Assembly (NCBI GenBank): GCA_036475875.1 | Contig: JAZGAR010000236.1 | Location: 1-12,897, forward strand | Length of the DNA stretch: 12,897 bases | Source of the DNA: Thermoplasmata archaeon | GTDB lineage: Archaea; Thermoplasmatota; Thermoplasmata; GCA-020350865 | Direction of reading: 5' to 3' | In this document: positions 1-12,897 of the stretch, piece after piece | How positions within the stretch are numbered: position 1 is the stretch's first letter | Layout of the letters: each line of letters begins with the position of its first letter | Made by a program: the position numbers and the translations under genes | The notes under the pieces: model-generated | Seen by the model: only the letters and a program-made list of their open reading frames with translations | Told to the model about the DNA's origin: nothing | Database searches by the model: none

Positions 1-1
1 T

Positions 2-820
2 TTTCTTACCACACATCTCATTATAGCTAAACCCGAAAAATGGTTTGCTTCCTTACTGAAATCCACATATGACACAACTCTCGGGATAAAAGCTTTTAAA
101 TCCACATATAAAATCATAACAATAACAGATGCAGAAAAAATTTGGTGCATCGAAAGAGGGGTTACCCCCCAGAAGATAATTTCAATCCCGAATGGCGTTG
201 ACGACAAGGCATTTGATGATTACAACGCCACAGAAATGAAGAAAAAATATGGATTGAATAAATATATAATATTTATTGGAAGAATGTACGAGGAAAAGGG
301 CCCCACACACCTGGTAATGGCCTTTTCTAAAATTGCAGAAAACTTCAAGGACGTATCGCTTGTTTTTGTGGGGCCAGACCAGGGTGAGATAGAGAGGGTT
401 ATGGCTCTATCAAGAGATTTGAAACTGCACAAAAGAGTGATTTGCACGGGAAAAATCCCGGAAAAAGATAAACGCGAGTTGTTATCAGGTTGTGAATTTT
501 TTGCCTTGCCAAGCAAGAATGAGGCACAGGGCATAGTATTTATCGAAGCATGGGCGCAGAAAAAGGCTGTAATCGGGACCAACGTAGGAGGCGTGCCGTA
601 TGTCATTGAAGATGGTGAAACCGGGTTATTGTACGATTATGGGGATATAAATGCTTTAACAAAGCATATCGAGTTTCTCCTCGAAAATCCAGACAAGGCT
701 GAGGCGATGGGTAAAAAAGGTTTTGAGATTGCATCCAAGGAATATAGATGGGATGATATTGTAGACAAGATAGAAAATCTTTATAACGATTCTGTTGATG
801 AATTTGGAACAAAATCCTGA
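2..820 (+). CDS. Glycosyltransferase, GT4 / group-1 family (GT-B fold), 5' end cut by window edge
   Basis: The frame is open from nt 2 with no stop, so the ATG at 236 is internal. The upstream in-frame text (ITITDAEKIWCIERGVTPQKIISIPNGVDDKAF) is typical of the GT4 linker region. The C-terminal domain has FIGRMYEEKGP and an E-x7-E motif (EAQGIVFIEA), followed by VIGTNVGGVPYVIEDGETGLL. TGA stop at 818-820. Confidence 0.85.
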   Translation, partial: FLTTHLIIAKPEKWFASLLKSTYDTTLGIKAFKSTYKIITITDAEKIWCIERGVTPQKIISIPNGVDDKAFDDYNATEMKKKYGLNKYIIFIGRMYEEKGPTHLVMAFSKIAENFKDVSLVFVGPDQGEIERVMALSRDLKLHKRVICTGKIPEKDKRELLSGCEFFALPSKNEAQGIVFIEAWAQKKAVIGTNVGGVPYVIEDGETGLLYDYGDINALTKHIEFLLENPDKAEAMGKKGFEIASKEYRWDDIVDKIENLYNDSVDEFGTKS

Positions 821-883
821 TCAATTCGATTTTTAGCAAAGAATAAATACAAATAACAATTTCGCTAGGCAGGAGAGTAATAC

Positions 884-1831
884 ATGCAGGCTCTTATTAC
901 AGGGATGACAGGCTTTATCGGCAGCCATCTCGCAGAGTTCTTGCTGAAGAAAGAGTTGGAAGTTGCGGGAACGGTTTGGGATAAGACAGAGCTTAAAAAT
1001 GTTGAGGCTATAAAGGATAAAATTCGAATTCTGGATTGCGATATCAGGGACAGCGCAAGGGTCATGAAGATTATAGAAGAGGTAAAGCCTGTTGTGATAT
1101 ATCACCTGGCTGCGCAGAGCTTTCCTACCGTATCATGGGACGAACCTGCAAGAACACTGGATACCAACGTTCTGGGCACAGCCCATGTTTTCGAAGCTGT
1201 GAGAAAGCTCAACCTTGATACCATCGTGCTCGTGGCCTGTTCAAGCGCTGAGTACGGCTTCGTAACCGAGAGCGAAGTGCCTGTCAAAGAAAGCCATGTC
1301 CTCTTGCCATTACATCCTTATGGCGTGAGCAAAGTTGCGCAGGATCTGCTTGCCTATCAATATTACAAGAACTTCGGCATCAAAACCGTCAGAGCCAGAA
1401 TTTTCAACACCACTGGTCCCAGGAAAACAAATGATGTCTGTTCGGATTTCACGAACAGGATAGTCAGGATAGAGAAAGGCCTTGACAGTGAGATGCTTGT
1501 GGGTAATCTTGAGGCTAAAAGGGATATTACAGATGTGGAAGATGTTGTCAATGCCCTTTGGCTTTTGTGCGAAAAAGGCGAGTTGGGAGAGGTTTACAAT
1601 GTTTGTTCCTCGAGAGCCTACAGGATAAAAGATATTCTGAATATGGCTATAGATCTCTCGAAACTCGACATGGAGCCTCAAGTGGATCCAAACAAGCTCA
1701 GACCTACGGACGAACCGATAATCATGGGAGACAACACCAAGATAAGGGAGAAGTGCGGCTGGATCCCGAAGATGAACATGGAGGAGACATTGGGCAGAAT
1801 GTTGGATTACTGGCGTAAGGGCCTTTCATAG
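884..1831 (+). CDS. SDR-family NAD(P)-dependent sugar-nucleotide epimerase/dehydratase/reductase (GMD/Rmd-like)
   Basis: N-terminal Rossmann motif ITGMTGFIGSHL, a catalytic YxxxK (PYGVSKVAQ), and SSAEYG, RIFNTTGPRK and LVGNLEAKRDITDVEDV blocks typical of GDP-mannose-4,6-dehydratase/GDP-4-keto-6-deoxymannose reductase relatives. GGAGAG lies 8 nt upstream of the ATG. TAG stop. Confidence 0.85.
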   Translation: MQALITGMTGFIGSHLAEFLLKKELEVAGTVWDKTELKNVEAIKDKIRILDCDIRDSARVMKIIEEVKPVVIYHLAAQSFPTVSWDEPARTLDTNVLGTAHVFEAVRKLNLDTIVLVACSSAEYGFVTESEVPVKESHVLLPLHPYGVSKVAQDLLAYQYYKNFGIKTVRARIFNTTGPRKTNDVCSDFTNRIVRIEKGLDSEMLVGNLEAKRDITDVEDVVNALWLLCEKGELGEVYNVCSSRAYRIKDILNMAIDLSKLDMEPQVDPNKLRPTDEPIIMGDNTKIREKCGWIPKMNMEETLGRMLDYWRKGLS

Positions 1832-1833
1832 CG

Positions 1834-2355
1834 GTGGGTAGATTGAATAAAAAGGATGAAATAAAAAAACTGCATCTTGGCTGCGGAATGGGAAAGAGAG
1901 AAGGATACATCAACCTCGATTCCTGCGAGGCGGTTAACCCGGACTTATTGTGGGATTTGAACGAATTCCCGTATCCTTTTGAAGACAACACCTTTAACGA
2001 GATTCTCGCCTATTCCATCCTGGAGCATCTCGATGATTTGGTCAAGGTCATGGAGGAACTGCACAGGATAGCGAAACCGGGCGCTATCTTGGATGTTAGG
2101 GTACCCTATTGGGATGGTTACGGTTTTGCCTCGGACCCGACCCATAAACAGATGTTCACAGAGAGCACCTTCGATTTCTTTACGGGCGAATCCGGTTACA
2201 GCTTCATTACAAAGGTGAGATTCAGGATAAAGTATTTGAAGAGAATATACCACCCCAAGTTCAACTGGATGCCCGAGTTCATAAAGAAGAGGCTCAGGTT
2301 TCTCCTAAAAGAGGTCGTGGTCGGGCTGCACGTCACCTTGGAGACCGTGAAATAG
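1834..2355 (+). CDS. Class I SAM-dependent methyltransferase (Methyltransf_11-like)
   Basis: A GTG start lies 2 nt after the upstream stop, suggesting coupling. Motif I is LHLGCGMGKREGYINLD, with later ILEHL and AKPGAILDV blocks. Co-oriented with the two sugar genes. Confidence 0.7.
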   Translation: MGRLNKKDEIKKLHLGCGMGKREGYINLDSCEAVNPDLLWDLNEFPYPFEDNTFNEILAYSILEHLDDLVKVMEELHRIAKPGAILDVRVPYWDGYGFASDPTHKQMFTESTFDFFTGESGYSFITKVRFRIKYLKRIYHPKFNWMPEFIKKRLRFLLKEVVVGLHVTLETVK

Positions 2356-2505
2356 GTGAGCATAGTGATTTATGATTTTTTGAATGCTTTACATGTGAAG
2401 TTCTTTATTATGCTCCGGTCTTTCGGCAATGTGAGATAGGGAAGGTTGAACCGGTATTTTGTCCATCCAAGAATTGAGACTATGATATTGAAATTAAAAT
2501 AATGT

Positions 2506-2578
2506 GTGGGGTGGTGGAAATGAACAAGGAAGCGGAGTGGGCTAAAACCGCACCTTACTGTGAGCTCCACCGCCCCAC
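2506..2578 (+). ncRNA. Candidate structured RNA, unclassified (13-bp stem enclosing a second interrupted stem-loop)
   Basis: GTGGGGTGGTGGA (2506-2518) pairs with TCCACCGCCCCAC (2566-2578). There are 13 consecutive pairs, one of which is a U-G wobble only if transcribed from the + strand. The interior has AAGG/CCTT (2526-2529 / 2553-2556) and GCGG/CCGC (2532-2535 / 2548-2551) closing a 12-nt loop. It lies in a 414-nt gap with no convincing ORF. Strand and class are uncertain. Confidence 0.25.
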
Positions 2579-2769
2579 TAGGAGGTATACTCACAGCAAT
2601 AGGAATATTGTTTTACCGCTATTAATAAGTTTTTGCTGAAGGACTCGAAAACAGGGGGAGAGACTAACACTCATCGCTTTTCTAACCACACACCGGCATT
2701 CTTTTAGCACAAAATTTAATACCTTCCCTCCGATTAACACCAAGAAGAACGATAAGGGATGTTGAGAAA

Positions 2770-3189
2770 ATGGCAATCGTGAATGAGGAGATAGATTTCA
2801 ATACAAAGCACGAAGGCGACATCGTAGATATCACGGGTTACGTTCAGAAAGCTGTAAAGAAATCTCAACTCAAGGATGGTATAGCATGTGTGTTCGTGCC
2901 CGGCGCAACAGGAGCTGTAACCACAATAGAATATGAGCCCGGCCTACTACAGGATCTGCCCGACGCTCTTGACAGGTTGTTTCCCAGGGATATTATCTAT
3001 CAGCATCAGTTGAGATGGCACGACGGCAACGGACATTCTCATGTCAGAGCTTCCTTCCTTGGCCCCAGCTTGACTGTACCCTTCAAGGAGAAGAAGTTAA
3101 TTCTCGGAACCTGGCAGCAGATCGTTTTTTTGGAGCTGGACAACAGTGCCAGGCAAAGAAGAATCATTGTACAGATGGTGGGGGAGTGA
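2770..3189 (+). CDS. YjbQ/UPF0047 family protein (secondary thiamine-phosphate synthase enzyme family)
   Basis: Full-length family pattern: DITGYVQKAV, GIACVFVPGATGAVTTIEYEPGLLQDL, WHDGNGHSHVRASFLGPSLTVP, LGTWQQIVFLELD. Confidence 0.8.
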   Translation: MAIVNEEIDFNTKHEGDIVDITGYVQKAVKKSQLKDGIACVFVPGATGAVTTIEYEPGLLQDLPDALDRLFPRDIIYQHQLRWHDGNGHSHVRASFLGPSLTVPFKEKKLILGTWQQIVFLELDNSARQRRIIVQMVGE

Positions 3190-3192
3190 AAG

Positions 3193-3489
3193 ATGGCAAA
3201 GCTCATTATTCGAGTTAAGGAGATCAAGGGCGAATGTGCGGTGCACTCCATTGGGGATAGGATAATCATTGATGGTGCAGAGATCGACCTCAAAAATACT
3301 GACAAAATATGCATCCATGCCCTTACTCCGATACTCCATTACGCTGTTGCCCTTAGGGAAGGTATTGACCCAGAAAAATTGGGGCTTGTTAAGAAGGGGA
3401 ACAAGGCGTACATCCATTGCCCGGACCCGGGAGAGCCCTACACAGATGGTGGGGAGGTTGTGTTCGAGATTGAGAGGGTAAAGGAGTGA
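3193..3489 (+). CDS. Small conserved protein, TIGR04076-like (function unknown)
   Basis: 98 aa, starting 3 nt after the yjbQ-like stop. The pattern KGECAVHSIGDRI...ICIHALTPILHYAVALREG...IHCPDPG resembles the TIGR04076 family as I recall it. The family assignment is from memory only. Confidence 0.5.
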   Translation: MAKLIIRVKEIKGECAVHSIGDRIIIDGAEIDLKNTDKICIHALTPILHYAVALREGIDPEKLGLVKKGNKAYIHCPDPGEPYTDGGEVVFEIERVKE

Positions 3490-3575
3490 AGAATAAACTC
3501 TGTTGTTCCACCTTTTCAAGGATTTAATCCTCTCCTTTTTCATCCACCCCCAACCATTTCTCGCTCATCCTGATA

Positions 3576-4046
3576 TCATCCCTTTTTGCTCCAAAGACGT
3601 TTTGCCCACCATGGAGCTTTTGCATCCTCCACAAAATCATGCTTATTTGAATATGGCTTGATATCCAAAATTGGACTGCCGTTCAATGCATCCAGGCCTT
3701 CAACCCTTAACACGTTCTTTTCCCTTCCCAACAATCTCACCGCTCTAACACCTATAGGGTTCGGCCTGTAGGGGGTTCTTGTGGTCAATACCCCCATGAG
3801 AGGAAGGTCCTTCCTTCCCTTGGGATGAATCTTCAATTTCTTCCGCCTCTTCTCTTCAACCCTATCCATCCAAAATACGACGACTATATGGGAATTTTCC
3901 TCGATTAAGTGCAGCGCCTCGGAAAGTTTCTCATGGATCACTATCTCCGAGATGCGGGTTTCGTATCCTTCAGGAACCTTATCCTCGAAATCGTTTTCCA
4001 CCACCCCGATGGGCTCGATTCTCATGGCTTTCCCTCGATTTCCCAT
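3576..4046 (-). CDS. trmO: tRNA (t6A37-N6)-methyltransferase TrmO (TsaA/YaeB, UPF0066 family)
   Basis: IEPIGVVEN at the N-terminus, then SHIVVVFWMD, GVLTTRTPYRPNPIGVRAVRLL and GLDALNGSPILDIKPY. The second ATG at 4025 (MRIEPIG) fits family N-termini better than 4046. Confidence 0.8.
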   Translation of the reverse strand: MGNRGKAMRIEPIGVVENDFEDKVPEGYETRISEIVIHEKLSEALHLIEENSHIVVVFWMDRVEEKRRKKLKIHPKGRKDLPLMGVLTTRTPYRPNPIGVRAVRLLGREKNVLRVEGLDALNGSPILDIKPYSNKHDFVEDAKAPWWAKRLWSKKG

Positions 4047-4057
4047 ATTCTTTCCCT

Positions 4058-4438
4058 CTAAATATGCGCTATCGCCTCTATCTCCACCTTCGCGCCGAAA
4101 GGAAGGCTCTTTACCTCAACACATGATCTGGCTGGAGGTTCGTGGCTGAAGAATCGCTTGTACACCTCATTGAACCTATTAAACTCCTTTATATCTGTCA
4201 AGAACACCGTGACCTTCAGCACGTTTTTTGGGGATGAACCCGCCTCCTCCAATATTGTCTTCAGGTTGGTGAGCGCCAATTCTGTCTCCTCCTCGATCGT
4301 ACCCTCAATCACGCTTTTCTTTTCAGGATCGTAGGCAACCTGGCCCGATACGAAGAGCAGTGGCTCATAGATTATGGCCTGGGAGTAAGGCGCTTTTGTG
4401 GAGGGCAATGTTTTGCTTTGAAAGACTTTTTTCGGCAT
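4058..4438 (-). CDS. ridA: RidA/YjgF/TdcF-family reactive enamine/imine deaminase
   Basis: APYSQAI, FVSGQV, GTIEEETELALTNLKTILEEAG, VLKVTVFLTDIKEF, PARSCVEV and VEIEAIA match the family. A strong SD (AAGGAGG) lies 6 nt upstream of the ATG. TAG stop. Confidence 0.85.
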   Translation of the reverse strand: MPKKVFQSKTLPSTKAPYSQAIIYEPLLFVSGQVAYDPEKKSVIEGTIEEETELALTNLKTILEEAGSSPKNVLKVTVFLTDIKEFNRFNEVYKRFFSHEPPARSCVEVKSLPFGAKVEIEAIAHI

Positions 4439-4502
4439 TTCTATTCCTCCTTATCAAACATGACATGCAGTTTGAATACAAAATTTTTGCTCAATTTTAG
4501 AA

Positions 4503-5081
4503 TCATCTCTTTCTCGTGGTCTTCAACTCAGAGCCGCAGACCGGACATGAATCCTGCATCTTCTCCCAGTACCGCCCGCAGCCCTTGCATCTGTACCTCC
4601 ATTTTATGGTCTCTGTAATTCCTTTCTGGGCAATACCCTGATATTTGACCTCAAGCTCTGTTGCTAGGTTCTGGATGGAATAATCGTCTGTTAGAAGGAC
4701 AGCATCGAGCTCCTTTGCCAGGCTCAGAATCTCTATGTCGGCCTCGGTTACGCGGGCTATGTCACCTGTTTTGGAGGCACAATTTCTTACCTCGTCTAGG
4801 ATTTCCTTCGTGGGAGACATCACCTTTAATCCTGACTCGATGAGGTAGTCCAATCTCCTTCTCATCCTTCCATGTTTGAGCTCATCCAGAATTTTCGGGG
4901 AGGAGTAAAGCTCGTTGTCAGAAGATAAGTCCTTGCCTGAGAGAATCGCAGATGTATCCAACACGAATTTCATTACTTTTGGGATGGGATGGAGGGTATA
5001 TTTTGATTGCGGTTGAATGCGTGGAACAGAGTCGGTTTTCAAATCTGAATGAAACGTTTTTTTGATGTTTTCCACCATCAC
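4503..5081 (-). CDS. nob1: Archaeal Nob1-like endonuclease (PIN domain + C-terminal zinc ribbon), small-subunit rRNA 3' end maturation
   Basis: PIN N-terminus FVLDTSAI and the acidic LLTDDYSIQN, with a C-terminal ribbon CKGCG...CPVCG. The start is ambiguous. GTG 5081 or ATG 5078 overlap the upstream stop (GTGATG), whereas ATG 4973 (MKFVLDTS) gives the usual ~156-aa archaeal Nob1. Confidence 0.75.
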   Translation of the reverse strand: MMVENIKKTFHSDLKTDSVPRIQPQSKYTLHPIPKVMKFVLDTSAILSGKDLSSDNELYSSPKILDELKHGRMRRRLDYLIESGLKVMSPTKEILDEVRNCASKTGDIARVTEADIEILSLAKELDAVLLTDDYSIQNLATELEVKYQGIAQKGITETIKWRYRCKGCGRYWEKMQDSCPVCGSELKTTRKR

Positions 5082-6142
5082 AAAACAAAGAAATATAGAA
5101 TACCGGCGACAATTCCCACCACCGCAGCCGCAACCGCACCCACCTTAACCCAAGATATCGGCGCGTAGCCTTGCACCTCCCCTGTCTGCCCGTTTATCAA
5201 GAAATGATAGGTCTTGTTTTTATAATGATACGCTGCAACCCAGATTGGCAATAGAACATGCTTGTAGGTTATTTTGCCGAAGGTGGTATTAATTCTCAGG
5301 AATCGATGGGTATCGCCAGGTACATCAGCAGCACATTTGGCACGCTCATCTGCTTTAACGTTATCCTTGGCAATTTCCCAACCCTGGCGAACGTCGATCG
5401 CATATTCCTCCGCGAGCCACCCGCTCAAATACTCTGGTTTGTAGGGTACCAGCTGCTGCAAATTGAACGGGTAAATCTTGAATACCAAATGGTAGTCCAA
5501 ACCCTTTGAAGCAACGATGAGCACATCATTGTAAAAACCATCTCGGGCGCCAGAGGATGGAACCCATCTTACTTTTCTCACCTGCCTGGTTTTTGTAACC
5601 CTTTTTCCGTTTTCGTATGCGGTGTAGGTTTCTGTTACGTGGTAGTAGTAACCGCTTTCTGCGGTCCAATTAGAATGTGTATTGCAATCGTAGGTCCAGA
5701 ATGGGGTGTAAACGCCCTTTAGCAGCTCCAATCTACCGATTTTTTTGAGTTTCGAGGGTCTAAAGAAGCCTTTAGCGATCCAGGTGAAATACAATTCCTT
5801 TGCCCTGTCACGACCCACATCAAATGGTGCGAGAGTCTCCGGGCGGATGATGTCTGGATGTGCAGGTGTCTCTTTAACATACGATGAGCCACAGAATGCG
5901 CAATCACCAGCAACTTTTGCTCCAACTGAGGTTGTGGCCCCACAGTTATTGCACTAGATTGTGGTCACCTTGGTGTCCCAGCCTAATGCCGTGGGCGCTG
6001 AAAAAAAGTCATGTTCTTCGATTGCCTTATGTTCCACCTCGATAACCTTTACTGACCCGCAATAGTCGCACTCCAACTTCTGGCTTTTGGGATCGAATTC
6101 CAAGTACGCACCGCAGTTCTCGCATTCGAATTGTTTGACCAC
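5078..6142 (-). pseudogene. Double zinc-ribbon protein with conserved central domain and C-terminal TM anchor, interrupted by one in-frame TAG (5954-5956)
   Basis: The 62-aa ORF (6142-5957; ribbon 1 CENCG...CDYCG) and the 246-aa ORF share one frame. The 135 nt between them have no stop and encode ribbon 2 (CNNCGATTSVGAKVAGDCAFCGS). The only break is TAG at 5954-5956. The C-terminus is a hydrophobic helix (VGAVAAAVVGIVAGILYFFVL). GTG start at 6142. Confidence 0.6.
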
Positions 6143-6268
6143 GAGAGGTCAAATGTTGTTTGAGATTTTAAGTGTTCTTACTCGCCTTGATTCTGCCTCT
6201 TCTTACCCTTTGTGCTCCCCCCCTCAAACACATCAAAACTTAAATAAGAATCAAATCAATGACCGATC

Positions 6269-6769
6269 ATGCAAAGGCGTGTATATCCATACGGAAAATA
6301 TCTCCTTAAAGATGGTGAAGTTGGCACTGTTGGTCCAAAGCTGAAAGATTTCGTGAGCACACTCGGCTTTGATATAATTAAGTACGAAACAGAGAATGAG
6401 GAAATAGGTACCCTCATAATCGCGGTAAATAAAAAGATCGGAGAATTTCTTAAGGAAAAAACGCCCTCGGACCGCATTAAAATGATCTTAAGAGGATTTC
6501 CAGGGGTCATACCATCCTCATTTGAGCAGGATCTAGAATCGCAGCGTGTCGGCATCGAGCTGTACCTGTGGCCCAAAGAAAAGGGATCTCTACTGGAATT
6601 GTTCGTCCTACCGTACATGGAGCATTTCGACAAACAGGAGATATTTGGGATAACCGAATTCGAGGCTGAGGAGATAACAGATTGGTATTTGTGCGAACAG
6701 GTCTGGGAGCGCATTGCACCGAAGATAGAAGCTGAATTTGATGCAGAACCATTATATTGGAGGGTATAG
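6269..6769 (+). CDS. Hypothetical protein, 166 aa, acidic, no family recognised
   Basis: A clean ORF with protein-like composition. A TATA-like TTAAATAA (6240-6247) lies 21 nt upstream of the ATG, which is leaderless spacing. The long antisense ORF 6256-6885 has implausible Ser/Cys/Pro-rich composition. Confidence 0.55.
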   Translation: MQRRVYPYGKYLLKDGEVGTVGPKLKDFVSTLGFDIIKYETENEEIGTLIIAVNKKIGEFLKEKTPSDRIKMILRGFPGVIPSSFEQDLESQRVGIELYLWPKEKGSLLELFVLPYMEHFDKQEIFGITEFEAEEITDWYLCEQVWERIAPKIEAEFDAEPLYWRV

Positions 6770-6829
6770 TATGTTGGAATGCCCCCATAATGTAACAAAC
6801 AGGGAAAATCTCCCATTAGAGTTGAGAAT

Positions 6830-7045
6830 ATGAAAATTGAAGCGTGTATTTTTTGTGGTAGTAGGAATATCCGAAGTGGCACCATCAGCGATGGGGTGCT
6901 TCCGGGTTACACGGATGGGCTCAACACCTATGTATGTGATGACTGTAATCATCAAGGCTTGCCAATCATCTTCGATTCGGAACAGGAATACGATAACTTC
7001 GTTAAAGCAAGAAGAGAAGATAAACAAAGGGTGGAAGACAAATAA
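6830..7045 (+). CDS. Small zinc-ribbon protein (CxxC...CxxC), 71 aa, with a charged C-terminal tail
   Basis: CIFCGS and CDDCNH form a four-Cys ribbon. Co-oriented 60 nt downstream of the 166-aa gene. TAA stop. Confidence 0.5.
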   Translation: MKIEACIFCGSRNIRSGTISDGVLPGYTDGLNTYVCDDCNHQGLPIIFDSEQEYDNFVKARREDKQRVEDK

Positions 7046-7065
7046 CGAATGCCCCGAATCTCAAC

Positions 7066-8106
7066 CTATTTCTTCCTGTACACACAAAAGTTTCTTGTCA
7101 GGGATTTATGGACCCGTAATGCATAGGATTCCTTCAGGCTCAGATATTTCTCCCCAATTTGAATGAACTTCGCATCTGGCAACAGGATGGATAGATATCC
7201 ACCAGGTTTCAGCACCTCTGAGAAGGTCTTAAAAGCCCTTTTGTAAAGGCTAAAAACCTCCTCACCATTGGTTGTGGCGGACCTCCCATATGGAGGATCC
7301 GTGGCAATGGCGTCCACATCTTCCATCTTATTGATAACTTCCCTGATATCGGAACAAAAAAGCTCTGCATTCTGGATATTGAGACTGGATAGGTTCTCTT
7401 GACAGCCATCAACCATTCTCTTATCGATATCGCTGCCTATCGGCTTCGCACCCACCAATGCAGCCTCTATCAAAACCCCACCAGTGCCGCAGAAAGGATC
7501 GAGAAGGGTTTGACCTTTTTTTACCCTTGAAAGATTCACAAGTGCCCTGGCCAACCTCGGGTGAAGAGACACAGGCGAAAAATACGGCCTGAACTGGACT
7601 TTTCTGGATTCAAAGGCACTCCTGTCGATTTTGGCCAGGGTTATCCCTATATGGCACCTGTCTGAGAGAATCACCCTGACCTCAATATTTGGGTCTGAGA
7701 GATCCACCTCGTTCTTGCCCACCACATTCTCAGCAACCGTCCTTTCCACATCTTTGAGGTTAAGATTCTCATGAAATCTCTGTATTCTCTTTGCCCTCAC
7801 AGCGAAGCTTCCTTCTCCAATCTCAAAGGCCTTTCTCAGCGCAGCCAGTTCATCTGCCTCGCAAGAAAAGAGGTGGTTCTGGATATTGTGCGTTAGAGCC
7901 AACCTTCTCTTCATTTCCTCTAAGTCCAATTCCGGTACATCCATGATGAGAACACCCAAATCCTCCTCCGCGACCCTGAAATCGATTTTTTCAGCCTCTA
8001 GGCAGCCGATTATCTCAGCCTTTGGAAGGCTTTCATGTTCTCCTGAAAGTTCAAAAATAAAGCCGCACTTGTTTTCATTTGAACTTGAAGTCAAGTGCTT
8101 CAACAT
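7066..8106 (-). CDS. trm11: tRNA (guanine10-N2)-methyltransferase, archaeal Trm11/Trm-G10 type (THUMP + class I MTase)
   Basis: The N-terminal half is THUMP-like. The C-terminal half has SAM motif I LDPFCGTGGVLIEAALVGA and the catalytic ATDPPYG. ATG 8106 has GGAG 9 nt upstream, so I prefer it to the GTG at 8121 given in the ORF track. Confidence 0.8.
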   Translation of the reverse strand: MLKHLTSSSNENKCGFIFELSGEHESLPKAEIIGCLEAEKIDFRVAEEDLGVLIMDVPELDLEEMKRRLALTHNIQNHLFSCEADELAALRKAFEIGEGSFAVRAKRIQRFHENLNLKDVERTVAENVVGKNEVDLSDPNIEVRVILSDRCHIGITLAKIDRSAFESRKVQFRPYFSPVSLHPRLARALVNLSRVKKGQTLLDPFCGTGGVLIEAALVGAKPIGSDIDKRMVDGCQENLSSLNIQNAELFCSDIREVINKMEDVDAIATDPPYGRSATTNGEEVFSLYKRAFKTFSEVLKPGGYLSILLPDAKFIQIGEKYLSLKESYALRVHKSLTRNFCVYRKK

Positions 8107-8172
8107 GTAAATTATCTCCACTTCCGTTTGTCAACCATCATTAATTAACGAGCTAGGGGCATAATACCCCCT

Positions 8173-8577
8173 TTATTCGATGGGCTCAATATTGAAAATA
8201 CAAGCCTTGTCCCCAACGCTCTCGCATTTCTTCTCGATGCAGAAAATCCTCTCGGTCCCATAAGATTCATATAAATGTCGTAATATGCCCCTCAGCCTGT
8301 GACAAGTCGGCTCTTCGTTCTTTGAGACCTCTATCGAACCTTTTACAGTGATCTTGTTACCATCAAATATGACATCCTCCACCCAACCTCGCTCTTTTAA
8401 CACATTTTTGGCTATCTCGAAGTAGTTATCCCTTTTCTTCATTGCCAAGGCAGCGATATCCGCCCCCAAAGCACTTCCTTCCCTGAAAAATAGGCCATGG
8501 CAGGCATTTGACATTACGCTCTCATAAAGCTTGCCTATTTTTTTGAGTTCTTTTTGAGAAATTTTGACATATCGCAT
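8173..8577 (-). CDS. V4R (4-vinyl reductase) domain protein, putative small-molecule binding
   Basis: 134 aa with the V4R-like layout G..ALG..IA, and C-terminal CHRLRG......C.E..C...GD.ACIF cysteines. A TATA-like TTTTATAC sits about 17 nt upstream of the ATG. Confidence 0.55.
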   Translation of the reverse strand: MRYVKISQKELKKIGKLYESVMSNACHGLFFREGSALGADIAALAMKKRDNYFEIAKNVLKERGWVEDVIFDGNKITVKGSIEVSKNEEPTCHRLRGILRHLYESYGTERIFCIEKKCESVGDKACIFNIEPIE

Positions 8578-8737
8578 TATCTTCCCGAAATACGTATAAA
8601 ATTGGAATTAATAAATTTTTGGGACTGTGTTGTCAAAGCTGATAATAGTAAATAGCGGCGATTAAGCCTTCCTTTTTTGACAGAAACGGATACCGCAACC
8701 ATCATTATCACCCCAAAACGCAATAATAACACCACAA

Positions 8738-8747
8738 CAAATATATA
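8738..8747 (+). promoter_or_regulatory. Putative archaeal TATA box for the UFM1-like operon
   Basis: AAATATATAA lies about 40 nt upstream of ATG 8786, with GGAGTGA (SD) 5 nt before the ATG. This implies a short leader. Confidence 0.35.
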
Positions 8748-8785
8748 ACCTCAACGCCATCATTCTTTCGAACGGGAGTGAGAAA

Positions 8786-9049
8786 ATGGTTAGAATGGAC
8801 AACAAGGTTGCACTTCGTTTTACATTTATTAGCGAGCCAGAGAAGCCTGTGGTCACTGTACAGGTTCCGAAGGATATGTTGTTTCAGGAAGCGTTGGTTC
8901 TGGCTGCAAAAAAACAGGGCAAGGATCCCAGCATTTTAAGCGCCACATATCCAGCAGGTACGCCTATTACCGGCGGAACGGTTGAAAAGGTCATTGAGCA
9001 GGGCGCCAATATACATGTCATCGACCCCTCCGTCGTGGGTTCAAGGTAA
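8786..9049 (+). CDS. ufm1: UFM1-like ubiquitin-fold modifier, pro-form (Gly85 followed by Ser-Arg)
   Basis: Aligns end to end with human UFM1 as recalled. KVALRFTFISEPEKPVVTVQVPKDMLFQEALVLAA matches [35 protein letters not shown], and the C-terminus IHVIDPSVVG-SR matches LRIIPRDRVG-SC. ATG 8795 is an alternative start. Confidence 0.8.
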   Translation: MVRMDNKVALRFTFISEPEKPVVTVQVPKDMLFQEALVLAAKKQGKDPSILSATYPAGTPITGGTVEKVIEQGANIHVIDPSVVGSR

Positions 9050-9136
9050 CTCAAGAACGAAATGGGATGAGTGTTTACCTCAGCTTTCGTTGGCACATTG
9101 ATAATTCATGCTTCTAATCTTGAGCGGGATATATAA

Positions 9137-9661
9137 TTGGCACCAAGACGTGATGCTGTGAAGCAGGAACCGGATTTATTCTATTTCTTGCAATGCTCCA
9201 CCGTGGTTTCTCCACAAGATGAGCAATGGGCTATGAGGATCAAGGAGGAGAAATACGCCCTTTTAAAATACATACAGTATGTGGATTACATGGAGAAGAG
9301 CGAGAAAGAGCAACGATGGTTCTCAATAAGACCTATTGGCGAAGATGCCATACGATGGGAGGGCACTGTAACAGCGGAAAACAGGACCTATCTCATAGAA
9401 ATAGTGCTTAAAGACTCTTATCCGTACACACCTCCCGCCGCAAGAGTGCCTGAACTTATGCGCTACACAGACAGAAAGCTAGATGACAATATCCTGGGCT
9501 TGAGAATCTGCGATATGCATATGGAGCAGAACTACTGGTGGAACGAGTACTGCAGTCTTGCCCTGTACTTGAAAAGAGAAGTATCGTACTGGCTGCAGAG
9601 CGTGATATTCCATCTGAAGCAAAAAGGTTGGTTGGAATGGACGAAAGGTATCAACGACTAG
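9137..9661 (+). CDS. ufc1: UFC1-like E2 (UFM1-conjugating enzyme homologue), catalytic Cys at 9509-9511
   Basis: Four blocks match UFC1: SPQDEQWAMRIKEEKYALLKYI vs [30 protein letters not shown]..IRWEG vs DWFRLES..TRWFG; DSYPYTPPAARVPEL vs ITYPTTAPEIAVPEL; LRICDMHM vs GKICLTDHF. There is no HPN motif; TDR sits where UFC1 has TAK. Homology extends upstream of the first ATG (9233), so the start is probably TTG 9137 or GTG 9158. Confidence 0.8.
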   Translation: MAPRRDAVKQEPDLFYFLQCSTVVSPQDEQWAMRIKEEKYALLKYIQYVDYMEKSEKEQRWFSIRPIGEDAIRWEGTVTAENRTYLIEIVLKDSYPYTPPAARVPELMRYTDRKLDDNILGLRICDMHMEQNYWWNEYCSLALYLKREVSYWLQSVIFHLKQKGWLEWTKGIND

Positions 9662-10527
9662 CCCTGTTTGAATTCGCTGATTTCTCGAAGCTTCGCAACA
9701 AGAGCGCTTTGGTTGTGGGAGTTGGGGGCCTTGGAGCAACTGTGGCAGAAATCCTCACCAGAGTGGGTATCGGAAGATTGGTGCTAATAGATTACGATAA
9801 ACTCGAAATAGCCAATATGAACAGATTGATATACAAGCCAAGCCAGGTTGGAATGTATAAGGTGGAGGCTTTGAAAGATTACCTCTTTGAAATCAGTCAA
9901 GACGTGGATATCGTGGCTTATCCCAACGACATTACCACGGGAGAGGGATATAAAATCTTTATCGAGGAGACCGAGAAAAGTGATGTGGTTTTTGGATGTG
10001 TGGATACATTTGGGGTGAGGCTTTTTATGAACGCAAAATGCGTAAAGAAGGGGAAAACGTTTATTGACGGCGGAGCGAGCCTTGACGGCATTAGAGGTAG
10101 TGTACAGGTGGTGATACCGGGCAAAACCGCCTGCTACAGATGTCATAGACATGTGTTGGGCCTGGGAAAGGAAAGACCGCAAGAACCAGATGTGGATTCG
10201 AAGGATGTCAAGGAGGATATGGAGTTCTACTTAGGGTTCGAGGAACCGGGAAAAGACAGAGAATCAGGGCTTTGCCACATAACTTCTTTGCCCACCACGA
10301 TGGCTATAATCGCTGCCCTACAGTGTCAAGAGGGTTTCAAGTATCTATTGAATTTCGGTGAGGTGGCTGGGTTTTTGATGTACAACGGCTTCAGAGGTGA
10401 GATAGAGAGGTATGACAGAGAGATAGACCCGAATTGTCCTGTATGTGGAAAGGGAAAAACCCAGTTGGACGAGAAGAAGCTCAAGGAGATAGATGAAGCT
10501 GCAAAGATGTTCGATAAGATGACCTAG
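9637..10527 (+). CDS. uba5: UBA5-like E1 (UFM1-activating enzyme homologue), adenylation domain only; catalytic Cys at 10273-10275
   Basis: VGVGGLGATVAEILTRVGIGRLVLIDYDKLEIANMNRLIY matches UBA5 [40 protein letters not shown]. Further matches are CVDTFGVR / CVDNFEAR, VIPGKTACYRC / IIPGESACFAC, GLCHITSLPTTMA / GVCAASLPTTMG and KYLLNFG / KFLLNFG. The second zinc pair is CPVC. I place the start at ATG 9637 (MDERYQRL, matching the YSRL start of the UBA5 domain). The ORF is open from 9538, but that stretch overlaps the E2 gene. Confidence 0.85.
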   Translation: MDERYQRLALFEFADFSKLRNKSALVVGVGGLGATVAEILTRVGIGRLVLIDYDKLEIANMNRLIYKPSQVGMYKVEALKDYLFEISQDVDIVAYPNDITTGEGYKIFIEETEKSDVVFGCVDTFGVRLFMNAKCVKKGKTFIDGGASLDGIRGSVQVVIPGKTACYRCHRHVLGLGKERPQEPDVDSKDVKEDMEFYLGFEEPGKDRESGLCHITSLPTTMAIIAALQCQEGFKYLLNFGEVAGFLMYNGFRGEIERYDREIDPNCPVCGKGKTQLDEKKLKEIDEAAKMFDKMT

Positions 10528-10543
10528 CTTGCGGAGTGTGATC

Positions 10544-11587
10544 ATGGTTGACCAAAACAATGTGGTGATGAAGCGCGACCTGAAAAGAGCCATAATAGAG
10601 CATGCATTGGACGGGGCGAGAAAGGATGGTTATGAAGTTCTGGGTTGGCTTACCGGCTTCTCCACAAAAGACACTGTTTACATATGCGATGCGGTCCCAT
10701 GCACCAAGTACAAGAGACAGTCTAGATACAGTGCTGAGGCTGACCCGAGCGAAGAGGCCAAGCTGGCAAGTGAGTTTCCAAGGAATGTGGGCATCGTCGG
10801 TTTATACCACTCCCATCCATTCAAGATGGATCATGAGTCAGGCGAATTCAGAAGGCTCTACGGGGTGAGTGAGCTTTTCCATAGCGGTACGGACGATGCC
10901 ATGCTGAGAAGCAGATCCAGTAGGATGAAGAACTATGTCTCTGTTGTTACAGATATAGATAACATATCCTGCTATGTAATGCACCGCAAGAAGCCCAAGA
11001 AGGTCAAGGAGAACCTGGTGAGTGACATCAATTTCAAGGATCATTTGCGGCCTATAAATTCGAAGATCCAGTTCACCATCAATAAAAGGTTCGATAAAAA
11101 ATTGGGTCTCGGTAAAATGATCAGAGCCATCGAGGAGAAGTTGTTGGAAGACATAGACAAGAAAGTGAAGGAAGACGCTGTTCGGATTCAACAGGGTCCA
11201 GTAGGCAACGTGATGCGAATACTGCCCTTCGAACGGAATCTCAACGAGAGGGCAGGCAACGCCAAAGGGAATTTTTTCCGCATAGCTCCAGAGAATGGAA
11301 AGGTAAACATCAAGGCTGTGATGAACCTCACGCCCACAATCTTCGTGCAGAAAGGCTACATCGATCTATCCTCTGCCACAGAATCCATGAAGAACGAGAT
11401 CGCCGACTACATCGTTTACCTCACATGGAACGATATCGAATACTCAGAGTTCGAGAGGCATTTGTCCTCGCAAATAAGGGAGTTGGAGGTCCATTTGGGG
11501 CGTTTAACAACAAAATACGATGAAATGAGTGGTATTCCAATGAAGATCTACACAAGGCCTAAAAGAAGGATGACCCTTAAAAAGTAG
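10544..11587 (+). CDS. JAMM/MPN+ metalloprotease with ~200-aa uncharacterised C-terminal domain (candidate pro-UFM1 processing / de-UFMylase)
   Basis: The motif elements are YEVLGWLTG (catalytic Glu), GLYHSHP (10808-10816) and HSGTDD (Ser-x-x-Asp). ATG 10544 has GGAG 8 nt upstream and lies 16 nt after the E1 stop; the TTG at 10529 is the alternative. I recognise no family for residues ~150-347. Confidence 0.75.
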   Translation: MVDQNNVVMKRDLKRAIIEHALDGARKDGYEVLGWLTGFSTKDTVYICDAVPCTKYKRQSRYSAEADPSEEAKLASEFPRNVGIVGLYHSHPFKMDHESGEFRRLYGVSELFHSGTDDAMLRSRSSRMKNYVSVVTDIDNISCYVMHRKKPKKVKENLVSDINFKDHLRPINSKIQFTINKRFDKKLGLGKMIRAIEEKLLEDIDKKVKEDAVRIQQGPVGNVMRILPFERNLNERAGNAKGNFFRIAPENGKVNIKAVMNLTPTIFVQKGYIDLSSATESMKNEIADYIVYLTWNDIEYSEFERHLSSQIRELEVHLGRLTTKYDEMSGIPMKIYTRPKRRMTLKK

Positions 11588-11589
11588 GT

Positions 11590-12738
11590 TTATGTGACCA
11601 ACCTCGCCCCGCATTTTCTACAGAACATATCTCCAGGCTCGACTTTCGTGCCGCAGCCCACGCATTTAAGCTCCTCTTTCACTGGTTTACCGCATTTTCC
11701 GCAGAAAACATCCTCGTTCTTCACCTTCGCACCGCAGTTCGGGCAGTAATTCTGTTCCTCCTCTTTTTCTTCCTCCTCCCCTTTGATTTCTTCTGGTGGA
11801 GGTGGTGGTTCGATTTTGGGTAAGATCATCCTCCCGATGCTTTCTTCATAGCATTCCCTACAGGTGGTCTCCTCTCCGCCGTTAACCTCGATACAGATAT
11901 AGGCTATTTTTCTCTCGCCGCAAATGGAGCATATCTTAAGTTCCTCAGGCTCAATATGGGCAGTTGCCAGGTCTGAAATGATCTTCTTTCCTTCTTCACC
12001 CTCTCCTGGTGCAACGCCGAAAAGTGCTTCTGCCCCCCTTTTGGAGCAAAGAGCAAGCTTGAAGGCCTCGTCATAATCTTCCTTGGCAAAGCAGGCTTTC
12101 GCCTCGGTAAGCAATCTTTGGGCTTCACTTGCATCTGAATCAGCCATCATTGCATTCTCTTTTGCTGTGCCTGCCAAGGATATTGTGAACTTCGCAGCCA
12201 GGTAATTATCTGGTTTTTTCTCGATGGTATTTGATATATCTGGGATTTCCTCATGGAATTTGAGCACTTCTTTTGGCTTTTGGTTCTCCCCCACCAAATC
12301 CACTATCTCCTTGGGGGTTGATCGTGCCTCAATATCTGAATTCGAGGACACGACCCCAAAACCCGTTTTTTTGTCCCAATCCTTCTTTGAGCTCAATAAA
12401 AGCTCTTTCGCCTCCTCTATGGTAAATTTAGCCTTCTTTTCCAATCCCTGATCGTAGTAGGTATTCGCCTTGCTTATCAAATCCTCGGCAGAACCGGTGT
12501 CAATGCCTCTTCTTTTGAGATCAGTGGCTATCCTCCTCGTAGAGTTGATGATATTGAAGATATCGTCTGAATCCGGGGTCGAGGAAATCGCCTCCAAAAC
12601 TTTCGTCTCCTTCCTTTTTTTTACTGAAGGACCCTTTCTGACCTTCAACAGAATCCTTATTCCCATCCCAATTACAAAAATTACTCCAGCTACTATAATC
12701 AAAAAAAGAACTAGGCTTTTTATTTCTTCGGCCGTCAT
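11590..12738 (-). CDS. N-terminally membrane-anchored protein with helical repeat region, Pro/Glu linker and three zinc ribbons (one CxxC...CxxC plus a double zinc ribbon)
   Basis: A TM helix (LVLFLIIVAGVIFVIGMGIRILL) is followed by KVRKGPSVKKRKETK, so the rest is predicted cytoplasmic. MIT/TPR-like helices are present (SEAQRLLTEAKACFAKEDYDEAFKLAL). Then come CSICG...CRECY, a PPPPPEEIKGEEEEKEEE linker, and CPNC-x10-CGKC-x9-CVGC-x10-CRKC. TATA-like TTTAAATA (12762-12769) lies 23 nt upstream of the ATG. Confidence 0.7.
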   Translation of the reverse strand: MTAEEIKSLVLFLIIVAGVIFVIGMGIRILLKVRKGPSVKKRKETKVLEAISSTPDSDDIFNIINSTRRIATDLKRRGIDTGSAEDLISKANTYYDQGLEKKAKFTIEEAKELLLSSKKDWDKKTGFGVVSSNSDIEARSTPKEIVDLVGENQKPKEVLKFHEEIPDISNTIEKKPDNYLAAKFTISLAGTAKENAMMADSDASEAQRLLTEAKACFAKEDYDEAFKLALCSKRGAEALFGVAPGEGEEGKKIISDLATAHIEPEELKICSICGERKIAYICIEVNGGEETTCRECYEESIGRMILPKIEPPPPPEEIKGEEEEKEEEQNYCPNCGAKVKNEDVFCGKCGKPVKEELKCVGCGTKVEPGDMFCRKCGARLVT

Positions 12739-12761
12739 ACGGATATAGACCTACATTTCTG

Positions 12762-12769
12762 TATTTAAA
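12762..12769 (-). promoter_or_regulatory. Putative TATA box (TTTAAATA on minus strand), leaderless spacing to ATG 12738
   Basis: Sequence and spacing only. Confidence 0.35.
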
Positions 12770-12798
12770 CTTTAGGATATAAGTGCAGTTTTTTTCCA

Positions 12799-12897
12799 TT
12801 ACTCAGACTTTTCCTCCCCTTCTTCAGCTTCTTCTTTCCTGGCTTTTCTCACTTTCTTTTTCCTTTTTTCCCCTTCTTCAGCTTCTTCCTTATTAGC
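12799..12897 (-). CDS. 3' end of a gene running in from the window edge; Lys/Glu-rich C-terminal tail
   Basis: The minus-strand frame is open from 12897 to TAA at 12799-12801 and reads ANKEEAEEGEKRKKKVRKARKEEAEEGEEKSE. Only 32 codons are visible, so the product cannot be called. Confidence 0.4.
   Translation of the reverse strand, partial: ANKEEAEEGEKRKKKVRKARKEEAEEGEEKSE

Follow-up and report, generated by a model that had tools for sequence, protein, structure and literature searches.

The window analysed here is a contig of 12,897 nt from an uncultured Thermoplasmata archaeon; an Asgard host was considered and rejected, the lineage being Thermoplasmata. It carries an operon of four co-directional genes in the order Ubl, E2, E1 and JAMM (Table 1). 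An ORF check recovered all four on the + strand at the coordinates given in a preliminary description of this DNA, the motifs quoted there for E1, E2 and Ubl were all located at their claimed positions, and the four-gene observation is confirmed. The spacing described earlier holds in part. E1 and E2 overlap by 25 nt, as stated (an identical overlap is present in the related locus L001), and the gap between E1 and JAMM is 16 nt from ATG 10544, or 1 nt with the alternative TTG 10529. Conversely, the 87-nt gap between Ubl and E2 applies to an E2 start at TTG 9137 and becomes 108 nt from GTG 9158. The source contig and five relatives (L001 and L004–L007) share an SD-like GTGAT and, after 3 nt, the GTG start (9158 in the source contig), while the remaining spacer varies in sequence and length, and the L001 relative of E2 is annotated from MKQEPDLF. 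On the basis of the conserved GTGAT and this annotation the E2 start is assigned to GTG 9158, and TTG 9137 was rejected. The predicted RNA fold of 9050–9137 has a raw, single-sequence energy of −17.8 kcal/mol. Upstream of Ubl, a TATA-like A/T-rich AATATATAA (8740–8748) and an SD-like GGGAGTGAG (8774–8782), the latter preceding ATG 8786, are candidate signals for Ubl expression; both are located in a 208-nt divergent intergenic region shared with a V4R gene that starts at 8577 on the − strand.

Table 1 Positions of the operon genes, their sequence features and the convergent neighbour in the window
Feature	Position	Strand	Remarks
Putative Ubl expression signals	8740–8782	+	Read by eye from the sequence
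Ubl (UFM1-like modifier precursor)	8786–9049	+	87 aa
Ubl–E2 spacer	9050–9157	+	SD-like GTGAT 9150–9154 and predicted hairpin
UFC1-like E2	9158–9661	+	167 aa from GTG 9158 (174 aa from TTG 9137)
UBA5-like E1	9637–10527	+	ATG start, 296 aa
GVGGLG motif of E1	9718–9735	+	
DYDKLEIANMNRL motif of E1	9790–9828	+	
E1 Zn site	CYRC 10132–10143 and CPVC 10435–10446	+	4 Cys
E1 catalytic loop GLC213HITSLPTTM	10267–10302	+	Cys codon 10273
E1 C-terminal helix tail LKEIDEAAKMFDKMT	10480–10524	+	15 aa
JAMM/MPN+ metalloprotease	10544–11587	+	ATG 10544 (NCBI annotation), 347 aa
Triple zinc-ribbon (DZR) protein	11590–12738	−	Convergent neighbour, 382 aa

A phmmer search with E1 gave human UBA5 at 1.1e-47 (166 bits), against 76 bits for MoeB (2e-20), 68 bits for ThiF (8e-18) and 61 bits for UBA7. 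Pfam ThiF was matched with 173 bits, and the NCBIfam MoeB, ThiF and UbaA equivalogs at E-values of 1e-20 to 1e-30, all of them 4–6 fold below cutoff (UbaA, 89 bits; cutoff 450). The architecture is non-canonical, comprising the adenylation domain only, and a Pfam scan revealed no rhodanese domain. The catalytic loop GLC213HITSLPTTM aligns with GVC250AASLPTTM of UBA5, and the E1 motifs, including CYRC and CPVC, are kept in every locus with a readable region. Judged by sequence, E1 is closer to UBA5 than to MoeB, ThiF, UbaA and the canonical E1s. The UBA5 homology proposed earlier is thereby upheld, and the generic MoeB/ThiF placement named as its refutation was not seen. Still, the enzyme is not a copy of its human counterpart: the UFM1-interacting sequence (UIS) and linker of UBA5 were not found in E1. 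The tail LKEIDEAAKMFDKMT is loosely similar to the human UBS SLEDLMAKMKNM, yet it is present in two subclades only, and most relatives stop at CPxCG, right behind the Zn site. Hence, Ubl and E2 must be recruited in another manner than in human UFMylation.

The E2 protein passes the Pfam UFC1 threshold (PF08694, 40.3 bits; cutoff 25) over model positions 11–152 of 155, and remains under that of UQ_con (17.6 bits; cutoff 27). The best 26 matches in a PDB sequence search are all UFC1, and nearly all of 98 homologues have a precomputed PF08694 match. The motifs RIKEEKY, YPYTPPAARVPEL and RIC125DMHME are present and an HPN motif is absent from the sequence, in keeping with the earlier description of a UFC1 homologue of the HPN-free type. 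The putative catalytic cysteine (codon 9509–9511, within RICDMHMEQNYWW) is C118 when counted from GTG 9158 and C125 from TTG 9137; it aligns with Cys116 of human UFC1 (GGKIC116LTDH) and is kept in every full-length family member aligned. The eukaryotic active-site context ICLxxHF(K/R)PLW is absent, the source contig having ICDMHMEQNYWW. Accordingly, three active-site motifs can be distinguished, i.e. ICDMHME in the Thermoplasmata E2, IC[H]xHM in Asgard relatives and ICLxxHF in eukaryote-type matches. Sequence comparison thus places the Thermoplasmata E2 as a divergent UFC1 subfamily.

The modifier ends in ...IDPSVVG85 followed by a two-residue Ser-Arg tail (VVG-SR), which agrees with the UFM1-type VG-Sx C-terminus read earlier. 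Among the 30 sequences of the Ubl family the terminal Gly is invariant, the preceding Val nearly so, and the tail comprises 0–6 residues, as is expected of a processed modifier. With an AF2 model of Ubl (pLDDT 86) as query, Foldseek returned UFM1 at ranks 1–14 of the 50 PDB matches listed (E 1e-6 to 9e-5, TMq 0.76–0.80, 18–25% identity), with an rmsd of 1.2–1.7 Å in 12 of these 14. SUMO, ubiquitin and Caldiarchaeum Ub ranked below UFM1 among the matches listed (TMq ≤ 0.69; Caldiarchaeum Ub only at rank 43), and ThiS, MoaD and SAMP do not occur among the 50. A profile comparison by hhalign points in the same direction, giving family profile A2 a probability of 76.8% for human UFM1 (79 columns, end to end) versus 0.8% for ubiquitin. 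In its predicted fold, Ubl hence resembles UFM1 more than it does the other beta-grasp modifiers. Conversely, Pfam Ufm1 (PF03671) did not match the Ubl of the source contig. Nine of 30 relatives gave sub-threshold matches to this model (best E 0.007), other Ubl families in Pfam gave no match among the 30 family members, and the sequence-only PDB matches are UFM1 but not significant (E 0.045–0.6). The earlier claim of UFM1 homology is thus supported by predicted fold and profile comparison, with no curated threshold passed. Taken protein by protein, the Pfam, PDB, phmmer, Foldseek and hhalign results favour the specific, rather than generic, affinity to UFM1, UFC1 and UBA5 that had been asserted for the trio.

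The fourth gene product has an N-terminal MPN domain (~residues 1–150) with E31, H89-S-H91, S114 and D117; across 20 sequences, none of the metal-binding motif residues E31, H89, H91, S114 and D117 varies. It scores 23.1 bits against Pfam JAB (cutoff 22.5) and 23.0 against Prok-JAB (cutoff 25), and is 100% identical over 347 aa to the NCBI-annotated V3U20_08055 (P0144). The spacing between HxH and SxxD, 21 residues in the source subclade, is unusually long. By fold, its AF2 model (pLDDT 79) is matched best by the Caldiarchaeum Rpn11 homologue, Rpn11 and CSN5 (~170 columns). A conserved C-terminal alpha/beta domain of ~190 aa gave no Pfam match and no PDB sequence match. The Caldiarchaeum subterraneum ubiquitin operon encodes Ub, E1, E2, a small RING protein and an Rpn11 homologue, and its JAMM protease both matures the Ubl precursor and deconjugates (PMC3082918, PMC5654768, PMC6043591). 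The two loci are alike as compact archaeal Ubl/E1/E2/JAMM sets, and the Thermoplasmata JAMM domain has its closest structural counterpart in CsRpn11. They differ in that the Caldiarchaeum proteins are ubiquitin-, UBC- and Uba1-like with a RING E3, whereas those described here are UFM1-, UFC1- and UBA5-like, with no RING.

A sulfur-carrier role of the ThiS/MoaD/SAMP/Urm1 type would have E1 adenylate a beta-grasp protein for thiocarboxylate formation, serving cofactor or tRNA thiolation and no tagging. Membership of E1 in the ThiF/MoeB superfamily, with the NCBIfam matches given above, would fit such a role, as would the presence of TrmO, a tRNA-modification gene, 5 kb away. Archaeal SAMPs, moreover, act both as sulfur carriers and as tags in the Haloferax SAMP/UbaA system. 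Sampylation by SAMP/UbaA/HvJAMM1 also shares with the present operon a beta-grasp modifier, a MoeB-type E1 and a JAMM protease (desampylase). We nevertheless regard a sulfur carrier as highly improbable, as the UBA5 score of E1 is twice as high and the MoeB, ThiF and UbaA models stay far under their cutoffs, E1 has no rhodanese domain, the Ubl fold is that of UFM1, and an E2 with its conserved Cys is always co-encoded with JAMM. Sampylation itself involves no E2 and uses MoaD- or ThiS-like SAMPs that terminate in GG, and the desampylase model, the only NCBIfam match of JAMM, reaches 36 bits against a cutoff of 130.

The same gene order and strand recur in 33 further loci, 30 of them from species-representative genomes, with differing flanks. 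Identity across these loci decreases to 53% for E2 and to 27% for JAMM, and that of Ubl across the clade is 60–96%; every locus co-encodes JAMM and an E2 with the conserved Cys. The dN/dS of the operon is 0.03–0.06 (Ubl ~0.03–0.05) at synonymous sites near saturation. The operon is under strong purifying selection, and with order and strand conserved in this manner the locus is far beyond chance. It is also carried on closed archaeal chromosomes of 2–5 Mb, and was not found in collections of phages, plasmids and viral contigs. These data bear on a defence module like Bil or CBASS Cap2/Cap3, by which viral or host proteins would be tagged upon infection. Bil and CBASS Cap2/Cap3 share the four-part make-up of Ubl, E1, E2 and JAMM, and PADLOC “E1-E2” (Cap2) models match E1 with up to 79 bits and E2 with 17–20 bits (JAB model versus JAMM, 14 bits). 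However, the PADLOC scores are no better than that of generic MoeB and well under those of UBA5 and UFC1, i.e. a specific sequence affinity is missing. Defence islands are patchy and fast-evolving; the operon is chromosomal, absent from the mobile-element collections, strongly conserved and syntenic across the 30 species-representative genomes in housekeeping-like surroundings, so that a defence function is very unlikely.

Elsewhere, UFM1, UFC1 and UBA5 occur typically in eukaryotes (PMC4327156, PMC10183829), and it has to be weighed whether the cassette was acquired late from a eukaryote by horizontal transfer, or whether the contig is eukaryotic contamination or a chimera. Any of these appears extremely improbable. 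The genes contain no introns, overlap and are SD-led, and the flanks consist of archaeal housekeeping genes (Nob1-like PIN, THUMP methyltransferase, TrmO and V4R), which disposes of the contamination named earlier as a refutation. Moreover, the same locus lies inside the closed archaeal chromosomes, the E2 is only ~28% identical to eukaryotic UFC1 and forms its own clade, and the protease is a JAMM rather than UFSP. A transfer in ancient times, with the eukaryotic or the Asgard stem as donor or recipient, may have occurred.

In summary, the locus is probably a chromosomal, vertically maintained operon for a minimal UFM1-type conjugation cascade with its own protease. The data show that each component has its homologues, that catalytic residues and the operon are conserved and that selection is purifying; every chemical step, the dimeric state of E1, the targets and the course of evolution are our inference. 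Ubl would be made with its two-residue tail and trimmed by JAMM, exposing Gly85. It should be noted that many Ubl relatives are encoded already ending in VG. The UBA5-like E1, which presumably forms a homodimer and contains a structural Zn site, would adenylate Gly85 with ATP and then carry Ubl as a thioester on Cys213 of the SLPTTM loop, before the UFC1-like E2 accepts the modifier on its catalytic Cys. Transfer to lysines of target proteins may proceed directly or via a factor encoded outside the operon, the zinc-ribbon neighbour being a candidate for such an E2-assisting factor. JAMM would also reverse the modification.

Eukaryotic UFMylation (UFM1, UBA5, UFC1, UFL1/DDRGK1/CDK5RAP3 and UFSP1/2 with ODR4) resembles the proposed cascade in its UFM1-fold modifier with VG and a short tail, an E1 restricted to the adenylation domain with a Cys in the SLPTTM loop and a four-Cys Zn site, a UFC1-family E2 without HPN, and an MPN-fold protein tied to deconjugation. 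The eukaryotic examples of the latter, ODR4 and C. elegans UfSP, have an MPN that is inactive (PMC10952357), whereas the Thermoplasmata protein is, by motif, an active-type JAMM encoded in an operon. The E3 UFL1/DDRGK1 and the cysteine protease UFSP are absent from the locus: none of the UFSP (peptidase C78), UFL1 and DDRGK1 Pfam families was detected in the ten source-contig proteins scanned or in the returned gene tables of L001 and L002. Identities to the eukaryotic proteins are ~24% for Ubl, ~28% for E2 and roughly 40% for the E1 core, and the differences in E2 active site and E1 C-terminus described above add to this divergence.

Published surveys from 2015 and 2023 found UFC1 and UFM1 in eukaryotes only. 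Kostlbacher et al. 2026 (PMC12962969) reported UFM1-like genes in Asgard archaea and no other prokaryote with Ufm1; UFC1 and UBA5 go unmentioned in the main text of that paper. Against this background, the operon represents a non-Asgard archaeon with all three components and a metalloprotease. In four Asgard contigs (L034, L035, L036 and L038), clusters around a UFC1-like E2 hold the same four families, namely a Ubl ending in (V/A)G plus tail, an E2 with IC[HD]xHM, an E1 that matches human UBA5 at 166 bits, and a JAMM of 360–460 aa. The independent co-occurrence of the four families in Asgard in other orders (L034, L036 and L038) supports a functional module. The Asgard clusters differ in gene order and strand, E2 duplications, Ubl–E2 fusions and adjoining ESCRT-II genes. 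Their E2s match Pfam UFC1 less well (from no score to 32 bits; Thermoplasmata, 40), the one Asgard Ubl tested (L035) gave no PDB sequence match, and BLAST shows no relation between the JAMM C-terminal regions of the two groups.

In closeness to the eukaryotic proteins, the Thermoplasmata version equals or exceeds the versions sampled from Asgard, suggesting either that an ancient transfer took place between Thermoplasmata and the eukaryotic or Asgard stem, or that UFMylation has a broader ancestry among archaea. The notion of a candidate ancestor, put forward in the preliminary description, does not follow from the data; the E2s of Thermoplasmata, Asgard and eukaryotes fall into three clades at roughly equal distances. 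A tentative and rather doubtful scenario holds that the UFM1/UBA5/UFC1 module was a self-contained archaeal operon with an active JAMM outside Asgard, and that eukaryotes inherited the trio as a unit, swapped JAMM for the cysteine protease UFSP and kept an inactivated MPN relic (ODR4 or the N-terminal domain of C. elegans UfSP). If true, the trio was not assembled from bacterial and Asgard parts.

The zinc-ribbon protein next to JAMM matches Zn_Ribbon_1, DZR and Zn_ribbon_3 in Pfam. A RING cross-brace was considered for it and rejected, the cysteines forming sequential CxxC...CxxC ribbons. The form present in the source subclade combines an N-terminal TM helix with a long helical region, and homologues elsewhere are soluble proteins of about 95–140 aa. 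It is possibly a partner of the operon, with adaptor, substrate or E3 substitute as candidate roles. Of the 22 other loci having a homologue, 20 place it tail-to-tail with the JAMM stop codon (−19 to +16 nt); in the near-duplicate pair L002/L003 it is located 804 nt from JAMM.

The four co-directional open reading frames of the preliminary description, encoding a UFM1-like modifier (Ubl), a UFC1-like E2, a UBA5-like E1 and a JAMM metalloprotease, were all found on the plus strand where it had placed them, together with every motif it quoted and the cysteine codons at 9509 (E2) and 10273 (E1). Its spacing was partly revised. A GTGAT Shine-Dalgarno-like motif and GTG 9158 are kept in the window and five relatives while the sequence further upstream is not, and the annotated E2 relative in L001, the syntenic locus of chromosome CP070726, starts MKQEPDLF. 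The conserved GTGAT–GTG arrangement and the L001 annotation set the E2 start at 9158, so that the Ubl–E2 spacer is 108 nt and not 87 nt; the 25-nt E2/E1 overlap stands and recurs in L001. An internal promoter at TATATAA (9130–9136) was rejected, as this motif is not conserved in relatives.

Genes of the UFM1-type operon in the window
Gene	Coordinates	Strand	Product and remarks
Ubl	8786–9049	+	87 aa, C-terminus ...IDPSVVG-SR
E2	9158–9661 (ORF opening at TTG 9137)	+	167 aa from GTG 9158
E1	9637–10527 (ATG)	+	25-nt overlap with E2
JAMM	from ATG 10544 (NCBI-annotated start)	+	347 aa; GGAGTGTGATC just 5' of start

The JAMM protein shares 100% identity with NCBI V3U20_08055, a "hypothetical protein" of Thermoplasmata archaeon. 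The flanking genes are of archaeal housekeeping types (Nob1-like PIN_6 with Zn ribbon, THUMP/UPF0020 RNA methyltransferase, TrmO, RidA, YjbQ, V4R, epimerase), and they share synteny with the closed chromosome CP070726 (2.5 Mb). In the NCBI taxonomy, Thermoplasmata belong to Methanobacteriati, and the Asgard phylum Promethearchaeota to another kingdom. Taxonomy, flanks and synteny together identify the locus as archaeal, neither Asgard nor eukaryotic contamination, which bears out the context assumed at the outset. Contamination, or a recent transfer from eukaryotes, is extremely improbable in view of this context, the operon structure and an E2 identity to eukaryotes of about 28%.

The E2 matched Pfam UFC1 with 40.3 bits (gathering score 25) over model positions 11–152 of 155, whereas canonical UQ_con reached 17.6, under its cutoff of 27, and the best 26 matches of a PDB sequence search were all UFC1. 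The claim of a UFC1-specific E2, as opposed to a generic UBC, is thus supported. The cysteine of its RICDMH motif is aligned to the catalytic Cys of human UFC1 (GGKICLTDH), although the active-site context differs from that in human UFMylation; an HPN motif was looked for in the E2 sequence and is absent.

Similarly, the E1 is UBA5-like and not a generic MoeB/ThiF protein, as had been proposed: it matched human UBA5 at 1.1e-47 and 166 bits, followed by MoeB (76 bits) and ThiF (68 bits), and the NCBIfam equivalogs for MoeB, ThiF and UbaA scored at most a quarter of their cutoffs. The GxGGxG, DYDxxExxNxNR, CxxC...CPxC and GxC-x2-SLPTTM motifs are conserved in every relative with a readable region. 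In contrast to human UBA5, the E1 has neither the UFM1-interacting sequence (UIS) nor the linker. A short C-terminal helix, loosely like the human UFC1-binding sequence (UBS), occurs in two subclades only; as most relatives have no tail, a UBA5-type UFC1-binding sequence was rejected as a family feature. Window positions 10144–10266 (E1 residues 170–210) hold a charged insertion of ~20 aa in the crossover loop, which leads from the CxxC Zn knuckle to the catalytic Cys. This insertion and the C-terminal helical tail are present in the subclade of the window, and both are absent from most other Thermoplasmata E1s.

Identification of the Ubl by sequence was dropped, since Pfam and NCBIfam gave no match for the window protein, and phmmer and a 30-sequence family profile matched almost only UFM1 in the PDB, at non-significant E values of 0.045–0.9. 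In light of these weak matches, its identity rests on predicted fold and profile alignment. The AlphaFold2 model (pLDDT 86) retrieved UFM1 at Foldseek ranks 1–14 (E 1e-6 to 9e-5, TMq 0.76–0.80, identity 18–25%), with an rmsd of 1.2–1.7 Å in 12 of the 14. SUMO, ubiquitin and Caldiarchaeum ubiquitin ranked behind (TMq 0.60–0.69), and ThiS, MoaD and SAMP were not among the 50 fold matches listed. With hhalign, the Ubl family profile could be aligned to human UFM1 from end to end, up to and including VGS (79 columns, probability 76.8%), compared to 0.8% for ubiquitin; the UFM1 reference sequence used agrees with the alignment from the PDB search. Pfam Ufm1 gave sub-threshold matches in 9 of 30 Ubl relatives, which match no other Ubl family. 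Thus, the UFM1-type assignment holds by fold ranking and hhalign, although the Pfam Ufm1 search suggested for it finds nothing in the window protein.

The JAMM protein scored just over threshold with Pfam JAB, and E31, H89-S-H91, S114 and D117 do not vary across 20 relatives. The best fold matches of its model were the Caldiarchaeum Rpn11 homologue, Rpn11 and CSN5; the conserved C-terminal domain (~190 residues) matched nothing in Pfam or among PDB sequences. In the fold search, query coverage was largest for the C. elegans UfSP structure 5xda_D (369 columns, TMq 0.43), but at an rmsd of 10 Å. Eukaryotic deUFMylation uses an inactive MPN fold, with ODR4 pairing with UFSP2, and C. elegans UfSP has an N-terminal MPN domain (PMC10952357). 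Conversely, the MPN+ enzyme of the archaeal operon is predicted from its residues to be of the active type. It should be noted that the spacing from HxH to SxxD (window 10808–10897, residues 89–118) is 21 residues (HSHPFKMDHESGEFRRLYGVSELFHSGTDD), compared to about 7–10 in canonical JAMM enzymes and Asgard homologues (HSHPGEVFHSHIDD). The insert has a pLDDT below 50 and is missing from the two most divergent aligned relatives, P0194 and P0195.

The steps of the UFM1 pathway are established and serve as the model for the likely cycle here, which is derived by homology to this pathway and to archaeal ubiquitin and SAMP systems (PMC6043591, PMC4443979). JAMM would trim the SR tail off the Ubl, a step needless in many relatives ending at VG. 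The E1 would adenylate Gly85 of the Ubl and then form a thioester at Cys213, from which the Ubl would pass to the E2 cysteine and on to target lysines; JAMM would also reverse the modification. A locus-level scan revealed no UFL1/DDRGK1 and no UFSP at the archaeal locus, unlike in human UFMylation. A sulfur-carrier system could in principle employ a Ubl and an E1 of this kind, but is very unlikely given the obligately co-encoded E2 and JAMM, the UFM1-type fold of the Ubl and NCBIfam scores far under cutoff.

Searching 5.8 billion proteins with the E2 returned 98 homologues, nearly all with a precomputed UFC1 domain; the named ones belong to Thermoplasmata, Methanomassiliicoccales or "Methanobacteriota" MAGs. 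When a single genome for each GTDB species was scanned, 30 loci were recovered, all of the same kind and including the closed chromosomes CP070739, CP070751 and CP070767; the scan relied on one clade-specific peptide pattern and sets no bound on distribution elsewhere. The order Ubl–E2–E1–JAMM and the strand are identical in every sufficiently long locus, with otherwise differing flanks, and the order is kept down to 53% (E2) and 27% (JAMM) identity. Non-synonymous divergence between the window and three relatives is 0.03–0.18, with pS at or near saturation (0.56–0.78) and dN/dS of 0.03–0.06 where computable. No operon copies were found in IMG/VR viral contigs, GenBank phages or PLSDB plasmids. 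A defence function akin to Bil/CBASS, whose component make-up the operon matches, is accordingly quite improbable: the locus is syntenic, housekeeping-like, strongly conserved and not found in mobile-element collections, the PADLOC matches are generic, and searches of PADLOC, PHROGs and collections of viral contigs, phages and plasmids yielded no specific match.

A convergent triple zinc-ribbon gene is present in 22 loci besides the window, and in 20 of them it abuts the JAMM stop codon (−19 to +16 nt). The near-duplicate pair L002/L003, a distant relative, is the only non-abutting case; here the gene lies 804 nt from JAMM, with a MazE/PIN toxin–antitoxin pair in between (12296–12929). The version found in the subclade of the window has acquired a transmembrane helix at its N-terminus and, in addition, a long helical region. 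A RING E3 was rejected, as the cysteines form sequential ribbons and not a cross-brace. The conserved position, its sole support, makes the protein a candidate adaptor or substrate.

An exhaustive profile search with the E2 alignment against 1.84 billion cluster representatives yielded only 59 proteins at E ≤ 1e-3. Beyond the Thermoplasmata-type family these split into eukaryote-type UFC1 (Pfam 200–258 bits, motif ICLxxHF) and an archaeal group (motif IC[H]xHM, Pfam UFC1 from nothing to 32 bits). The latter belongs to Asgard: one member carries the name "Promethearchaeota archaeon", and others adjoin ESCRT-II (EAP30) or ribophorin-like genes. The same families recur, differently arranged, in four Asgard loci: E1–JAMM–Ubl–E2 (L034), Ubl(...TVG-T)–E2–E2 (L035), a Ubl–E2 fusion followed by E1 (L036), and E2 / Ubl(...DVG-LL)–JAMM–E1 / Zn-ribbon protein / E2 / JAMM, adjoining two EAP30 genes (L038). 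The L034 E1 scores 166 bits against human UBA5, the same as the window E1. Median pairwise BLAST values for the E2 are 44 bits and 28% identity (Thermoplasmata–eukaryote), 41 bits and 25% (Thermoplasmata–Asgard), and 30 bits and 26% (Asgard–eukaryote). Neighbour joining, lacking a reliable outgroup, resolved three distinct clades, and the Thermoplasmata E2s did not fall within the sampled Asgard sequences. For the same reason the midpoint-rooted grouping of Thermoplasmata with eukaryotes was rejected as evidence of sisterhood; relationships are given as pairwise scores.

Several Asgard-type UFC1-like E2s are 258–293 aa long. In P0207 (L036, 1373–2206), an N-terminal region of Ubl-like appearance is fused to the E2, with a UBA5-like E1 directly downstream; P0213, P0219 and P0241 are, from length only, probably similar fusions. 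In L038 (WJIK01000029.1, 3990–14554), a Band_7 gene and the EAP30 genes stand beside the UFM1-type cluster, one of whose two JAMM proteins has N-terminal TM helices and whose 367-aa protein ends in a zinc ribbon. From this composition, the Asgard "ubiquitin–ESCRT" neighbourhood there comprises UFM1-type and not ubiquitin-type enzymes.

The prevailing view takes UFMylation as a eukaryotic invention, linked to the ER and to ribosome quality control. Ufm1 was described as absent from Archaea and Bacteria (Grau-Bove et al. 2015, PMC4327156), and UFM1, UFC1 and UFSP2 as exclusively eukaryotic, with UBA5 probably bacterial in origin and UFL1 and DDRGK1 from Asgard (Picchianti et al. 2023, PMC10183829). 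The origin has been called mosaic (PMC10183829) and UFM1, more recently, Asgard-derived (PMC12962969); the latter study (Kostlbacher et al.) states that Ufm1 occurs in no prokaryotes other than Asgard, and its main text leaves UFC1 and UBA5 unmentioned. Work on Asgard ubiquitin–ESCRT lists E1, E2 and a UFL1-type E3 by InterPro families, not named UFM1-type (PMC9192718). In the searchable (non-subscription) literature, UFC1 was paired with Asgard by none besides Picchianti et al., and Ufm1 with Thermoplasmata only in a 2010 Caldiarchaeum paper. The raw signal is already publicly visible, as Pfam UFC1 is precomputed on MAG proteins. What is apparently new is a UFM1-type cascade outside Asgard that is operonic, JAMM-served and apparently E3-less. 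The Thermoplasmata operon contradicts the published phylogenetic distribution of the UFM1 system, and with its Asgard counterpart indicates a catalytic core that is older than eukaryotes and their endomembranes, or at least present outside them. Being intron-free, four-protein and E3-less at the locus, the system opens UFM1-type chemistry to simple reconstitution, and it suits the study of E1–E2 recognition without UIS/UBS and of ancestral targets.

Elsewhere in the window, a block at 5078–7045 is missing from the otherwise syntenic CP070726, between the Nob1-like PIN gene and the THUMP methyltransferase. It consists of an interrupted Zn-ribbon gene, a 166-aa ORF (6269–6769) and a 71-aa Zn-ribbon ORF (6830–7045), with no confident Pfam or PHROG match for its ORFs. 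The interrupted gene comprises minus-strand ORFs 5954–6142 (62 aa, Zn ribbon) and 5078–5818 (246 aa, C-terminal TM helix) in one frame, parted by a single in-frame amber TAG at 5954–5956 (...T T I TAG C N N C G...), read-through of which would give a ~355-aa protein with two zinc ribbons. The amber codon could mark a pseudogene, stem from a sequencing error, or be subject to amber read-through/pyrrolysine decoding, relatives being labelled Methanomassiliicoccales.

Follow-up and report, generated by a model that had tools for sequence, protein, structure and literature searches.

We consider it likely that the UFM1-like modifier encoded in the window, i.e. the whole stretch of 12,897 nucleotides of Thermoplasmata archaeon DNA that was analysed (contig JAZGAR010000236.1, assembly GCA_036475875.1), reacts through Gly85 and carries behind this residue an unconstrained Ser-Arg tail, which would have to be removed before the modifier can be handled by its E1 and E2 enzymes. 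The trimming would be carried out by the JAMM protein of the same operon, the probable deconjugase, and tails behind the glycine would be tolerated. For the modifier family we infer conjugation, the need for trimming and the role of the JAMM protein as trimming enzyme. The source genome is a MAG of 354 contigs with a completeness of 80%. The positions of the features are collected in Table 1.

Table 1. Positions of the modifier gene, its C-terminal codons and the downstream genes of the operon within the window.
Feature	Position	Strand	Evidence
UFM1-like modifier gene (87 aa, P0001)	8786..9049	+	translation, AlphaFold2, Foldseek, phmmer
Gly85 codon, predicted reactive C-terminal glycine	9038..9040	+	invariant; aligns with UFM1 Gly83; conservation stops here
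Ser86-Arg87 tail codons TCA AGG	9041..9046	+	unconserved among relatives
Modifier stop codon TAA	9047..9049	+	direct reading, translation
UFC1-like E2	9137..9661 (or from 9158)	+	Pfam UFC1 PF08694, PDB UFC1
UBA5-like E1	9637..10527	+	best PDB match UBA5
JAMM/MPN metalloprotease with C-terminal domain of ~200 aa, candidate trimming and deconjugating enzyme	10544..11587 (ORF open from TTG 10529)	+	Pfam JAB, Prok-JAB

Re-reading and translation of the DNA confirmed the end of the modifier gene at 9038-9049 as initially reported, GGT TCA AGG TAA (..VVG-SR*). Translating 8786-9049 gives 87 residues with the C-terminus ...NIHVIDPSVVG-SR, in which the glycine is residue 85. This numbering holds because the ATG start at 8786 is common to the relatives from the same genus (MVRMD/MARMD). 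A search among 5.8 billion proteins found 45 homologues of the modifier, all from Thermoplasmata-type MAGs and metagenomes, and 43 of them were aligned. The glycine is present in each of these 43 proteins and in 33 of 33 genomic and metagenomic loci. Of 401 genomes sampled from the class Thermoplasmata, 30 have the modifier, and these belong to only about nine families of the class. All 30 matches extend to the last profile position, which is the glycine. Nearly all homologues end in ...VVG or ...IVG, i.e. in a single Val-Gly and not in Gly-Gly.

The residues behind the glycine differ from relative to relative. In 27 of the 43 aligned homologues the glycine is the last residue; the other 16 carry tails of 1-9 residues that are all different (SR, FR, FQ, L, Q, R, C, CW, SYR, QP, RP, HP, RGGEV, SPRPRP, TAARVR and RPRASRPAP). 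The genomes were surveyed at 29 loci from species-representative genomes, with the genus assigned from the class-wide search. Outside the genus of the window, 22 of 24 genomes have the GGN codon followed immediately by a stop codon, usually TGA, and the remaining two are sisters with tails of 7 and 12 residues. The genus itself shows the tail SR in the window and SC, FR, T and FQ in the four genomes most similar to it. For relatives of the same genus overall the ending is SC, FR, FQ, T, L, Q, R or no tail, and over proteins and genomes together tails range from 1 to 12 residues without a common sequence.

An earlier note on this DNA had predicted that orthologues would keep the glycine and vary in the tail, which is what the 43 proteins and the 29 representative-genome loci show. 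It had also taken the exactly two residues behind the glycine as an architecture that mirrors pro-UFM1, and this claim did not hold: the family is mostly tail-less, the remaining tails are unrelated in sequence and length, and the tail-less state is ancestral (see below). From these three observations together the two-residue likeness to human pro-UFM1 is a coincidence. A close relative (L001, 6253-6264) has a modifier that is 96.5% identical to that of the window and ends in Ser-Cys, the very tail of human pro-UFM1. Given the spread of the other tails, this match illustrates how easily such a resemblance arises by chance.

The end of the modifier gene was also compared at the DNA level in an alignment of seven near relatives. 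In the 62 nt that run to and include the Gly codon the mean pairwise nucleotide identity was 81%, compared with 29% in the 6 nt and 31% in the 30 nt that follow. Differences before the end of this codon are almost all synonymous, and beyond it the sequences are unalignable. The drop in identity from 81% to 29% at this codon argues that the tail residues evolve like spacer DNA and that constraint ends at the Gly codon.

The history of the tail was followed on a maximum-likelihood tree of the concatenated E2 and E1 sequences from 30 loci, which is rooted at its midpoint only and contains a single long branch (L029). Every deep lineage of this tree is tail-less. Tails appear in two well-supported shallow clades, that of the window and that of L019/L020. 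Changes of the tail state number at least two when only well-supported branches are considered and four by parsimony. On this tree the tail-less state is ancestral, and no rooting provides an ancestral tail without many more losses. A conserved two-residue pro-peptide homologous to Ser-Cys was a further candidate, which is ruled out by the distribution of the tails and the E2+E1 tree.

A different origin of the tail would be selection instead of drift. The tail would then lock the modifier in an inert form until a protease acts, an idea often put forward for the precursors of eukaryotic Ubls. Each of the five species-level genomes in the genus is indeed tailed, four of them with two residues, and four of the five have TAA at the same +3 codon position despite differing tail codons. 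Hypothetical read-through of the present stop codons would give a median extension of 31 codons, far above the observed tails, which have 0-2 residues within the genus and no more than 12 across the family. The stop codon is thus held near the glycine. The second Ubl of the same genome, moreover, ends in Gly-Gly plus four residues. Against the lock we set the tail-less majority and ancestry of the family, the two metagenomic near relatives that have lost the tail at 89-94% identity, and a conservation of the tail residues of zero. The fixed stop position, for its part, is also expected from descent and selection against long extensions. Taken together we regard a selected lock as unlikely. As all five genomes of the genus are tailed, a short tail may still have a modest selective value.

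That the tail would stem from an error in sequencing, assembly or gene prediction is hardly credible. The window does stem from a fragmented MAG of 354 contigs, but similar tails (SC, FR, FQ and T) are found at the same place in independent assemblies of related genomes from other samples, which makes an assembly error an improbable source. In addition, a cluster of FR-tailed proteins, 95% identical to the modifier of the window, has 83 member sequences.

The spacing between the modifier and the E2 gene differs between the groups of loci. In the tail-less relatives among L005-L029 the stop codon of the modifier mostly lies 2-16 nt from the E2 start or overlaps it, with spacers of 55-98 nt in seven of them. 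Most genomes of the window's genus have a spacer of 81-87 nt (9050-9136 in the window). Tail gain and loss of the tight coupling between modifier and E2 coincide in most, not all, cases.

The likeness of the modifier to UFM1 is seen most clearly in its predicted structure. The AlphaFold2 model, built on the 43 homologues, reached a pLDDT of 89.1 and a pTM of 0.78. The best 13 Foldseek matches of this model in the PDB are UFM1 in 13 of 13 cases, with TM-scores of 0.73-0.89 at a sequence identity of 20-24%, and SUMO and ubiquitin rank below them. The rmsd between the model and the UFM1 structures is 1.1-4.2 Å, and 1.1-1.5 Å in 11 of the 13. A phmmer search of the PDB with the modifier sequence gave UFM1 chains for 12 of 13 matches (E 0.045-0.56) and one unrelated chain. 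In the alignment with PDB 8ohd residues 6-85 pair with residues 2-83 of UFM1, free of gaps in the C-terminal part, such that Gly85 falls on UFM1 Gly83.

Profile-based sequence searches gave weaker signals. A Pfam scan of the window modifier matched no family, including Ufm1 (PF03671). Sub-threshold matches to Ufm1 were obtained for 12 of the 43 relatives, with a best E of 0.0069, and no other family recurred. Searching the PDB with a profile of the family (E 0.6) brought no improvement on the single-sequence search. A profile search with the family alignment against 1.84 billion representative proteins returned no full-length match outside the modifier family; the other matches were partial and lay in fragments and long repeat proteins. 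Homology between the modifier and UFM1 is thus not demonstrable by HMMER at that scale. We class the modifier as UFM1-like on the basis of its model, the structural case being strong and the sequence case marginal. Measured against UFM1 proper, it stays below the Pfam sequence threshold and has a UFM1-type beta-grasp structure in the model, a single C-terminal Val-Gly, and a UBA5-type E1 and a UFC1-type E2 that are linked to it by gene neighbourhood only. A UfSP-processed precursor is not a trait of the family, as the extension of the window allele is absent from most relatives.

The search of representative proteins also returned a 109 aa protein (P0052) that joins residues 1-29 of the modifier directly to E2 sequence, which may reflect a deletion or a fusion. 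Furthermore, several proteins of 700-2700 aa (P0051, P0053-P0058) match the first hairpin of the modifier partially and more than once.

The modifier gene heads four co-directional genes, and the order Ubl-E2-E1-JAMM is found in every locus with enough downstream flank. This includes the tailed loci with the full order (window, L002-L004, L019, L020, L037 and L039) and tail-less loci likewise. The E2 protein matches Pfam UFC1 (PF08694) with 40.3 bits against a cut-off of 25, and its best PDB matches are UFC1 with an E of 1e-5. Its Cys125 (in ICDMHME) is invariant and falls on the catalytic KIC motif of UFC1. Translation of the E2 may start at GTG 9158 rather than at TTG 9137: the GTG is kept in seven of seven near relatives and the TTG is not conserved, and one relative has an ATG three codons upstream of the GTG. 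For the E1 protein the PDB match to UBA5 (1.5e-47) is far better than that to MoeB (2.7e-20). The catalytic Cys (GLC-HITSLPTTM), the four zinc cysteines and the nucleotide-binding glycines of the E1 are invariant in 31 orthologues. Downstream of the JAMM gene follows a convergent gene on the minus strand (11590-12738), which encodes a membrane-anchored zinc-ribbon protein; most related loci have its C-terminal ~110 residues conserved in the corresponding place.

If the tail were simply kept, the modifier of the genus would act non-covalently and not via Gly85, or the system would be decaying. We hold this to be very unlikely. Modifiers of the genus share 92-97% identity and differ mostly by synonymous changes, and for E2, E1 and JAMM, whose catalytic residues are all retained, identity is 73-87%. 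What speaks for a kept tail is that conjugation is deduced for all members of the family, and that in the L001 assembly the 3' part of the E1 gene and the whole JAMM gene are missing. The E1 gene of this locus breaks off near residue 245, where it abuts a truncated TiaS gene (7540-7680), and a search of the L001 assembly found no JAMM of the operon type. Because one point cuts two genes, the break probably reflects the joining of scaffolds in a concatenated MAG and is as such uninformative on the absence of JAMM.

The catalytic residues of the JAMM protein, E36, H94, H96, S119 and D122 when counted from 10529, do not vary among 27 orthologues or in an alignment of 23 sequences (A2). The whole-protein model has a pLDDT of 78 and a pTM of 0.76. 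The best structural match of the modelled MPN domain is the ubiquitin-bound Rpn11 homologue of Caldiarchaeum (TM 0.83, rmsd 2.4 Å), followed by CSN5, Rpn11 and AMSH, and CsRpn11 is also the best PDB sequence match of the window JAMM. The metal-binding motif has 21 residues between HSHP and SxxD, in a loop with a pLDDT below 50. Given this odd spacing, activity of the enzyme is not guaranteed. A JAMM with intact catalytic residues is present in every tail-less locus and in every in-operon tailed locus that is long enough. The conservation of JAMM where there is no tail means that its conserved job is not maturation; this role is most likely deconjugation.

E1 enzymes adenylate the free carboxylate of a terminal glycine. 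Pro-UFM1, in agreement with this chemistry, must lose Ser-Cys before activation and is matured by UfSP1/UfSP2 (PMC9168615, PMC4936604). By analogy the SR allele of the window most likely needs trimming, and maturation is probably needed in the genus. Of the obligatory maturation step and the dedicated protease that the earlier note had derived from the tail, the step probably stands for the window allele by this analogy. The dedication of a protease to maturation does not, as JAMM is conserved equally well, with invariant catalytic residues, in tail-less loci.

The enzyme that trims the tail need not be the JAMM of the operon, which would then be a deconjugase only. The genome holds three additional JAMM genes; one of them is stand-alone and encodes 143 aa, and another, Rpn11-like, belongs to a second Ubl operon. 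A broad-specificity carboxypeptidase that digests the end as far as the folded domain would be another candidate, very short tails being manageable for exopeptidases. Two tailed copies lie outside the operon, namely L038 (4001-5007, tail CW) and L040 (4001-5095, tail HP), where the modifier is not followed by E2, E1 and JAMM. There, an opposite-strand gene comes after the modifier, encoding a Ras-family small GTPase in L038 and a PQQ beta-propeller in L040, and the contigs end within about 1 kb downstream. Set against this, an exopeptidase would have no obvious reason to stop at Gly85, tails of 7-12 residues exist too, and the operon JAMM accompanies every in-operon tailed Ubl. In Caldiarchaeum, moreover, co-resident JAMMs each cut their own modifier only (PMC6043591). 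Removal of the tail by another enzyme is in our view rather unlikely.

Trimming by the operon JAMM, which we favour, would proceed as follows. In an ancestor of the genus the stop codon would have shifted away from the Gly codon, leaving a functionally empty extension that has drifted freely since. Ser86-Arg87 would be removed, the UBA5-like E1 would then adenylate Gly85, and the modifier would be passed to the UFC1-like E2. The trimming enzyme would most likely be the JAMM encoded two genes downstream. Its conserved role would be to release the modifier from target proteins by cleavage behind this same ...VVG. Since JAMM would cut after the glycine regardless of what follows, extra codons would be nearly harmless and cheap, and tails could come and go. 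Repeated gain and loss, random sequence and short length of the tails would be the consequence. In tailed lineages conjugation would now depend on JAMM as well.

On a larger scale it is conceivable, and perhaps a little short of probable, that Thermoplasmata run a working UFM1-type cascade in which JAMM does both jobs of UfSP and the pro-peptide of the modifier is a by-product. If this were true, the alleles with 0, 1, 2, 7 and 12 residues would show a functionless origin of Ubl pro-forms, including the Ser-Cys of pro-UFM1. It is a long-standing and mostly unanswered question why so many ubiquitin-like modifiers are synthesised in precursor form. The family provides a natural experiment on it: one conserved four-gene cascade and an invariant glycine, with close relatives that have no tail or varied tails. 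It makes testable whether JAMM substitutes for UfSP in a UFM1-type pathway and whether the tail is more than a tolerated appendage. The two-residue tail alone is a small feature; its value lies more in the handle it offers on an archaeal UFM1-like cascade.

Compared with eukaryotic UFMylation, the window shares the modifier fold (TM up to 0.89), the single Val-preceded glycine at the same distance from the last strand, a UBA5-type E1, a UFC1-type E2 and, in its own allele, a two-residue tail. In contrast to eukaryotic UFM1, the archaeal tail is mostly absent and not ancestral, the genes form one operon that includes a JAMM metalloprotease, and the sequence similarity of the modifier is marginal. 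A UfSP-type peptidase (Pfam PF07910, Peptidase_C78) gave no match in the 80%-complete genome, in a search that also matched 0 of 14 control genomes and thus does not speak for its absence. Searches of the same genome for UFL1 and DDRGK1 were without match, and no E3 was recognised.

A short tail behind the glycine and a neighbouring JAMM are also known from systems of other types. In QbsE/QbsD of Pseudomonas, a sulfur-carrier system, the operon JAMM removes a dipeptide after Gly-Gly. In BilA/BilC of the bacterial Bil antiviral defence an adjacent JAMM exposes the glycine of a beta-grasp protein. Both resemble the window in these two features and differ by their Gly-Gly ends and other E1/E2 types. 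The haloarchaeal SAMPs with HvJAMM1 are translated with the reactive glycine last and use the JAMM for deconjugation, which is the state of most members of the window family. They differ from the family in being MoaD/ThiS-like and in having a MoeB-type E1, no E2 and a Gly-Gly end.

A close archaeal counterpart by operon content is that of Caldiarchaeum subterraneum (PMC6043591, PMC5654768), which likewise combines Ubl, E1, E2 and JAMM. CsRpn11 cuts a 9-residue tail precisely after the Gly-Gly of the precursor, as determined by mass spectrometry, and also deconjugates (PMC6043591). With the CsUb/CsRpn11 type the window shares an operon with a motif-intact JAMM and residues encoded after the reactive glycine (Ser-Arg). 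Caldiarchaeum has a ubiquitin-type Gly-Gly modifier with its 9-residue tail, a UBC-type E2 and a RING E3, whereas the modifier of the window is UFM1-type and accompanied by a UFC1-like E2 and no recognised E3. The window JAMM differs from CsRpn11 by the extra domain of ~200 residues and by the long insertion in the metal-binding motif.

UFM1, UFC1 and UFSP2 were observed only in eukaryotes according to Picchianti et al. (PMC10183829), and Ufm1 was described as confined to eukaryotes and Asgard archaea (Nat Microbiol 2026, PMC12962969). The Asgard Ufm1 homologues are like the window modifier in being prokaryotic proteins of UFM1-like structure (PMC12962969); the window family belongs to Thermoplasmata. 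Our literature search, which did not cover subscription journals, found no description of the Thermoplasmata family or of a non-Asgard archaeal UFM1-like system. Against the stated confinement to eukaryotes and Asgard archaea (PMC10183829, PMC12962969), the present data describe more closely a system with UFM1-, UFC1- and UBA5-like proteins in an archaeal class outside Asgard.

The same genome contains a second modifier operon, which is ubiquitin-type (L041, contig C83, 4448-9697). Its small ORF ends in ...QQAGG-WIRA, i.e. in the Gly-Gly with four-residue tail mentioned above, and has neither a Pfam match nor a PDB sequence match. The operon further encodes a ThiF-type E1, a canonical UBC E2 (Pfam UQ_con, 84 bits), a 693-aa RING/RWD protein and the Rpn11-like JAMM (PDB Rpn11, 3.4e-16).

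Follow-up and report, generated by a model that had tools for sequence, protein, structure and literature searches.

A putative JAMM/MPN+ isopeptidase encoded with a UFM1-like modifier, its E2 and its E1 in Thermoplasmatota

The 347-residue protein described here is probably an active JAMM/MPN+ isopeptidase that depends on zinc and specifically serves the UFM1-like modifier encoded in the same operon, a reading in which both the catalysis and the substrate are inferred. Its gene belongs to a five-gene Thermoplasmatota cassette, in which a UBA5-like E1, a UFC1-like E2 and a UFM1-like modifier are accompanied by a metalloprotease in place of UfSP.

Cassette organization and distribution

The window, meaning the whole stretch of DNA that was analyzed (12,897 nucleotides), carries the five genes at the following positions.

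8786..9049, + strand: UFM1-like ubiquitin-like protein (Ubl), 87 aa, ending in IDPSVVG followed by SR; first cassette gene, with weak UFM1 matches
9137..9661, + strand: UFC1-like E2, 174 aa, with the catalytic Cys125 in LRICDMHME; identified by Pfam UFC1 and a PDB profile search
9637..10527, + strand: UBA5-like E1 of the ThiF fold, 296 aa; its first 25 nt overlap the 3' end of the E2 gene
10544..11587, + strand: JAMM/MPN+ protein of 347 aa that includes a C-terminal domain; the gene under study
11590..12738, - strand: zinc-ribbon protein, 382 aa, with an N-terminal TM helix, a long linker and three zinc ribbons (Pfam DZR/Zn_Ribbon_1)

The ATG of the JAMM gene lies 16 nt 3' of the E1 stop codon, with an alternative TTG start at 10529, and the encoded protein is 100% identical to the NCBI MAG protein V3U20_08055 (Thermoplasmata archaeon). 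The cassette of Ubl, UFC1-like E2, UBA5-like E1, JAMM and a convergent zinc-ribbon gene was observed in 23 loci. The Ubl-E2-E1-JAMM order is kept, with short or overlapping intergenic distances, in every locus long enough to display it, and the Ubl gene comes first in all loci reaching that far. In 19 loci the conserved fifth gene, encoding the zinc-ribbon protein, converges on the JAMM gene in a tail-to-tail arrangement. This neighbour had been described in an initial annotation of the sequence as a membrane protein, which is accurate for the window's clade, where it is membrane-anchored, but not for other clades, where only the soluble ~130-aa core, bearing the three zinc ribbons, is found.

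Neither the window nor the related loci showed a C78/UfSP cysteine protease, and the JAMM protein is the sole protease of the cassette. The same annotation had proposed a hybrid cassette with a JAMM enzyme in the UfSP slot, and this proposal is supported by the UBA5-like E1, by an E2 matching UFC1 only, and by the absence of C78 from the cassette. Genes for a UFL1-DDRGK1(-CDK5RAP3)-like E3 were likewise absent from the loci (the loci only, not whole genomes), where the zinc-ribbon protein is the only extra partner. The cassette may offer a minimal, reconstitutable system for UFM1-type chemistry without the UFL1-DDRGK1-CDK5RAP3 ligase, in which the question of the original targets could be asked.

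According to recently published surveys, UFM1 and UFC1 occur in eukaryotes only (Picchianti et al.; 2026, PMC12962969). If the assignments made here are true, a complete UFM1-type cassette (UFM1, UFC1, UBA5) exists outside eukaryotes and Asgard archaea, in Thermoplasmatota. A profile search with the UFC1-like E2 for cassettes in Asgard archaea or other prokaryotes yielded 107 proteins, all of the same Thermoplasmatota family; the word index probably limited the reach of this search, which does not bound the wider distribution.

Gene inventories of this kind are also known from conflict systems. In an anti-phage system of the Bil/Bub/CBASS-Cap2-Cap3 kind, the JAMM protein would act as a Cap3/BilC-type regulator that strips the Ubl from phage or host targets. 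The inventory of Ubl, E1, E2 and JAB is indeed the same (Iyer et al. 2006, PMC1779556), a bacterial Ubl-DUB complex (8tyx) was among the structural matches, the family is rare (28 clusters), and weak PADLOC matches were obtained for the E2 (7.8e-5) and for the E1 (to E1-E2 fusion models). However, the PADLOC JAB match reached only E=0.0075 (13.7 bits), the E1 and E2 point specifically to UBA5 and UFC1, respectively, and no homologue was matched in 50,697 phage and 72,556 plasmid records. Additionally, the cassette is flanked by housekeeping genes (aRF1, ArgRS, a Nob1-like PIN protein, TrmO and a THUMP methyltransferase), and the JAMM family is limited to a single phylum, in which the loci are colinear, a pattern suggesting vertical inheritance more than patchy occurrence. 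A defence or mobile-element origin was rejected on the PADLOC scores and the phage and plasmid nulls, and we consider an anti-phage role unlikely.

The modifier and its activating and conjugating enzymes

The E2 and E1 were assigned with good scores. The E2 matched Pfam UFC1 (PF08694) at 3.3e-10, with 40.3 bits against a cut-off of 25, and its profile retrieved only UFC1 chains from the PDB (9e-10), with the Cys aligned to the KICL of UFC1; Cys125 is invariant in the E2 alignment. The E1 matched human UBA5 at 1e-47, as compared to 2e-20 for the next family, MoeB, and its segment GLCHITSLPTTM aligned with GVCAASLPTTM of human UBA5. The pattern G-x-C-H-x-[TA]-S-L-P-T-T-M, which includes the catalytic Cys, and two CxxC zinc motifs were present in 23/23 loci. 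As far as such comparisons can establish, two of the requirements for a UFM1 system are fulfilled, namely a UBA5-type E1, in which a single adenylation domain bears the catalytic Cys, and a UFC1-type E2. Judging by the Cys and zinc motifs and by the VG end of the Ubl, the E1 and E2 partners look competent.

The UFM1 assignment of the Ubl itself is weak at the sequence level. A single-sequence search of the PDB retrieved UFM1 only (E 0.045-0.5), in an end-to-end alignment finishing at Val-Gly, and the Ubl profile aligned with human UFM1 in hhalign with P=8e-5 and a probability of 61% over the N-terminal 41 columns. The same profile had no match in the PDB, and no match was found in Pfam.

The C-terminus of the Ubl bears on what the JAMM protein does. 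A protease that only matures the pro-Ubl, removing the residues after Val-Gly without any deconjugation, could be inferred from the window, where the Ubl has a two-residue tail like that of pro-UFM1 (VG-SR here, VG-SC in human), and from CsRpn11, which processes its own precursor. Among the orthologous Ubls, Val-Gly is invariant and the gene already stops at Val-Gly in 17 of 22, yet the JAMM gene is always retained, with its catalytic residues intact. We therefore infer that deconjugation is the conserved role, whereas removal of the SR tail is a peculiarity of the window's clade; a function in maturation alone is highly improbable. It had previously been suggested that a failure to cleave the SR tail would refute a deconjugase, a test that loses its force here, as SR cleavage is not the conserved function of a family in which most Ubls are tail-less.

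The MPN/JAMM domain and its catalytic residues

The features of the JAMM protein that are referred to below are the following.

10544..11014, + strand: MPN/JAMM catalytic domain, residues 1-157, with Foldseek matches to Rpn11 and CsRpn11
10634..10636, + strand: catalytic Glu31 of EVLGW (residues 31-35), invariant in 59/59
10808..10819, + strand: His89-Ser-His91-Pro (HSHP, residues 89-92), contributing two putative zinc ligands, invariant in 59/59
10820..10882, + strand: non-canonical linker, residues 93-113, that joins HxH to the Ser-x-x-Asp helix; its last two residues are the invariant Phe112-His113
10883..10894, + strand: Ser114-Gly-Thr-Asp117 (SGTD, the Ser-x-x-Asp element), at the N-terminus of helix 115-126 in the model
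11015..11584, + strand: family-specific C-terminal domain, residues 158-347, predicted to fold alone

The AlphaFold model of the whole protein (pLDDT 80.7, pTM 0.78) gave 192 matches at E<=1e-3 in a Foldseek search of the PDB, the best of them, at probability 1.00, being Rpn11, CsRpn11, CSN5, BRCC36 and AMSH, a set that includes active deubiquitinases. Rpn11 (5u4p_B) was matched at E 8e-7 and Caldiarchaeum Rpn11 (6fnn_A) with a TMt of 0.74; these E-values of ~1e-6 apply to the first ~157 residues, and the Foldseek matches, including 5u4p_B, span ~170 aligned columns. The pTM of the full-length model suggests that the MPN and C-terminal domains are held in a fixed arrangement, as far as a prediction can tell. 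No hydrophobic or TM segment was seen in the sequence of the JAMM protein.

At the level of sequence profiles the evidence is thinner. Pfam JAB was matched at E=6.9e-5, with 23.1 bits against a cut-off of 22.5, and the best NCBIfam match was the desampylase model NF041370 (5.6e-9), limited to residues 8-95. The alignments to known JAMM proteins from Pfam, NCBIfam and the PDB all stop at HSHP, and the profile matches to JAMM families have to be regarded as marginal. A match to Pfam AEP_C962R (E=0.013, below the cut-off, in 1/20 members) was dismissed as chance.

The protein does not qualify as a desampylase, given a score of 36 bits against a cut-off of 130 and an E2 that is always in the cassette. 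The same data bear on whether the cassette serves a sulfur-carrier or cofactor pathway (of the MoaD/ThiS/CysO-Mec+ or SAMP type) rather than protein tagging, as the ThiF/MoeB superfamily membership of the E1 and the rank of the desampylase model among the NCBIfam matches might suggest. That score lies far below the cut-off, however, a dedicated E2 with an invariant Cys is always there, whereas sulfur-carrier pathways use none, and the cassette lacks rhodanese, MoaE, ThiG and cysteine synthase genes. Such a pathway is hardly tenable as an explanation.

Residue conservation, in turn, is complete at the putative active site. All 59 family members, at identities down to ~32%, share Glu31, His89, His91, Ser114 and Asp117, and Asp118 is kept in 56/59. 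The initial annotation had placed a JAMM gene with EVLGW, HSHP and SGTD directly 3' of the E1 gene, and the ORF, the motif positions and the fold confirm that placement. The resemblance to JAMM proteins goes beyond chance, as judged from the Pfam JAB score above its cut-off, the Foldseek probability and the retention of the motif residues. Loss of the metal ligands across orthologues, which had been named as an outcome that would refute an active JAMM, did not occur, as Glu, both His, Ser and Asp are kept throughout.

A linker of unusual length between the putative zinc-ligand motifs

The JAMM active site of this family amounts to a natural experiment, in which the ligands are invariant and the intervening loop varies between 11 and 24 residues, as compared to the 7 found in solved JAMM enzymes (e.g., BRCC36, HSHPHITVCPSHVD). 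In the window's protein the gap from His91 to Ser114 is exactly 22 residues, i.e., Pro92 and the 21 residues of the linker, which bears out an earlier estimate of atypical spacing (~21 vs ~7 residues) and extends it to the family. The canonical spacing of 7 residues was found in 0/59 members, none of which meets the H-x-H-x(7)-S-x(2)-D criterion of JAMM/MPN+ enzymes. The bacterial BubCD, like BRCC36, has the canonical spacing (H91/H93/D104). In the AlphaFold model, SxxD lies at the N-terminus of a predicted helix, the same as in canonical JAMM enzymes. Segment 94-127, which includes Ser114 and Asp117, was nevertheless modelled with a pLDDT of only ~50, and a correct active-site geometry is thus not demonstrated. 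A placement of the linker near the Ubl-tail channel can only be inferred, because the length of the insert varies and the model is of low confidence there.

The absence of canonical spacing in all members, the low-confidence active-site segment and the marginal Pfam and NCBIfam scores would also be compatible with a non-catalytic MPN scaffold like Rpn8, CSN6 or ODR4, in which the altered spacing has abolished zinc-dependent hydrolysis and the protein organizes E1, E2 and Ubl or serves, by means of its C-terminal domain, as an E3-like adaptor. Its large extra domain resembles that of scaffolding MPN proteins, and MPN pseudoenzymes are known in the eukaryotic UFM1 pathway (PMC10952357). In pseudoenzymes, however, the ligands are lost, whereas in this family all five catalytic-motif residues have persisted in every member despite the low identity. 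Additionally, a linker of variable length between fixed flanks fits a continuing need for the flanking residues to come together at a metal site. Due to these observations, we regard a purely structural role as very unlikely.

A family-specific C-terminal domain

The MPN domain ends near residue 157, and the remaining ~190 residues therefore represent ~55% of the protein. The description of this part as unknown in the initial annotation holds, since no sequence match was found for the C-terminal domain in Pfam (per member, E<=10), NCBIfam or a PDB profile search (E<=10); its size had been overstated as two-thirds. Modelled alone, the domain reached a pLDDT of 86.3 and a pTM of 0.84, consistent with independent folding. 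Two of its residues, Glu285 and Asp288, are invariant; it also contains ExHLG and LPxKxYxxPxR motifs and has a basic tail, but no invariant Cys or His in the 59-member family. A HMMER search over 1.84 billion representatives identified the domain in 28 clusters, in every one behind an MPN domain, with no relatives outside this architecture; all named clusters belong to Thermoplasmatota.

The best structural superpositions of the domain in the PDB (Foldseek) were with UfSP2 (3oqc) and CeUfSP (5ejj/5xda), at TMq 0.36-0.43. These were the only matches with TMq>0.3, other PDB matches reaching <=0.28 and BFVD noise <=0.22, but their E-values (0.04-0.7) are not significant alone, and the aligned ranges were not given. 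UfSP1 (2z84), which consists of C78 only, was absent from the best 50 structural matches. This absence, together with the lack of invariant Cys or His, led us to reject a degenerate C78 domain, and a second MPN domain was rejected because MPN structures were absent from the structural matches of the domain.

The non-catalytic domain of UfSP2/CeUfSP is common to ODR4, an MPN pseudoenzyme partner of UFSP2 (PMC10952357, PMC13137144, PMC9638016). Conceivably, the archaeal protein corresponds to ODR4 but is catalytically active, an idea that is unproven and lacks sequence support. Pfam PF14778 (ODR4-like) was not matched at E<=10 in 20 family members. In hhalign, the archaeal family against mammalian ODR4 gave a probability of <1%, with a score within 20 shuffled controls, and the C-terminal domain against UFSP2-N and ODR4-C gave a probability of <1%, inside the shuffled range. 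The ODR4 sequences were all mammalian, and the human UFSP2 sequence was checked against 3oqc; with an ODR4 profile of Neff 1, the hhalign test has little power.

The further step, that the archaeal protein is an active homologue of both ODR4 and the MPN+NTD portion of nematode UfSP/ODR-8, with deconjugation by a metalloprotease coming first and C78 being recruited later, is speculative and in our judgement probably incorrect, though it deserves to be kept in mind. If true, C78 joined this pre-existing two-domain scaffold, whose MPN active site subsequently degenerated. A relationship of the C-terminal domain to UFSP2/ODR4 would also explain why a dead MPN protein is partnered, and in nematodes fused, with a UFM1 protease.

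Proposed mechanism

For the isopeptidase reading, the following sequence of events can be envisaged from the fold and the conserved residues. Zinc would be held by His89, His91 and Asp117, Glu31 would activate the zinc-bound water, and Ser114 would stabilize the tetrahedral intermediate. A beta-hairpin at residues 56-66 (with the invariant Tyr56, Gln59 and Arg61) is suggested to replace Ins-1 and to pair with the extended C-terminal tail of the Ubl, a pairing that would place the bond after Val-Gly85 at the metal. The enzyme would then sever the isopeptide bonds that join the Ubl to lysines of its targets, and probably also those on E2 or E1 that has modified itself, such that the modifier is recycled. 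In the window's clade it may also trim the tail of 1-2 residues (SR), which would expose Gly85 for the UBA5-like E1. An experimental precedent is provided by CsRpn11, in which one JAMM enzyme both matures the precursor and deconjugates (PMC6043591).

The longer, variable linker with its invariant Phe-His end could remodel one wall of the catalytic groove, probably adding specificity for a UFM1-type modifier with a Val-Gly end over a Gly-Gly one. The C-terminal domain, presumed to pack on the MPN domain, is most likely a docking or dimerization module for substrates or partners, with the E2, the zinc-ribbon protein and a ribosome-like target as candidates.

Comparison with known systems

The archaeal desampylases HvJAMM1 and PfJAMM1 (SAMP/UbaA) are likewise MPN+ isopeptidases acting on a beta-grasp modifier, but each comprises a single domain of ~130-140 aa, their spacing is canonical, and SAMP conjugation involves no E2. 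CsRpn11 of Caldiarchaeum subterraneum (PDB 6FJU/6FNN), from the archaeal Ub-E1-E2-RING-Rpn11 operon, is soluble, adjoins its own Ubl, E1 and E2, and ranks among the two best structural matches. It differs in belonging to a ubiquitin-type system (Gly-Gly end, UBA1-type E1, UBC E2, RING E3), in its canonical 7-residue spacing, in the lack of the 190-residue C-terminal domain, and in a precursor that is always tailed.

The JAB proteins of the bacterial Bil/Bub systems and of CBASS (Cap3) have the same fold and are also encoded in prokaryotic Ubl-E1-E2-JAB operons. Those systems are anti-phage, with E1 and E2 families of their own and components that are often fused, whereas the archaeal cassette has neither a convincing PADLOC match nor a mobile or defence context.

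Within the eukaryotic UFM1 pathway, UFSP1 and UFSP2 (peptidase C78) occupy the same position, removing the modifier and in some lineages maturing it, but they are papain-like Cys proteases of an unrelated catalytic class. In ODR4/C1orf27 and in the N-terminal part of C. elegans UfSP (ODR-8), which also belong to the deconjugation step, an MPN domain is followed by the fold of the UFSP2 N-terminal domain; the archaeal protein, too, carries a second alpha/beta domain behind its MPN domain. ODR4 has lost its catalytic residues and carries a TM anchor, whereas the archaeal protein keeps all of these residues and has no TM segment.

Identity of the JAMM protein

The 347-residue JAMM protein matches NCBI entry V3U20_08055, from a Thermoplasmata archaeon MAG, at 100% identity. 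The ORF list contains an alternative TTG start at 10529; the N-termini of all homologues agree with the ATG at 10544, 16 nt downstream of the preceding gene's stop. The gene lies in the following cassette:

8786-9049, + strand: Ubl, 87 aa, ending VVG-SR, with weak UFM1 matches
9137-9661, + strand: E2, above the Pfam UFC1 threshold
9637-10527, + strand: UBA5-like E1
10544-11587, + strand: putative JAMM/MPN+ protein gene, ORF with ATG start
11590-12738, - strand: zinc-ribbon protein gene, converging on the JAMM gene

Recognition by family models was marginal. Pfam JAB matched the N-terminal part (E=6.9e-5; 23.1 bits, cut-off 22.5), the Pfam Prok-JAB score was slightly under its cut-off, and the NCBIfam desampylase model gave 5.6e-9 with 36 of the 130 bits required. 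The motifs named in the initial annotation were found at residues 31-35 (EVLGW), 89-92 (HSHP) and 114-117 (SGTD). Every sequence alignment to known JAMM proteins ends at HSHP, a sign that the motif region is atypical in its second half.

Structural comparison was carried out with an AlphaFold model built with 20 homologues as input (pLDDT 80.7, pTM 0.78). Its first ~170 residues matched solved MPN domains in Foldseek with a probability of 1.00, the best matches being yeast Rpn11 (5u4p_B) and the Caldiarchaeum operon-encoded Rpn11 homologue (6fnn_A, TMt 0.74); CSN5, BRCC36, AMSH and a bacterial Ubl-DUB came next. In a family of 59 full-length members, with identity down to ~32%, Glu31, His89, Ser90, His91, Pro92, Phe112, His113, Ser114 and Asp117 are invariant (59/59). 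Loss of metal ligands across orthologues, which the initial annotation held would refute an active enzyme, is thus not seen. Judged from sequence, it shows the characteristic features of an MPN+ enzyme and not those of an MPN-minus scaffold; catalysis has not been demonstrated.

Motif spacing and proposed mechanism

The canonical JAMM motif is E-x(n)-H-x-H-x(7)-S-x-x-D. The H-x-H-x7-S-x2-D spacing is absent from all 59 family members: 22 residues separate His91 from Ser114 in the window's protein, a gap shared by about three quarters of the family (range 11 to 24), compared with 7 in solved enzymes such as BRCC36 (HSHPHITVCPSHVD) and BubCD (H91/H93/D104). The atypical spacing suspected initially is therefore real and family-wide.

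In the AlphaFold model, Ser-x-x-Asp is placed where helix 115-126 begins, which is the canonical JAMM arrangement, and confidence at residues 94-127 is low (pLDDT about 50). As modelled, the insert is a variable loop joining the HxH strand to the SxxD helix and ending in the invariant Phe-His; both the loop geometry and any contact between loop and Ubl tail rest on inference. His113 (10880-10882) is the residue just before the catalytic Ser (FHSxxD), a position occupied by Leu or Pro in canonical JAMM enzymes, and might be an additional metal ligand or take part in catalysis.

A standard JAMM mechanism is proposed, with its steps inferred from family knowledge. Glu31 would act as the general base, zinc would be held by His89, His91 and Asp117, Ser114 would stabilise the intermediate, and the 56-66 hairpin would take the role of Ins-1. 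Specificity and docking would come from the long linker and the C-terminal domain.

Cassette partners and conserved function

The profile search with the Ubl returned no match. Against PDB sequences, UFM1 was its only match, weak (E=0.045-0.5) but end to end and finishing at Val-Gly, and hhalign against human UFM1 gave P=8e-5. Among PDB sequences the E2 profile matched UFC1 chains alone (9e-10), and the alignment pairs the catalytic Cys residues; a homologue search with the E2 profile, probably limited by its word index, reached only the same Thermoplasmatota family. The E1 is much nearer human UBA5 (1e-47) than MoeB (2e-20) or any other E1, and its UBA5-type catalytic Cys context is conserved in 23/23 related loci.

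The E1 is 296 aa long in the window's clade and 250-252 aa in most other clades, from comparison of the window (9637-10527, +) with loci L001 (7247-7999) and L002 (7273-8031). The ~45 extra residues (RHVLGLGKERPQEPDVDSKDVKEDMEFYLGFEEPGKDRES) map to the crossover-loop region, just upstream of the catalytic Cys. Unlike UBA5 with its UFM1-/UFC1-binding tail, these E1s all lack a long extension at the C-terminus.

The order Ubl-E2-E1-JAMM is retained wherever the contig allows in the 23 related loci, drawn from metagenomes and GTDB genomes. As initially proposed, a JAMM gene follows the UBA5-like E1 in the UfSP position, and no C78 peptidase occurs in the cassette, elsewhere in the window or in the related loci. 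Compared with the window's proteins, the Ubl of these loci is 62-96% identical, the E2 57-85% and the E1 50-79%; the JAMM protein, at only 32-82%, is evolving much faster than its partners in the same loci.

Like pro-UFM1, the Ubl of the window carries a tail of two residues. All loci have the Val-Gly end of the modifier; 17 of the 22 orthologous genes stop exactly there, and residues beyond it occur in only 6/23 (the window, L004, L005, L006, L016 and L020, with SR, FQ, T, FR, GLPALDSGALTV and SLPPSIL, respectively), that is, in the window's clade (SR, T, FR, FQ) and two other loci. The need for precursor processing is clade-specific. Most Ubls are tail-less, yet the JAMM gene is kept throughout with its catalytic residues; deconjugation or recycling must therefore be the conserved function, with trimming a clade-specific extra, although catalysis, substrates and partners remain undemonstrated. 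This fits the dual role of the experimentally studied CsRpn11, which performs both precursor maturation and deconjugation (PMC6043591).

The C-terminal domain

Residues 158-347, described initially as an unknown domain, are conserved across all full-length members. Modelled by itself, the domain gave pLDDT 86.3 and pTM 0.84, with a predicted topology of beta-beta-alpha-beta-beta, then beta-beta-beta-alpha, then a four-stranded meander. Invariant Glu285 and Asp288 (Glu-x-x-Asp, 11396-11407) lie on its long helix; the domain also contains an E-x-H-L-G strand and the motif L-P-x-K-x-Y-x-x-P-x-R, and its C-terminal tail is basic. Taken with ExHLG and LPxKxYxxPxR, the acidic pair suggests that a binding surface has been conserved. 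Neither Pfam nor PDB sequences gave a match. An exhaustive HMMER search of 1.84 billion representative proteins returned only 28 clusters, in each of which the domain lies downstream of an MPN domain or is a fragment; all organism-named members are Thermoplasmata, Thermoplasmatota, Methanomassiliicoccales or an unclassified 'Methanobacteriota' MAG.

Foldseek of the C-terminal model against the PDB found nothing at E<=1e-3. Chains of mouse UfSP2 (3oqc) and C. elegans UfSP (5xda, 5ejj) took ranks 4-9, 14 and 22 (TMq 0.36-0.43, probability 0.2-0.66); the remaining top-50 matches had TMq<=0.28, and in a control search of viral models with similar E-values TMq was <=0.22. The PDB contains just four different sequences with a C78 domain. 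UfSP1 (2z84), the one among them without the non-catalytic N-terminal domain, was missing from the hit list, which points to the UfSP2 N-terminal domain as the matched part.

This non-catalytic 'new' domain of UfSP2 also forms the C-terminal half of ODR4/C1orf27, whose N-terminal half is an MPN fold without catalytic residues, and C. elegans UfSP combines MPN, the UfSP2-type 'new' domain and C78 in a single chain (PMC10952357, PMC13137144, PMC9638016). ODR4 and the archaeal protein thus have two domains in the same order, with the active site intact only in the latter, which may accordingly be an active ODR4 counterpart. We consider an active counterpart or ancestor-like form of ODR4 a weakly supported and rather unlikely possibility: none of the Foldseek E-values reaches significance, the aligned ranges are not known, C. 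elegans UfSP is not in the top 50 matches of the full-length model, and profile comparisons with ODR4 and UFSP2 stayed at background level.

Gene neighbourhood and distribution

The genes flanking the cassette are ordinary housekeeping genes. The stops of the JAMM and zinc-ribbon genes are 2 nt apart in the window, and the convergent zinc-ribbon gene is conserved in 19 loci (the window, L001 8997-9377, L002 9018-9461 and 16 others). The zinc-ribbon protein has a core of ~126-147 aa that carries three zinc ribbons and a short [LI][RK]I[RV][ED] motif and is acidic at its N-terminus. In the window's clade alone it gains ~250 residues besides a TM helix at the N-terminus. It might be a substrate of the cassette, an adaptor or an E3-like partner.

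In the other clades, a gene for a basic 46-58 aa protein (...VVHLNVxSGY[IL][TS]YL...VKG...) precedes the zinc-ribbon gene and shares its strand, with a DUF6015 gene in divergent orientation to it (L001 9453-9623, -, and 9801-10160, +; equivalents in 14-16 loci). The window's contig stops short of this position. Upstream of the cassette are the following:

3576-4046, - strand: TrmO-like
4503-5081, - strand: Nob1-like PIN and zinc-ribbon ribonuclease
5078-6142, - strand: continuous 355-codon frame with a single in-frame TAG at 5954-5956
7066-8121, - strand: THUMP-domain methyltransferase
8173-8577, - strand: V4R-domain protein, directly upstream of the cassette

Several neighbours at 3576-8121 are RNA- or translation-related, and the THUMP and V4R genes are syntenic in the closest relatives only (L004-L006). 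The 355-codon frame encodes two CxxC...CxxC zinc-ribbon units, a ~250-aa domain without a Pfam match and a C-terminal TM helix. Its TAG lies in the context ...KVTTI*CNNCGATT...; because TAG is the ordinary stop of the E2, E1 and JAMM genes, genome-wide pyrrolysine recoding seems unlikely. Whether the frame is a pseudogene, an assembly error or subject to local read-through is unresolved.

A pattern-based genome scan identified 20 species-level genomes; diverged members would be missed. No phage or plasmid relatives were found, and PADLOC gave no convincing match.

Comparison with known systems

No account of UFC1- or UFM1-like genes from Thermoplasmatota turned up in our literature search; recent surveys place UFM1 and UFC1 in eukaryotes only, or UFM1 in eukaryotes plus Asgard archaea. 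Prokaryotic operons with a Ubl, E1, E2 and JAB peptidase are a known kind (PMC1779556), and the Thermoplasmata cassette resembles those of CsRpn11 and Bil/Bub/CBASS in this composition. It differs from them in its UBA5-type E1 and UFC1-type E2, in the non-canonical motif spacing throughout its JAMM family and in the lineage-specific second domain on the protease; from the eukaryotic system it differs in that a JAMM enzyme takes the position of UfSP.
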